DNA of 64,000 bases, taken from contig OZ241742.1 of assembly GCA_965200955.1 (NCBI GenBank), forward strand, positions 702,831 through 766,830. Direction: 5' to 3'. Below, piece after piece: positions 1-64,000 of this stretch. The stretch's first letter is position 1; each line of letters begins with the position of its first letter. The notes under the pieces are model-generated. The model did not search any database, had not been told where the DNA came from, and worked only from the letters and a program-made list of their open reading frames with translations. A program made the position numbers and the translations under genes. This DNA comes from Rhodothermales bacterium. Lineage in GTDB: Bacteria; Bacteroidota; Rhodothermia; Rhodothermales; Bin80.

Positions 1-790
1 TGAGAACCGGTCGCCCAAGCCGAAAATCAGGTTGACTCACGGGATCCGTAAAATAGCTGGTGCCGTCGTATCCAGTGCGGTACCATTGCTCTGAAACCTG
101 ATTGTAATAGTAATCCACATAAGCGGCTGGCATAGTGTGAAGGATGGCATTTCTGAGCAGGGATTGTCTCATGGCAAACATGCTGGCTCGGAATTGATGA
201 TCCGTTGCAAGAATGACTCCACGGTCAAAGGGACCAAAGACATCCATCACGATGACCGGAATGGATTCATTCACGACGAGCCAATACTCAAATTGGCCAT
301 TGCCATCGCCAGGGGTAGGATCTCCCTGGATCTTCTCAATAGCGGTATGGGTCGGAGCACCAAAATACGCCTCCAGATGTCCACGCAGGACGGGAGTTGA
401 CATTGTATCGATAGGTGTGAAAAAATTGCTTCCCAAGTACGCCCATTGAATATTTTGGAATTGGGATATCCACTCGGAGCGATCATCTGCCGATGTTAAC
501 GACCATGAATGAATCATTCCATTAAAATCCTCAGGGTTCAGTTCTGAATCATCAAGTCCCAATCCTTTTCTGCCCAGTGTGATCAGTGTATCACTAAGAA
601 CAGGCAACAGAGATGGTTCCAGCGGTCGTATGAACTCCCCATGCTGACCAATATACGCTTGATAGGACAATTGGAATCGGGCATGGGCATAGAGCACTCC
701 AAGTTCATTCCAGGCGATCCGTTTCGTTTGAGCATAAGCCATCGGGGTACAGAAGAAAAGAGTTAATCCAATAAGCACAATGTAAGGCAT
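1..790 (-). CDS. hypothetical secreted protein, N-terminal part (ORF continues past the left edge of the window)
   Basis: The minus-strand frame is open from the ATG at 790 down to base 1 (hand translation MPYIVLIGLTLFFCTPMAYAQTKRIAWNEL...). The N-terminus looks like a signal peptide. It is missing from the ORF track only because no stop lies inside the window. Confidence 0.5.
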   Translation of the reverse strand, partial: MPYIVLIGLTLFFCTPMAYAQTKRIAWNELGVLYAHARFQLSYQAYIGQHGEFIRPLEPSLLPVLSDTLITLGRKGLGLDDSELNPEDFNGMIHSWSLTSADDRSEWISQFQNIQWAYLGSNFFTPIDTMSTPVLRGHLEAYFGAPTHTAIEKIQGDPTPGDGNGQFEYWLVVNESIPVIVMDVFGPFDRGVILATDHQFRASMFAMRQSLLRNAILHTMPAAYVDYYYNQVSEQWYRTGYDGTSYFTDPVSQPDFRLGRPVL

Positions 791-800
791 TCGTAGATCA

Positions 801-2606
801 TTAGGTCTCCATTGAGAGAACAGCAAGGAATGCTTCCTGAGGAACCTCAACACTTCCTACATGCTTCATTCGTTTTTTCCCTTCTTTCTGTTTCTCCAGA
901 AGTTTTCGCTTACGCGTGATGTCCCCACCATAGCATTTAGCGGTGACATCTTTGCGTACTGCTTTGACGGTCGTACGAGCAATGACCCGACTGCCGATGG
1001 CGGCTTGAATCGCTACCTCAAACATTTGTCTTGGAATCAAATCTTTTAATTTGACGGTCAGTTTTCGCCCCATTTCGTAGGCTTTGCTCCGATGGACAAT
1101 CGCACTTAGGGCATCCACGGGGCTTCCGTTAATCAGCATATCAAGTTTCACAAGATCACTCCTGTGGTATCCAGAAAAATCATAATCAAAGGAAGCATAG
1201 CCTCGGGAGATACTCTTGAGTTTATCATAGAAATCAAAAACGATTTCCGCGAGGGGGAGATGGTATTCCAAGGTCACACGTTCTGTACCTAAATACGTCT
1301 GATTGCTAAATTCGCCTCGCCGGTCCGTACACAGATTCATGATGTTTCCGATATATTCGGCAGGAGCGATGATTTCTGCTTTTACAAACGGTTCCTTGAT
1401 GTGATCAAGTTTTCCAGTTGAAGGCACTTTATTGGGGTTTTCGATAATTTCAACATCTCCATCGGTATGGGTAATTTCATATTTCACATTCGGAAGTGTT
1501 GTAATGATATCGAGATTGAACTCCCGGTCAAGGCGCTCCTGAACGATTTCCATATGAAGAAGTCCCAGAAAGCCGACTCGAAATCCAAAGCCAAGGGCAG
1601 CTGAGGTTTCGGGTTCATATTCAATGGCAGAATCATTGAGTTGTAGGCGTTCCAGCGATGCTCTCAAATCTTCAAAGTCTTCTGTACTTGAAGGATACAC
1701 ACCAGAAAAGACCATCGGTTTGACTTCCAGAAATCCCTCAATGGGGGAGATGGCAGGATTTTTTACATGCGTGATAGTGTCGCCGACGCGTGTGTCTCTA
1801 ACATCTTTGATGGATCCAATCACATATCCTACATCGCCAGCTGTTAACTCTTCGGTGGGTTGCATCCCGAGTCTGAGTACGCCAATTTCTTCGGCCAGAT
1901 AGTCACACTTTGTAGACATAAACCGAATAGACTCCCTTTTTCGGAGCGTTCCCTGGAAAATCCGAATATAGGCGATTGCACCTCGGTATTGGTTAAAGAT
2001 GGAATCAAAAATGAGTGCTTTGAGTGGTCCATCTGAATCTACCTGAGGAGCAGGTACCCGCTCAATGACCGACTCTAAGAGTTCTGTAACACCCTCACCC
2101 GTCTTTGCACTGATGGAGAGGACATCCTCTGCGGGTTCTCCGATCAGGCTTTCAATGGACATGGCAATACTATCGGGGCGTGCTCCCGGCAAATCTACTT
2201 TGTTGAGAACGGGTATGATCTCAAGGTCATGATCTAGGGCTAGATACAAATTGCTAATGGTCTGTGCTTCAATTCCTTGTGCTGCATCTACAACGAGGAT
2301 GGCCCCTTCGCATGCCTTGAGAGCACGTGAGACTTCATAAGTAAAATCAACATGGCCGGGGGTATCAATGAGATTGAGGGTGTAGGTATGTCCATCCTCG
2401 GCCTGATATGCCATTTGGATGGCGTGGCTTTTGATGGTGATTCCCCGCTCACGTTCCAAATCCATGGAATCCAGCACCTGATCCTGCATATCACGCTTTT
2501 CAACCGTTTTTGTAATTTCAAGGAAGCGGTCAGCTAGAGTGCTTTTGCCGTGATCAATATGCGCAATGATGCAGAAATTGCGGATACGACTGAGATGTGA
2601 AGTCAT
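801..2606 (-). CDS. lepA: translation elongation factor 4 (LepA)
   Basis: GTPase motifs [23 protein letters not shown] and NKVD, with full-length LepA architecture. The ATG at 2606 ([11 protein letters not shown]) is preferred over the upstream TTG at 2621 used by the ORF track. Confidence 0.95.
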
Positions 2607-2721
2607 GCAGTCAATCTGCAAATTGATGACTCCACCTTAGAGGGTAGAGAGTACGTAGAGTCGGGTATCAACACTTTTAATGATTCACTTATGCTGTCAG
2701 AGTTACTGCAATAGCCGTGAG

Positions 2722-2805
2722 TGCCCTGAAGAGGACTCGAACCTCCACGCCCGTATGGGCACAGCATCCTGAATGCTGCGCGTCTACCAGTTCCGCCATC
2801 AGGGC
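2722..2805 (-). tRNA. tRNA-Leu (anticodon CAG)
   Basis: The reverse complement folds by hand into a class II cloverleaf. Acceptor GCCCTGA/TCAGGGC, anticodon stem CAGCA/TGCTG with loop TTCAGGA, long variable arm, T-arm GGAGG-TTCGAGT-CCTCT. No CCA is encoded. Confidence 0.9.
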
Positions 2806-2899
2806 TATTATAGTATGGTACGATTTTAAGAAAAAAAGTTCATGTAAGATCTGTTTACGTATCGGAACAAGGTCATGTGTACACAGTTTCACTATTGAT

Positions 2900-2971
2900 T
2901 CCTCGGTAGCTCAATGGTAGAGCATGCGGCTGTTAACCGCAGGGTTGTAGGTTCGAGTCCTACCCGGGGAG
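2900..2971 (+). tRNA. tRNA-Asn (anticodon GTT)
   Basis: 72-nt cloverleaf. Acceptor TCCTCGG/CCGGGGA, D-arm GCTC-AATGGTA-GAGC, anticodon stem TGCGG/CCGCA with loop CTGTTAA, T-arm GTAGG-TTCGAGT-CCTAC. Confidence 0.9.
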
Positions 2972-3282
2972 CTCCTCCACAGTGCTACATGGTTGAATGC
3001 TGAGCCATTCAATCGTCTGAGCGTTGGAGTTTCGTGTTTACGAATCCAGAGTGTGATGCGGATTTTTCTCGTGGACAGGTGATGAGGTGTCACACTCTTC
3101 AACAAGAACCATACTAAAGATCCGTTTTCCTTACTCTGATCTCATGTGAAACTTTGCTCATGAGCCTTCCCATCATTGAATGCTCACTTTTTGATCATCA
3201 TGCGACGACCACTATGAAACATTTTTTTGAATCAATATGAAAAAGACATCTTGAATAATCACTGTAGTGTCTCCTGATAACC

Positions 3283-4806
3283 ATGACGACAGATAACATC
3301 AAAGAAATCATTGCACAGGGTGAAGGCAACTCAGTTGAGTTTAAACGCTCTTTCACCTCTGATCTTGGGCGAGAAATGTGTGCATTCGCCAATTCGTCTG
3401 GCGGGAAAATTCTTTTAGGTGTTTCCGACAGTGGAGAGATTGTTGGCATTTCTGACACCAACCGAATCAGGTCACAAATTCAAAGTATTGCTCGCTCGGT
3501 AGAACCACCAGTAGGCATTGAGATTGAGTGTATAGATTCAATCATGTGCATCAGTGTTCCTTCTCAGACAAAAAAACCTTATTCGTTTCGTGGGAAATTC
3601 TATGTTCGTGAGGGTGCCAATTCGCAGAGGTTGTCCAGAGATGAACTCGGTGAGTTTTATTTCAGAGAGGGAATACTTCATTTTGATGCAGCTATCTGCC
3701 AACGTTTTGATCTTGATCTTGATTTAGATCAGGATCAATGGAGCATGTTTAAGAATCGGGCAAAAATCCCTTCTTATATGAAGCCTTTAATCGCGTTACG
3801 CAATCTAAACCTGATCAACAGGAATTCAGAAGTAACGAACGCTTGTGCTTGGTTATTAGCCAAAAATATCCGAGATGTCAATATCAGTGCACATATTTCG
3901 TGTGCATTATTCATGGGAACCAGTAAAACTAAAATTCTTGATCGACGCGATTTTGATAGTGATATCTATACCATGATTGATGAAGCCGTGAATTGGGTTC
4001 TATCCAAGATTAATGTAGAGTATATCATAAATGATGTCAGACGAGAGGAGCGACCCGAACTGCCTATTTCTGCCATTAGGGAGGCTGTCATTAACGCTGT
4101 CGTTCACCGCAACTATCGCTCATCTGCCAATATTCATGTCTATTTGTTTTCCGATCGCTTGGAGATCAGGAGTCCAGGAGGATTACCCTTTGACATGCCT
4201 GAATCCGACTTAGGGACAGGGAGTGTTCCCCGCAATCCCCTGCTTTTTTCAGTTCTGCACCGAATGGAAGTAGTAGAGCATATAGGATCAGGTATTCGTC
4301 GTATTCGTGATCAATGCAGAGAGTACAAGGTTGTTGAACCTTTCTTTACCATTAATGAGCATTTCTTTACGGTCACGTTTTCTCGATCCGGTTCTTTAAA
4401 GAACACTGAGAAATTTCTCACCCATCACAATCAATCGTTGTCTCTTGAAACCCAATCACACCCATCTCTGGACACAGAGAGGACTAAGTTAGACACAGAG
4501 AGGACTAAGTTAGACACAGAGAGGACTAAGTTAGACACAGAGAGGACTAAGTTAGACACAGAGAGGACTAAGTTAGACCTAACCGGAGATCAGATAGAAA
4601 CTATTCAAGGATGTGAACATGAAAAGACGGCGTTTGAGTTGATGGAAGCGGCTGGAAGAACCAACCGGAGTAAATTTCGGGAATCGGTTCTCAAACCACT
4701 CGTTCATGCTGAACTCATTGAAATGACAGTCCCCGACAAGCCACGCAGTAGGAATCAGAAATATCGATTAACACCAAAGGGTAGAGATCTTCTCGATCAT
4801 TTGTAG
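3283..4806 (+). CDS. Schlafen/AlbA_2-domain putative DNA-binding regulator with RecG-C-terminal-like (HATPase_c_4-type) domain and C-terminal winged-helix tail
   Basis: N-terminus GEGNSVEFKRSF...CAFANSSGGKILLGVSDSGEIVGI is AlbA_2-like. The central region REAVINAVVHRNY...IRSPGGLP...HIGSGIRRI matches the domain usually mis-annotated as RecG-like. It contains an internal 7-aa x5 repeat. Confidence 0.75.
   Translation: MTTDNIKEIIAQGEGNSVEFKRSFTSDLGREMCAFANSSGGKILLGVSDSGEIVGISDTNRIRSQIQSIARSVEPPVGIEIECIDSIMCISVPSQTKKPYSFRGKFYVREGANSQRLSRDELGEFYFREGILHFDAAICQRFDLDLDLDQDQWSMFKNRAKIPSYMKPLIALRNLNLINRNSEVTNACAWLLAKNIRDVNISAHISCALFMGTSKTKILDRRDFDSDIYTMIDEAVNWVLSKINVEYIINDVRREERPELPISAIREAVINAVVHRNYRSSANIHVYLFSDRLEIRSPGGLPFDMPESDLGTGSVPRNPLLFSVLHRMEVVEHIGSGIRRIRDQCREYKVVEPFFTINEHFFTVTFSRSGSLKNTEKFLTHHNQSLSLETQSHPSLDTERTKLDTERTKLDTERTKLDTERTKLDTERTKLDLTGDQIETIQGCEHEKTAFELMEAAGRTNRSKFRESVLKPLVHAELIEMTVPDKPRSRNQKYRLTPKGRDLLDHL
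4471..4578 (+). repeat. perfect 21-bp tandem repeat x5 (GACACAGAGAGGACTAAGTTA) plus partial sixth unit, in frame, encoding (LDTERTK)5
   Basis: Counted directly: units at 4471, 4492, 4513, 4534 and 4555, all identical. The repeat breaks at 4576 (GACC). Confidence 0.98.
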
Positions 4807-5022
4807 TAGATTGAAGGAATGAGAAAAGATTTGTCAGAGTTTTATTTCCTAAATTAGGATGATTTGTTTACCAGTTCATCTATTTGAAATTTCCAATATT
4901 CTATTCCAATGAGAAAGATAGAGGTTAGTAATATTCGCATTCAATCACGGGCATTGCCCGAAAATGCTGATGATAGGTGCATATTTGGGTTTGGTGTGGA
5001 TGCTTCTTAGAAACAAAGCCAT

Positions 5023-6372
5023 ATGATTCCGATACTTCTACTATTATTAGGTATAGTGATTGTCGTAGGCATGATAGTGGGCCTGCGAATCAATGCCTTT
5101 GTCGCACTGATCACCGCGGCCATTGTGATTAGCATTCTTTCACCGGGTGAATGGTCAATAAAGATTGCACGGGTGGCAACATCGTTTGGACAAACTGCGG
5201 GAAGCATTGGAATTGTGATCGCTATGGCTGCAGTGATTGGGGTCACGATGATGAGCAGTGGTGCAGCTGATCGAGTGGTTCAGGCCTTTATTCGTTTCTT
5301 GGGTCAGGAGCGCGGAAGTCCAGCACTGGCTGGAAGTGGCTTTGTTCTTTCGATCCCCGTATTCTTTGATACGGTTTTTTACCTGCTGATTCCTCTCGCC
5401 CGTTCCATGTTTACCCAAACAGGACGAGATTATCTCAAGTATGTCATTGCTATTGCGGCAGGTGCAGCTGCCACGCATGCACTTGTCCCCCCAACTCCAG
5501 GCCCCTTAGTCATTGCGGAGAATCTAAGCATTGACCTTGGAACCATGATTCTCATTGGAGCACTCGTTGCAGTACCTGCGACAATTCTGGGAGTGCTCTA
5601 TGCGGGTTGGTTGAATAAAAAAATGCCAGTTCCGATGCGTGATGTGCCGGGTGTTGAAATCAACCCAACCCAACTAAGTTCTCTGCCCTGCTTAGGTGTT
5701 TCCGTGCTTCCCATCGTACTTCCCATTGTTCTGATTGCCGGGAAAACAATTTTTCTTCCAATCATAGGGAGTGATTCTGTATTGTCACGATGGATTTATG
5801 TGCTGGGTGATGCAAATATGGCATTGCTACTGGCAGCCATTGCGTCTACATCCGTGTATATCTATATGCGCCGCCCTTCCCGTGAAGATCTCAGTTCAAT
5901 CATTGAGCAGTCGCTGATGAGCGGCGGCCTGATCATCCTGATTACCGCTGCAGGAGGAACCTTTGGAGCCATGCTCAAGGAAGCACAAATCGGTCCTGCA
6001 ATCAGTAATTTATTTGCGGGAAGCTCTGGTGCATCTGGAATGGGAATGTTGATCCTGGGATTTGGGATTGCCAGTCTACTTAAATTTGCCCAAGGATCAT
6101 CTACCGTTGCAATGATCACAGCATCCGCGATGCTTGCTGCAATGGTATCCCCTGAACACCTTAGCTTCAATATTGTCTACCTAGGCACCGCCATCGGTGG
6201 AGGATCATTGGTTGGGTCATGGATGAACGATAGCGGTTTTTGGATCTACTCAAAAATGAGTGGACTCACTGAAGTTGAAACGCTCAAATCCTGGTCTGTA
6301 TTACTGATCATCCTAGGTACGACAGCAGGGGTAATTTCGATTCTTTTATCTCTGCTACTTCCTCTTGTCTAA
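5023..6372 (+). CDS. GntP-family permease (gluconate:H+ symporter family)
   Basis: 449-aa polytopic membrane protein. The hydrophobic N-terminus MIPILLLLLGIVIVVG, the ATHALVPPTPGP segment and the overall length are typical of GntP/DsdX permeases. Confidence 0.75.
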   Translation: MIPILLLLLGIVIVVGMIVGLRINAFVALITAAIVISILSPGEWSIKIARVATSFGQTAGSIGIVIAMAAVIGVTMMSSGAADRVVQAFIRFLGQERGSPALAGSGFVLSIPVFFDTVFYLLIPLARSMFTQTGRDYLKYVIAIAAGAAATHALVPPTPGPLVIAENLSIDLGTMILIGALVAVPATILGVLYAGWLNKKMPVPMRDVPGVEINPTQLSSLPCLGVSVLPIVLPIVLIAGKTIFLPIIGSDSVLSRWIYVLGDANMALLLAAIASTSVYIYMRRPSREDLSSIIEQSLMSGGLIILITAAGGTFGAMLKEAQIGPAISNLFAGSSGASGMGMLILGFGIASLLKFAQGSSTVAMITASAMLAAMVSPEHLSFNIVYLGTAIGGGSLVGSWMNDSGFWIYSKMSGLTEVETLKSWSVLLIILGTTAGVISILLSLLLPLV

Positions 6373-6378
6373 GTTCAC

Positions 6379-8064
6379 ATGAATTTGAATTCGTACAGTA
6401 AAAATGTAACCCAAAACCCACTACAGGGGGGTGCCCGTGCAATGCTTCATGCGATTGGTCTGTCAGAGGAGGATCTCAACAAAGCACAGGTAGGGATTGT
6501 GAGTATGGGATGGGAAGGTAATCCCTGTAACATGCATCTCAATGATCTGGCAAAAAACATCAAAAATAGTGTCCAGCATCAAGATCTCGTCGGATTAATT
6601 TATCATACCATTGGAGTGAGTGATGGAATTTCAATGGGTTCATCGGGCATGCGTTTTTCGCTCCCTTCAAGAGATCTCATTGCTGAATCAATTGAGACGG
6701 TTGCATCCGCTCAATGGTATGATGCCGTTATTGCCGTCGCAGGTTGCGATAAAAATATGCCTGGATCCATCATGGGGCTTGCCCGACTGAATCGTCCAGG
6801 CTTTATGATCTATGGTGGAACGATCAAGCCTGGATGCTGGAAAGACCAACCGATCGATATTGTTTCTGCTTTTGAGGCAGCTGGGCAGCGTGCTACTGGA
6901 GATATCACAGAAGAAGATTTTCGTGAAATTGCTCGCCATGCCTGTCCCGGTGCGGGTGCATGTGGAGGCATGTATACTGCGAATACCATGGCATCTGCCA
7001 TTGAAGCTCTGGGAATGAGTCTTCCATTTGATTCTTCCTATCCAGCAGTGAGTCAGGAAAAACAAACGGAGACCCTGAACACGGGTCAGGTCTTATATCA
7101 TCTGTTAGAGAACGACATTAAGCCAAGAGATATTCTTACTCGTGAGGCATTTGAGAATGCATTGAGGATTGTCATAGTATTAGGGGGGTCCACTAACGCC
7201 GCTCTTCATCTCATTGCCATGGCTCATGCTGCTCAAGTTCCCTTAACCTTGGATGACTTTCAGTCCATGAGTGAACAAACTCCTTTACTGGGCGACTTAA
7301 AACCCAGCGGCCGCTATGTGATGGAAGATCTCTATCATGTCGGCGGGGTACCCGCTGTGATGAAAATGCTCCTTGAGAATGGTTTGCTTCACGGAGACTG
7401 CATGACCATTACTGGAAAGAGTATTGAAGAAAATGTATCGGGTGTATCTGATTTAGTAGCAGGTCAAGAGGTCATTCGCCCCCTTGATCATCCAATCAAG
7501 AAGACAGGTCATCTCCAGATTCTATATGGAAATCTTGCACCAGAGGGTGCAGTTGCCAAGATTACTGGTAAAGAAGGAGAACGTTTTGATGGAATCGCAC
7601 GAGTATTTGATAGTGAAGAAGATGCGATGGATGCAATCTTAGATGATCAGATTGACGCTGGCGATGTCTTGGTCATTCGATACTGTGGACCCAAGGGAGG
7701 GCCAGGAATGCCCGAAATGCTCCGCCCTACGGGTGCAATCATGGGTGCGGGGCTGGGGACAGATGTTGCACTCATTACAGATGGTCGATTTTCGGGAGGA
7801 ACGCATGGATTTGTTGTAGGGCATATCACCCCAGAAGCTCAGCTTGGTGGCCCGATTGCTCTGATTGAAGACGGAGATCCCATCACCATTGATGCATCAG
7901 AGCATGTACTTACGTTGGGAGTAACCAAGTCAGAATTGTCTGCCCGACAGAAGAACTGGACACCGCCCCCACTCAAGGCCCATTCTGGAGTGCTCCTGAG
8001 GTATGCCCATACGGTTGCCTCTGCCAGCCAAGGATGCGTAACCGATATTTTTCCAACCGAGTAA
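6379..8064 (+). CDS. ilvD: dihydroxy-acid dehydratase (IlvD/Edd family)
   Basis: 561 aa with the family signatures [24 protein letters not shown] and [12 protein letters not shown]. It starts 7 bp after the GntP stop, so the substrate could be a sugar acid rather than a branched-chain precursor. Confidence 0.85.
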
Positions 8065-8288
8065 CTCTATAATTCATCCTGTAAAGTGACTGATAGCGGG
8101 TATTTGGCATGTTGCAGAATCCGTTAGCGTGCATGGAGGCAGTAGATTGAGTTGAGATGATCATGGAAAGACATCAGTGGTTATCTTTTCCGATTAGATC
8201 ATCATCCTTACCACTTTCTGTGAGTTCAGAATTGATGATTGAGTGGAAGCTCTTCGCTTGTCCCTCATCTATGCACAAATGAAAGATC

Positions 8289-9014
8289 TTATGAGGCGGG
8301 TAGCTTAACTGCGGGCATTTGATCCCATGTCCTGCCATCAAGGATTCGCCCCGCCCGTTTCTTGAAGACACCTCCCCATTGCTTGAAGAAAAACGGTACC
8401 TCCTCTTGAAGACATACATCGCGGATTTCCCTCACCCAATCAGGCTCCATCGGTCGTGCACCAGGGCCCGATTCTCCTCCGACGATCACCCAATCAATCC
8501 CTTTGACGGGGATATCTGGAAGGGGACCTATGAGTGGCTCAAGGGACAAAAACTTAACTTCTGCATTGATCTTATTGAGTTCTTGAAGACGAAACTGCCA
8601 TCGTTGTGATTCAATACTTGTTCCAAGCCAGATATTTGGACTCCAGTCTAGGTTGTTCTCAATTTCCAGAACACGACTTGGTCGTTTCGTCAGTACTTGG
8701 AATGTATGCTGAGATGCTTCGTTCATCGTCTTGAAGACGGATTGAATAAATGATAGGGGTACATCCTCATGGAAGAGATCTGACATGGAATTAACAAAAA
8801 CAAGGCGGGGTTTTTTCCATGTAAGTGGATCTTTGAGTGCGGAAGGATGGATCGTAACAGCAAAACCATTCCGATATTTTTCTAAGCCCATTGCTTGGAG
8901 CCTCCGTGCCATGCGATCAGCATAACAGAATTTGCAACCATGGCTAATTTTCGTACACCCTGTGACGGGATTCCAAGTGGTTTCAGTCCACTCAATAGAA
9001 GATTTAGTCGACAT
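8289..9014 (-). CDS. phage Gp37/Gp68-family protein (DUF5131) with N-terminal three-Cys motif
   Basis: N-terminus [19 protein letters not shown] (C-x6-C-x2-C) and ~240 aa length are typical of the Gp37/Gp68 family. It starts 2 nt after the stop of the TcmP-like gene. Confidence 0.8.
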
Positions 9015-9016
9015 AG

Positions 9017-9515
9017 TTACATGCTTAAAAGATGTTTAGCAATTTTCTTAGCAGCACTGATGGCCTTGGGAGTGTCATTACCCACGCAGAATATGAACTC
9101 ATATAGGCTTGAGTTCCTTGAATTTTTGAGAGTTTTGGATTCACTAAGAAACCGATTACCAAATAATTCTTTCAGGTTATCTTTGTAGATACGGATAAGA
9201 TTAGTCACACCAGCTTCACGAACGAGCCGTGGACCGTTAAATAACTCCATTTGGTTGCTCGGTTGATACATCGTTCGCCATACGCATTCATTACCCATTA
9301 CTCTTGTCAAAGTCTCAGCCCAGTGTGGATAGATATCCTCAGGCGGTCGTGATCGTGGGAGCATTCTAATTATGGTAGATGTAGGAAAAAGAATCCAAGT
9401 ATCCAGTGCATTGTACCCTGCAATTGTCTCAATGGTTGTCCAATCAACCTGTGCCCCAAAGGGGTCCAGAAAAAGTACACCTCTCCACCTACTCCAATCT
9501 CTCTTTAAGATATAA
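9017..9515 (-). pseudogene. three-Cys-motif partner protein (TcmP-like), C-terminal part separated from its N-terminal part by an IS insertion
   Basis: The hand-translated frame is open upstream of the tracked ORF: ...YILKRDWSRWRGVLFLDPFGAQVDWTTIETIAGYNALDTWILFPTSTIIRMLPRS... It continues in frame from the fragment at 11043-11416 once bases 9516-11042 are removed. Confidence 0.7.
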
Positions 9516-9581
9516 TAGAATGGGAAGGTTTCCCGGGTAATCGTTATTTTCCTACAACCCTAACCAATCATTTTCATTCTC

Positions 9582-10718
9582 ATGTTATTAGATCAATCCG
9601 TATCTACCCCTGTTCGTTACTACGTTGGACTTGATGTTCACCGTGACACCATCTATTCATCCGTTTATGATGCGGATCAGAAGCGTAGTTGTGCTGAATG
9701 GGAGTGCTACGTTCACAAGGAGAATAGCCTTGACCTCCTTGTGGACACTCTCCGTTCCGAATACGGTGAATTCCGTTGTTGTTATGAGGCATCCTATAGT
9801 GGCACGGCTCTTTACGATTCTCTGACGAAGCTGGGCGTGGATTGTGCAATCATTGCCCCAGGATCCATTCCCAGGTCCATGGGCGATCGGATCAAAACCG
9901 ATCGGCGCGATGCCCGAAAACTCGCCAAGTACTTTGCATCTGGGCTTCTGACCGAATGTTTTGTTCTGGATGCAGAATTGAGGGCGGTGCGAGGATTACT
10001 GCGTAGCCGTGAGGGGCTTGTGACCAACTTGACGAGCTCCAAAAATCAAGTCATTCATTTTTTGCATGCTCAGGGACATTGTTACAATCCTGGACGCTAC
10101 TGGACCAAACGGTTCAAGGCTTGGATCAACAAGGTGAACTTAGAGCAACCCTATGATGAGATTACCTTACGGGGTTACTTAGACGATGTGGCTTATTTTC
10201 AATCTCGCATTGAACAGATAGAAAAAGATATTCTGAGGGCATCCGAGTCCTTCCCATTGAAGAAACAGGTCCAGATCTTGCAGGGCTTCCGAGGCATCGG
10301 ACTGATTTCTGCTATGCACTTGATGTGTGAAGTGGGAGACTTCAGGCGATTTGACCGCCCGACGAGTCTCATGGCTTACTTGGGATTGGTTCCCTCTCAA
10401 CGATCATCGGGGAACACCATTCGGACGGGTTCCATCACAAAGACGGGGAATGCACATGCACGAAAGGTCTTGGTGAGTGCAGCTATAAAGTACCGATTTG
10501 CTCCACGAATCAGTGTTGGGCTTGAGCAACGACAGAAAAAGTGCGATGCCTCAACAATAGCCATTAGTCAACGGGCTCAAAAACGTTGTCACAAACGATT
10601 CACCGATCTCAATCAACGCAAGCCATTCAAAGTCGCCGCGGTTGCAGTGGCTCGTGAACTGGTGGGCTTTCTCTGGGAGGCATTGCAACCACCCCCACAT
10701 GAGAGCACAGATGCGTGA
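9582..10718 (+). CDS. IS110-family DEDD transposase/recombinase
   Basis: N-terminal RuvC-like DEDD motifs (YVGLDVHRDT, CYEASYSG, KTDRRDARKLA). The C-terminal Transposase_20-type region is LQGFRGIGLISAMHLMCEVGDFRRFDRPTSLMAYLGLVPSQRSSGN. Confidence 0.9.
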   Translation: MLLDQSVSTPVRYYVGLDVHRDTIYSSVYDADQKRSCAEWECYVHKENSLDLLVDTLRSEYGEFRCCYEASYSGTALYDSLTKLGVDCAIIAPGSIPRSMGDRIKTDRRDARKLAKYFASGLLTECFVLDAELRAVRGLLRSREGLVTNLTSSKNQVIHFLHAQGHCYNPGRYWTKRFKAWINKVNLEQPYDEITLRGYLDDVAYFQSRIEQIEKDILRASESFPLKKQVQILQGFRGIGLISAMHLMCEVGDFRRFDRPTSLMAYLGLVPSQRSSGNTIRTGSITKTGNAHARKVLVSAAIKYRFAPRISVGLEQRQKKCDASTIAISQRAQKRCHKRFTDLNQRKPFKVAAVAVARELVGFLWEALQPPPHESTDA

Positions 10719-11042
10719 ACGATGGTCTGGCTTTTTCAAGTCAACTCCCGTTGAGAAAACCCGCCGTTGACCGATCCTCATGGAGAAAGAGTCCGAAGCA
10801 TAGATGGAGGGCCCAAGATACTACTTTTCGGTAGCGATTCTCGCGAGCCCGAGTTCAAAGATCTTGACAGCTCCGACGTATTCAAATATTGAGCATTATG
10901 GCATATTGCCTAGCATGCGGACACCAGATTGATAAACCGTCGAAATTGCTGAGGACTCTTTCTCCATGACGATCCGTCTAAATTACAACAAAATGTAATC
11001 TCTATTTATACATATCGCCCCAATATGGAACCTTCCATTCTA
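10719..11042 (+). ncRNA. candidate bridge/seek-RNA-like structured non-coding right end of the IS110-family element
   Basis: 324 nt with no ORF, 3' of the recombinase gene. A 17-bp perfect long-range stem, TCATGGAGAAAGAGTCC (10778-10794) paired with GGACTCTTTCTCCATGA (10953-10969), encloses 158 nt. The position matches where IS1111-group elements carry their guide RNA. Confidence 0.4.
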
Positions 11043-11416
11043 CACCAGTTGTATAGATACTGGTTCGCATCCGTGTTCTCTATGTGAATATTTCTGTCAA
11101 ATCTGGATCGCTTCAGGTCCTCCAATTCAGAACATTTATTTGGATCTGTCTCAATAAAAATTAATTCATCAAATGATTTGTTCTCAATGTCTAAGGCCAC
11201 ATTGACGGATCCATCAATAAAGCTGAGGCAATCAACTTCTTCAGGACTTTGTGTTTCTTGCTGTACTCTTCCAGTTCCTGCAAAAGCATCTATGTACAAT
11301 AGCTTGAAAGGTTGATTCTTGAGGGCGGTAGTGTATGTATTGAGATACTTTCGCAAGATCTCAAGTTTTTCTAGAGTCCATCTTCCACCGAATTGATTCT
11401 CGGATATTTTTGACAT
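11043..11416 (-). pseudogene. three-Cys-motif partner protein (TcmP-like), N-terminal part (SAM-MTase-like IDAFAGTG motif)
   Basis: MSKISENQFGGRWTLEKLEILRKYL...LYIDAFAGTGRV...IFIETDP...NTDANQYLYNWC, after which the frame reads into the IS end and stops. The ATG at 11416 is preferred to the upstream start at 11449. Confidence 0.7.
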
Positions 11417-11671
11417 AATATAAAAGTTTAATGATATTGATACAATCAATTATATATAATTAAAATTGTATTGTTCCAATAATTATGATTGCAATACTTC
11501 ATTATAACGAAACCAATTCATTAAAGCGAATGTTTACCATAGGTCAATAGATCTCCTTATCTTGAGGTTTCTCTTGATCACACTCCTTATGATGAAAATT
11601 TTATACAAGGAATCTTGTCATCGTTCATCATTAATTTAATCAATTTCTTGATTCAATCCATTTGACCTATA

Positions 11672-12742
11672 ATGGCAGTTCATAAATCAATTATAATGAA
11701 AGATGTCAAGGATCTGCACCTTGACTTTCAAAATCCAAGACTCGGTCGTCATTTATCCAATGGAAAGATCAGTCAAGACAAAGTCGTTAATGAGATGAAA
11801 GACTGGACGATAGATCAGCTTGCAGTATCGTTTATTGAAAGTGGTTATTGGCCGCAGGAAGCATTAATCATCATTGAGGAAGGTGGACTGAATATTGTAT
11901 TGGATGGCAGTCGTCGCTTAGCTGCAATAAAATTGTTACTCAATGCTTCAGATGGGTGTCCTTCGTCACAAACATGGGAGGACATGGCAAATTTAGCTTC
12001 CTCAGAAAAGATTCATCAATTGCGCACTGTTCCATGTATGAAGGTGGATGATCGGATTGATGTACAGGGTTATATGGGGTTTCGTCATGTTACGGGAATC
12101 AAACAATGGCCATCAGTTGAAAAGGCACGCTATATGACTCATTTAATTGACGACCGAGGACTTTGCTATAAAGATGTTATGGGGCTCATCGGAAGTAAAA
12201 CACCAACGGTTCGCCAACACTATTTTGCTTATCATTTACTTCTTCAAATTGAGCAAGAATTTGAAGATATTTCAATTGAAGATGTGGAAGCTTGCTTCAG
12301 TGTAATGTATTTGTCCTTACGATCATCTGGTACGAAAAAATATCTTCATATCGATTTTAATACAGAACCTGAGAAAAATCTTCGGCCCGTACCGGCTGAT
12401 AGACTGAATGCCCTCTACAATTATTGTAAATGGTTATTCGGAACTAAAGAACATGAGCCATTAGTACGGGATTCACGGCAAACTGATATTTTTGGTGAGA
12501 TTCTTGGGTCTACGGATGCTATTACTTATTTAGAGCAAAACCATAAACCACATTTTGAGGTTGCCGAACGGAAGGCCAAATCTGAGGAGGTAGCAGTATT
12601 CGAGCACATTCAAAAAGCAATTTATGAAGTAGAACAGGCTTTAAGTATTGTACATATGTACACAGATTCAAGGAGAATTATTGAATCTGTTGAGAGACTT
12701 GATCGTGGTACCAATAGTCTGGTTGATTTATTTGCAGATTAG
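11672..12742 (+). CDS. ParB/Srx N-terminal-domain (ParB-like nuclease fold) protein
   Basis: LDFQNPRL...NIVLDGSRRLAAIKLL resembles the ParB-N GxxRxxA arginine patch (DGxxR, as in ParB/DndB-type proteins). The remaining ~250 aa carry no motif I recognise. Confidence 0.55.
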   Translation: MAVHKSIIMKDVKDLHLDFQNPRLGRHLSNGKISQDKVVNEMKDWTIDQLAVSFIESGYWPQEALIIIEEGGLNIVLDGSRRLAAIKLLLNASDGCPSSQTWEDMANLASSEKIHQLRTVPCMKVDDRIDVQGYMGFRHVTGIKQWPSVEKARYMTHLIDDRGLCYKDVMGLIGSKTPTVRQHYFAYHLLLQIEQEFEDISIEDVEACFSVMYLSLRSSGTKKYLHIDFNTEPEKNLRPVPADRLNALYNYCKWLFGTKEHEPLVRDSRQTDIFGEILGSTDAITYLEQNHKPHFEVAERKAKSEEVAVFEHIQKAIYEVEQALSIVHMYTDSRRIIESVERLDRGTNSLVDLFAD

Positions 12743-12767
12743 AAAGGATGGATCGGTTACAAAGTGA

Positions 12768-13822
12768 CGGAAGCTCATCTTCAACCATTCGTTTAGTTGG
12801 ATGTACATGAAATGTTTGGAGAAGATATGAAGTTCAATGTGATGATGGGCAATCCTCCCTATCAGATGCAAGATGGAGGGGGTACGGGTAAAAGTGCAGT
12901 TCCACTTTACAATCGATTCGTAGATAAATCGAAAGAGTATAAACCAGACTTGCTTACCTTCGTCATACCAGCACGGTGGTATGCGGGAGGCAGAGGATTA
13001 GACAGTTTTAGGTCAAATATGCTGTCAGATCCTAAGATTTCTCTTTTGGTGGACTATCCTCGTTCAGAGACGGTCTTCCCCAGAGTGACCATTGCTGGTG
13101 GTGTTTGTTTCTTTCTTCACGACCAACAGCACAAAGGTGATTGTTTCGTAATTCCAGATGGTGATCAAACCAAAGCAACTCATCGGAAACTGAATGAATA
13201 TGATGTTTTCATCCGAGATGAAATGGATGTTCAGATCCTTCGAAAAGTACAACGAAAAGTAAACGAGAACGGTTGGAAGCCCATGAGTGAGGTTGTAAGC
13301 ACGCGTAACTTCTTTGGAATCCAAGCACATCGGTTGCCATCATCTATATTTCACAATTCAACATCTGCATGTGATACTCTACTGGTTACAAAAGACGGTG
13401 ATAAATACGTACATTCTATTGACATACCTAAAAATTCCGAAACCCTTCATTTATGGAAAGTGATTGTATCTAAAGCAAGTGCTGGTACTGGAGGCGTACT
13501 GAATAAATCTGGAATTCGTGTGGTGATAACCAAGCCACGAGTGATAGGGCCGCAGAGTATCTGTACAGAAACGTATCTCCTGATTGACATGTTTTCCTCT
13601 CGTGAACCCGCTGAACGATTACTTGAGTATGTGAAATCAAGATTTTTCAGATTTCTACTATCTCTTAAAACTCCAACCCACAATCTTTCCCAAAAATGCT
13701 TTGAATTTGTACCTGCCCTCCCCATGGATCGGATTTGGAATGACGAAATTCTTTATGACTTCTTTGATCTCACCGATCAAGAAATTGCTCATATAGAAAG
13801 TAAAATCAAGGTCATCAACTAA
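12768..13822 (+). pseudogene. 5'-truncated paralogue of the N6-adenine DNA methyltransferase at 15618-17141
   Basis: Nucleotide and protein similarity to 16090-17141 begins at GAAGCTCATCTTCA (12768). There is an in-frame TAG (..TEAHLQPFV*LDVHEMFGEDM..). It retains GNPPYQMQDGGGTGKSAVPLYN and the entire C-terminal region but lacks the whole motif X/I N-terminus. Confidence 0.85.
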
Positions 13823-13949
13823 CGCTTCCTACTACGAATCTAATTGAGGCTTTCATCAGGTATAACCTACTGATCTCAGAAATCTCACGCACAATCCATG
13901 ACACTCAACTCATTGGAAATCACAATCACCAATTGGAGTGGCATTATCA

Positions 13950-14366
13950 ATGAGTTATAATTTGTCAAATTTCCAGCAATCTATGCTGACTTCTAAGATT
14001 TACGCCTACACGTATGGAGAATACCCAGCAAACCATGGGAGCATCTTTGCGGAGGATACGGTTGGATCAAGAAGGTAGACAATACAGTACGACAAGGAAG
14101 ATGTCAGGGATCGTTCAAAGAATAAAGGGGTGCAAATGTACCAGATGATATTGTATTGTTGTGATAAGAGATTGCAAAATAGAACAGGAAGAATCATTCA
14201 TGGATACTCAATTCCATAAGAAACACTTAGAAAACTACCCATAGGTACATCATCAATGGTTTGAATGTAGGCGAATTAAATACCAGCCATCGCCCAATCG
14301 TTTAAGGGACAACATCAGGCCACTTGACTGAGAGAAACCAACGGACTCATTGGTTTATTTGCAGAT
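13950..14366 (+). pseudogene. heavily decayed remnant of the T5orf172-helicase N-terminus, followed by a remnant of a ParB-like gene 3' end
   Basis: 13950-14320 aligns by eye to 17270-17640 (ATGAGT..AAGATTTACGCCTACACGTATGGAGAATACC..) but with many stops and indels. 14330-14385 repeats the 3' end and trailer of the gene at 11672-12742 (TTATTTGCAGATTAGAA..GG..GGA.C..TTAC). Confidence 0.7.
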
Positions 14367-14883
14367 TAGAAGAGGCGGACCAATTACCGAAGAATTCATG
14401 ATTTTTACTCTGGTAAAAGGCTGAAATACTCGCCTGAAAGATACAACTTCCGAATGGGCGTTTTCGATGACTGTATTAAGGTGGTATCTTTTTGAATCAG
14501 GTTATATGTCAGAGGGGCAGGTGTGGTTGATAATGAGAAAATAGTAATCTCTAATCTGATCTGGTCACATGGATATCTCACTGAAAAGAGGCCCCTAAAT
14601 CGTGATTTTAATGCTTCAAAATAAGGACATCATTCGTCTCTGCAAGATCTTTTTCACTGGCTGCAGTGGAGAAAGGTCAATCAATGATGATCTCTCAATA
14701 CAATTGTAAATATAGTGGTATGATTTCGCGATGGATTCTTATCTTTGGATGAATGGTTCTAAGTTCGGGCTATCTGAATGATCTCTGAGCAGAAATCTAC
14801 TTGACTCAATTCTTCATGGTAACCTAAAACGTTGGGAGAACCTATTTTTTGTCCATTGCTCTGAGTAATTTTTACATCTATTA

Positions 14884-15621
14884 ATGTCTTCTGAGGCTCT
14901 TCTATTTGCTGATCCCTCTTCCCTGTCTGAAGAAAAGTCCACAGCCGAAGTGGTTCGCAGTAGAGTAAGAGATTATTTGTTGACTGCTTTGGTAGAAGAC
15001 GACCCGCCTCAATTAGTGCGAGATTCTGACCGAGTGGATAACTATGGAGAGGTGTTTACTCCCAACTGGCTTGTAAAACAAATGATGGATCACTTGCCAG
15101 ATGATCCTATTGCCGAATTAACTAAGTCCGCTCTTGATCCTTCGTGTGGGAATGGACAGTTTTTGACCGAGGCATTAAGACGAAAATTAGCAACGACTGC
15201 AAAAAACTATGCTGACTCATTGGACCAAGAGCAGTACCAGTTTGATTGCTTACGGTCACTTTCTAAGATTTATGGTGTTGATATTAATGCAGATACAGCA
15301 GCTGAGGCACGAACCCGCATGGAAGCCATTGTACTGAAAGCCTATCAAGCTGTGAATGACTCTGAACCACCGTACGATTTTGTCAGGGCTGTTCAATTCA
15401 TTCTTCGTGCGAATATCATTGTAGGTGATTTTTTGAAAGAGAACTATACATTTATCGAATGGAGACCACATCATGAACATTCATTTGAGCGTAAATACTG
15501 GCCTGCAGAGGTAATTTCTTCAAGAAACAAACAGAAAGGTACTCTCTTTGATGAAATATGCGAACCTTCCAAGATCATTGCTCCAATGCATTGGAGATCA
15601 ATCATTGGTGATAAAAATTGA
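14884..15621 (+). CDS. SAM-binding methyltransferase-like half protein (motifs X, I, II, III present, no motif IV)
   Basis: GEVFTPNWLVKQMMDHL...LDPSCGNGQFLTEALRR...IYGVDINAD...IIVGDFL, then the protein ends without any (D/N)PPY motif. Its TGA stop overlaps the TTG start of the next gene. Confidence 0.7.
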   Translation: MSSEALLFADPSSLSEEKSTAEVVRSRVRDYLLTALVEDDPPQLVRDSDRVDNYGEVFTPNWLVKQMMDHLPDDPIAELTKSALDPSCGNGQFLTEALRRKLATTAKNYADSLDQEQYQFDCLRSLSKIYGVDINADTAAEARTRMEAIVLKAYQAVNDSEPPYDFVRAVQFILRANIIVGDFLKENYTFIEWRPHHEHSFERKYWPAEVISSRNKQKGTLFDEICEPSKIIAPMHWRSIIGDKN

Positions 15622-17141
15622 AACCCCATACACCTGACATTCTTGATTGCCTTGCAAATTTGTCAAGTGACGAGGTCTTTACTCCTCCCGCCTTTGCAAA
15701 TTCAATGTTGGATCACCTCCCCGATCGAGTGTGGAAAGATCCTTCTTTGAAATGGCTTGATCCATGTTCAAAGACGGGAGTTTTTCTTCGTGAAGTGGCT
15801 CGGAGGTTAATGATTGGACTGGCATCAGCGATTCCTGATTATCATGAACGCCGTGAGCATATCTACCGAAATATGCTTTATGGGATTGCGGTTTCGGAGT
15901 TGACTTCACTGATTTCGCGGCGTGCCTTGTATGAGTGCAAGGATGCTAGTCTTTCAAAGTATAGCATTGTAACGTTTGATGATCATGAGGGTAATATTCG
16001 GTTCCCTGAGGTGAACCTTGAAGGGAAGAATATGAAGGGGAGCAATCGTAGATTATCTGAGGCAAAGGCAAAGATTATCGAGGGGCGTGAAGCTCATCTT
16101 CATCCGTTCCTCTATATGGATTTACATGAAATATTTGGAGAAGACATGCAGTTCAATGTGATCATGGGCAATCCTCCCTACCAGATGCAGGATGGAGGGG
16201 GTACGGGCAAAAGTGCTGTTCCGCTCTATAATTTATTCGTGGATCAAGCGAAAGAATACGAACCAGATTTACTCACCTTCGTCATTCCAGCCCGATGGTA
16301 TGCGGGAGGCAGAGGATTGGACAGTTTTAGGTCAGCTATGCTGTCGGATCGTAAGATTTCTTTATTGGTAGATTATCCGCGGTCTGAAATAATCTTCCCC
16401 AGTGTGACCATTGCTGGTGGTGTTTGTTTTTTTCTTCGCGATCAACAGTACAAAGGAGATTGCTTAGTAATTCCCAATGGAGATCACAGTAAAGCAACAC
16501 TAAGAATACTGAATGAACATGATGTTTTTATTAGAGATGAAATGGATGTTCAGATCCTTGAAAAAGTACAAAGAAAAGTGAAGGAGGACGGATGGAAGCC
16601 CATGAGTGAGATTGTACGCTCATCAAATTACTACGGAATACGTCCTCACCAGCTACCGCCATCCGTTTCAGATGAGCCAAAATCTTCAACTGATACTCTA
16701 CTGGTTACAAAAGATGGTGATAAATATGTGCCATCTGTTGAGATTCCTAAAAATATCGAAACACTTCATTTATGGAAAGTGATTGTATCGAAAGCAAGTA
16801 CTGGTACTGGAGGAGTATTGGACAAATCTGGAGTTCGTGTAGTGATTACAAAGCCACGAGTGATAGGCCCTCAAAGTATCTGTACAGAAACGTATCTCGT
16901 GATTGATTTCTTCTCCTCTCATGAACCAGCGGGGCGATTGTTGGATTATGTAAAATCACGATTTTTCCGATTCCTTTTGTCCCTCAAAACGCCTACTCAC
17001 AATCTTTCCCAGAAATGCTTTGAGTTTGTACCCTTCCTTCCATTGGATCGGAATTGGAATGACAAAATTCTCTATGACTTCTTTGATCTCACCGATCAAG
17101 AAATCGCTCATATCGAAAGCAAAATCAAGGTCATCAACTGA
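15618..17141 (+). CDS. gamma-class N6-adenine DNA methyltransferase (TaqI/Eco57I-like) with large C-terminal presumed target-recognition region
   Basis: DEVFTPPAFANSMLDHL...LDPCSKTGVFL (M.TaqI-like motif I) and NVIMGNPPYQ (motif IV), plus a ~320-aa C-terminal region. The TTG start at 15618 overlaps the upstream stop. Confidence 0.85.
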   Translation: MKPHTPDILDCLANLSSDEVFTPPAFANSMLDHLPDRVWKDPSLKWLDPCSKTGVFLREVARRLMIGLASAIPDYHERREHIYRNMLYGIAVSELTSLISRRALYECKDASLSKYSIVTFDDHEGNIRFPEVNLEGKNMKGSNRRLSEAKAKIIEGREAHLHPFLYMDLHEIFGEDMQFNVIMGNPPYQMQDGGGTGKSAVPLYNLFVDQAKEYEPDLLTFVIPARWYAGGRGLDSFRSAMLSDRKISLLVDYPRSEIIFPSVTIAGGVCFFLRDQQYKGDCLVIPNGDHSKATLRILNEHDVFIRDEMDVQILEKVQRKVKEDGWKPMSEIVRSSNYYGIRPHQLPPSVSDEPKSSTDTLLVTKDGDKYVPSVEIPKNIETLHLWKVIVSKASTGTGGVLDKSGVRVVITKPRVIGPQSICTETYLVIDFFSSHEPAGRLLDYVKSRFFRFLLSLKTPTHNLSQKCFEFVPFLPLDRNWNDKILYDFFDLTDQEIAHIESKIKVIN

Positions 17142-17269
17142 CGATTTTTCTATGAATCTACTTGAGAACTTCGACAGATATAACCTCCCCACATCAGAAA
17201 TCAACAATCTCAATTGATGACACTCAACTCATTTGTAATCACCATCACTCATTTGGAGATCCTTCATTG

Positions 17270-19705
17270 ATGAGTAGAAAATCCTCAAGTTCCCCCCACT
17301 CCATGCGAACTCCCAAGATTTACGCCTACACGTATGGAGAATACCAAAACAAACCCTGGGAGCATCGTAGCGGTGGGTGTGGGTGGATCAAGGTAGGCTA
17401 TACGACCAAGGAAGATGTGTGGGAGCGTATCAAAGAGCAAACGGGTGCAAGTGTACCTGATGACATTATACTGTTGTTAGAAAAGCGAGCGATCACAGAT
17501 CAAGGAGAATCTTTCACCGACACGAAAGTACATCAGAAACTCATTGCAAACGGTGCTCATCGGGTACATAATGAATGGTTTGAAGCAGAAAAAGACGAAG
17601 TAAAAATAGCCATTGCCCAAATCGTTCAAGGACGTAATATTAGTGCTTATGAGAGTTTCAATATGCGGCCAGAGCAACAAGAGGCGGTCAATATTACTGC
17701 GGCTTACTTCCGCAAACAGACAGATGACCAAGCTCGACACTTTCTCTGGAATGCCAAAATGCGGTTTGGTAAAACCTTTACCGCCTACCAGTTGGCACTG
17801 GAGATGGGCTGGACCAAGCTACTGATCCTTACTTATAAGCCAGCGGTAGAAGATTCCTGGAAAAGCGACCTTGAAGATCATCAAGATTTTGAGGGTTGGC
17901 AGTTTTTAGGGAAAGGACAAAGTTTTGAGCAGATTGATGAATCATCCCCTTATGTGTGGATGGTTTCGTTTCAAGATATCATGCAACGAGATGATGGTAA
18001 GGAGATCAAAGATCGACTTGAGTTAGTCTATGTGAATGAATGGGATTGTATCATCATTGATGAATATCACTTCGGTGCATGGCGGACGGGGGCCAAAGAA
18101 TTGTATGATTCCGATTCTTCCGAAGATGGAGATTTAGTTGAAGATTATGATACTAGTATATCACCTACCTCAGCCACTACATCAATTGAATCCCTGCACG
18201 GGAGACATCGACTTTATCTGTCGGGAACTCCATTTAGGGCCTTAGCAGAAGGGGAGTTTAGCGAAGATCAAATCTTTAACTGGACCTACGCAGATGAGCA
18301 GAGTGCCAAACAAGAATGGACTGAGGAGAAGAATCCCTACTCATCCATGCCACAACTCCAACTGTTCACCTATAAAATCAGCGATGCACTTCGCTCTCTG
18401 GCCGAGTCCGGTTTTGATGATGAGTTTGACCTGACGACCTTCTTCAAAGCCAAAATTCAGGATCGGATTCCATGTTTTTGCAAACAAACCGATGTTCAAA
18501 AGTGGGTTGACTGGTTACATAAGTCAGTCAATCCCAGAGAACCTTCAAGATATCCTGGACCTTTTGCAAACCCCGAATTACGCGGATCGCTCAATCATAC
18601 CGTTTGGCATATGCCTGATGTCAACTCTTGCAGAGCGATGAAGAAGCTTCTTGACAGTCCCCAAAATCCTTTCTTCCATGACTATAAAGTCATCTGTGCG
18701 GCTGGGGCAAGAGCGGGTGTAGGAATCAAAGCACTGGGTCCTGTCCGTGATGCTATTGGAGATGGTTCAAAAACAAAAACGATTACCTTAACATGCGGCA
18801 AGCTACTCACGGGCGTGACCGTCCCGCAATGGGGAGCTATCTTCATGCTCCGAGAAACCAGATCAGCCGAAACTTATTTTCAAGCTGCATTCCGTGTTCA
18901 ATCTCCTTGGATTCGCCCAGTAGCAAATGATCCCCATGATAAAGAGATTGTAAAGCACCAAGCGTATATCTTTGATTTTGCACAGAATCGTGCCTTAGAA
19001 ATGATCTATGGATTCTGTGCAAAGCAAGTCAATGCCAAAGAGAGTCAAGATGTCAAATCTGAAGTGCGCGACTTTCTTAATTTTCTACCCATCCTTGCTT
19101 ATAGCGATGGCAAACTCGTCAAACTGAATGAAACGGACCTCATGGATATAGCATCTTCTGGCATTGGATCTGCAATGCTGGCCAAACGATGGCAGTCTTC
19201 TCAATTAATCAATTTGGATGTTGCTACCCTGCAGAAAATTCTCAACAATGAAGAGCTCCTTCGTTCCTTAGAGAATATGGAAGCCTTCCGTGCTTTGCGT
19301 AAATTCACCTCCGAAATCATCAACGCTGAAGAATCAATTAAAAAAGCCAAGCGAACAGGTGGATCAGGTTCAGTAATATCTGATGAAAAAAGGAAGATGA
19401 ATAAGCATCGTAAAGAAATAACCGAAGCTCTCTTGAAATTTCTGACAAGGGTTCCAGTATTTATGTACCTTACGGATTACAGAGAGGAAAGCCTTATTGA
19501 TGTGATCCGAAACATAGAGCCTGCACTCTTTACAAAAGTCACTGGTTTGAAAATCAGCGACTTTGATGCATTGTGTAAGATTGGCGTGTTCAATACTCAG
19601 GCCTTAAATCAATCCATCTATATGTTTAAGAGGCAAGAAGCTGCCAGCTTCCTAAACGAATCATTCTCCTCTGATGATGACATGAAGAATGTCATGACTG
19701 TCTAA
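17270..19705 (+). CDS. T5orf172/GIY-YIG-superfamily-like N-terminal domain fused to SF2 (ResIII/DEAD-like) helicase
   Basis: N-terminus KIYAYTYGEY...GWIKVGYTTKEDVWERIKEQ...VHQKL...HNEWFEA. Helicase motifs MRFGKTFTAYQLA, CIIIDEYHFGAW, LYLSGTPFRAL and YFQAAFRVQSP. The ATG at 17270 is conserved in the decayed copy at 13950, so it is preferred to the TTG at 17162. Confidence 0.8.
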   Translation: MSRKSSSSPHSMRTPKIYAYTYGEYQNKPWEHRSGGCGWIKVGYTTKEDVWERIKEQTGASVPDDIILLLEKRAITDQGESFTDTKVHQKLIANGAHRVHNEWFEAEKDEVKIAIAQIVQGRNISAYESFNMRPEQQEAVNITAAYFRKQTDDQARHFLWNAKMRFGKTFTAYQLALEMGWTKLLILTYKPAVEDSWKSDLEDHQDFEGWQFLGKGQSFEQIDESSPYVWMVSFQDIMQRDDGKEIKDRLELVYVNEWDCIIIDEYHFGAWRTGAKELYDSDSSEDGDLVEDYDTSISPTSATTSIESLHGRHRLYLSGTPFRALAEGEFSEDQIFNWTYADEQSAKQEWTEEKNPYSSMPQLQLFTYKISDALRSLAESGFDDEFDLTTFFKAKIQDRIPCFCKQTDVQKWVDWLHKSVNPREPSRYPGPFANPELRGSLNHTVWHMPDVNSCRAMKKLLDSPQNPFFHDYKVICAAGARAGVGIKALGPVRDAIGDGSKTKTITLTCGKLLTGVTVPQWGAIFMLRETRSAETYFQAAFRVQSPWIRPVANDPHDKEIVKHQAYIFDFAQNRALEMIYGFCAKQVNAKESQDVKSEVRDFLNFLPILAYSDGKLVKLNETDLMDIASSGIGSAMLAKRWQSSQLINLDVATLQKILNNEELLRSLENMEAFRALRKFTSEIINAEESIKKAKRTGGSGSVISDEKRKMNKHRKEITEALLKFLTRVPVFMYLTDYREESLIDVIRNIEPALFTKVTGLKISDFDALCKIGVFNTQALNQSIYMFKRQEAASFLNESFSSDDDMKNVMTV

Positions 19706-19916
19706 ATCAGGTTCTAATGAAGATTCTAAATCCATCATGAGAAAAATGGACACAACTGCTACTGGTGATCAATGATGGGGTGTTTTAAGCGAACGCATCA
19801 CATGAATGAATTTCTACTATACTTGATTGCATTGCATTCATCATGCTGAAACTCAACGACTCGGCTGTAAGCCTCTCTTTTCCCAACTCTTTAACACAGA
19901 GATTACTCTCTACTTG

Positions 19917-22900
19917 ATGCCTCATTTCTGTCACTTACACTGTCATACATCCTACTCACTGTTAGACGGAGCGGCCCGAATTGATCTGCTCATTGGTCAA
20001 GCGAAAAAACTCGGAATGTCTGCTCTGGGCATTTCGGATCATGGCAATTTATATGGCGTGCCAGAATTCCACTCCATTGCAAAACGTAATGGTATTAATC
20101 CAATCATCGGATGCGAATTCTATCTGTGTGATAGTCCTATGGGGGAACGCAAAGACCGTAAACGATACCATCAGATTCTGTGGGCTAAGAACGAAATCGG
20201 ATATCGCAATCTGATCAAATTGTCGTCACTGTCATTTTTGGAAGGCTTTTATTTTAAGCCCAGAATTGACTTTGATCTTCTTACAAAGTATCACGAAGGG
20301 CTGGTGGCTTCCACCTGCTGTATGCAGGGGCAGGTCCCTCAAGCAATTATTGAGGGTAATCTAACCGAGGCTCGGCGATTGCTGGAAAAGTATATCAATC
20401 TCTTTGGCACCGATGATTACTATGTTGAAATACAAGATCATGGAATTAAGGAGCAGGCCTTGATCAACGAGACGCTCCTCAAATGGGCAAATGAATATAA
20501 TCTCAAGGTGTTTGCTACCAACGATGTCCATTACGTGAATAAAGAAGATGCATTCGCGCAAGACATCTTGCTTTGTCTTCAGACTGGGAAAGATTTTTAT
20601 GACCCAAATCGTCTACGATTTGACAAGAAAGAATTCTATCTGAAGTCTTCAGACGAAATGCTCGCTTCCCTTGGTGGAAAACCTGAAGCGGCGCTATGGA
20701 TGGAAAATAGCCTTGAGATAGCCGAAAAGTGCAAGTTTGAACTGCCGATGGGGAATCTCCTGATGCCCCACTTTCAAATTCCAGAAGAATTTGGTGGGGA
20801 TGCAGACAAGTACCTTAAACACATGGTGTTTCAAAGGGGCAAAAAACGTTATCCTGACTTTTCACAGGAGGTTCAAGATCGTCTGAATTATGAGCTCGGC
20901 ATCATTCAGGAAATGAACTATGCCGGTTATTTTCTGATTGTTCAGGACTTCACCACGGCCGCCCGTGAAATGGGAGTCTCGGTGGGGCCAGGACGCGGCT
21001 CTGCCGCGGGGAGTGCGGTTGCCTATTGTCTTGGCATTACGAATGTGGATCCTCTCAAATATGATCTACTGTTTGAGCGCTTCCTCAACCCCGAGCGCCT
21101 CTCTATGCCTGATATTGATATTGACTTTGATGATCTTGGGAGAGCAAAAGTCATTGATTATGTGGTTCAGAAATATGGTCGGCAGAATGTAAGCCAAATC
21201 GTTACATTTGGAACGATGGGAGCACGTACGGCCTTGCGCGATGTAGCACGTGTTCTTAAGATCCCACTCAAGGAAGCCGATCAAATTGCTAAAACGATCC
21301 CAGATGGAAAAGTGAGCTTGGATGTCGCGTTTGATACGGTGGATGAACTCAAGGAATTACTCAAGTCTGGCAGAGAAGAAATTCAAACGCTCTTCAATGC
21401 CTCACGGGCTCTGGAAGGATGTGCACGTCATACTGGAGTGCATGCTGCAGGTGTTATTATTGCTCCAGGTATCGTAAGCGACTATGTTCCTGTTGCCACC
21501 ACAAAAAACAAAGATGAACAGGTACTCACTACGCAATATGCAGGTGAGTGGGTAGAAGACTTTGGCCTGCTCAAAATGGATTTTCTTGGACTTTCCACAT
21601 TGACAATCATCAATGATACGTGTGCCATCCTTGAAGATAGAATGGGAAGTGCTCCAGACATGGATGAGATACCATTGGACGATTCACGCACACTTGAACT
21701 CTTTCAAAAAGGAGACACCAGTGCGATCTTCCAATTTGAATCTGATGGGATGCGTAAATGGCTCGTTCAGTTGCAGCCTACATCCATAGATGATCTCATT
21801 GCTATGAATGCCCTCTATCGTCCTGGACCCATGGATATGATTCCAATCTATATTCGTCGAAAACATGGTAAGGAACCCGTAGACTATCCCCATGAATCCT
21901 TGGAGCCAGTCCTGAAAGCTACCTATGGAATACCGGTTTTTCAGGAGCAGGTGATGCAGATGGCCCAGGTCATGGGAGGATATTCTCTAGGAGCTGCTGA
22001 CATACTGCGAAGGGCTATGGGGAAAAAGAAAAAATCCGAAATGCAAGCCCAACGCAATCGTTTTGTCGAAGGAGCCAGAGAACTTGGGGTCTCCAAAAAA
22101 ACTGCTGACGAGGTATTTGATATGATGGATAAGTTTGCAGGTTATGGATTTAATAAATGCATTGAGGAATCCACCTTGATTACCAGTGCAGATACAGGAC
22201 TTCAAGTGCCTGTTCGCCAACTCCATGAAGAGGGCTGGAAAGATTTTCGTGTTTTTGCATTGTCTGAGGAAGGGGTTTTAGTTCCAAGGGGTATAGAAGC
22301 AGTCTATTATAATGGATACAAGGAAGTATTTGAACTGGTTACTCATAAGGGGTTGAGGATATCTGCGACATCTACCCATCGATTTCGTGTTCATAAAGGG
22401 TGGAAGCGTTTAGAGTCGCTCAGCCTCGGTGATGAGGTTGCCATCAGTGCATCGTTGAATTCATATTCATCTTCCGATCTTGATTCCTCAGGCAACTGCA
22501 TGGTAGAGCCTACGGTCAAGGTGATTTGGGATACCATTGTACAAATCATTCCAAAAGGTCAAGCTCACACCTATGATCTAACCGTTGCAGAAAATCACAA
22601 CTACCTTGCCAGCGGCTTCATCGTCCATAATAGTCATAGTGTGGCCTATTCACTGGTTGCCTATCAAACGGCGTATCTAAAAGCCAACCATACAGCAGAG
22701 TTTATGGCGGCCGTATTATCCAACGTTTCAGGTGATTCCAAGAAATTTATTCTAATCCTTGATGAGACTCAACGCTTGGGCTTAAAGCCTCAACCACCAT
22801 CGGTCACTTTCAGTAAAGAAAATTTTACCGTTGATCAAGAAGGTAGAATCCACTTTGGTCTATCGTCGGTCAAGGGAGTTGCACGAAATGCGGTGGATCA

Positions 22901-23843
22901 TATCGTTTCGCGTAGGCAAGAGAAAGGACCCGCTAAATCTCTCTTCGAATTTGTTAAGCGCTTAGATCTTAAGATTCTCAATAAAAAATCCCTAGAATCT
23001 CTTGCACGTGTGGGTGCATTAGATCACTTGGGGGGCCATCGAGCTCAGATTGTAGAAGCCATTGAATTAGCGATTAATTATGCCGCCAAAGCTCAGAGGG
23101 AAGAAGAATCGGGACAGGGATTCCTGTTTGCTGATGCCGATTCGGAAACTTCACGCCCTGAACCTCAGCTTCCAGAATGTGAGCCGTGGTCTCACTCTAA
23201 AATGCTTGCAATAGAGCGCGAGCTGGCAGGATTTTATTTTTCTGGACATCCACTAGATGGATGGGAAATTGAGCAGCGTTCCAGCTCAAACATAAAATTG
23301 TCAGAGATCTCGGATGTTGCTATGACGACACCAAAAGCGTACCGAAAATCCTGCGGAATTCTGACCCAGATCAAACTCAAGAGGACTCGAAAAGGGGAGT
23401 TAATGTCTACGGCTGTTCTGGAAGACCGTACCGGGCAAGCAGAAATTGTCTGCTTCCCGTCTACTCACGCTGAGGTGCAAGAGTATTTGAAAGAAAATTC
23501 TTTAGTGATGGTAGCAGGTGAGGTAGAGGATACGGGCGGAATGCCCAAAATCCTTGCGAACCAAATTACTCCATTAGACTTGATTCGAGGAGAACTTCTG
23601 GATAGGGTAGAAATCAATATTGATCTGGAGGAATCATCGGAGAAGGATATGAGAGACTTTATTCAACTGTGCAAAATGAACCCTGGTGAGAAAAAACTTG
23701 TTTTCAAGATCACATCCAAGGATCAAAACTTCACGCTTATCAGTGAAAAAATCAATATTGATACGACTCCTGAGTTGATGTCCTCTCTCATGTCTACCTT
23801 CGGACTTGAGAAGGTCCATCTTGAGTGGAAATATCAAAAATGA
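19917..23843 (+). CDS. dnaE: DNA polymerase III alpha subunit (DnaE), interrupted by a mini-intein
   Basis: PHP N-terminus MPHFCHLHCHTSYSLLDGA, the polymerase core, and a C-terminal OB region. The ATG at 19917 is preferred to the TTG at 19827. The conserved GYGFNK|SHSVAYS motif is split by 158 aa. Confidence 0.97.
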   Translation: MPHFCHLHCHTSYSLLDGAARIDLLIGQAKKLGMSALGISDHGNLYGVPEFHSIAKRNGINPIIGCEFYLCDSPMGERKDRKRYHQILWAKNEIGYRNLIKLSSLSFLEGFYFKPRIDFDLLTKYHEGLVASTCCMQGQVPQAIIEGNLTEARRLLEKYINLFGTDDYYVEIQDHGIKEQALINETLLKWANEYNLKVFATNDVHYVNKEDAFAQDILLCLQTGKDFYDPNRLRFDKKEFYLKSSDEMLASLGGKPEAALWMENSLEIAEKCKFELPMGNLLMPHFQIPEEFGGDADKYLKHMVFQRGKKRYPDFSQEVQDRLNYELGIIQEMNYAGYFLIVQDFTTAAREMGVSVGPGRGSAAGSAVAYCLGITNVDPLKYDLLFERFLNPERLSMPDIDIDFDDLGRAKVIDYVVQKYGRQNVSQIVTFGTMGARTALRDVARVLKIPLKEADQIAKTIPDGKVSLDVAFDTVDELKELLKSGREEIQTLFNASRALEGCARHTGVHAAGVIIAPGIVSDYVPVATTKNKDEQVLTTQYAGEWVEDFGLLKMDFLGLSTLTIINDTCAILEDRMGSAPDMDEIPLDDSRTLELFQKGDTSAIFQFESDGMRKWLVQLQPTSIDDLIAMNALYRPGPMDMIPIYIRRKHGKEPVDYPHESLEPVLKATYGIPVFQEQVMQMAQVMGGYSLGAADILRRAMGKKKKSEMQAQRNRFVEGARELGVSKKTADEVFDMMDKFAGYGFNKCIEESTLITSADTGLQVPVRQLHEEGWKDFRVFALSEEGVLVPRGIEAVYYNGYKEVFELVTHKGLRISATSTHRFRVHKGWKRLESLSLGDEVAISASLNSYSSSDLDSSGNCMVEPTVKVIWDTIVQIIPKGQAHTYDLTVAENHNYLASGFIVHNSHSVAYSLVAYQTAYLKANHTAEFMAAVLSNVSGDSKKFILILDETQRLGLKPQPPSVTFSKENFTVDQEGRIHFGLSSVKGVARNAVDHIVSRRQEKGPAKSLFEFVKRLDLKILNKKSLESLARVGALDHLGGHRAQIVEAIELAINYAAKAQREEESGQGFLFADADSETSRPEPQLPECEPWSHSKMLAIERELAGFYFSGHPLDGWEIEQRSSSNIKLSEISDVAMTTPKAYRKSCGILTQIKLKRTRKGELMSTAVLEDRTGQAEIVCFPSTHAEVQEYLKENSLVMVAGEVEDTGGMPKILANQITPLDLIRGELLDRVEINIDLEESSEKDMRDFIQLCKMNPGEKKLVFKITSKDQNFTLISEKINIDTTPELMSSLMSTFGLEKVHLEWKYQK
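22158..22631 (+). other. mini-intein (HINT domain, no homing-endonuclease domain) inside dnaE
   Basis: It begins at Cys (CIEESTLITSADTG, block A), has TSTHRF (block B TxxH), and ends ..YDLTVAENHNYLASGFIVHN followed by Ser+1 (SHSVAYS). It is 474 nt (158 aa) and in frame. Confidence 0.9.
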
Positions 23844-24265
23844 TCGTGAGTAAATCCAAAGTATTATTTGTTTGCACCCATAATTCTTCTCGATCTCAGA
23901 TGGCGGAGGGTATCCTCCGACATCTGTATGACGACCACTATGAAGTCCATAGTGCAGGTACAGAGCCAGGAGGAGTGAGCCCATTTGCAGTCCGTGTGAT
24001 GGAGGAAATCGGAATCAATATTCAGCATCATACATCCAAGGATGTCCATGAATTCCTTTCCATGTATCTTGATACCGTTATTACAGTTTGTGATTCCGCA
24101 CAGGAACAATGCCCTTTTGTTCCAGCCAGAGTGAACCTGCACCGTCGTTTTGAAGATCCTCGTGCAACCACTGGATCAGATGAAGAAAAGTTGGCTGCTT
24201 TTCGACGCGTTCGTGATGAAATTCATCTATGGGTTCAAGACTACTTCAAGCCTTCTTTTTCATGA
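23840..24265 (+). CDS. arsC: arsenate reductase / low-molecular-weight phosphatase family (thioredoxin-type ArsC-like)
   Basis: VLFVCTHNSSRSQMAEG (CX5R-S P-loop) and VITVCDSAQEQCP (second and third Cys). The ATG at 23840 overlaps the dnaE TGA (ATGA). Confidence 0.8.
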   Translation: MIVSKSKVLFVCTHNSSRSQMAEGILRHLYDDHYEVHSAGTEPGGVSPFAVRVMEEIGINIQHHTSKDVHEFLSMYLDTVITVCDSAQEQCPFVPARVNLHRRFEDPRATTGSDEEKLAAFRRVRDEIHLWVQDYFKPSFS

Positions 24266-24594
24266 AACCTCGTTTTTGTGATGATGGATGCCGACCAGAA
24301 TTAGATCTACATGGTTGTGCTGTGGATGAAGCACTGTCTCTTGTCCGCGAACTCATCTATGAATCTATTCGCTATGGTCGAAATTCAATCAAGATCATTC
24401 ATGGAAAATCTACCACCGTCCCTAGAAAACGTACCATCAAATCTGCACTGACTGAATTAGTGGACAGTGACGAATTCTCTACGTATGTGATTGACTCCTA
24501 TAAATCAGAGGGGCATATGACGATTGCTCTGCGAAGAGCTGGGAGTCATCATCCTTCTGGCCGTATGTCTCTGAACTTGAATAATTTTCCATGA
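24262..24594 (+). CDS. Smr-domain protein
   Basis: LDLHGCAVDEALSLVRELI...IKIIHGKS matches the Smr signature. The ATG at 24262 overlaps the upstream TGA. Confidence 0.75.
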   Translation: MKPRFCDDGCRPELDLHGCAVDEALSLVRELIYESIRYGRNSIKIIHGKSTTVPRKRTIKSALTELVDSDEFSTYVIDSYKSEGHMTIALRRAGSHHPSGRMSLNLNNFP

Positions 24595-25277
24595 GGCCCC
24601 TTATTGGAATTACTACATCATTTGACGGTAAGCAACAGCGTCTTGATGAAACCTATGTACAGGCAGTTATTCAAGCAAATGGACAACCAATCCTTTTACC
24701 ATTGGTGACCTCCGCACCAGAGGCTTTTCAACTATGTCATCTGATTCAAGGGCTTATCATTCCTGGTGGTCCAGGGATTTTGAAAAACTCTATTGGGGAC
24801 TTTCCAAAAGAATTAGAATCCGTTCACCCGCGACGCTGGAAGTCAGATAACCTGATCCTTGATGTTGCCATTGAACGAAATTTACCTATTTTAGGAATCT
24901 GCTATGGAATGCAACTGCTCAATGTTCGTGCGGGTGGATCATTGTATTCTGATGTTGAAAAGCAGAGTGCTAATGCATTTGTTCATAGCGAAAAACGGGG
25001 TGCAACCAATCATGATTTAGAGATCAACCCAGATAGTTTTTTTGTAGAGGTTTGGGATTCCATATTAACAGAAGTCAATACCCGTCATTTACAGGCGGTG
25101 TGTGATACCGGGCATGATTATATTGTTAGTGCACGAAGCAGTGATGGTACGGTTGAAGCCATTGAACGTAGCGATAGAACGCACATTGGTGTCCAGTTCC
25201 ACCCAGAGCGTATGAGTGCATTTTCCTTATTCAAAAATCTGATTCAGCAGGCAGAAAATTACAGTGATGTTACGTGA
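24591..25277 (+). CDS. class I glutamine amidotransferase-like hydrolase (peptidase C26 / PuuD-like)
   Basis: ILGICYGMQLLN (nucleophile Cys) and GVQFHPE (His/Glu). ATGA overlap with the smr stop. Confidence 0.8.
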   Translation: MRPLIGITTSFDGKQQRLDETYVQAVIQANGQPILLPLVTSAPEAFQLCHLIQGLIIPGGPGILKNSIGDFPKELESVHPRRWKSDNLILDVAIERNLPILGICYGMQLLNVRAGGSLYSDVEKQSANAFVHSEKRGATNHDLEINPDSFFVEVWDSILTEVNTRHLQAVCDTGHDYIVSARSSDGTVEAIERSDRTHIGVQFHPERMSAFSLFKNLIQQAENYSDVT

Positions 25278-25686
25278 AGAAATACGTTCTATTCATGCAG
25301 ACAAACGCCAGCTGCGGTCATTTGGTATTACCTTAGGAATCGCACTGATCATAATCGCTGGTGTCCTCTTCTGGCGAGATAGTGGTGGATCACTTATCGT
25401 GACATGTGTTGGTGTTGTGTTTCTCATCATTGGACTTGTTGTTCCCCAATGGTTACACCCCCTCTATAAACCATGGATGACGTTAGCACTGCTTCTTGGT
25501 TTTGTGATGACGCGTGTTCTTTTAACAGGGATCTATATTCTGCTCTTTATTCCTACTGGCTTGCTGATGAGGATCTTCAGAAGAGATCCTCTGCATCGCA
25601 AACTTGATCCAGATGCATCAACATACTGGATACCCAAAAAATATGATGTGGATGATGCATCAGAGCGGCTTAAACGATATTACTGA
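25264..25686 (+). CDS. small integral membrane protein (3 predicted TM segments), function unknown
   Basis: Hydrophobic stretches FGITLGIALIIIAGVLFW, LIVTCVGVVFLIIGLVV and TLALLLGFVMTRVLLTGIYILLFIP. It overlaps the upstream gene end. Confidence 0.6.
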   Translation: MMLREEIRSIHADKRQLRSFGITLGIALIIIAGVLFWRDSGGSLIVTCVGVVFLIIGLVVPQWLHPLYKPWMTLALLLGFVMTRVLLTGIYILLFIPTGLLMRIFRRDPLHRKLDPDASTYWIPKKYDVDDASERLKRYY

Positions 25687-25890
25687 TACCCCGCCAAGCT
25701 GAGAATAAGTGCTGAAATCTATCACTCACTCCATTGTGTAATCAGAGTATTTTTGATTATATACAACCTAAAATCTTAGGATATTTGTCTATAATGTCAC
25801 CGATGTAGATGAATTCCAAAACGCCGTATGCTCACACGCTGTGAACAATTCCCTAAGTTTGTAGTATATAAATAAAACGACACATTAATT

Positions 25891-26352
25891 ATGACTACAC
25901 CTGATGCACTTCAAGTTGCCTCTCAGATCCTCTGGATTTCAGATACACATGGGCGACGTTTTACTCCCATGCAGTTACTTAAAATTGCATACATTAGTCA
26001 TGGCTGGTCGCTTGGAATTCTTTCAGAGCCAATGTTTGATGATCCTGTTGAGGCATGGAAATATGGCCCAGTAGTCCCTAATGTATATCACAAATATAAG
26101 CGTTTTGGATACTCACAAATTTCGGTTAAACTAAAGGATCATCGAGAAATTTTTGATCAGACGCTCTATTCTCTTCTTAATCGAGTTGTAAAAATCTACG
26201 GTAAATTTGATGGTATGTATTTATCAGGACTTACTCACCAGCCAGGCACTCCATGGGACATTACGATTAAAAAGCATGGAGAGGGCTCTTATATCCCCAA
26301 TGATTTAATCAAAGATTACTATTCAGAATTATCGTCCAGAAATGAATCATGA
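25891..26352 (+). CDS. Panacea-domain (DUF4065, PanA/SocA-like) putative antitoxin
   Basis: MQLLKIAYISHGWSLGILSEPMFDDPVEAWKYGPVVPNVYHKYKRFG is the typical DUF4065 core. It overlaps the next ORF by 11 nt. Confidence 0.75.
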   Translation: MTTPDALQVASQILWISDTHGRRFTPMQLLKIAYISHGWSLGILSEPMFDDPVEAWKYGPVVPNVYHKYKRFGYSQISVKLKDHREIFDQTLYSLLNRVVKIYGKFDGMYLSGLTHQPGTPWDITIKKHGEGSYIPNDLIKDYYSELSSRNES

Positions 26353-26698
26353 TAATGATTTTCAAGGTGTTGGCATTGATGTCACTGGCTCGCAGGATAT
26401 AGAATCGTACGCTCATGCAGAACACCGACGATTATTTGAAAAAAAGGAGGCTAGTCACAAAAGAAACCAACAATTTAAGATAAATTTCCATTGGGTGTCT
26501 CTTGTCGGATTGTGGATTGGGTTTCTTGTCATCCTTGCTTTCATTGTGGTGTGGACTTGGCATATTTTAATGCCTGAATCTCGACATTTTGTTTCAGATG
26601 CGAAGATGGATACTATTGAGGCTGTCATTCTATCAATTATAGGCTCATCTGCATTTACTTTTTATGCTCATAATATGATCCGCAAACTTAACGATTGA
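26342..26698 (+). CDS. small 2-TM membrane protein, candidate toxin partner of the Panacea protein
   Basis: 118 aa: a hydrophilic N-terminus, then WVSLVGLWIGFLVILAFIVVWTW and AVILSIIGSSAFTFYA. Translationally overlapped with the upstream gene. A frameshifted paralogue lies at 54830-55215. Confidence 0.6.
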   Translation: MNHDNDFQGVGIDVTGSQDIESYAHAEHRRLFEKKEASHKRNQQFKINFHWVSLVGLWIGFLVILAFIVVWTWHILMPESRHFVSDAKMDTIEAVILSIIGSSAFTFYAHNMIRKLND

Positions 26699-26812
26699 TC
26701 CTTTCAAAATCATATCCTCTGAAACTGATCAATTTGTAGCAACATCCCCCCCCCCTAAAATTCCAGAAATTTTGGTAATCAGGCTACTGACATCGTTATT
26801 TCTCATTATTCA

Positions 26813-27739
26813 ATGACTCAAACATTCTATAATCATAACATCCTATCCTTCATGTTAGGATTTATAATACTCACCATTCCTATAATAGCGGTGGTAGATA
26901 CAAATGCTCAGAATTGGGTAGAAATACTTACATCGGGCATTGACCGGGAAATCCAGCACGCCCATGAACAATTTCTGCAGTATAATCAACACCTCCATGA
27001 AATGCGGATGCTCGAAATGGAGATTAGAGAAGAACGAAGACAGTCCTTTATGCTTTCTGCACTTCAAGGTTTTCCCGGGTCACAATACTTGATTGGAATG
27101 ATGTTATTGGAGGAAGGTGGTACGGCTAACGAAACAGATGCAGCTCGTTGGTTACATCTTTCTGCCGAGCAAGGATTCGCAGATGCCCAAGCCGCCCTTG
27201 GATACCTTTATCAATCAGGTGTCGGGGTTTCAAGTGATCCGAGAGAGTCAGTGAAGTATTTTCAACTTGCAGCAGATCAGAATCACCACGAGGCTGAGTT
27301 TCAACTTGGCATTGCATATTACCACGGATTGGGTATTGTTGCGGATTCTATTCTATCATTGGAGTATATTCAAAATGCTGCCCAAAATGGATATGCACAG
27401 GCTCAACATTATATGGGCATTACTTATTTACAAGGAATAGGAACCGAAATAGATGAAGAAAAGGGATTTGAATGGATTCAAAAGGCACCCCCTGAAATAT
27501 GCCAAATCTTTGAAACCTGTATTTATTTAGGCGTACTCAATTTGGGAGAGGGTATTTCAATCAACCGTGAAAAAGCATTGCTGTACTTCTCATTAGCCAA
27601 TGATCAGATAGAAATGCGTAATACAGTAGTAAGTATTGGAGATGATCTCTCCAAAGATATACAGCATACCTTTGAAAAAACAACACCAATTATGTTGTTT
27701 ACCTTGCTGATGAACTTGGACATCCTCATGGGAAGATGA
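26813..27739 (+). CDS. Sel1-repeat (TPR-like) protein with N-terminal membrane anchor
   Basis: Repeated A.QG...AQ..LG..Y..G.GV units (AEQGFADAQAALGYLYQSGVGV, ADQNHHEAEFQLGIAYYHGLGI, AQNGYAQAQHYMGITYLQGIGT). N-terminal TM ILSFMLGFIILTIPIIAVV. Confidence 0.8.
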   Translation: MTQTFYNHNILSFMLGFIILTIPIIAVVDTNAQNWVEILTSGIDREIQHAHEQFLQYNQHLHEMRMLEMEIREERRQSFMLSALQGFPGSQYLIGMMLLEEGGTANETDAARWLHLSAEQGFADAQAALGYLYQSGVGVSSDPRESVKYFQLAADQNHHEAEFQLGIAYYHGLGIVADSILSLEYIQNAAQNGYAQAQHYMGITYLQGIGTEIDEEKGFEWIQKAPPEICQIFETCIYLGVLNLGEGISINREKALLYFSLANDQIEMRNTVVSIGDDLSKDIQHTFEKTTPIMLFTLLMNLDILMGR

Positions 27740-28049
27740 AAGCAGATTCATTGGTCAGTACAATTTCTGAGAGGGAAACTCGGCGTGCAGTAAGACGAAA
27801 TGTAAAAAATTTGCTGAGCAAGTTTTTTGAGAAAAACGAATAAACCTTACAAGAAATAACCATAGAGGTCTTGAGATTGTCATCATCAAATGGTAACTCT
27901 CTTTGTAGTTAATTACTATAAATTACACTGTAATGATCATCATTCAAACGAGTTTGTTCTTATGAATGACCATCTGATGACATAACCTGATTTGCTCACT
28001 ATATTTCATTCCTCTCGAAAAAGCCATTTAATTACCTGATATTGATCAC

Positions 28050-28643
28050 ATGTTTACAGGTCTCATTGAGCAGGTAGGTCGCTTAACAAGTACATGCGAT
28101 ACCCGTCATGGACGGGAACTTACTATACAATGTGCACTCTCCTCTGAGTTATCCATAGGGCAAAGTATTGCAATTAATGGTGCATGTCTCAGTGTTACGG
28201 ATTGTTACAGTGATACCTTTAATGTGACGGCTGTCCCCGAAACCATCTCAAAAACCACACTTGGACAAATCGAGCCAAATACATTGCTCAACCTTGAGCG
28301 AGCGATGATGCTAAATTCCCGCTTAGATGGACATCTGGTTCAGGGACATATTGACACAATAGCAGAAATCACCCGAGTATTTCATCAACAAGATGCACGC
28401 ATCTATGAGTTATTTATTTCTGACCAATTTTCTAAATTGATTGTCCCCCGGGGGTCTATCACAATTGATGGTATCAGTCTAACCATTGCAGACATCTCCG
28501 ATAAGTCAACGATCTCAATAGCTATTATTCCCCACACCTATGAACATACGAATGTAGCATCATGGCTTGTGGGTACATCTTGTAATATAGAATTTGATAT
28601 ACTCGGTAAGTATGTTGCACAGCACATAGCAGTTCACAGATAG
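28050..28643 (+). CDS. ribE: riboflavin synthase alpha chain
   Basis: MFTGLIEQVGRL start, duplicated lumazine-binding barrel (GQSIAINGACLSV / GSITIDGISLTI), 197 aa. Confidence 0.92.
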   Translation: MFTGLIEQVGRLTSTCDTRHGRELTIQCALSSELSIGQSIAINGACLSVTDCYSDTFNVTAVPETISKTTLGQIEPNTLLNLERAMMLNSRLDGHLVQGHIDTIAEITRVFHQQDARIYELFISDQFSKLIVPRGSITIDGISLTIADISDKSTISIAIIPHTYEHTNVASWLVGTSCNIEFDILGKYVAQHIAVHR

Positions 28644-29319
28644 TATTTTGGTAATGTAAAGCAAAATCTGTAATCCAACCCCAGTGGATAGGATACCTAC
28701 AAAAATGCCGGCCTCTGCATTTCAAGATTGGACGAAAGAGATATCAAAGTATTTCGATAGAGGTGGGTAAGATCAAGTCTATTTCTTGACCATCATGGTT
28801 CTATGACTTGTGTCTGTGGAAGACGAAAATCCATCAGTGCAATTTCAAATCTCAAACATCAAATGTATTGATTATGTTTAGAACAGAACAGATAGAGTAC
28901 CTCCTAGAGATGAGAACGATGCATATTATGAGTAGATCTTCCCAATGGTTGATGTCCTCGATAACTCTGGTATCCTTAGTGAGTGAACTAAGGATTAGTG
29001 AATGAGTAATTATATTGATCATAGATAGATCTATCTATTTATATTTAATGATAGCCTTCATTAGAGAATTTTACGGATGCTCACACATAATTAAGTATGG
29101 TTGGTCCCTCAATCTTTCATTGTGCCCCAGCCATCTATTTGAAGATTATGGATTTCATAAACCCCCGTGAATTTGATCTTATGAACACTATCTCTCATAT
29201 CAAGCATGCACCAAATTATTCAATCACTTCAAGAATGCTTGGGATCATATCTAAGTTGATAAATGCTTTGGCCAGGGTTCCATTGATGGCCTACCGAAAA
29301 CAAAAACAACAGTGATAGG

Positions 29320-30797
29320 ATGGCTAATGAGACTTCACATAAAATCTGGAATATAGATACAGGAATTGAAGACTTTACAGAGGATCCCAATGAATTGGCA
29401 TCTTCAGAAGCTCTTGGAATCAAAGCGAGTTGGGAGAAACAACAACATCAATTAAAAGAAAATCAGGAGTCAATAGATGAGTTCATTGAAAGGCTTGGCA
29501 GAGAGTGGGCTATTGAAACTGGAGTGATTGAAAATCTTTATTCCATTGATAGAGGTGTGACCACAACACTCATGAGTATGGATTTAAGCCAGAGTATATC
29601 CATCATGGTTCGGTCAATAAACCACGGGAGTACGTTCTTAGTTTGCTTAAAGATCAAAAAGACTCCTACGATGATTTGTTTGCCTTCATCAAAGAAGATC
29701 GACAACTCACGACCTCGTACGTCAAAGAACTGCATGCTTCCTTACTCAGGAGTCAGGAAACTGCAGAAGGAAGAGATATATTTGGGAGATCTTTAAATAT
29801 TCCCATCATTAAAGGTGACTGGAAAAAACGCGAAAAATTTCCAGTTCGCGACGGAGTAAAATATGTTTATTGTTCTCCAGAACATGTTCAATCCGAAATG
29901 GATCGGTTGCTTCAACTTCACAATCATCATATTCAAGATGGAGTTTCAGGTGAAGTTCAAGCCGCATGGTTGCATCATAGATTTACCCAAATCCATCCAT
30001 TTCAGGACGGCAACGGGCGAGTAGCTAGGGCTCTGGCTTCATTGGCTTTGCTCAAAAACGGATTATTCCCTCTGATCATCATTAGAGATGACCGAGCAAA
30101 TTACATTAAAGCACTTGAAGAAGCGGACAATGGCAACCTACAATCCGTGATAAATATCTTTGTAAAGTCGCAGAGGATGCAGTTTAGAAAAGCCTCTAAA
30201 ATTGGAGAAATTACGTATGGAAGCATACCAAGTACTGATTCTGCACTTACAATTCTTCAAGCATCCGCCAATGCATACAATGATAAATCAAAAAGAAAAC
30301 TATTAAGTCACTCGTCGGAAATCGAAACAGAATTGAAAAGCCAACTGAATAAGCTCGTTCCCAAAATCAAAGATATTCTTGAACAAATTCATTCCCCAAC
30401 AACTGTATATATTCAGGAATCAGATGAAAAAACAGATCACTACTATCGCTATCAGATCATCAATAATGCTAAACTTTGGGAATATTATGCGAATACTGAT
30501 ATATATCGTTACTGGGTTGATTTACGCATGTATTGGACTCGGAGGGCACGCCTCGTATTTAGTATACATGGAATAGGAAAGCCTACTAACCTTGAAGCAT
30601 TGGTATGTTCTCCATTTCTAGATCTTAAAGATATTGTTAAAGATGACGAAGAGGCAATGACATTACTCATTCCTGTGGCTGAAGATGGATTTATTTTCTT
30701 CAAAAATGAAGAATCAGAGCAAATTAGGAAGCGTTTTCTGATGTGGTTGGATCAGGTATTGAGTACATTTTTGATAGAATTATCAAGGAATCTGTAG
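29320..30797 (+). pseudogene. Fic-family protein (HPFQDGNGR core) with an apparent 1-nt frameshift near 29575-29585
   Basis: The N-terminal frame (29320-) encodes ..ETGVIENLYSIDRGVTTTLMSM. The downstream frame, open from 29553, encodes GFKPEYIHHGSVNKPREYVLSLLKDQKD...HPFQDGNGRVARAL. The two halves read as one Fic protein only if one base is added. Confidence 0.75.
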
Positions 30798-30911
30798 AAG
30801 TATTCATGGTCCGATGACATACTGAACGCAATTATGGCATGGATTTTCATCCACAAGAGCAATGAAGCATGTATCAGAAATCACCCTTATTCTATCAAAA
30901 TAATCGCAGCG

Positions 30912-32870
30912 TTATAACTGGTCAATAATGGCTTGAATTTTATCCAGTTGTTCCATTTTTTCTAGGTATTCTGAATAAGCATTTTTTGCTCCCTTGATCA
31001 AGGATTGGTAATGAACAACCCGACTTCCTGGAGAAACTGCCTCCATAGATGCTTTTAACCTACCTGGGTTATCTTTTTCCTCGTCAAGAGGCTTTCCAAG
31101 TACAAAAACAACTTCAATATCAGGAGAAATCTCTCCCTCTTCTAACAGAATTCTTTTTAGTTTATCCACATATGTTTGGCCCTGTTGAAGTAGTTCAAGA
31201 AGCTTTACTTTTCTATGTGCCCGTTTTAATTCAACAATAATATGTCTTCCTGCAATGGTTCGATAGGCGATGTCTACACGGGCAAGTGCATTTTTTTCGT
31301 CTGGATCATCTATGATTACTTTGGCCTGAGTTAGCCGTGATTCCATTCGAGTACTGGAGGTAACGGCCTCCCATGCTGGATCTAATAACCATAAATTGTT
31401 AAAGAGATATTTTTGAATCCGTTGCTCTTTAACATTCTCGTCAATGAGATTCTGAAAAACTTCGATAACATCAAGGCGTGATTTAACAATGTCTCGATAA
31501 TAGGAGGCCTCTAATACGTCTCTGTCTGCCAGAATTTTTAAGAGTTTACCGGTATTAGATAAGTTCTCAACTAAGGTCTCCGTAGATCCACGGAGTTTCA
31601 TTCGTTCAAACGCAAGGATTCCATGTTTATACAAAATCTTACGATCGTTTTCATCATCTAATGGTAGAGTCCCTAAACGGACCATCAGTTTTTCTGCCTG
31701 CTCTCTGAGCCCTTCATTGAACGATTCAAACCATTCTACCAGAGCTGGAACTCTGTCTTGAATCTCCTTAAGACTGTGATCTCCTCGCCATTTTGTCCAA
31801 TACACCTCCACCTCTTGAAGGCGGTTCTTAAGAAAATTCAATATTTCTGTAAAGCGAGGATCATCCTCTTGGATACGCTGGCGATCGCTTGTCGCTATAT
31901 CAGGTTGATGATTATCATCTAAAAAATCAGCCTCAATTTGCCCCGTCAGATATTTGGTGTATAGCCTTCCATCATTGACTTTGTCGAGGATATTTTCATG
32001 AAAAAGGCGCCCTCGCGAAAAAATCACAATACCATTGAGGCTACCTATATCCGAACGGTCAAGTTGCTTAGGTTTGTGAACTGTAGCAATCCAACCTCGG
32101 ATGTTCCATTTTTGAGGCCACTCGCCAATCCGGTTTGAAAGATTTTTTTGCATGTCAAGGTTTGGCATAGATTGCTCGTCTAAATCCGTGTCTCCAAATG
32201 TCCACAAAAACTGAAGATTCGCGAGTTCTTCCCGATCTTCACGGGCGATCAGCTCATTATTGATGGTAATTCTAAAATCATTTGCATCTCCAATAACGGT
32301 AAAACGGCGTGCTAGCCTTTTCCGTAGAGCAGTAATACCGGGAGATAGCCTCTGCCTTTTCACTTCCTTGAGAGTAATTTGAGTACCTCTTGTGAAGCCA
32401 ACTTCATTACAATCTAATGGCTCTGGAGAGTAGGTTTGTTGTCCAGTTTCAATGGCTTCTCTGATTTGATTAGTACTCATGCAGAAGCCATAACACTGGC
32501 CATCTTTTATGGATCTTACTTCAATGATTTCTGCAATGGAAAACAATGAGAGTTTTCCAAGTCCCTTTCGCCCCATGACTGGCCTCCCTCTAAGTGTATG
32601 GTTTCCATTATTGCTATCGTAATCTCGCCTGCGATACCCAACACGAAGGAATTTCTGATTTATGTCCTCAACAGTCATTCCGATACCATCGTCAAGAATA
32701 GAAATTTGTTTAGATCGTTCATCAATCGTGATGGTCACATTCTCTGCATCCGCATCCCATGTATTGGCCACGACCTCCGTTAATACTGCTGCGATGTTAC
32801 TGTATAGATTGATACCTAAATGATCAAGCACATTTAAGTCAATCGTCATCCGAAAAAGATCTTGATTCAT
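30912..32870 (-). CDS. GHKL (Hsp90/MORC-like HATPase_c_3) ATPase with C-terminal PD-(D/E)xK-like nuclease-type region
   Basis: Bergerat motifs TEVVANTWDA, ILDDGIGMT and GRKGLGKLS at the N-terminus. A long helical middle region. C-terminus RVDIAYRTIAGRHIIVELKRAHRK (D...ELK). Confidence 0.7.
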   Translation of the reverse strand: MNQDLFRMTIDLNVLDHLGINLYSNIAAVLTEVVANTWDADAENVTITIDERSKQISILDDGIGMTVEDINQKFLRVGYRRRDYDSNNGNHTLRGRPVMGRKGLGKLSLFSIAEIIEVRSIKDGQCYGFCMSTNQIREAIETGQQTYSPEPLDCNEVGFTRGTQITLKEVKRQRLSPGITALRKRLARRFTVIGDANDFRITINNELIAREDREELANLQFLWTFGDTDLDEQSMPNLDMQKNLSNRIGEWPQKWNIRGWIATVHKPKQLDRSDIGSLNGIVIFSRGRLFHENILDKVNDGRLYTKYLTGQIEADFLDDNHQPDIATSDRQRIQEDDPRFTEILNFLKNRLQEVEVYWTKWRGDHSLKEIQDRVPALVEWFESFNEGLREQAEKLMVRLGTLPLDDENDRKILYKHGILAFERMKLRGSTETLVENLSNTGKLLKILADRDVLEASYYRDIVKSRLDVIEVFQNLIDENVKEQRIQKYLFNNLWLLDPAWEAVTSSTRMESRLTQAKVIIDDPDEKNALARVDIAYRTIAGRHIIVELKRAHRKVKLLELLQQGQTYVDKLKRILLEEGEISPDIEVVFVLGKPLDEEKDNPGRLKASMEAVSPGSRVVHYQSLIKGAKNAYSEYLEKMEQLDKIQAIIDQL

Positions 32871-33331
32871 AGGGACTGCTCCTCTTGAATGATGGTAGAT
32901 TGATCGATTAATTTAAGAAAGGGTTGGTACATATATGTAGAACCTTCTATCTCAGTAAAGAATGACTATTAGCTAGTTGAGCTGTAGTTAACCGTGTTTG
33001 AACATATAAACCAAACAACTGATCATGCCCAATCATCATACAAGTCAATCAATAGATATGGAAGACTCATCATATTATTCATACGTTTCGGGAAAACTTT
33101 CCAAGAGTCCATCTCTCCAGAAAGAAAACAGAGTCATGGATTCAATGCCAAATGACCCGTTGTTGGTACCTGCAAAATGAGTCATTCTGTAGGTACAACG
33201 AAATTCATCTCATTCTCCTAAGACCGTAAATAGGTAACCAGAAGGTTTTAAAGCATTTCAAAAATGGCAATCATCATGATACATCCAGTCCTTTTTAATC
33301 ATGGAGGTTGGAACGTACAGAATAAAATCTT

Positions 33332-34731
33332 GGGGCTTCCGTTTTTTAAGTGGGTGAAGCACGAAAAAGAGGGTAAACGATCCGTGTGAAAATGAGGTTC
33401 AAAAAGGATAGTTAAAGTATATTGGGTGTTTGACAACCAACCACCAAATTCTTTTTTTTATCATGGCCTTAAAAATCACAGATATTAATGATCTTCTTGG
33501 ATTAGGATCTCCTTGGGAGATTTTGGAGATTGAGCAAGATCGCCCCAATCAAACGGCGAAGATTCATGTACAGCTTCCACCTACTATCCAGCTCTGCTGC
33601 CCGAAGTGTGATAAGAAGTGTCCAGGTTACGATCATCGCAAGCGTAAATGGCGACACACGAAGATCTGTGATTATCGTACAGTCGTTGTGGCGAATGTCC
33701 CCCGTGTCCACTGTCCAGAACATGGAGTGATAACGATTTCAGTGCCTTGGGCAGATGCACAGGTTCAATACACGAGGCAATTTGAGGCCCATGTGATTGA
33801 CTTGTTGCATGATGCAACCAGTCATCATGCGGTGGCGAAGCGTACGGGGGTGAGTTGGACGATGATCTCCAACATCGTGGACCGTGCAGTGGAGCGTGGA
33901 ATCGCCCGCAAAGAGCAGGAGAAAGTGGAGCATATCTGCGTAGATGAGATTGCTTCCAAGAAAGGGCATAACTATGTGACGATCGTGTCGGATCCAGTGC
34001 GGGGCAAAGTGCTCCATGTGGCTCAGGGGCGCAAAATAAAGAGTTTAGTGTCCTACTATAATACATGTTCAACCGAGCAACTGGATGCCCTCAAGAGCGT
34101 GAGTATGGATATGTGGCCTGCTTATATTCGTGCGACCCAATCATGCGTGCCTAATGCAGATCAAAAGATTGCATTTGATCATTTTCATGTGACAAAATAC
34201 ATCATAGATGGAGTCGATACCGTTCGTAAACAGGAGAATGCGATCTTGAAGAAAGAAGGCATTTTGGATCTGGTTGGAACCAAGTATGACTGGTTAACCA
34301 ACCAAGAGAATATGTCGGCAAAACAAAAGAAACGATTCTATCGGTTAAAAACAAGTTCGTTGAAAACAGCCCGTGCTTGGGCCATGAAAGAAATGAACAA
34401 GAAGCTGTGGAACTACAGGAATCGGACTTGGGCACGCAAAGGTTGGAAGCGCTGGTTGGGATGGCTTGACAGAAGTCAGTTGGATCCTATGAGAAAGGTC
34501 TCTAAGACCATCAAAAATCATCTCTGGGGAATTATGAATGCCATCATTCTCAATGTGAGTAATGGCCCAGCAGAAAGCATGAATAGTCGGATTAAAGCGA
34601 TCAAAGTTCGTGCACGAGGATTCCGAAATCAAGAGCGGTTTGCAAATGCAATTTACTTCCATCTGGGTGGTCTGGATTTATATCCAGTAGGCTATCAGAA
34701 TCGGTAAACCCACCGAAAAAGTGGAAGAACC
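33332..34731 (+). mobile_element. intact ISL3-family insertion sequence with 8-bp target-site duplication AAAATCTT
   Basis: IRL GGGGCTTCCGTTTTTTAAGTGGG (33332-) versus the reverse complement of IRR GGTTCTTCCACTTTTTCGGTGGG (ends 34731), 17/23 matches. AAAATCTT is present at 33324-33331 and at 34732-34739. Confidence 0.9.
33463..34707 (+). CDS. ISL3-family transposase
   Basis: N-terminal zinc-finger (CCPKCDKKCPGYDH...HCPEHG), HTH, and DDE region (HICVDEIASKKGHNYVTIV...VSMDMWPAYI...GPAESMNSRIK). The ATG at 33463 is preferred to the TTG at 33430. Confidence 0.9.
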   Translation: MALKITDINDLLGLGSPWEILEIEQDRPNQTAKIHVQLPPTIQLCCPKCDKKCPGYDHRKRKWRHTKICDYRTVVVANVPRVHCPEHGVITISVPWADAQVQYTRQFEAHVIDLLHDATSHHAVAKRTGVSWTMISNIVDRAVERGIARKEQEKVEHICVDEIASKKGHNYVTIVSDPVRGKVLHVAQGRKIKSLVSYYNTCSTEQLDALKSVSMDMWPAYIRATQSCVPNADQKIAFDHFHVTKYIIDGVDTVRKQENAILKKEGILDLVGTKYDWLTNQENMSAKQKKRFYRLKTSSLKTARAWAMKEMNKKLWNYRNRTWARKGWKRWLGWLDRSQLDPMRKVSKTIKNHLWGIMNAIILNVSNGPAESMNSRIKAIKVRARGFRNQERFANAIYFHLGGLDLYPVGYQNR

Positions 34732-34738
34732 AAAATCT

Positions 34739-36121
34739 TTACTTGTCTTCCTCTGGTAAATTCCAATTGAAATTAGCAAAGGTGTAATACGGTTTAGAAC
34801 CTGAGAGGCGGCTGATATAAAGAGCTAATTCTCTGAGATGATAGTCTCCCCACATGACACTCTCCCCATATGCAATCTTTGATCCTTCTGGGATATAATC
34901 CCAACGCCGCGGCCAATGATAAATGCTATGCAGAAGTAGACCTTGATGTTGTGGATCGGTACTCAGATAAGGGGCTTGAAATAAACTATAAGCGGTCTTA
35001 CGACCAGCTCTTGTGTATTTGCTTCCTGATTCTCCCATGATTTCACCAAGTCGTAACAACCCCTGAGCAGCAATGGCTGCCGCAGAACTATCAACAGGCT
35101 CCTTATCATTAAATGGATCGGCTTCCCTTCCAGACCAATCCCCTAACTCATATAACCCCGGTGCACCTGTATCCCAGTATGGAATTCCACAGGTCGGCGA
35201 ACTTTCTATGTAGTAGTCAGATGCATACTGCAGCGTCGTCAGTAATTCATCCTCAATGGTTCCGCAACGCTTTATTATATGCTCTGGCAACATTTTGAAA
35301 AACTCCAGCATCTCTGCATATCCTAAAATGATCCAAGCTAATCCACGCGTCCAAGTCGTGAATGGAGAATAGCCCTGTTGAGTAGAGAGACATCGAAAGG
35401 TCAAGGAACGAGTATTGAAGATGGCCTCATGAGCAACGCGTCCAGATGAAGAATATCCATCCAACGGCTGATCCGATGAAACAAGATAGCGAGATGTCGT
35501 CCGAATGTGAGCAACAATCCTTTCCAGTAAACAATAACTCTCTCCCTGCTCTCCATGAATAACACCCCCTAATAAATAGGCAATGGCAAGAGACCTCAGC
35601 GACCGTATCGTATCTGCAAAAAGAGAGTGCGGACCATTGAAAGAGTGTACGAATCCATAACCTTCACCAAGTGCGGTCCACCGATGTGCCTGAACAATTC
35701 CACTGGTCAGTAATGCTTGCACATAATATCTACGTTCCCAATCGTAATGAGGACTATACTCTTCATCAATGTGACGGAGAAGGTTTCCATAGGTGCTGGT
35801 CACGGTAAAACCATGATCGTGGACTCCAAAATCTGTTAGGCGCGGCTCAATCCATTTTTTGGTTGCTTCGCACCCATAATCATGAATCAGTGGTGATTCA
35901 GAAGCCTCCGATTGCAGGATAATAGATCCAATCCTGAAACCTCTTGTCCAATCAGTCCAGTGTTGAGATGTGTAATGTCCATTACGGGTGAACACCAATG
36001 CTTCTGATCCCGAACTATTGCCCGACTCAATAGCACCCAACTTGTGGTCGGAAACAGCCCACATAGTCTTGATGGGTTGTACAAAATCTTCTAAGGGGAT
36101 GAGTTTAGTAGTATCAATCAT
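34739..36121 (-). CDS. glycoside hydrolase family 88-like unsaturated glucuronyl hydrolase
   Basis: (alpha/alpha)6-type hydrolase signatures WTRGLAWIILGYAEM, IPYWDTGAPG and VDSSAAAIAAQGLLRLG. The family call is from memory of GH88 motifs. Confidence 0.65.
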   Translation of the reverse strand: MIDTTKLIPLEDFVQPIKTMWAVSDHKLGAIESGNSSGSEALVFTRNGHYTSQHWTDWTRGFRIGSIILQSEASESPLIHDYGCEATKKWIEPRLTDFGVHDHGFTVTSTYGNLLRHIDEEYSPHYDWERRYYVQALLTSGIVQAHRWTALGEGYGFVHSFNGPHSLFADTIRSLRSLAIAYLLGGVIHGEQGESYCLLERIVAHIRTTSRYLVSSDQPLDGYSSSGRVAHEAIFNTRSLTFRCLSTQQGYSPFTTWTRGLAWIILGYAEMLEFFKMLPEHIIKRCGTIEDELLTTLQYASDYYIESSPTCGIPYWDTGAPGLYELGDWSGREADPFNDKEPVDSSAAAIAAQGLLRLGEIMGESGSKYTRAGRKTAYSLFQAPYLSTDPQHQGLLLHSIYHWPRRWDYIPEGSKIAYGESVMWGDYHLRELALYISRLSGSKPYYTFANFNWNLPEEDK

Positions 36122-36926
36122 GAGTAAAAATCAGTTCAACGGTAGCTGAATGTAATTTCATTTGTTCAAATAGATGAGTCTCTGGGTTATATCCATGAAT
36201 TCGAGTGATAACTCCATGTTCGGTTTTTTCAAGAGAATTCCAGGAATTGAGCCCCATATGGGGTGCACGCCAGCGATCTGAACATGCAGTACCAGCATAA
36301 GAAAATAGCATGTCTTTTCCCGCAATCTGATCGCTACTTGTAAGTGCTATATGCCAATGACCAGCACAAATGACATGTACACCATAGGTGGCAGCTGTCG
36401 CAAGAAGATTATACCCACCATGTGCTACATCAGAGTTACTATAAAAGAGACTTAGATCAAGTGGATGATGAGTTGCAAGGATTTTTAATGTGTCTGGTGA
36501 ACGATTAGAGAAAAATTCTCTGATTCTCGCTTGATGGCGAGCCGTGCATCGGCCGCTTTTAATCGTCAACCCATGAGCGGTATTCAATCCAAGTGCGGCT
36601 ATATTATCTGCTAAGATGTACGGTTCAAGTTCAGGTGAAATCATTTTCTTATAACGCCTCAATGGATTGAAAACCCTGAGATCTGGACGATGCCACCACG
36701 CGTGAACATCATGGTTGCCTGGGACGACCAGATGGGGGATCGGTAGATTTTGGAAAAATTGATTCGCCTGAATAAACTCAGATTTTCGTGCACGTTGAGT
36801 TAGATCGCCAGTAACCAAAACAAGATCACATCGATAGTCAATGATGCTTTGAATCAGATCCTCTACGACATGTTCATAGGAAATCCTGCCAAAATGCAGA
36901 TCGCTAATGTGTGCAATCCTCATCAA
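36114..36926 (-). CDS. calcineurin-like metallophosphoesterase
   Basis: MRIAHISDLHFG, LVTGDLT, VPGNHD and AGHWH motifs. Confidence 0.85.
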   Translation of the reverse strand: MMRIAHISDLHFGRISYEHVVEDLIQSIIDYRCDLVLVTGDLTQRARKSEFIQANQFFQNLPIPHLVVPGNHDVHAWWHRPDLRVFNPLRRYKKMISPELEPYILADNIAALGLNTAHGLTIKSGRCTARHQARIREFFSNRSPDTLKILATHHPLDLSLFYSNSDVAHGGYNLLATAATYGVHVICAGHWHIALTSSDQIAGKDMLFSYAGTACSDRWRAPHMGLNSWNSLEKTEHGVITRIHGYNPETHLFEQMKLHSATVELIFTHD

Positions 36927-37176
36927 AAAACCTGCTGAGCTCGCTTACATTGATCAACTCTTCTTATCCATTGAGTTGAGTAAATACTCATCCATTCAAT
37001 GGAAATAATAGGATTCGTATAATGAAACACGGATTAACTGATTTTAAGCCCCTACAGAATCGCAATCCATTCAGACAAGAGGAATACATACCATCCAATA
37101 GGTAGCCATCTAACTCCGTAGCCATTACAAAATTCTCACAAAACAACCGATGAAGAATGGTCAACCCAGTCAATTG

Positions 37177-38448
37177 CTATAAAAGTAAACTCACAGGATT
37201 CTCCAATAACTCCTTCAAAGTGGACATAAACCGTGCACCAACTGCTCCATCTACGACGCGATGATCACAAGAAAGGGTGAGCTTCATTCGTTTACCAGCA
37301 ACGACCGCACCATCTTCAACCACGGGTACATCACGAATGGAACCTATGGCAAGAATGCAAGCATTCGGAGGATTAATGATTGCAGTGAACGATTCAATTC
37401 CAAACATACCAAGGTTACTAGTTGTGAAGGTGGAACCTTCCATTTCTGAGAGATCCAATTGTTTGTCTCGGGCACGTGTAGCCAGTGCCTGAATTTCCAG
37501 TCCAATCGTTGAGACACTCTTTAAGTGAGCATCTCGGACGACAGGAGTGACAAGGCCATCATCAATGGCAACAGCGATGCCGACATCTACATAATTGTAT
37601 CGGTGAATAACACCATCTTCGGACGCATAGGTCACATTCACATCGGGATGCATGATCAAACCACTTGCACATGCTTTGGTAATAAAGTCGTTGAACGAAA
37701 CTTTAAAGCCACTGGATTTTTCAAGATACTCATTCACCGTCTGACGCTGGGCGATTAACGCAGCAACATCCACATCAGCATTCAAATAGAAGTGAGGCGA
37801 GGTGTATTTACTTTCAGCCAGCCGTCTGGCAATGGTCTTACGCATAGAAGAGATGCGAATACTTTCATATCCACGTTCTGCAGACACGGGGACTTGAGGA
37901 GATGGTAGACTCGGTTTCAAGACATGAGTGCGGTCAATCTCGGCTTGAATGTCTCGTTTAATAATACGCCCTGATGGGCCAGACCCCATGACATCCACGA
38001 GCTTGAGCCCGTGATCGGTCGCCATGCGTTTTGCTAATGGCGACGCTTTGGTGCGACCATTGGTAGAAGATGACTCTTGTGGAGATGCTGCAGGCTGATG
38101 CGTTGCTGCTTGCACAACAGCGGGTGGAGCTTCATTGGACGAATCTGGCGTTGATGATGAGTCTACGCCATTTGACTGATACTCTTTCAGAAGTTCTGCA
38201 ATATCTTCGCCGGCATCTCCAAGGACAGCAATCAATCCTCCTAAGGGAAGAGCATCTCCAGTATTGGCTACTTTTTTGAGCAAGACACCATCATCGTAGG
38301 CTTCCACATCCATGGTGGCTTTGTCTGTCTCTACCAGAGCAATCACATCTCCGGCAGAAACTTTGTCGCCTTCCTCAACAGACCATTCTACGAGGATACC
38401 CTCTTCCATGGTATCCGTCAGCTTGGGCATTTCTATGGCAATCGGCAT
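37177..38448 (-). CDS. pdhC: 2-oxo acid (pyruvate) dehydrogenase complex E2, dihydrolipoamide acetyltransferase
   Basis: Lipoyl domain (VETDKATMDVEA), an Ala/Pro-rich linker, the E3-binding domain (SPLAKRMA), and the catalytic domain with the DHRVVDGA motif. The ATG at 38448 is preferred to the TTG at 38475. Confidence 0.9.
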   Translation of the reverse strand: MPIAIEMPKLTDTMEEGILVEWSVEEGDKVSAGDVIALVETDKATMDVEAYDDGVLLKKVANTGDALPLGGLIAVLGDAGEDIAELLKEYQSNGVDSSSTPDSSNEAPPAVVQAATHQPAASPQESSSTNGRTKASPLAKRMATDHGLKLVDVMGSGPSGRIIKRDIQAEIDRTHVLKPSLPSPQVPVSAERGYESIRISSMRKTIARRLAESKYTSPHFYLNADVDVAALIAQRQTVNEYLEKSSGFKVSFNDFITKACASGLIMHPDVNVTYASEDGVIHRYNYVDVGIAVAIDDGLVTPVVRDAHLKSVSTIGLEIQALATRARDKQLDLSEMEGSTFTTSNLGMFGIESFTAIINPPNACILAIGSIRDVPVVEDGAVVAGKRMKLTLSCDHRVVDGAVGARFMSTLKELLENPVSLLL

Positions 38449-38471
38449 TCGTGAGTATAGGTTGGTTGGGT

Positions 38472-39455
38472 TCAATTCAGATACATGACCTGGCGGCAGG
38501 CATGATAGACATCCTCTGCACTCGGCATGTAATACTCAATCAGGCTTTTGGCATAGGGAGCAGGTGTATCCTTGGCAGTGACCCGATGAACGGGTGCATC
38601 AAGGTCATCAAATGCACGGGCCTGAATCTGGAAAGCAACTTCAGAGGCAACACTTGCAAAAGGATTGCTTTCATCAACAATCACACAACGGTTTGTTTTT
38701 TTGACTGAATGGATGACTGTATCCCAGTCAAAGGGACGAATGGTACGCGGATCAATGACTTCCGCAGCATAGCCATCCTTGGCAAGCATGTCGGCGGCTT
38801 CCAGTGCTCTCCAGTAACTTTTGTTATGTCCGATAATCGTTACCGCATCTCCCTCACGGGCAATTCGTGCTTTGCCAATCGGGATGGTATAGTCCTCGGC
38901 TTCAGATACCTCCCCACGCATTCCATACATGAATTCACTTTCCAGAAAAACAACGGGATCATCATCACGAATGGCAGATTTAAGGAGTCCCTTCGCATCA
39001 TCCGGGTTCGAAATGGAAATCACCTTGAGACCTGGAAAACAGCTGTACAGGGCTTCGACAGAGGTGTTGTGCGTGGCCGCCAGTTGCCCTGCGGCACCAT
39101 TGGGTCCGCGAAAGACAATCGGGAATGAAAACTGTCCACCCGACATGTACCTGATCTTGGCTGCATTGTTGATGATCTGATCAATCGCGACAAATGCGAA
39201 GTTCCAAGTCATAAACTCAATGATCGGGCGAAGCCCGTTCATGGCAGCTCCGAGGCCAAGTCCGGCAAAACCATTTTCACTGATGGGCGTGTCAATGACG
39301 CGCCGTTCACCATACCTCTCGCGCAAGCCCTCACTGACCTTGTAGGCACCGTTGTATTCGGCTACTTCCTCTCCCATGAGGAAGATGTCTTCATCTCGGT
39401 CCATCTCTTCCACCATCGCTGCACGAATGGCTTCACGTAGTTGTAATTCTGCCAT
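38472..39455 (-). CDS. pdhB: pyruvate dehydrogenase E1 component beta subunit
   Basis: 327 aa transketolase-like pyrimidine-binding and C-terminal domains (RVIDTPISENGFAGLGLGAA). It sits between the E1 alpha and E2 genes. Confidence 0.9.
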   Translation of the reverse strand: MAELQLREAIRAAMVEEMDRDEDIFLMGEEVAEYNGAYKVSEGLRERYGERRVIDTPISENGFAGLGLGAAMNGLRPIIEFMTWNFAFVAIDQIINNAAKIRYMSGGQFSFPIVFRGPNGAAGQLAATHNTSVEALYSCFPGLKVISISNPDDAKGLLKSAIRDDDPVVFLESEFMYGMRGEVSEAEDYTIPIGKARIAREGDAVTIIGHNKSYWRALEAADMLAKDGYAAEVIDPRTIRPFDWDTVIHSVKKTNRCVIVDESNPFASVASEVAFQIQARAFDDLDAPVHRVTAKDTPAPYAKSLIEYYMPSAEDVYHACRQVMYLN

Positions 39456-39458
39456 GGA

Positions 39459-40565
39459 TTAATGCGTTAAAAAAGGAAAATCTTTTTGGGTATATACATC
39501 CTCATAAATCGCCTCGGGCGGAGGCATGGGGCTCTCATCAGCAAATGTAACCGATGCACTGACTTCGGCTTTCACCTCTACATCCAAAACATCTAGGGCT
39601 TCAACAGTGATCAGATTGTTTTCAAGGATATAGCTCTTGAGGCGAAGAATGGGGTCTTCATTCTTCTTCTGCTCCAGTTCATCTTTGGTTCGATACTTTC
39701 CAGGGTCACTCATGGAATGGCCTCTATATCGATAGGTGCGGATTTCTACAAGAGAAGGCTGTCCCTCGCGGGCAAGTGCGACATGGTCTCGCATGGACTG
39801 ACAAACACTGAAGACATCCATCCCGTCTACCAGAGACCCAGGCATTGCGTAAGAAACCCCCTGCTTAAAAAGATCAGTTTCTGCTGCCGCGCGATCCACT
39901 GCGGTTCCCATAGCATACTCATTGTTTTCGATGACATATACAACGGGTAGTTTGTAGAGAGATGCCAAATTCAGTGTTTCGTGAAAGGAACCCTGCCAAA
40001 CAGCACCGTCTCCGATATAACAGATACAGACCCCTTGATCTTCACGATATTTATGAGCAAAGGCAATACCAGATGCCAGAGGAATATGAGCACCAACAAT
40101 CCCGTGACCTCCAAACATACGCTTCTCCTTGCTGAAAAAATGCATGGATCCACCTTTTCCATTGGAGCATCCATCCACGCGCCCAAACAATTCAGCCATA
40201 CATTCGTTAGAGGACATTCCAACAGCGAGAGCAATCCCATGATCTCGGTATGCGGTGATGACTGAATCAAGTCCTGACTTGAGTGCATAGACCGAACCCG
40301 TTGAGATGGCCTCCTGACCAATATATAAGTGTAAAAAACCACCAATTTTTTGTCTGCCATACATCTGAGCAGAACGCTCCTCAAAGCGTCGCTGAAGAAG
40401 CATATTGCGATACATGTCCCTTACATCTGCAACGCTCAATCCAAGGTCCGAATGAGTAAAACGGTCACCTGGGTAATGCCTAAAGGTCAGCTGGGTCTCT
40501 ATGGTTTCATAGGAGATATCGGGCAAACCGTTGGTTGCGACTGCACGTTTCTTCGTCACTGCCAT
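39459..40565 (-). CDS. pdhA: pyruvate dehydrogenase E1 component alpha subunit
   Basis: TPP-binding motif GDGAVWQGSFHETLNLA...VIENNEYAM and YRYRGHSMSDP. Confidence 0.9.
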   Translation of the reverse strand: MAVTKKRAVATNGLPDISYETIETQLTFRHYPGDRFTHSDLGLSVADVRDMYRNMLLQRRFEERSAQMYGRQKIGGFLHLYIGQEAISTGSVYALKSGLDSVITAYRDHGIALAVGMSSNECMAELFGRVDGCSNGKGGSMHFFSKEKRMFGGHGIVGAHIPLASGIAFAHKYREDQGVCICYIGDGAVWQGSFHETLNLASLYKLPVVYVIENNEYAMGTAVDRAAAETDLFKQGVSYAMPGSLVDGMDVFSVCQSMRDHVALAREGQPSLVEIRTYRYRGHSMSDPGKYRTKDELEQKKNEDPILRLKSYILENNLITVEALDVLDVEVKAEVSASVTFADESPMPPPEAIYEDVYTQKDFPFLTH

Positions 40566-40667
40566 ATGATTAGAAAAAGTCTATAATTGTCTTGTAATGA
40601 TAAGTACAACCCATGTCTACGATTTCAAAGGCCTTTGGATCCATAAGAGTTCTCATTTTGCTCTAAA

Positions 40668-41396
40668 ATGATGAATCATACGCTCGCCATCATCCCAACG
40701 TACAACGAAGCGGACAATATTGCCGTCGCATTAGAGCGGGTGATGCGCCTACCGCTGGAGGTGAATGTCCTTGTTGTAGATGATGGATCTCCAGATGGTA
40801 CGGCAGATATTGTACGCCAAGCCCAAGCAGATTTTCCCGACAGAATTGAATTGATTGAGCGCACAGGAAAACTTGGGTTAGGAACCGCCTATCTGCTCGG
40901 ATTTGCTCATGCACTCAAGCATGGCTATCAGGTGATCTGTAACATGGATGCAGACTTGTCACACAACCCCGATGATCTGCCAACCCTGGTGAATGCCATC
41001 CACACCGATCAGTGTGATCTTGCGATTGGATCACGATACATAGGGGGAGTGCGGGTGGTTGACTGGCCCCTCAGTAGACTCCTGTTGAGCTACTGTGCTG
41101 GTTTTTACACCCGCGTCATCACTCGACTGCCCGTCCGTGATGTGACAGCAGGATTTTTGGCCTATCACCGTCAAGTTTTGGAATCCATTGATCTTGATGC
41201 CGTTCGGAGCAATGGATATTCATTTCTCATTGAGATGAAGTATCGCTCTTGGAAAAAAGGCTTTCGCTTGTTTGAGATTCCAATTACCTTCACCGAACGA
41301 ACCGAAGGCCAAAGCAAAATGAGCCGTGCGATCATTCGTGAGGCAGCGTTCAAAGTATGGGAACTGCGTCTTCGTTCTCTTTTTGGCACACTTTAA
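40668..41396 (+). CDS. GT2 polyprenol/dolichol-phosphate mannosyltransferase
   Basis: IIPTYNEADNI...VVDDGSPDGT...MDADLSHNP, 242 aa. Confidence 0.85.
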   Translation: MMNHTLAIIPTYNEADNIAVALERVMRLPLEVNVLVVDDGSPDGTADIVRQAQADFPDRIELIERTGKLGLGTAYLLGFAHALKHGYQVICNMDADLSHNPDDLPTLVNAIHTDQCDLAIGSRYIGGVRVVDWPLSRLLLSYCAGFYTRVITRLPVRDVTAGFLAYHRQVLESIDLDAVRSNGYSFLIEMKYRSWKKGFRLFEIPITFTERTEGQSKMSRAIIREAAFKVWELRLRSLFGTL

Positions 41397-41428
41397 ATCT
41401 ACTCTAACTATTCATTCATTGATTCATC

Positions 41429-42700
41429 ATGCCGTTTACGCATTTAGAATTGCCCACATCTGGAGAACCCATTGACTTTTCTGATGGGAACCTCCATGTT
41501 CCCGATCATCCGATTATTCCATTCATTGAAGGAGATGGAATTGGACCCGACATATGGGCCGCCGCCCGTTATGTACTTGATCAGGCTGTCACCTATGCCT
41601 ATGGAAATGACCGCCAGATTCACTGGTTTGAGATTTATGCAGGTGACAAGGCTCACCAGAGATTTCAAGAGTGGCTCCCCCAAGATACTCTGCAGGCCAT
41701 TCGTGACTATCGGGTCGCCATCAAGGGCCCCCTTACGACCCCCGTTGGTGGTGGTATTCGTAGTCTGAACGTTGCACTACGCCAACAGCTGGATCTCTGT
41801 GCATGCGTCCGACCGACTCGTTATTTTCAGGGAGTCCCTTCGCCAGTTCTCAATCCTGAATTCATTGACATGATCATCTTTCGCGAAAATGCTGAAGATA
41901 TCTACGCTGGAATAGAGTTTGAAGATGGAACTGCTGAACTGCAGAGATTCATGGATCTGTTCAAGGAAGCATTTCCTGATCATTTTTCCAAAATCCGCTT
42001 TCCCCATAGTAGCGGCATCGGTATCAAGCCTATCTCCGAAGAGGGGACTCAGCGCATCGTGCGGGCTGCGATTCAACATGCCATTGACGAGCACAAGCCC
42101 AGTGTGACCATCGTCCACAAGGGGAATATCATGAAATACACCGAGGGTGCATTTCGCGATTGGGGCTACAAGGTTGCAGCACAGCAGTTTGGTGCTCAAC
42201 CCTTGGACGGTGGACCTTGGCATGTACTTCGCCACAACGGACACGAGGTCATCATCAAGGATGTGATTGCTGACGCTTTTCTGCAGCAGATTCTTACGCG
42301 CCCCAAAGAGTACAGCGTGATTGTGACCATGAATCTCAACGGGGATTATATATCCGATGCCCTAGCTGCCCAGGTGGGCGGAATTGGAATTGCACCTGGT
42401 GCGAACATCAACTACGATTCTGGCTTGGCTCTTTTTGAAGCCACTCATGGAACTGCTCCCAAATATGCAGGTCTTGACAAGGTGAACCCCAGCTCCGTGC
42501 TCCTTTCGGGAGAAATGATGCTTCGCCATCTTGGTTGGAAAGAAGCTGCCGATGCGGTGATTCATTGTGTGGAAACGACCATTGCACAGAAACGAGTCAC
42601 CTATGATTTTCATCGTCTCATGGACAATGCCACTCTTTTGAGTTGCAGTGCCTTTGCAAAAGCACTGGTCGAAAATTTAGGTGCAACCACTTTGGACTAA
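41429..42700 (+). CDS. icd: NADP-dependent isocitrate dehydrogenase
   Basis: 423 aa, [48 protein letters not shown]. Confidence 0.93.
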
Positions 42701-42720
42701 AAAATACCCGAATCTACATT

Positions 42721-42760
42721 CCATACGAATTCCGATCCGTCATTCGTTTATGGATTTTTT
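42721..42760 (+). terminator. candidate rho-independent terminator after icd
   Basis: Hairpin CCATACGAAT-[TCCGATCCGTC]-ATTCGTTTATGG (with a 2-nt bulge) followed by ATTTTTT. Confidence 0.45.
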
Positions 42761-42823
42761 GTGATGGCACTCATTGTGGAGTTTCGCGTTGAAGTGCGGT
42801 TCAACTGATCATCATCACTCTTT

Positions 42824-43747
42824 ATGATTGAAGTTCAAAATCTTAGCAAGTCCTACGGCAGTGTTGAGGCCGTAAAATCCATCTCCTTTGAGGTAAGTCA
42901 GGGAGAGGTGGTTGGTTTTCTTGGACCCAATGGTGCAGGAAAATCGACGACCATGAAAATCATGACGGGTTACCTTCCACCCAACGAAGGAACCGTTCTT
43001 GTGGATGGTATTGATATCCGAGAGGACGCTCTTCCCGTCCGTGAAAAGATTGGGTATCTCCCAGAGAGCACCCCTCTTTATTCTGACATGGTCACCTATG
43101 ACTATCTAGAATTCGTCGCGGCCATGCGTGGGGTTGCTTCCAGTGACCGTGCAAGTCGGATTCGGGCGATGACCAATTCCTGCGGACTGCATGAGGTGCT
43201 TTCGAAACGAATTGATGCCCTATCAAAAGGATTTAAGCAACGCGTTGGATTGGCGCAGGCTATGATTCACAATCCTCCGATCTTGATTTTGGATGAGCCT
43301 ACCAGTGGATTGGACCCCAACCAGATCGTTGAAATCCGGGAGTTGATTCGCAAGATAGGAGAAGAACGAACCGTAGTCCTTTCCACCCATATCCTCTCTG
43401 AGGTACAGGCATCGTGTGACCGTGTTATTATCATTGATAACGGTGTGTTGGTCGCCGATGGAACACCCGAAGAATTGCAGGCAGGACTCTCAGGTGAGGA
43501 GCAGATTTCAATGACTGTGCTAGACGGTGAAGAAGATGTAGCCGAAGTTCTTGGGTCGTGGGATCTGGCCGAGGTGACTGAGCATGGCGTGGATGAACAT
43601 GGAGAATCATATTTTATGCTCTCCTCCCCCCAAGATATTCGGTCTGACCTATTCCGACTGGCCGTTGATCACAATTGGACGCTCACTGGTCTGCAACGCA
43701 AGACGAAAAATTTAGAGGATGTATTCCGTCAGCTTACCGGCGGATAG
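42824..43747 (+). CDS. gldA: ABC transporter ATP-binding protein (GldA-type)
   Basis: Walker A GPNGAGKST, signature LSKGFKQR, Walker B ILILDEP. Followed by GldF/GldG-type genes. Confidence 0.85.
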   Translation: MIEVQNLSKSYGSVEAVKSISFEVSQGEVVGFLGPNGAGKSTTMKIMTGYLPPNEGTVLVDGIDIREDALPVREKIGYLPESTPLYSDMVTYDYLEFVAAMRGVASSDRASRIRAMTNSCGLHEVLSKRIDALSKGFKQRVGLAQAMIHNPPILILDEPTSGLDPNQIVEIRELIRKIGEERTVVLSTHILSEVQASCDRVIIIDNGVLVADGTPEELQAGLSGEEQISMTVLDGEEDVAEVLGSWDLAEVTEHGVDEHGESYFMLSSPQDIRSDLFRLAVDHNWTLTGLQRKTKNLEDVFRQLTGG

Positions 43748-43790
43748 TTCTCTCATTGATACCCTCAAGTAAGACGATTTAACTACGAAT

Positions 43791-44498
43791 ATGCACCAAA
43801 CTTGGACGCTAACCAAGCGTGAGTTGAGAGCCTATTTTGACGGTCCAGCAGCCTATGTTGTACTGTGTGTATTTTTAGCCATCACTGGCTGGTTTTTCAG
43901 CAACGCATTGTTTCTTCAGAATGTGGCTTCGCTACGTTCTGTGTTTTCGATTGCTCCTTTCATCTTTCTTTTCTTTGTACCAGCACTCACAATGTCTTCC
44001 TTTGCTGAAGAGCGTCGTGCTGGAACCCTTGAGTTACTCTTAACTCTGCCTGTTCGGGATTGGCAAGTCATTCTCGGGAAATTACTCTCGGTTGCCCTTC
44101 TTCTGATGATGGCCATTTCTCTCACCTTCGTCTATGCGATTACATTGGCTATTTTAGGGGATCTGGACTTAGGAGGAACTGTTGGGGGATACTTGGGACT
44201 GTTTTTGTTAGGTGTTACCTATGGAGCCATTGGAATTTGGGCTAGTAGCCTTACCCGGAACCAGATTGTGGCCTTTATTCTGGGATTTGCCATCATCTTT
44301 CTGCTTTTTTTATTGGACAAGATTACGGATTTTGTACCTGGGCAGATTGGAATTATCATGCAGTATCTTGGGGCTGATTATCATTTTCAGAATTTGATGC
44401 GTGGTGTGATTGATACCCGCGATATTCTGTACTACCTATCGGTGACAGGATTTGCATTTTTGCTGACCACTTACACCTTGGCCAAGCGGCCAGAATAG
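43791..44498 (+). CDS. gldF: ABC-2 type permease (GldF-type)
   Basis: 235-aa six-TM ABC-2 permease immediately after the gldA-like gene. Confidence 0.8.
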   Translation: MHQTWTLTKRELRAYFDGPAAYVVLCVFLAITGWFFSNALFLQNVASLRSVFSIAPFIFLFFVPALTMSSFAEERRAGTLELLLTLPVRDWQVILGKLLSVALLLMMAISLTFVYAITLAILGDLDLGGTVGGYLGLFLLGVTYGAIGIWASSLTRNQIVAFILGFAIIFLLFLLDKITDFVPGQIGIIMQYLGADYHFQNLMRGVIDTRDILYYLSVTGFAFLLTTYTLAKRPE

Positions 44499-44518
44499 AC
44501 GATTTGTGACGCAAAACC

Positions 44519-46033
44519 ATGAAAAGAGACGTAACTACACAAACGACCTTAATTCTCGCAGCTGCGATTATTGTAGTGATTAACCTTATCGGCCTCAATA
44601 TTTTTGGCCGTTTGGATCTCACCGATGATCGGGTCTATTCTCTTGCGAATGCCTCAAAAGAGATGGTCGAGAATCTGGATGACCCGATTGCCATAACGGC
44701 TTTCTTTACTGCCGATCTTCCTGCTCAATTGGCATCAAACCGGCGATTTTTGAAGGACAAACTGGAGGACTACCGTGCCTATGGTGGACAAAATATTGAG
44801 TACCGGTTCATTGATCCAGGCGAGGATGAAGAAATTCGGGGAGAAGCCGCCCGTTTGGGGATTCCTCCCGTACAGATTCAAGTGGTTGAAAGTGATAATG
44901 TGCAGTTGAAAAATGCATATATGGGGATTGCGATTGAATATGAAAACAATCGTGAAACGATTCCAGTGATTCAGGATCTGTCTTCGCTGGAGTATGATCT
45001 GACCAGTGCTATCCGACGCTTGACCCGTGAAGAAAAACCCGTTGCAGGTTTCTGGTCAGGTCATGGAGAGCCAGACCCCATGCAGGATATGCCTGCTTTG
45101 CAACAGAGCCTGTCGACGAATTATGATGTTCAGATCGTCACGGATGCCGATCTGATAGGATCCGCTCCTCCCGATGTACTGCTCATCGTTGCACCTACGG
45201 ATACGATTCCCGAATCGCATCTTATGGCATTGGACAGTTATATTATGGATGGTGGGCGTGTTGGATTTTTACTGAACCGCATCGCTGCCAACCTGCAGGC
45301 AGGGCAAGCATCGGAGTTATTCATTGGGATGGATGATCTTCTGGCAAACTACGGAATTGTGATCACCCCCAATCTGATCATGGATGAGGAAAGTTCGGTG
45401 GTGACGGTACAGCAACGTCAGGGATTTTTCAATATTTCCCAGCAGATGCAGTATCCCCTCTTCCCCGTTTCATCACGATTTAACACCGATAACCAGATGG
45501 TAAGCCGGCTCCAGAATCTGATGTTTTATTTCGTGAGTTCTATTGATACCAGTGCAGCTTTACCCAGCGGAGTCTCGCGTATACCTTTGATTTACTCCTC
45601 TCCACAAAGTGGTTTACAGCAAGGATTTTTTATGCTACAGCCCACACAAACCTCGGCCACCCTGTCGGGCGGCCCCTATCTCCTAGGAGCTGCATTTACA
45701 GGAGCCTTTCCAAGTGCTTACACGCCTGGGCGCACCAGTCTAGAGACCCGACTGGTTGTCGTAGGAGATGGAGACTTTATCAACGAATCCATTTTCCCCC
45801 CCAGTGGAGGAAATGCTCAATTCGGATTGAATCTGGTGGATTGGCTTGCTCAGGATGATGCTCTGTTGAGTATCCGATCCAAGTCCATAGAACCGCGCAC
45901 CCTCAATGATGTCTCTGAAGGCGTTCGTCCATGGGTGAAGTATACCAACATGATCGGCCCACTGCTGATTGTTGTTCTTTTTGGACTCATACGTTGGCGG
46001 CAACGACGCGGAAGACAAATCGTAGTTTTGTAA
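44519..46033 (+). CDS. gldG: GldG-type ABC transporter auxiliary component
   Basis: 504 aa with N- and C-terminal TM anchors and a large periplasmic region. The order gldA-gldF-gldG is conserved. Confidence 0.75.
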   Translation: MKRDVTTQTTLILAAAIIVVINLIGLNIFGRLDLTDDRVYSLANASKEMVENLDDPIAITAFFTADLPAQLASNRRFLKDKLEDYRAYGGQNIEYRFIDPGEDEEIRGEAARLGIPPVQIQVVESDNVQLKNAYMGIAIEYENNRETIPVIQDLSSLEYDLTSAIRRLTREEKPVAGFWSGHGEPDPMQDMPALQQSLSTNYDVQIVTDADLIGSAPPDVLLIVAPTDTIPESHLMALDSYIMDGGRVGFLLNRIAANLQAGQASELFIGMDDLLANYGIVITPNLIMDEESSVVTVQQRQGFFNISQQMQYPLFPVSSRFNTDNQMVSRLQNLMFYFVSSIDTSAALPSGVSRIPLIYSSPQSGLQQGFFMLQPTQTSATLSGGPYLLGAAFTGAFPSAYTPGRTSLETRLVVVGDGDFINESIFPPSGGNAQFGLNLVDWLAQDDALLSIRSKSIEPRTLNDVSEGVRPWVKYTNMIGPLLIVVLFGLIRWRQRRGRQIVVL

Positions 46034-46043
46034 TTCATAAATC

Positions 46044-46928
46044 ATGCAACAAAAGGTAATCTTAGTGCTGAGCGGCACCCTGATTCTTCTTCTGGGCATT
46101 GCTTGGCTTTCTGGTGTTTTTGATCAAAATTCTACGAATATTCAGGTACCCGAGCTGGATATTCCTACCGATGAAGTGACCCACCTGATGATTGAACTCC
46201 CCGATGCGACTCTGGAACTTGAAAAGCAGACCGATCAATGGTATGTTCGCCAGCCCGTTGACATGTTGGCTGACTCTTCCACGGTTGCTCGTACATTGGA
46301 TGACTTGAGTACGATGACGCTCAACAATCGTGTCACAAGCAATCCTGAGCGTTACAGCATTTACGGGATTGATTCTACGGCTTCGGTCGTGACACTGACT
46401 TGGCCAAGTGGATCCGAAACCATCACCATTTCTCGACAGGGAAGAGACTTTGCTTCCATCTATGTTCGTTTGGACGACGAGAGCGATGTCTATTCCACCA
46501 ATGGTCGAGTCACTTTGAATCAGGATCCTGAGCGGTGGCGAAACCGAATGGTTGTCAATACGGGCATGGGGGCGGTCACATCCGCCCGCGTGACTCGACA
46601 GGGATCATCGTATGAGGTTGCCCTGATTGACAACTCCTGGATGGTTGACGGTCAGGCGGCAGATAGTCTCAAGATCACCAGCTGGCTTCGACGGTTTTCT
46701 CCTCTGAATGCAGATGGATTCTTTGATGACCTTCCAGCTGCCATTCTTTCGGATGCAAGCTACCGCGTTGATCTATCGACAAGTACGAATACGACCGTTT
46801 CTTTGCAGGCAACCCCTGCTGAATCTGCGGTGGCATTAATTTCAGGTGGCAATCAATTCACCTATAAAGTATTTGAAAGCCGGTTAGACCAGCTCTTTCC
46901 AGAACTGGAGTCACTTCTTGCAGAGTAA
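46044..46928 (+). CDS. DUF4340-like protein following gldG
   Basis: 294 aa with an N-terminal anchor. Position and size are as for the DUF4340 proteins commonly encoded after gldG. The family call is from memory only. Confidence 0.55.
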   Translation: MQQKVILVLSGTLILLLGIAWLSGVFDQNSTNIQVPELDIPTDEVTHLMIELPDATLELEKQTDQWYVRQPVDMLADSSTVARTLDDLSTMTLNNRVTSNPERYSIYGIDSTASVVTLTWPSGSETITISRQGRDFASIYVRLDDESDVYSTNGRVTLNQDPERWRNRMVVNTGMGAVTSARVTRQGSSYEVALIDNSWMVDGQAADSLKITSWLRRFSPLNADGFFDDLPAAILSDASYRVDLSTSTNTTVSLQATPAESAVALISGGNQFTYKVFESRLDQLFPELESLLAE

Positions 46929-46944
46929 ACCACTTTATCCATCT

Positions 46945-48807
46945 ATGTCGGATACCACATCTACACAGAAATTTGAATACAAAGCTGAGATGCAGCAACT
47001 GTTGCATCTCATCATTAATTCGCTCTATACCAATCAGGAAATTTTTCTGAGAGAGTTGATTTCCAATGCCTCGGATGCACTCAACAAGGCCCGATTTCAG
47101 CGATTAACCGATCATTCGGGAGAGGATTCTACCGAATACAAGATTACGATCACGGTGGATCAGGATGCCAATACGCTCTCGGTTGAAGATACTGGCGTTG
47201 GGATGACGCGTGATGACTTAATTGAACGTTTGGGAACGATTGCAAGTAGTGGTACACTTGCCTTTATTGAAGAGCAAAAGGCTTCTGGAAAGCCGATGGA
47301 TGCAGGAATGATTGGTCAGTTTGGGGTTGGGTTTTATTCAGCCTTCATGGTTGCTGATCAAATACGCATTGAAACCCTGCATGGTGGAGAGGATGCTGAG
47401 CCGATGGATTGGGTCAGCGATGGTACAGGAACCTACGAAATCACTTCAGGCACTCGATCTGAACCCGGCACCAAAATTACGCTTCATCTCAAGGAAGATG
47501 CCAAGGAATTCTCTGAGGAAGTTCGTATTCGCTCCATTATTCGTAAATACTCCAATTTTGTTGACTTCCCCATCCATCTGGGAGAAGATCAGGTCAACAC
47601 GCTCAAGGCACTCTGGAAAACCCGCAAGGATGAAGTTTCCGATGAGGAGCGTTCAGAGTTCTATAAATTCATCTCAGGCGACTACAGTGAGCCTCTTGGA
47701 CATCTGCATCTTCAAATCGAAGGTCTCCTTTCTTTTGACGCTCTGCTGTTTATCCCTTCCCAGGCCCCCTATTCTTTTTTTCGAGAGGAGCGTCGTAGTG
47801 ATCTTCATCTGTACTGTTCGGGTGTCTTTGTTCGTGATGATGCCGAAGAGCTGCTTCCAGAGTATCTGAATTTTGTGCGTGGCATTGTTGATACCGATGA
47901 CCTTCCTTTGAACGTATCTAGGGAAGTAACTCAAAACAGCCCTGTCGCGAAGCGTATCCGATCTACGCTAACCGGTAAACTCCTTGGACTTCTTTCTGAA
48001 TGGGCTTCAGATGACATTGAACGCTACAATACATTTTTCGAGAACTTTGGTCCAGCACTGAAGACGGGGCTCTTCACGGGTCTGGATAAGCGGGATGATC
48101 TGTTAGAGTTGATGCGGTATCCATCTACTTCGGGTGAGCATGTGACCTCTCTTGAAGACTATGTCACTCGGATGCCCGACCATCAGGAATCCATTTATTT
48201 TCTTTTGGCTGATTCACTTGAATCAGCACGGAAGAGTCCTCACCTTGAGGTTTTTTCTCGGAAAGCACTGGAGGTTTTGCTCTTGGTGGATCCCATTGAC
48301 GCTCTTACCCTTCCGAACGTTGAAAAGTATAAAGACAAAACATTCACCAATGTGACATCCGCTGAACTTGACCTCAGGGATGATTCTGACATAGAACCTG
48401 AGTCGATTCCCGGTGATGAGGTGGATACGCTTCTTACACAATTTCGAGTTCAGTTGGGGGACCGTGTTCAGGATGTGGTTGCGTCCAAGCGTTTAGTGGA
48501 CTCAGCGGCGACCTTAGTGACTGCCAAAGATGCTATGGATCCCCAGTTGGAGCGCATGATGAAATCCATGAATCCTGAATTTGAGGGGGCCAAGAAAGTG
48601 CTTGAACTCAATGTGGATCACCCCTTGATGAAAAATATTCTCGCTCTTACGTCTACGAATCAAGAGTCTTTGGTGAACGACACCATTGAACAGGTCTATG
48701 AGGGTGCTCTTTTGCTGGATGGCAATCTCACGGAGCCATCTGATTTTGTTTCTCGGATGACACGCATCCTTGTTGATGTAACTGCTGAGCCTTCTCCAGT
48801 GTCGTGA
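46945..48807 (+). CDS. htpG: molecular chaperone HtpG (Hsp90)
   Basis: FLRELISNASDALNK, DTGVGMT, GQFGVGFYSAF. The ATG at 46945 lies after the upstream stop at 46928. Confidence 0.95.
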   Translation: MSDTTSTQKFEYKAEMQQLLHLIINSLYTNQEIFLRELISNASDALNKARFQRLTDHSGEDSTEYKITITVDQDANTLSVEDTGVGMTRDDLIERLGTIASSGTLAFIEEQKASGKPMDAGMIGQFGVGFYSAFMVADQIRIETLHGGEDAEPMDWVSDGTGTYEITSGTRSEPGTKITLHLKEDAKEFSEEVRIRSIIRKYSNFVDFPIHLGEDQVNTLKALWKTRKDEVSDEERSEFYKFISGDYSEPLGHLHLQIEGLLSFDALLFIPSQAPYSFFREERRSDLHLYCSGVFVRDDAEELLPEYLNFVRGIVDTDDLPLNVSREVTQNSPVAKRIRSTLTGKLLGLLSEWASDDIERYNTFFENFGPALKTGLFTGLDKRDDLLELMRYPSTSGEHVTSLEDYVTRMPDHQESIYFLLADSLESARKSPHLEVFSRKALEVLLLVDPIDALTLPNVEKYKDKTFTNVTSAELDLRDDSDIEPESIPGDEVDTLLTQFRVQLGDRVQDVVASKRLVDSAATLVTAKDAMDPQLERMMKSMNPEFEGAKKVLELNVDHPLMKNILALTSTNQESLVNDTIEQVYEGALLLDGNLTEPSDFVSRMTRILVDVTAEPSPVS

Positions 48808-49691
48808 ACCACCATCGCTCTCTGCTTGGAGGTATTGAGGCGGGAGGAACCAAATTTGTCTGTTCTATCGGACATCCTCCTGATGAGATCCATGCAACGG
48901 AGCGATTTCCAACGACGACCCCCGAAGAGACAGTCAGGCGTGCGATTCGCTTTTTCCAGTCCCAGCCGCAGCTACCTGAACGGATTGGCATTGCTACCTT
49001 TGGACCTGCTGACCTCAACCCTAATTCAGATACGTATGGGTTTATTACTAGTACTCCTAAGCCCGGATGGTCGCATACAGATTTAGCAGGGTGTATCCAG
49101 CGTGAATTGCATGTCTCCATAGCGTTTGATACCGATGTCAATGGTGCGGCGATGGGTGAATACTTATGGGGTGCAGGATGTGGTCTCAAAAATCTTCTCT
49201 ATCTCACGGTTGGAACGGGATTCGGTGGCGGTGCTTTGGTGAATGGTCGCCCGATCCACGGACTTGTCCATCCAGAGATGGGACATCTGCTACTACCAAG
49301 GGCCGAGGGGGATACGTATGAGGGGCATTGTCCGTTTCACAGAACATGTCTGGAAGGCATGGCTACGGGGCCAGCAATTCAAGATCGCTGGGGAGTGGCA
49401 GCGGAGGAGTTGCCTGAAGATCATCTTGGATGGATCTTTGAGGTCCATTACTTATCGCATGCAGTTGTCAATCTGATGTTGACCTTATCTCCTGAGCGCA
49501 TTATCATGGGCGGGGGTGTCATGCAACAAAAGCATTTATTTCCTGCGATTCAATCAAAGGTTCTTTCTCTCTTGAATGGGTATGTTCAATCACCCAAAAT
49601 TCTTGAGGAGATTGATCAATATATCGTGCCCCCTCAACTGGGCAATGATGCAGGTGTCCTAGGAGCAATGGCCCTGACGATGATACAGTGA
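48804..49691 (+). CDS. ROK-family sugar kinase (fructokinase/glucokinase-like)
   Basis: GIEAGGTKF N-terminus, the GTGFGGG segment, and the ROK Cys/His cluster HPEMGHLLL...HCPFHRTCLEG. Confidence 0.85.
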   Translation: MNHHRSLLGGIEAGGTKFVCSIGHPPDEIHATERFPTTTPEETVRRAIRFFQSQPQLPERIGIATFGPADLNPNSDTYGFITSTPKPGWSHTDLAGCIQRELHVSIAFDTDVNGAAMGEYLWGAGCGLKNLLYLTVGTGFGGGALVNGRPIHGLVHPEMGHLLLPRAEGDTYEGHCPFHRTCLEGMATGPAIQDRWGVAAEELPEDHLGWIFEVHYLSHAVVNLMLTLSPERIIMGGGVMQQKHLFPAIQSKVLSLLNGYVQSPKILEEIDQYIVPPQLGNDAGVLGAMALTMIQ

Positions 49692-49835
49692 GATCACCAT
49701 TCAATCCCTGCAGTCCCTTCTGAGCAGGGGATCATATGTGATGAGCCGAATCTGATCCATTCCGTGAATCGGTAGGTTTTCTGTAAGGATCCAATGGATC
49801 TTTGAAGAGGACATCATTCACGGAATCATGATGTC

Positions 49836-50540
49836 TCATTCTATGGTTTGATTCTCCCGTAGGATTTGCCTTGCTTCGGTAATATTTTTGGATAATATGG
49901 TCGCCCGATCAGTAAGCATGGAATAATGGTGATTTCGTATAGATTCTGGATCAATCAACGCACTTCCGATTCCTAAGGCTTGGGCACCAGCATGGATCCA
50001 TGTTCCGGCATTGTCTGGAGTGACACCACCTGTCGGTAAACATTTGAGATGAGGTAGTGGTGCTAGGAGTGCTTTGAGATATCCGATTCCCAGCTGTTGT
50101 GCTGGGAATATTTTCACCATGTCCGCCCCCCATTCATGGGCAGTTTGTACTTCCGTAGGAGTAAAGGCACCGGGTAATACTGCACAGTCTAGAGCATGCC
50201 CAGCGTCAATGATTTCCTTTTTTGTGATAGGACTAACGATAAACGATCCACCAGCTGACGCAACATCTTGAACTTGCTTTGGATTGATGACAGAACCTGC
50301 ACCAATTAGCATCTTCGTTCCATAGGATTGGGATAATTGTTCAATCATAGACAATGCATTAGGGGTGGTCAGTGTGACCTCTAAGGTTCGAATGCCCCCT
50401 ATCAATAGAGCCTCTGCAATGGGGAGTATGGGTACAGATTCATGGAGACGGATGACTGCCATTGCTCCGAATCGGATGATATGTTCAGTCTGGGTCTGGA
50501 TTTGTTGATTCATGTGATTCAAAGAATGAAGCCTTTTCAA
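49836..50540 (-). CDS. eda: KDPG / 4-hydroxy-2-oxoglutarate aldolase
   Basis: IRTLEVTLTTP, GAGSV and GADMVKIFPA (Schiff-base Lys). The exact start is uncertain (alternative M at MNQQ). Confidence 0.85.
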   Translation of the reverse strand: MKRLHSLNHMNQQIQTQTEHIIRFGAMAVIRLHESVPILPIAEALLIGGIRTLEVTLTTPNALSMIEQLSQSYGTKMLIGAGSVINPKQVQDVASAGGSFIVSPITKKEIIDAGHALDCAVLPGAFTPTEVQTAHEWGADMVKIFPAQQLGIGYLKALLAPLPHLKCLPTGGVTPDNAGTWIHAGAQALGIGSALIDPESIRNHHYSMLTDRATILSKNITEARQILRENQTIE

Positions 50541-50665
50541 TAAGCGTTCGTATACAAGTTACGGTATCCGAGCAAATAAGAAAGATAAACACCTTTATGG
50601 AAGATCTCTTTTCGTTAGGATACCTCATCCACTGATTGTAGTATTTCTAATCAAAATCTATTAAG

Positions 50666-52177
50666 ATGAATCATTCCTCCATAGACACTGCATCTTTGAA
50701 CTATCACCATACCCTCACTGCCAATGGTGGGGTGAGTGTTGACTTGTTGGCCGATCTTGAAAAGAAGTCCCGGCTTTTAGAACCCAGCCAAGACGAACTG
50801 GATAAACTGTTTACGAAGACGGAGCACTATGCAAGACAACATCTTGCACAAGTCCATGACACACCTGCCTATGTAAAATCAGGTGATCGTAGTATTGGAC
50901 TGCTTTCTTCACCGATCACAGAGACGGGGATCTCAATAGATGACACATTGAATCTGCTCCATGATTATGTAGATCACGAAGGACTCAATTCGGGATCTCC
51001 TCGTTATCTTGGCTATATTCCCTCTGGTGGAATTGTACACTCTGCATTTGGTGATTTTTTGGCTGCTATTGGTGGACGCTATGCGGGTGTTTTTCATTCA
51101 TCTCCAGGGGCAGTCCGCATGGAGAATATGCTTGTTCGGTGGATGGCAGAGGTCGTTGGTTATCCAAGAGGGGCCGGGGGCTATCTTGCTTCTGGCGGAA
51201 GTATTGCCAACTTATCTGCTGTCATCACCGCTCGTGAGGCACATGGATTGCGAGGATCTGATTATGATCGAGCCGTGATCTATATGACAGCACATACGCA
51301 TCATTGTGTGGACAAAGCTTTACGGATCGCTGGTATGGGAAGCTCTATCCTGCGTCGGGTACCTGAAGATGGTCGATGTCGCATGTCCCCAGAGGCTCTG
51401 GAGAAAAGTATTGCTGCGGATAAAGCATCAGGACTGGATCCATGGCTCATTGTGGGGTCGGCGGGGACCACCAATACTGGTACAGTGGATCCATTAGCAG
51501 ACTTGGCTACGATTGCACGATCCAACAATTTGTGGTTTCATGTCGATGGTGCCTATGGTGCTTTCTTTGCATTATGTCCTGAAGGTCAGGAGGTTCTCAC
51601 TGGGATCAATCAATCGGATTCTTTGGTATTGGATCCGCACAAAACTCTGTTTTTGCCGTTTGGCACGGGTGCACTCCTCATGCGGGATCAGGAGTTTTTG
51701 GGGCCAGCTCACGGGGGACGAGGTGCTTATATGGTTGACATGGACTCTGATGCCAACGAACTCTCGCCAGCCTATGTATCTCCTGAATTGACCAAACATT
51801 TTAGGGGATTGCGTATGTGGCTTCCGCTTAAAGTTTTGGGAGTAGCACCGTTTCGGGCGGCCTTGTCTGAAAAAATTTATTTAGCCCGATACGCCTACGA
51901 ACGTCTTAAGGCTATGGATGGAATTCAGGTGGGGCCTTACCCTGATTTATCGATTGTGACGTATCGTTATGTCCCTCCACAAGGAGATCCAAATGAATTT
52001 AACAGGTCTCTGGTCAAGAGTTTACATGAGGATGGTCGCGTCTTTATGACATCTACACAAATTGGAAGTACGGTCGTCTTGCGAATGGCTGTCGGGTCTT
52101 TTCGAACCCATCGCCAAGACATTGATCAATCTTTGGATATTCTAAACCACACCATAGATGGCCTTCTACAAAGGTGA
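50666..52177 (+). CDS. group II pyridoxal-phosphate-dependent (aromatic amino acid-type) decarboxylase
   Basis: GGSIANLSAV, HVDGAYGA, LDPHKTLFLPFGTG (PLP lysine). Confidence 0.85.
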   Translation: MNHSSIDTASLNYHHTLTANGGVSVDLLADLEKKSRLLEPSQDELDKLFTKTEHYARQHLAQVHDTPAYVKSGDRSIGLLSSPITETGISIDDTLNLLHDYVDHEGLNSGSPRYLGYIPSGGIVHSAFGDFLAAIGGRYAGVFHSSPGAVRMENMLVRWMAEVVGYPRGAGGYLASGGSIANLSAVITAREAHGLRGSDYDRAVIYMTAHTHHCVDKALRIAGMGSSILRRVPEDGRCRMSPEALEKSIAADKASGLDPWLIVGSAGTTNTGTVDPLADLATIARSNNLWFHVDGAYGAFFALCPEGQEVLTGINQSDSLVLDPHKTLFLPFGTGALLMRDQEFLGPAHGGRGAYMVDMDSDANELSPAYVSPELTKHFRGLRMWLPLKVLGVAPFRAALSEKIYLARYAYERLKAMDGIQVGPYPDLSIVTYRYVPPQGDPNEFNRSLVKSLHEDGRVFMTSTQIGSTVVLRMAVGSFRTHRQDIDQSLDILNHTIDGLLQR

Positions 52178-52229
52178 GTGCAGATGAATGCCATTGCCCC
52201 GTATCTATTCATTCTGAGAAGAACCTTGA

Positions 52230-52709
52230 TCAATCGCTGATTGATTGACAAAGATCTCTTCTTGCCAGCAGTTTTTTGTGTCCAGATGAAAAATTTCCAC
52301 GACTTTCATTCGTTGTATAGACTTTACCTCTGGGGTTATTGATTAAATCTTTGTTTTTGAAATCCTGTTGCAAAGATTTATCATTGGAATACAACAAACG
52401 AGCCCCGCTGACTTGGGCAAGAGCGATGATATGAGGATCATCGGATTGACAGCACCCCTCATCAGTGAGCTCCATTTCTCTCTGATTGACTGTATCATCT
52501 GGTTTTCGTAAAATCTTACCCTGAGATTGAACTGTGGTAACCCAGTGCCTAAATTTTACCGAGGCCCTTGAAAGCTCGGCGGTCAATCTTCCACCTACGA
52601 CTAAACGCCCCCTACCACTATATATCCAGCGACGGAATTGTAATCCTGCCTCATGATTTTCGTCTCCAAAAACTTCGTGCACAGCGTTTGCATCAATGAT
52701 AGCACACAT
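52230..52709 (-). CDS. PIN-like domain protein (candidate nuclease effector)
   Basis: MCAIIDANAV N-terminus and SDDPHIIALAQVSGARLLYSNDKSLQQDF resemble the first and last acidic strands of PIN domains. It starts 3 nt after the ATPase stop. Confidence 0.45.
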   Translation of the reverse strand: MCAIIDANAVHEVFGDENHEAGLQFRRWIYSGRGRLVVGGRLTAELSRASVKFRHWVTTVQSQGKILRKPDDTVNQREMELTDEGCCQSDDPHIIALAQVSGARLLYSNDKSLQQDFKNKDLINNPRGKVYTTNESRGNFSSGHKKLLARRDLCQSISD

Positions 52710-52712
52710 TTT

Positions 52713-54038
52713 TCAGAACCAAATAGACCTGTCCATTTCTTCCATAAAAAATCTTCCATAGCTATTGGGCGTGTTGAGAACATTGCCTAATTCGTCTATT
52801 TTGATATTATGAATTTGAACACTGGTATCATTACGTTCAAAGTATAGAATAGACACATCATCTGGTTTTAAATTCGTTTTCTTGTCGCGTACATCCATAC
52901 GAATCCGATCAATCACATAATTACTGTGAGCCTCAACGATCAATTGCCGTCCTAGACCAGCAATCTCGCAGAATAGAGTTCCCAAAGCCGCTTGGACACT
53001 TGGATGAAGGTGTATATCTGGTTGTTGTAGTAATACCATTCTGTGATTTTCTGGTAACAAGAGTTCTGTTAGAATAGGCAAAACTTGACTAATCCCGTAT
53101 CCAACATCTATCAAATTTTGCTTGGGCCCCTTACGTCTTTTACCGAATTTTCGAATCTGAATCTGAAAAGGGGCACTTCTTGACTTCCCTAAGCGTTTGA
53201 TACTGATTTCATCAAAGATACCAGCGGTAGATCCAAAGTGTTCTAACTTGTTTTTGAAGTTTATCCATTCTTTGCCACCAGTATACGCCAAATCTGCCAT
53301 AAGCATTGGAATAGTAGATCCTTCTGGGTCGGAGATCAATCCTTCTGGATCGTACGTCCGTTGGGGCTTGGAACGAGCGGGTGCACTTACAAAAGGCCTA
53401 TTCTCTTTACGGTCAAAATTTAATAACCCAGAGCTGACGATCACATTTGCATCTTCTTTGGTAAATTCTGGTGAGCCTTGTACTGGGGATAGGGTGGTAA
53501 TTTTTCCTACCGATTCAGGAAAAGATATTTCTGGAATGGTTGCCAGCGTCAGTCGTCTTGCAAAAAATAACGATGTACTACTATCATGAACATCAATACT
53601 TGTGAGTGGTGCTTCCCATCTTCCCCTATGCGTTTTAATCTGAACTCTTGTATTGCCTTCACGATCTTTAAATTCTTCTATCCAAGCACCATTACTCCTT
53701 AAACTTGTTCTGACTGGCACGGCCATAGTCTTTTTTTTACCAAATTCAAATGTAGCTTCTAAATTGTTGTCTAATAGAAGTGCCCCTCCAAAGGTGGACA
53801 CTTGTGGAGTTCTCCCATTATGGCGATAAGCAATCTCTTCAAAGCTTCCAAGGTCAAATGGGTCTTCCTTAAAGTTTGGAATTTGATGGGAATATATACA
53901 ATCCCATAATGCTCTAATCATGGCTAGAAAAGAGGTCTTGCCAGTACTATTGTCTCCCACAAGCAATGTTAAGGGAGCAAGGTGGGCGACCTGCTTTTCG
54001 TGAAAGCAACGAAAGTTTTCAAGTGTGATCTTTTTCAT
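52713..54038 (-). CDS. ABC-type (AAA_15/AAA_21-like) ATPase without fused nuclease
   Basis: ENFRCF...LTLLVGDNSTGKTSFL (Walker A), GYGISQVLPIL (signature-like), MVLLQQPDIHLHP (Walker B region), LIVEAHSNYVIDRI (H-loop). Confidence 0.75.
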   Translation of the reverse strand: MKKITLENFRCFHEKQVAHLAPLTLLVGDNSTGKTSFLAMIRALWDCIYSHQIPNFKEDPFDLGSFEEIAYRHNGRTPQVSTFGGALLLDNNLEATFEFGKKKTMAVPVRTSLRSNGAWIEEFKDREGNTRVQIKTHRGRWEAPLTSIDVHDSSTSLFFARRLTLATIPEISFPESVGKITTLSPVQGSPEFTKEDANVIVSSGLLNFDRKENRPFVSAPARSKPQRTYDPEGLISDPEGSTIPMLMADLAYTGGKEWINFKNKLEHFGSTAGIFDEISIKRLGKSRSAPFQIQIRKFGKRRKGPKQNLIDVGYGISQVLPILTELLLPENHRMVLLQQPDIHLHPSVQAALGTLFCEIAGLGRQLIVEAHSNYVIDRIRMDVRDKKTNLKPDDVSILYFERNDTSVQIHNIKIDELGNVLNTPNSYGRFFMEEMDRSIWF

Positions 54039-54375
54039 TAAAATCCCTGATTCATCGTGCTACCAACTATCACAAGATCACATCTAATTAAAGAGCATCC
54101 AAGGCTACTGAACCTCGTTGCAGATCCATGTAAAAGAATCTGAAATCTACAAAATGAACTTGCGTATTCAACTGTCTTGGGATGATGAAAACTCAATACC
54201 AAGAATTATGATTGATCAATTCCGCGACAAGATACTACATATCATCTCGTGTTCGGTTCCAAGGATAAAGAGCATTATGATGTTATTGATCTGATTTAGA
54301 CTCATTTGAGTTTGGCTAAATCAAAACAATGTACAAAAATTTTTGTATTACACAAATTCTAAAAACAAATTCCAT

Positions 54376-54843
54376 ATGATGGTCTCCGTGTTCGAAAGTG
54401 CAGAGTATCTCTGTAATCGTTCTGATTGGAAAATCAGCAATTTACAGGTGCAAAAATTGTTGTTCTTCGCACAGATGATTAGTTTGGGAAAACACAATCA
54501 AGAACTCATGAAGGAGGATTTTTTTGCTTGGCATTATGGGCCTGTTAATGCAGATCTCTTTAACGATGTCAAAATTTATGGTCCTTATCCAATTGGTGAT
54601 ATACCCTCAAGCGGGAAAATAGAACCTGTCGGACTTCAGCGATCCGTTTTGGATATCATATTCAGAAATTTTGGGAATTTATCTCCGGCACAATTGGTTC
54701 AACTTACCCATTGGGAGCACGGGGCCTGGGCTAAGTATTATACTCCTGGTAATAAGAGTATTGTTATTCCAAAGCAGGCGATCAAAGACGAGTATGATGA
54801 AAGAGCACGAAGATTTGAAACTGGAAGTAATGGAAAATCATAA
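54376..54843 (+). CDS. Panacea-domain (DUF4065) putative antitoxin, second copy
   Basis: NLQVQKLLFFAQMISLGKHNQELMKEDFFAWHYGPVNADLFNDVKIYG. The ATG at 54376 is preferred to the upstream TTG at 54343. Confidence 0.75.
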   Translation: MMVSVFESAEYLCNRSDWKISNLQVQKLLFFAQMISLGKHNQELMKEDFFAWHYGPVNADLFNDVKIYGPYPIGDIPSSGKIEPVGLQRSVLDIIFRNFGNLSPAQLVQLTHWEHGAWAKYYTPGNKSIVIPKQAIKDEYDERARRFETGSNGKS

Positions 54844-55215
54844 ATCTTTTCAGTCTAGCCATGATTGGTTTGACAAGCCCGATGAACAACAGGGTTCCTC
54901 AGGTCCATTTGAGATTGATGATACGGTGTCAAAAAACATCATAGATTTAATTGAGACGGCTAATACTACTCAAAAGTTAGAAGCTCAGATTACTATCAAG
55001 AGGAACAAAAAAACAAGAACCGATTCAAGTATGCTTTTGCATTTGTATCCATATCAACGGCTTGGCTATTTTTTGTTGCTCTTATTATCGTTGCTCACGG
55101 TTTTCGTCTGTGGGGTTTTGAATTAGAGACTGGGGTGCTTAATTTCTTACCGGGGTCAACTACGATAAATGTTTTAGGTCCGTCCCTACTTTTTGATTGC
55201 AAAGTATCTGTTTAA
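54830..55215 (+). pseudogene. paralogue of the 2-TM partner gene at 26342, frameshifted at an A7 run (55007-55013)
   Basis: The zero frame gives MENHKSF...IKRNKKTRTDS.. ending at 55126. The frame reached by adding one A reads NKNRFKYAFAFVSISTAWLFFVALIIVAHGFRLWGFELETGVLNFLPGSTTINVLGPSLLF, stops at 55213-55215, and aligns with QQFKINFHWVSLVGLWIGFLVILAFIVVWTWHIL of the first copy. Confidence 0.6.
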
Positions 55216-55404
55216 TGGTAAAGACCACTCATCTTCCAACGCTAGATGAAAAACTTTTATGGGTAGATTGAGTTGAGTCATATTGGAGCACTCAAGGAGA
55301 GTTAGATCATTTTTGATATGAGGCGTCAATAAGCGTACCATTGGCTAACTGTTAAATCCAGAACTGACTAAAATGCATCCTGGGAAAAGACGCATTGAAT
55401 TGTC

Positions 55405-56295
55405 CTAAGATCGCCCCCTCAATGCTGAATGCACGGCATGAGTGATTTTCGCACCCAGTGTTGCTGATTGAGTATCGTCGTCTAACCCTTCAATGAGAAC
55501 TACCAGCACATATGGGGGAGAGTTTGGTGGATAGATGATAGCTGCATCGTGATGAATCTGAGTGATTTGACCAGTTTTATGAGCAACGATCACATCCGAC
55601 GGTAGTCCAGCGGGAATCATTTCATTGAATTGCTGATCTTTAAGCACATCAACCATAGTCTGATCAGCGAATGAACCAATAGCTTCCCCATGACTGATGG
55701 CTTCCATGAGTGTTGCCAGTGCACTTGCGGTAGTAGAGTTACTCAGTCCTTGATTAAATGCTTTGATGTCTTCTACACCCCTGAGCACACGCATGCCAGA
55801 TGCTCCCAACGAATCAACGGTAGCCTGAATAGATTCTGCCCCCAAAAAATCGATTAACAGATTCGTTGCAAGATTGGACGATACCGTAATCATTTGGTAA
55901 ACTAATTCTGTGATCGTCATTTGTTGTCCTAATCGCTGATAAATTGCATCATCAGAGTCGTCTTCAATTTGATAGATGCTCCCATCTACAATAGAACGGA
56001 AAGAATTTTTGACTTCAAGAGTAGAATCCAATGAAATGGATCCGGATTGGATCCTACGCCAAACCTCAATTTGTACCGGTACTTTCATGGTACTAGCTGC
56101 ATGGAAGGAACGATCAGGCAAGATATCCAGAGATGTATTACTGCTCTGATCTCGTACAGATACTGCAACCGTAGCATCAGGATATTCACTAATAATGGCT
56201 TCAAGATTTTCTTGAAGCGTGACTGACGTATTGCAGGATAGGGATATCCCCGCTATCAGAGCGAACATCAACGGATTGAATAATTGACGCAACAC
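55405..56295 (-). CDS. class A beta-lactamase-family serine hydrolase
   Basis: S-x-x-K (ASTMK), SxN (VSSN) and KTG (HKTGQ) motifs in the correct order, with an N-terminal lipoprotein-like signal (LIAGISLSC). Confidence 0.8.
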   Translation of the reverse strand: MLRQLFNPLMFALIAGISLSCNTSVTLQENLEAIISEYPDATVAVSVRDQSSNTSLDILPDRSFHAASTMKVPVQIEVWRRIQSGSISLDSTLEVKNSFRSIVDGSIYQIEDDSDDAIYQRLGQQMTITELVYQMITVSSNLATNLLIDFLGAESIQATVDSLGASGMRVLRGVEDIKAFNQGLSNSTTASALATLMEAISHGEAIGSFADQTMVDVLKDQQFNEMIPAGLPSDVIVAHKTGQITQIHHDAAIIYPPNSPPYVLVVLIEGLDDDTQSATLGAKITHAVHSALRGRS

Positions 56296-56299
56296 AATC

Positions 56300-57148
56300 T
56301 TAGATTCTGCAGGTTCGAATTTCAGTAATCACAATGCTAGTGGCCCCAATGCTTTCCAGTTCATCCATAATTCGATTGGTTTCCTCACGCTTGGCCAGTG
56401 CTTTCACGGCAACCCAATCTGGCTTGCTCAGAGGGGCTATGGTAGGAGATTCGATACCTGGAGTGATCTCACAAGCTTGTTGGAGGGCGGATCTGGGACA
56501 GCCATATTCGATCATCACATAGGTTCTAGCGAGGAGGATACCTTGGATTCGCCGAACGAACAGCTGTGCGGATGACTTGGTTTTAATGATTTCTTCATGA
56601 CCAGCCAGAATGGCCTCCGTTTTCAAAATTGGTTCGCCGATGATACACAATCCAGCATCTTCCAGGGTACGTCCACTTTGAACCAAGTCGGCAATAATAT
56701 CTGCAACCCCCAGCTGGATAGAAACTTCCACCGCTCCGTCAAGGGGTACAATGTCTGCCTGCGTCTGTTTGCGAGCTAGATCTTTGCTGACCAGATGCGT
56801 GAACGATGTGGCAATCCGTAAGCCCTCAAGGTCTTCTAAGTCAAGATGGGCACTATTAGGTCCAGCATAACATAACTTTGCCCCACCGAAGCCTAAAGAA
56901 AGGATTTCATGAAGCCCAGACTGCTGCTCCAAAAGAAAATCCCGACCAATGACCCCTAAGTCAAGCGTACCATTACTGACATAAGTAGCAATATCCCGAG
57001 GTCGCAGGAAATAGAACAAGATCTGATTTCCGGTATCTCGTACTCGTAACTCTCGTCCAGATCTTTGACATGAATAGCCAGCCGCATGGATGAGTTTTAC
57101 GGCATCATCAGCAAGTGCTCCCTTGTTGGGAAGAGCAATTTGCAGCAT
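56300..57148 (-). CDS. hisG: ATP phosphoribosyltransferase (long form)
   Basis: MLQIALPNKGAL start, DLGVIGRD, C-terminal regulatory domain, adjacent to hisE. Confidence 0.9.
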   Translation of the reverse strand: MLQIALPNKGALADDAVKLIHAAGYSCQRSGRELRVRDTGNQILFYFLRPRDIATYVSNGTLDLGVIGRDFLLEQQSGLHEILSLGFGGAKLCYAGPNSAHLDLEDLEGLRIATSFTHLVSKDLARKQTQADIVPLDGAVEVSIQLGVADIIADLVQSGRTLEDAGLCIIGEPILKTEAILAGHEEIIKTKSSAQLFVRRIQGILLARTYVMIEYGCPRSALQQACEITPGIESPTIAPLSKPDWVAVKALAKREETNRIMDELESIGATSIVITEIRTCRI

Positions 57149-57163
57149 TATGACTCCAATCGT

Positions 57164-57427
57164 TTACAGATGGCTATAGACATCTTCAAGTGAAAGGTCG
57201 CAGGCCAACATCATTACCTGAATATGGTAGATAAGTTGAGATATTTCTTCCGCAGTCCTTTCTGGAGACTCGTGATTGGCCGCCATCCATACTTCACCAG
57301 CTTCCTCAAGAATTTTTTTCCCGATCTCGTGCGTCCCTTCATGAACTGCACGAACGGTAGAAGAAGATGGATCCTGTTGCTTTACCTTATCCTTCAATTC
57401 CTCAAAAAGATCTTCAAATCGTTTCAT
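57164..57427 (-). CDS. hisE: phosphoribosyl-ATP pyrophosphohydrolase
   Basis: 87 aa, FEDLFEELKDKV...KKILEEAGEV...EEISQLIYHIQVMM, typical HisE. Confidence 0.85.
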   Translation of the reverse strand: MKRFEDLFEELKDKVKQQDPSSSTVRAVHEGTHEIGKKILEEAGEVWMAANHESPERTAEEISQLIYHIQVMMLACDLSLEDVYSHL

Positions 57428-57603
57428 TTGATGGAACTATGTCACTCATTAGAATAGAACAACAGACAACTCACATAGGGTAATGTAAGTCTCCTGCCAC
57501 AGAGTCTTAACCAAAAGCAGACTCTGGTCAAATATAAGACAGAGTTCGCTTACAACAACTATATGATTGGAAGAGAAGAGCTTGCGAGTGCAAGGTGTAC
57601 ACT

Positions 57604-57819
57604 TTAGATCGCCTCGGAAAGCAAACGATTGAGCTGGCAAGAGTTTTTCATGCTTGATCCTCCTAGGAGATCATCAAAGAAAGAAATCATCGCAGATCGC
57701 TCTGAAGGATTTGATTCGTAGGTTTCCAGAGTAGACAGGAAACGTGTCCAGACGGACTCATCAATCTGGCCGTCTAGGTAACGAGCAAAAAGTCGTCCTA
57801 ATGGATTTGAACGGTTCAT
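57604..57819 (-). CDS. hypothetical small protein
   Basis: 71-aa ORF with protein-like composition and no recognised motif. Confidence 0.3.
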   Translation of the reverse strand: MNRSNPLGRLFARYLDGQIDESVWTRFLSTLETYESNPSERSAMISFFDDLLGGSSMKNSCQLNRLLSEAI

Positions 57820-58223
57820 TTTTGAATCAGAAAATGGTTGATAGATAAAAGAATGCTACCTTCAGTACCCAATACGGCAAAAATCAAGCCAAAGTTGCAT
57901 TCTTATCAAAATTCATCAACATTACACATTAAACGATCAAGACACGCAATCCTCATAATGATCTGATGGCGGAAAATTCATTTGGTAGATGCTTTTCCAC
58001 ACTGATAGAGGTGATGTGGATGGCTACTGGATTGGCAGTATAAAGGGTGTTATAAGGTGATTGCAACGGTCATTAATTTTATCTGAAAATATAACTAACT
58101 CTAACGCTGTTTTATTATGAGACTGTCCAGAATAACCCTGTATTTGTGAATTTTAATCACATATCTTGCAGTGATGAATGCAATCTGTTGGGTTCATATG
58201 TAATATTGGAAGATGGTGGATAG

Positions 58224-60242
58224 TTAGGGGGTATATTTATACATGAAATAGCTTCGATTTGAAGCTTGAATTCGTTGAATTTCGATGTTTCTGTCGGATC
58301 TTGAACGCACTCGTAGTCCCTCATAACTCATGCCTAGTTCAGATGCAAGTTCATGTCCAGTCTGATACCCCTGTTGACGCAATTTGTTACGTATACGCGT
58401 AAGTCCGTTTTTCATGCCATGCCGCATACGGATTCTCTGAATACTCTTTTTTGTAAACGAATCCCCCCGGGAATCAAGATGTCCGCGTTGATTTAATTTC
58501 CGAGCGACATCAGGATCTGTGTATCCAACTTCAAGCAAAGTTTCAAGTTCGGCCAAAATCTCTGGTGATGCATCACGGCGCACAACGAATGCACGCGGTA
58601 AACGTACCTCAATCGGAGCTAATTCTTGGGTTTGTCCTCCACGTAAACGAATCTTAATCTCCACTTGGCTACCGTTTCGGATGAGGGTCACATCTTCAAT
58701 CAAATATCCCAGAAGACGTTTGCGCTCCTCGTTGCTCGTTGCAACGGCATTCCAGACTTTGCCAAAGTCTTCGGCAAGTGCAAGAATTTTCTCGTCAAGC
58801 TCCTGATCACATAGACTCTTGTGCATCTCAACATGGCTCTCACGTTCATTTACCGCATCTTCATAGGCCTTCATATTGGATTCCCATTCACCTTCAAGGG
58901 TCGCAGCTACGCGCCGATTGGATGGATCTACTTCCATGAAGCGACGACGAGCTAACTCTGTGTGATCGGACAATTCGGCAATGCGATTTTGTCTCTGGCG
59001 GTCTGCCTCCTCAAAGTCTACACGTAACTGTTCACGAACCCTCAAGGAAAGGGACAAGTTCTCTTGATTGATGGCCCCAACAATAAAGCTGCTGACGGCC
59101 GCATCTACGGCTTCTCCCCGTACCGACTGACAGGTCAACTTCCTGTGATTACAACGATTCTTTTTGCATACATAATACCAGTGCCGCTCCTGATTTTTGG
59201 ATGAGGTATAGATCACCTGCATTTGATAACCACAGATTCCACACAAGACTCTTGATGAAAGAAGTGCCTGCCCTGATCGCGGAGACGGCACTCGATCTTT
59301 ACCTCTCAAAAAATGGAGTCCATTGGCATGGAGTCTCTGCTGATTTTTCATATATTCATCCCAATCAATATAGCCTTCATGAGCATCTTGGATACAGACT
59401 CTCCATTGCTCCATGGGGAGCTCTACGGTACGGAAAGTTTCGTCAGGTAAACGCTCTCTTCTGCGGCGACCGTAGCTGTAACAACCCGCATAACGAGGGC
59501 TACGCAAGATTTGTAGAACCCGGCTCGGTGTGGATGGATTCCAATGAATGGATGCTCCGATATTGCGTGCCGGAAGGTGAATCTTCTGTTGGAGTAGCCA
59601 TTGATGGACTTTAGATGCAGATTTTAACCTGCGAAAGGATCTAAACACAAGATCAATGGCATCCCGAACACGAGGATCTGGATCCTTGACGACCTGATTG
59701 GAATCGGTATACACCAATCCTACGGGTAGGGCGAGTTTCAAGGCACCGCGCTGTGCCTTATTGCGCTGTCCTTGAATCATCCGTTGACGAATTCCCCGTA
59801 ATTCAAATTCCGATAGCTGTCCTTTGATCCCCAGCAATAACCAGTCGTTGTCATCCGATGCGTCGTAGACACCGTACTCGTCCAGAATGAGGGTATTCGT
59901 GATGGATGCGATTTTAAGCAGCTGTTGCCATTCTGCACTATTACGACAGAGACGAGACACCTCAAGACAGAGTACAATGCCTACTTCTCCGGCGCCAACA
60001 CGTGCCCGCAAATCTTGGAACCCTGTGCGATGCACACTGGTTGCCCCTGACATGCCTTGATCCTCATCAATCACATGGATCTGTTCCATGGTCCATCCCA
60101 GATCCATTGCACGGTGACGAAGATCATACTGTCGTCGTTGACTCTCTTTGTTATTGTGAACCTGTTGCAAAGAGGATTGCCGTATATAGAGACAAGCCTG
60201 ACGGTTGAGGTGGTGCTGGGTAATCTTGGAAGAATCAATCAT
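58224..60242 (-). CDS. large serine recombinase (resolvase catalytic domain + recombinase domain + zinc ribbon + coiled coil)
   Basis: ACLYIRQSSLQQV (catalytic Ser region), VLCLEVSRLCRNSAEW, LSEFELRGIRQRM, Cys cluster CGICGYQM...YYVCKKNRC, 672 aa. Confidence 0.9.
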   Translation of the reverse strand: MIDSSKITQHHLNRQACLYIRQSSLQQVHNNKESQRRQYDLRHRAMDLGWTMEQIHVIDEDQGMSGATSVHRTGFQDLRARVGAGEVGIVLCLEVSRLCRNSAEWQQLLKIASITNTLILDEYGVYDASDDNDWLLLGIKGQLSEFELRGIRQRMIQGQRNKAQRGALKLALPVGLVYTDSNQVVKDPDPRVRDAIDLVFRSFRRLKSASKVHQWLLQQKIHLPARNIGASIHWNPSTPSRVLQILRSPRYAGCYSYGRRRRERLPDETFRTVELPMEQWRVCIQDAHEGYIDWDEYMKNQQRLHANGLHFLRGKDRVPSPRSGQALLSSRVLCGICGYQMQVIYTSSKNQERHWYYVCKKNRCNHRKLTCQSVRGEAVDAAVSSFIVGAINQENLSLSLRVREQLRVDFEEADRQRQNRIAELSDHTELARRRFMEVDPSNRRVAATLEGEWESNMKAYEDAVNERESHVEMHKSLCDQELDEKILALAEDFGKVWNAVATSNEERKRLLGYLIEDVTLIRNGSQVEIKIRLRGGQTQELAPIEVRLPRAFVVRRDASPEILAELETLLEVGYTDPDVARKLNQRGHLDSRGDSFTKKSIQRIRMRHGMKNGLTRIRNKLRQQGYQTGHELASELGMSYEGLRVRSRSDRNIEIQRIQASNRSYFMYKYTP

Positions 60243-60502
60243 GATGACGAAGGTTGTGGTGAAGGAAACAGCAGGTCATGGATGCAGCCTGATAGAGAAG
60301 TTCATCTGACGGGTCCAGATGAGCCGGTACTCCACCCCGTGAAACAGAGCGTTGCATCGGGGCAGTACGTTGTACAGCCCGTAACAATCCGTGATGAAGC
60401 AGGAGGGAAATTGCATGACTCTGTTGCCCCCTAAGCCAAGCATCACGCCAGAGGTGATAGCGGTAAATTCCCTGACCATCTAGATCCATGTCATCAGATT
60501 CG

Positions 60503-60943
60503 TCAGGCGTTTTTTTTTGACAGAGCCCGTTGAAGCCCTGTGAAATGAATGGATACCTTGAAGTAGTCATTGACCAAATCAGTAAGATCACGGATACTCG
60601 TCGGTCCATGTTCAATCCGATAATTCCGTGCAAATTCCACCATCTCAGGTGTAATCTTGTGGGGACCCTGCGGTCCGCGTTTCGCGGGAATCAAGGCTTG
60701 TAATCCCCCACTTATATACGCACGTCTCAGGCGCGTGTAGGTAGAAACGGACATTCCGAATTGAGCGGAGAGTTCTTTGATCGGCGTGTGTTTTGAATAC
60801 GCACGAATCATCTCGTATCGAACTTGGAGAAGATCCCGAGCATCAAAGAAAGAGCTGTCGGAAAAAAGGGGATCCGTCACCCTCTCTGGTCGCGAATTGA
60901 GCGTTCCAGAGGCGCGAAGATATTCAATCTTTTTGTCGTTCAT
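60503..60943 (-). CDS. helix-turn-helix protein resembling transposase OrfA-type HTH proteins
   Basis: IKELSAQFGMSVSTYTRLRRAYISGGLQALIPAKRGPQGPHKITPEM. The ATG at 60943 (MNDKKIEYL) is preferred to the long upstream extension. The stop sits just after an A9 run. Confidence 0.6.
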   Translation of the reverse strand: MNDKKIEYLRASGTLNSRPERVTDPLFSDSSFFDARDLLQVRYEMIRAYSKHTPIKELSAQFGMSVSTYTRLRRAYISGGLQALIPAKRGPQGPHKITPEMVEFARNYRIEHGPTSIRDLTDLVNDYFKVSIHFTGLQRALSKKNA

Positions 60944-61082
60944 GAAAGGATTGTTTATGATTAAAATATAATATACAAAAATAAATCCACTTCCACCACA
61001 TTTTTTGGAAAATATTCTAAAAAACCGCTCATTAAGCCTATATTCCCAAGAATGTTGAATAATTAATGAGCATAATGTTGAT

Positions 61083-61469
61083 TTATTTATGAGCATCTAA
61101 AAGAACATCTAACAACGACCGCAGCTCCATGAGGTCATCTATTCTAAACAGAGCACGACCCGATGAAACACGGTCAAAATCGTCAACCTCACGAAGGTTG
61201 GTCCAGTCTCTGGGAAAACGGCGATGACCGTCTTTGCCTACAATACAGCGGATCAACTGCGATTTTTTGGAGAGAAGTGAGCCCTGGATGGGAAAAATCC
61301 GGCCCGACCAAGGATGAAAAGGATGGGTGACTTTAATGCAACAGGGAGGATCCGTTCGACAGAACTCTGGAGGAGAGACGGTACCGACCTCTGCTTGACA
61401 TTGATCCAGATGTTTTGCATCTGGAGATGTACAATATATAAATTTAGAAACGAATTCTGCACTTACTAA
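61083..61469 (-). other. start-less open frame (..CCIKVTHPFHPWSGRIFPIQ...WTNLREVDDFDRVSSGRALFRIDDLMELRSLL*), possible remnant of a small mobile-element accessory gene
   Basis: Hand translation of the minus strand gives a frame open for ~128 codons with protein-like sequence but no ATG/GTG/TTG near its beginning. It lies directly upstream of the HTH and recombinase genes. Confidence 0.25.
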
Positions 61470-61513
61470 CTACACTTTCAGATATCGTCAACAGGGGACA
61501 CGATGAAATTCAC

Positions 61514-61958
61514 ATGCTTCTTTCAATACCAAGAGGATCTGTTGGAGATGGAATAACTATCCACAATTTTATCAGGGCTTTACCTATACCATTAATCACT
61601 TACAACATTGGGCAGGTTAATTCAATTGGAAATATCGTTTATCAAGCGGAAGAATCTATAGAATTACCTCTAAGACAAGCAGTTTTATGTTTCATGGAGT
61701 AGGTGTGATATTAGCTACGCACGGATGGAACCAAAGGATTTGCAAGAGAGAACGCAATCCATCGAAAACGATCAGAGTTTAATCACCAGTATCATGGTTT
61801 ATCGCACCAACTTGTCCTTTGACAAACTGAATTCCATGTTTCTGGCGATGGAAACTATCGGGGCTAAGGAAGTGCTTAAGTGCGATCTCACCGACAAAGT
61901 CACTGACTTTCGCTTGCCGAACATGATGCCGATTGTTTCGCTTGTATTCCAGCGGTAA
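61514..61958 (+). pseudogene. ClpP/S14-like serine peptidase fragments (truncated and frameshifted)
   Basis: LSIPRGSVGDGITIHNFIRALPIPLITYNIGQVNSIGNIVYQA resembles ClpP INSPGGSV..G.AIYD....I.P.V.T...G.AASMG. The second ORF ends ..SFDKLNSMFLAMETIGAKEVLKCDLTDKV, like the ClpP C-terminus. The two pieces are in different frames and the N-terminus is missing. Confidence 0.4.
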
Positions 61959-62072
61959 AGCATCATTATCGCTAATTTCAGATGGAGTCCCATCGGGGTT
62001 AAAATATAGCATTTGTCTAAGAGTAGATGGAAGTAATTTGCACAATAATACGGGAAATTTAATTAAATGTTT

Positions 62073-63245
62073 GGGGCTTCCATTTTTTAAGTGGGAGAAG
62101 CACAAAAAGGAGGGTAAACGATCGGGAAGAAAATGAGGTTCATAAAGGATAGATCAAGTATATTAGTTGTTTGACAACCAACCATCAAATCTTTTTATTA
62201 TGGCCTTAAAAATCACAAATATAAACGACCTTCTTGGGTTAGGATCTCCTTGGGGTATTCGGAGATTGAGCAAGATCGCACCCATCGCACGGCGAAGATC
62301 CATGTAACGCTTCCCTGCTACCCAGCTCTGCTGTCCAAAGTGTGGTAAGAAGTGTCTCGGTTACGATCATCGCAAGCGTACATGGCGACACACGAAGATT
62401 TGCGATTATCGTACAGTCGTTGTGGCGAATGTCCCTCGTGTCCACTGTCCAGAACATGGAGTGATAACGATTTCAGTGCCTTGGGCAGATGCACAGGTGC
62501 AATACACGAGGCAATTTGAGGCCCATGTGATTGACTTGTTGCATGATGCAACCAGTCATCATGCGGTGGCGAAGCGTATGGGGGTGAGTTGGACGATGAT
62601 CTCCAACATCGTGGACCGTGCAGTGGAGCGTGGAATCGCCCGCAAAGAGCAGGAGAAAGTGGAGCATATCTGCGTCGATGAGATTGCTTCCAAGAAAGGG
62701 CATAACTATGTGACGATCGTGTCGGATCCAGTGCGGGGCAAAGTGCTCCATGTGGCTCAGGGGCGCAAAATAAAGAGTTTAGTGTCCTATTATAATACAT
62801 GTTCAACCGAGCAACTCCATGCCCTCAAGAGCGTGAGTATGGATATGTGGCCTGCTTATATTCGTGCGACCCAATCATGCGTGCCTAATGCAGATCAAAA
62901 GATTGCATATGATCATTTTCATGTGACCAAATACATCATAGATGGAGTCGATACCGTTCGTAAACAAGAGCATGCAATCTTGAAGAAAGACAGCATATTG
63001 GATCTGGGTGGAACCAAGTATGACTGGTTAACCAACCGTGAGAATATGTCGGCAAAACAAAAGAAACGGTTCGATCGGTTAAAAACAAGCTCGTTGAAAA
63101 CAGCCCGTGCTTGGGCAATGAAAGAAATGAACAAGAAGCTGTGGAACTACAGGAATCGGCCCCCCCTAGCATGCAAAGGTTGGAAGTGCTGGTTGGGACG
63201 GCTTGATTGAAGTCGGTTGGATCCTATGAGAAAGGTCTCTAAGGG
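62073..63245 (+). pseudogene. degenerate, 3'-truncated second copy of the ISL3 element
   Basis: It shares the left end (GGGGCTTCCATTTTTTAAGTGGG) and most of the transposase gene with 33332-34500. It has an in-frame TAA near 62305, indels in the zinc-finger region and near 63160, and similarity stops at about 63245. Confidence 0.85.
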
Positions 63246-63525
63246 CATGTTCGAAAATAACTTTCTCATCTAAGTCAATTACAATCCTATTTTTAAATTT
63301 TTATATTTCTACATTCTTGCTTCATTCAGTTGAATTCATTCATTTAAGTTGAAGAGTAGATCTTTCTCTACTTCGCCGTTTATCGCTCCATATCTTATTC
63401 TACACCTTTTAGATTCTTGCCTGCTGGCAGGTCTGGCCCCCTATACGATCATTATTGGACCGTAATGAATCTTATATTTGATTTGGCAGTTATATTATTT
63501 TCTAATCATAACTTTGACTTTTATC

Positions 63526-64000
63526 ATGAATGCTCCCCGATTTACCTCCGACTCGTTGGCTCAGGTCTTGCAACGCAAAGGCATCGCCACCCTATCCGAA
63601 TTATCCTCTGAATTTGGCGATTGTTCCTCCCGTACACTGTATCGAAAACTCAACGAGTTAGATTACCTGTCCAGCTATTCTCACCGTGGAATGTATTATA
63701 CACTGCGGACCATTCCAGATTTTGATGCCCACGGACTTTGGTTTTACAATGACATTGGATTCTCCCATCATGGCACCCTGTCCAATACCTTGAAAGAGTT
63801 GGTTGCGTCTTCTCCATTAGGCTATCGCAGTGCTGAGCTTGATATGCTCCTGAAGGTTCGTACGGCAAACGCATTGGGCAAACTGGTCCATGACCAACAA
63901 CTCCATCGGATCTGCTTTCAGGGAAAACAGATCTACTGCTCACCAGATCCTGTTCATTACAAACGACAGCTGAATACGCGTAGGATGCAATTTCAAGACA
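63526..64000 (+). CDS. hypothetical protein, N-terminal part (ORF continues past the right edge of the window)
   Basis: Frame open from the ATG at 63526 to the window end: MNAPRFTSDSLAQVLQRKGIATLSELSSEFGDCSSRTLYRKLNELDYLSSYSHRGMYYTL.. (HTH-like N-terminus). It is not in the ORF track because no stop lies inside the window. Confidence 0.45.
   Translation, partial: MNAPRFTSDSLAQVLQRKGIATLSELSSEFGDCSSRTLYRKLNELDYLSSYSHRGMYYTLRTIPDFDAHGLWFYNDIGFSHHGTLSNTLKELVASSPLGYRSAELDMLLKVRTANALGKLVHDQQLHRICFQGKQIYCSPDPVHYKRQLNTRRMQFQD

What the first reader, a model, noticed from the sequence alone, without database searches (positions are those of the whole stretch)
10719..11042. Structured 3' non-coding end of the IS110-family element: candidate bridge/seek RNA
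Seen: there is no ORF in 324 nt. A 17-bp perfect long-range stem (10778-10794 pairs with 10953-10969) encloses 158 nt that contain further local hairpins (CTAC-TTTTCG-GTAG at 10821-10834, and the palindrome CTCGCGAG). Inside the enclosed region, AAGATA (10815-10820) matches the left target flank (9507-9512). Just upstream, TAGATGGAGGG (10801-10811) loosely resembles the IS left end TAGAATGGGAAGG. ACACCAG (10921-10927) matches the right IS/flank junction (11042-11048). Established: IS110/IS1111 recombinases are programmed by an element-encoded bispecific RNA with target- and donor-binding loops, located 3' of the gene in the IS1111 group. Inference: this region encodes such an RNA. The 6-7-nt matches are short enough to arise by chance, so they are hints only.
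Basis: partly seen in the sequence, partly recalled or inferred. Interest (0 to 1): 0.6.

Follow-up and report, generated by a model that had tools for sequence, protein, structure and literature searches.

The report
Bridge (seek) RNA of an IS1111-type element

Summary
Supported: this is a new member of a known kind.

- **Model test.** A covariance model built only from distant relatives (transposases about 40% identical; this element and its nearest kin left out) hits the 64-kb window once, at 10782-10965 (+), 54 bits, E about 6e-10.
- **Known relatives.** The same model hits the 3' ends of ISSso6 and ISEc45. Published work already lists both as IS1111-group elements with a predicted right-end bridge RNA.
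- **Fold.** Covariation supports it strongly: 94% of cells pair, against 31-43% in slid controls, and 32 of 45 pairs show compensatory changes.
The 17-bp stem is real. It is the core of a 28-bp closing helix around two internal loops.
- **Target loop.** One loop carries target guides: ATACTA+CTT at 10818-10826 and TTCA+AAG at 10854-10860.
- **Donor loop.** The other carries donor guides: ATATT at 10886-10890 and ACACCAG at 10921-10927, identical to the right end 11042-11048.
- **Family rules.** Across 79 distinct relatives these positions track each element's own flanks and ends (0 of 20,000 permutations).
- **Corrections.** The element is 9510-11048 with an AG core. AAGATA lies in a stem, and the TAGATGGAGGG resemblance is coincidental. 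The left target guide matches its flank poorly.
- **Untested.** Expression and activity.

The parts
9510..11048 (+). Whole insertion sequence, 1539 bp. The shared AG core is counted at the right end; 9508-11046 is equivalent.
Evidence: Multi-copy relatives fix the boundaries: their homology stops at xAG|TCA... on the left and ...ATCAG| on the right. Removing 9510-11048 restores a 286-aa TcmP reading frame that matches TIGR04474 in one stretch, 169 bits.
9508..9509 (+). Core AG, left copy. The preceding A9507 makes the AAG triplet.
   Evidence: AG lies at both junctions (9508-9509 and 11047-11048), 1539 bases apart, a spacing that keeps the tcmP reading frame. In 78 of 79 relatives the last three bases of the left flank equal the RNA's core triplet.
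9516..9530 (+). Left subterminal inverted repeat, TAGAATGGGAAGGTT
   Evidence: It is complementary to 11029-11042 apart from a one-base indel. L001 carries matching changes in both repeats.
9511..9516 (+). TATAAT, a -10-like hexamer at positions 2-7 of the left end. It would belong to a promoter formed at the circle junction.
   Evidence: Relatives form TTGACA-17-CA(C/T)AAT across the joined right and left ends. Here the matching -35 is poor (TGGAAC), read from the sequence.
9582..10718 (+). Transposase gene, 378 aa
   Evidence: Pfam PF01548 and PF02371. NCBIfam NF033542 'IS110 family RNA-guided transposase', 225 bits against a cut-off of 140. Distant match to the IS621 and ISCro4 transposase structures.
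10769..10978 (+). Predicted bridge/seek RNA, about 210 nt, bounded by the closing helix
   Evidence: The covariance model hit is 10782-10965, 54.4 bits, E 6.4e-10, the only hit in the window. All 62 pairs of the family structure form in this sequence, at -70.4 kcal/mol against a minimum of -80.1.
10769..10800 (+). P1, 5' arm.
   Evidence: Four compensatory changes against L001. Every P1 pair has changes on both sides across the family.
10947..10978 (+). P1, 3' arm. It includes 10953-10969.
   Evidence: Same as the 5' arm.
10807..10819 (+). P2, 5' strands: GAG 10807-10809 and CAAGAT 10814-10819. P2 closes the target-binding loop.
   Evidence: They pair with CTC 10871-10873 and ATCTTG 10861-10866. 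The helix covaries: CCUCG/CGAGG in most relatives, CCACG/CGUGG in L003, CCAU/AUGG in L001.
10818..10826 (+). Right target guide ATACTA plus core complement CTT
   Evidence: Its reverse complement, AAG|TAGTAT, matches the actual site AAG|TTGTAT at 8 of 9 positions. Across the family a guide matches its own flank at 4.04 of 6 positions, against 1.68 when permuted; 0 of 20,000 permutations reach the observed total.
10827..10853 (+). P3 hairpin inside the target-binding loop: UUCGG/CCGAG with inner GCGA/UCGC
   Evidence: The U-G pair at its base is nearly invariant in the family.
10854..10860 (+). Left target guide TTCA plus core AAG
   Evidence: The position is fixed by the model alignment. Here it matches the left flank CTTT|AAG only at the core and one further base. 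Across the family the match is 2.2 of 4, against 1.15 permuted; 0 of 20,000.
10861..10873 (+). P2, 3' strands: ATCTTG 10861-10866 and CTC 10871-10873, within the conserved CAGCUCC
10874..10885 (+). P4, 5' strand (CGACG and AUUCAA). P4 closes the donor-binding loop.
   Evidence: It pairs with 10929-10942. The family's CAC/GUG becomes CAA/UUG here and CAU/AUG in L003 and L033.
10886..10890 (+). Right donor guide AUAUU
   Evidence: It pairs with core G plus left-end bases ATAT (9510-9513): four Watson-Crick pairs and one U-G pair. L004 has GUAUC for the left end ATAC, a perfect match. The family rule is the reverse complement of left-end bases 1-2 followed by C or U. It holds in 64 of 66 elements whose left end starts TC and in 10 of 13 others, against 16% in cross-comparisons.
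10893..10918 (+). P5 hairpin inside the donor-binding loop: GCAU/AUGC with inner GGCA/UGCC
   Evidence: The family's GCGG/CCGC becomes GCAU/AUGC here, which is two compensatory pairs.
10921..10927 (+). Left donor guide ACACCAG, including the core AG
   Evidence: It is identical to the right end 11042-11048. It covaries with the right end in relatives.
10929..10942 (+). P4, 3' strand (UUGAU...CGUCG)
11029..11042 (+). Right subterminal inverted repeat, AACCTTCCATTCTA
11043..11048 (+). Right-end tail CACC plus core AG
   Evidence: It aligns with the conserved ...AT(A/C)TCAG end of relatives.
11049..11054 (+). Right half of the target site, TTGTAT
   Evidence: It is complementary to the right target guide at 5 of 6 positions.
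9017..9509 (-). C-terminal part of the interrupted tcmP gene
11049..11416 (-). N-terminal part of the interrupted tcmP gene

Best explanation
Bases 10769-10978 (+) encode the bridge RNA (seekRNA) of an IS1111-group, IS110-family insertion sequence that spans 9510-11048.

Anatomy. P1 encloses two internal loops built on the same plan.
[quoted passage not shown] The 3' side (TTCA+AAG) has the sense of the left target half plus core, so it pairs with the bottom strand.
- In the donor-binding loop, the 5' side (AUAUU) pairs with core G plus the first bases of the left end. The 3' side (ACACCAG) has the sense of the right end plus core.

Inferred mechanism, by analogy with IS621 and ISEc11. The element excises as a circle that joins its right and left ends. 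The transposase, bound to this RNA, brings that junction together with a target of the form NNNN-AAG|NNNNNN. It then exchanges strands at the AG core, which leaves AG at both junctions and no duplication.

Shown here: the conserved fold, the strand, and the way guide positions follow the flanks and ends. Inferred: expression, processing out of the transposase transcript, protein binding, and activity.
For: - **Model test.** A model built without this element or its nearest kin hits only 10782-10965 (+) in 64 kb, at 54.4 bits and E 6.4e-10. It hits 151 of the 160 fetched relative loci, always on the + strand and nearly always just 3' of the transposase gene.
- **Link to known elements.** The model also hits ISSso6 (75 bits) and ISEc45 (45 bits). 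Durrant et al. 2024 list both as IS1111 group with the bridge RNA in the right end.
- **Covariation.** 93.9% of cells pair, against 31-43% when partners are slid. 32 of 45 pairs have compensatory changes. No shuffle of 500 reaches the observed values.
- **Strand.** G-U pairs outnumber A-C pairs 427 to 140, which favours an RNA read from the + strand.
- **Target guides.** Both track each element's own flanks; 0 of 20,000 permutations reach the observed totals. The core triplet matches in 78 of 79 elements.
- **Donor guides.** The left donor guide covaries with the right end. The right donor guide covaries with the left end.
- **This element.** Right target guide plus core 8 of 9. Left donor guide 7 of 7. 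Right donor guide four Watson-Crick pairs plus one G-U pair.
- **Element type.** The transposase meets NF033542. Subterminal inverted repeats and a long 3' non-coding end are present.
Against: - The left target guide matches its flank only at the core and one of four further bases.
- No second copy or empty site of this element was found, so its preferred target cannot be read from several insertions.
- No promoter-like or terminator-like site lies in the non-coding end.
- The junction promoter would have a perfect -10 but a poor -35.
- The minimum-free-energy fold of the single sequence does not contain P4.
- The left-donor test across the family is partly circular, because I located right ends with the guide sequence.
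- There are no expression data.
Confidence: 0.9

Rival explanations
1. The RNA is a bridge RNA by descent, but this copy is inactive or sits at an off-target site. It would be a stranded element, not a working system.
For: - The left target guide matches 1 of 4 non-core bases.
- The junction -35 is poor, read from the sequence.
- There is one copy in 64 kb, and no identical transposase is on record.
- Its nearest relative L001 has homopolymer runs and a 15-nt duplication in the guide regions. L002 lacks most of the RNA.
Against: - The transposase reading frame is intact at 378 aa and scores above the family cut-off.
- All 62 consensus pairs form.
- The combined target match of 6 of 10 is about the family median.
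- The donor guides match both ends.
Confidence: 0.2
2. The structure is a 3' untranslated-region element with no guide role. Examples are an mRNA stabiliser, a terminator, or a DNA-level binding site or cruciform for the transposase.
For: - It lies directly after the stop codon and has no promoter of its own.
- P1 is a long stable helix.
- The reverse strand also folds well (z = -4.3).
Against: - The loop sequences, not only the stems, change with each element's flanks and ends. A stabiliser or terminator does not predict that.
- G-U pairs exceed A-C pairs three to one, and two nearly invariant U-G pairs argue against a DNA cruciform.
- No run of T follows the helix.
Confidence: 0.04
3. The region encodes a small protein. 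The 41-aa and 42-aa ORFs lie at 10767-10892 and 10804-10932.
For: Both ORFs are listed mechanically.
Against: Alignments with relatives have many indels that are not multiples of three. Conservation follows base pairs, not codons.
Confidence: 0.01

Closest known systems
ISSso6 and ISEc45 (ISfinder; IS1111 group of the IS110 family), with right-end bridge RNAs predicted by Durrant et al. 2024
   Same: The covariance model that finds the window RNA also finds their 3' ends, at 75 and 45 bits. The transposases are of similar length (375-378 aa) and 34-35% identical. Both are listed as 'RE, IS1111' in the paper's supplementary table.
   Different: They are only distantly related. The window element and its small subclade (L001, L003, L004) lack a segment of about 17 nt between P1 and P2. 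They have longer inverted repeats (14-15 bp against 11) and left ends that start ATA instead of TCA. The window and L001 also use an AAG core triplet instead of TAG.
seekRNAs of ISEc11, ISKpn4, ISPst6 and ISPa11 (Siddiquee et al. 2024, PMC11187229)
   Same: All are IS1111-type elements with subterminal inverted repeats. The RNA comes from the non-coding region 3' of the transposase gene. The segment complementary to the target's top strand lies 5' of the one complementary to the bottom strand. There is no target duplication.
   Different: Those RNAs were shown by experiment to co-purify with the transposase and to be needed and reprogrammable; this one was not tested. Their transposases are shorter (330-350 aa). 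I did not test sequence similarity to those RNAs. That paper describes target matches only, whereas here a donor loop is also evident.
IS621 bridge RNA (Durrant et al. 2024; Hiraizumi et al. 2024)
   Same: It has two internal loops, each with a left guide in the sense of the top strand and a right guide complementary to it. All the guides cover the core. The right-donor pairing is short. The transposases are homologous.
   Different: In IS621 the RNA lies in the left end, 5' of the gene, with the left guide on the 5' side of each loop and a CT core. Here the RNA lies 3' of the gene, the right guide is on the 5' side of each loop, the core is AG on the transposase strand, and a long helix closes the whole RNA.

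Membership tests
IS110 family, IS1111 group insertion sequence | DEDD/RuvC-like transposase with the IS110 N-terminal and C-terminal domains | tested here: met
   PF01548 (E 1.3e-15) and PF02371 (E 1e-19). NF033542, 225 bits against a cut-off of 140.
IS110 family, IS1111 group insertion sequence | GL-P----S/TG motif in the C-terminal domain (Siddiquee et al. 2024) | tested here: met
   The translation contains YLGLVPSQRSSG. The motif is quoted.
IS110 family, IS1111 group insertion sequence | Subterminal inverted repeats of 7-17 bp | tested here: met
   9516-9530 and 11029-11042, 14-15 bp with one indel, each set 6 bases in from the element's end. L001 changes both repeats together.
IS110 family, IS1111 group insertion sequence | Short left end and long non-coding right end | tested here: met
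   The left end is 72 nt (9510-9581). The right end is 330 nt (10719-11048).
IS110 family, IS1111 group insertion sequence | Insertion without target duplication; the core is shared by target and donor | tested here: inconclusive
   AG lies at both junctions, and removing the element restores the tcmP reading frame. No empty site was found to prove it.
IS110 family, IS1111 group insertion sequence | Promoter formed at the circle junction | tested here: inconclusive
   Relatives give TTGACA-17-CA(C/T)AAT. Here the junction gives TGGAAC-18-TATAAT, with only 3 of 6 in the -35.
Bridge RNA / seekRNA of the IS1111 type | Conserved structured RNA encoded in the right end on the transposase strand | tested here: met
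   Model hit with E 6.4e-10. Covariation. G-U over A-C bias.
Bridge RNA / seekRNA of the IS1111 type | [quoted passage not shown] | tested here: met
   Window 8 of 9. Family 0 of 20,000 permutations.
Bridge RNA / seekRNA of the IS1111 type | [quoted passage not shown] | tested here: inconclusive
   The family rule holds (0 of 20,000 permutations; core triplet 78 of 79). In the window only AAG and 1 of 4 further bases match.
Bridge RNA / seekRNA of the IS1111 type | Second loop matching the element's own right and left ends | tested here: met
   ACACCAG equals the right end, 7 of 7. AUAUU pairs with core G plus ATAT of the left end. Both covary in relatives.
Bridge RNA / seekRNA of the IS1111 type | Top-strand-complementary segment lies 5' of the bottom-strand-complementary segment (the IS1111 order) | tested here: met
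   10818-10826 precedes 10854-10860. The order is as described.
Bridge RNA / seekRNA of the IS1111 type | The RNA is made, binds the transposase and is required for transposition | not testable with these tools
   There are no expression or biochemical data.
Rfam RNA family | Match to a curated covariance model | tested here: not met
   Rfam 15 gives no relevant match even at E up to 10. No hit resembling a bridge RNA family appeared.

The most novel reading that the evidence does not exclude
The window element and its few relatives (L001, L003, L004) may form an undescribed subfamily of IS1111-group bridge recombinases. Its RNA would be a compact two-loop cassette closed by a 28-bp double-stranded helix. 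That helix could serve as a processing signal, for example for RNase III, that releases the guide RNA from the 3' end of the transposase transcript. The subfamily's AAG or TAG core and weak left-guide matching would mean that target choice rests mainly on the right half of the site.
Probability: 0.25. Interest if true: 0.45.

Novelty: new member of a known kind. Interest (0 to 1): 0.3.

Why it matters
It shows that the first-stage reading can pick out a guide RNA from raw sequence. It also gives a base-by-base map of the closing helix, the two loops, the four guides, the core and the corrected boundaries for a little-sampled branch of the IS1111 group. A map like this is what is needed to clone and reprogram a bridge recombinase. 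The family rules derived here apply to more than 150 relatives, including ISSso6 and ISEc45: the right guide sits on the 5' side of each loop, both target-loop strands and the left-donor guide cover the core (the right-donor guide covers only its G), and the right-donor pairing is only 2-4 bases. The biology itself has been established since 2024, so this extends a catalogue and is not a discovery.

Tried and rejected
- **Rfam 15.** A scan at E up to 10 found nothing relevant.
- **Other copies.** An exact look-up of the transposase found nothing on record. A search of the window for a second copy found none. The metagenome scan returned only relatives about 40% identical. The genome scan gave just four nearer relatives, at 45-65%. 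I therefore could not collect independent insertions or an empty site for this element.
- **Boundary check by profile.** The TcmP profile could not tell a 286-aa restoration from a 287-aa one (169 against 170 bits). The boundary rests on family comparison.
- **Right-donor guide, first idea.** I first thought the conserved AUUAU pairs with left-end positions 3-7. I dropped this because it does not follow the variable position 4. The rule 'reverse complement of core G plus left-end bases 1-3' fits better.
- **GGCAUAUUGCC.** I considered it as a guide. It is a plain hairpin whose changes in L001 add a base pair.
The AAGATA and TAGATGGAGGG matches and the CTAC/GTAG hairpin were rejected as functional features.
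- **Promoter and terminator scan.** It found nothing in the non-coding end.

Full report
**1. Observation**

The region lies directly after a 378-aa transposase gene (9582-10718, +). That gene carries both IS110-family Pfam domains and scores 225 bits on NCBIfam NF033542, 'IS110 family RNA-guided transposase', against a cut-off of 140.

The 17-bp perfect inverted repeat, 10778-10794 with 10953-10969, is real. It extends to 32-nt arms, 10769-10800 and 10947-10978, that are 88% complementary. The 324 nt fold better than all 100 shuffles, with z = -5.05. The reverse strand also folds well, with z = -4.3. Folding energy alone therefore does not decide the strand.

'No ORF' holds only above about 45 aa, because ORFs of 41 and 42 aa are listed mechanically. 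Rfam 15 has no relevant match.

**2. Relatives**

- No second copy lies in the window, and no identical transposase is on record.
- The genome scan gave 80 loci. L001 and L002 (a Rhodothermales genome) are 65% identical in protein, L003 and L004 are 45%, and the rest about 40%.
- The metagenome scan added 80 more loci, all about 40%.
- Even among the 40% relatives, one motif recurs 160-200 nt after the stop codon. In the window it is GCGGACACCAGATTGATAAACCGTCG.

**3. Structure and covariation**

An alignment of 24 non-coding ends gave a consensus fold with 51 pairs, 33 of which show compensatory changes.

I built a covariance model from 21 distant relatives, leaving out the window, L001 and L003. 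Its results:

- In the 64-kb window it hits only 10782-10965 (+), at 54.4 bits and E 6.4e-10.
- It gives 154 hits in 151 of the 160 fetched loci, always on the + strand and nearly always just 3' of the transposase gene.
- On the alignment of the first 77 matches (60 distinct sequences), 93.9% of cells form standard pairs, against 31-43% when partners are slid by 1-3 columns. 32 of 45 pairs have changes on both sides. No shuffle of 500 reaches the observed values.
- G-U pairs outnumber A-C pairs 427 to 140, and two U-G pairs are nearly invariant. This points to an RNA read from the + strand. The caveat is that the alignment was fitted to a + strand model.
- All 62 pairs of the family structure can form in the window sequence, at -70.4 kcal/mol against a minimum free energy of -80.1. 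A preliminary version of this pair list, with one helix placed a base off, shared 49 of 62 pairs with the minimum-free-energy fold.

**4. Boundaries**

Multi-copy relatives lose similarity at fixed points: immediately before xAG|TCA... on the left and immediately after ...ATATCAG| on the right. An 11-bp subterminal inverted repeat sits five bases in from each end.

In the window the equivalent points are 9509|9510 and 11048|11049. AG lies at 9508-9509 and at 11047-11048. The inverted repeats are 9516-9530 and 11029-11042.

Removing 9510-11048 (1539 bp) joins the two halves of a minus-strand gene into a 286-aa protein. That protein matches TIGR04474 (TcmP) in a single stretch of 169 bits. The profile cannot tell my boundary from one that differs by a codon (170 bits), so the exact boundary rests on the family comparison.

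**5. Guides**

The helices define two internal loops with the same layout.

*Target loop, between P2 and P3.*

- The 5' side is six variable bases followed by CUA in most relatives and by CUU here.
- The 3' side is four variable bases followed by UAG in most relatives and by AAG here.
- Across 79 distinct guide sets, the reverse complement of the 5' side matches the element's own right flank at 4.04 of 6 positions, against 1.68 when permuted.
- The 3' side matches its own left flank at 2.2 of 4 positions, against 1.15 when permuted.
- For both sides, 0 of 20,000 permutations reach the observed totals. A first test on 22 sets gave the same result.
- The core triplet on the 3' side equals the last three bases of the left flank in 78 of 79 elements. 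That includes the rarer CAG, AAG and GAG cores.

*Donor loop, between P4 and P5.*

- The 3' side repeats the last seven bases of the right end. The pairs are ACACCAG with ACACCAG here, ATACCAG in L001, ACATCAG in L003 and L011, and ATATCAG in most relatives. The alignment that showed this was not seeded by the guide.
- In the wider set the match holds in 74 of 79 elements. That count is partly circular, because I located right ends with the guide sequence.
- The 5' side carries the reverse complement of the first two to four left-end bases, followed by C or U opposite the core G. This holds in 64 of 66 elements whose left end starts TC and in 10 of 13 others, against 16% in cross-comparisons.
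- L004, in the window's own subclade, has GUAUC for the left end ATAC. Its right target guide matches its flank at 6 of 6 positions.

*The window element.*

| Guide | Sequence and coordinates | Match |
|---|---|---|
| Right target guide | ATACTA+CTT, 10818-10826 | Site AAG\|TTGTAT, 8 of 9 |
| Left target guide | TTCA+AAG, 10854-10860 | Flank CTTT\|AAG, 4 of 7 (core plus one base) |
| Right donor guide | AUAUU, 10886-10890 | Core G plus ATAT, four Watson-Crick pairs and one G-U pair |
| Left donor guide | ACACCAG, 10921-10927 | Right end 11042-11048, 7 of 7 |

The combined non-core target match of 6 of 10 is about the family median.

**6.

- AAGATA (10815-10820) lies in helix P2: CAAGAT 10814-10819 pairs with ATCTTG 10861-10866. 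P2 covaries across the family. Half of its supposed partner (9510-9512) is inside the element. I treat the match as chance.
- TAGATGGAGGG is the family's conserved GGAG motif and has no relation to the left end in relatives.
- The CTAC/GTAG hairpin competes with P3. It is absent from the consensus fold and from the minimum-free-energy fold, and it does not follow the core in relatives.
- ACACCAG was the one correct hint.

**7. Comparison with what is known**

- The terms and strand rules used here follow Durrant et al. 2024. That paper predicted bridge RNAs in the right end of 93% of IS1111-group elements.
- Siddiquee et al. 2024 showed by experiment that ISEc11, ISKpn4, ISPst6 and ISPa11 make an RNA from the 3' non-coding region. 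That RNA co-purifies with the transposase, is required, and can be reprogrammed. Its top-strand match lies 5' of its bottom-strand match. The order is the same here.
- My model also hits ISSso6 (75 bits), ISEc45 (45 bits) and an Azospirillum element (72 bits). Durrant's supplementary table lists ISSso6 and ISEc45 as 'RE, IS1111'.
- The transposase is distantly related to the solved IS621 and ISCro4 proteins.

The element is therefore a member of a known class. It differs from IS621 in three ways: the RNA lies 3' of the gene, the guide order within each loop is reversed, and a long helix closes the RNA.

**8. What is not shown**

- Expression, processing, protein binding and activity were not tested.
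- No promoter-like or terminator-like site lies in the non-coding end. This fits processing from the transposase transcript, as proposed for ISEc11, but does not prove it.
- In relatives the joined ends form TTGACA-17-CA(C/T)AAT. Here the -10 is a perfect TATAAT (9511-9516) but the -35 is poor.
- The weak left-guide match and the lack of other copies leave open that this copy is stranded or off target.

**9. Verdict**

The novelty class is 'new member of a known kind', and the interest is modest.

Noticed in passing
window 8289-9014 (-), 9017-9509 and 11049-11416 (-): The element interrupts a tcmP gene (three-Cys-motif partner protein, TIGR04474). The gene next to it scores only 78 bits on 'radical SAM mobile pair protein A' (cut-off 355). 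This gene pair is itself thought to be mobile, so one mobile element has disabled part of another.
   Followed up: partly
L002:4077-4470: The second copy in the Rhodothermales genome has the same transposase gene and left end as L001. Its sequence diverges soon after the 5' strand of P2, and the covariance model does not hit it. It may be a truncated copy that would need the RNA supplied by L001.
   Followed up: partly
L001:4121-4320: The nearest relative has a run of nine T in the right target guide and a run of A in the right donor guide. It also has a 15-nt tandem duplication (GCCCGAGCTAAAA...) that covers the left target guide. This could be decay or long-read homopolymer error.
   Followed up: no
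L004:4409-4440: The right end reads ACATCCG, whereas the RNA's left donor guide reads ACATCAG. The core A is changed to C, so this copy may be unable to move. Its other three guides match perfectly or nearly so.
   Followed up: no
L071:5662-5844, and L074:5331-5476: L071 has a second full-length model hit about 1.3 kb downstream of the first. L074 has a partial hit far from its transposase gene. These may be adjacent elements or stand-alone RNA genes, as reported for the extra ssr9 copies of ISPpu9.
   Followed up: no
L010, L030, L031, L039, L040, L051 (right flanks); L015, L018-L025, L038, L041: Many relatives sit in repeated palindromic sites. Examples are GTAG|GGGCGG...CCGCCC and TATAG|AACTAATCAGGAGTT, which resemble repetitive extragenic palindromes.
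   Followed up: no
window 9582-10718, residues 207-276: Part of the transposase's C-terminal region gives a weak match (26 bits, cut-off 100) to NF052498, the TIGR-Tas RNA-guided endonuclease.
   Followed up: no
window 10982-10999: An A+T-rich hairpin (ATTACA-ACAAAA-TGTAAT) lies between the RNA and the right inverted repeat. It is largely conserved in L001, and its role is unknown.
   Followed up: no
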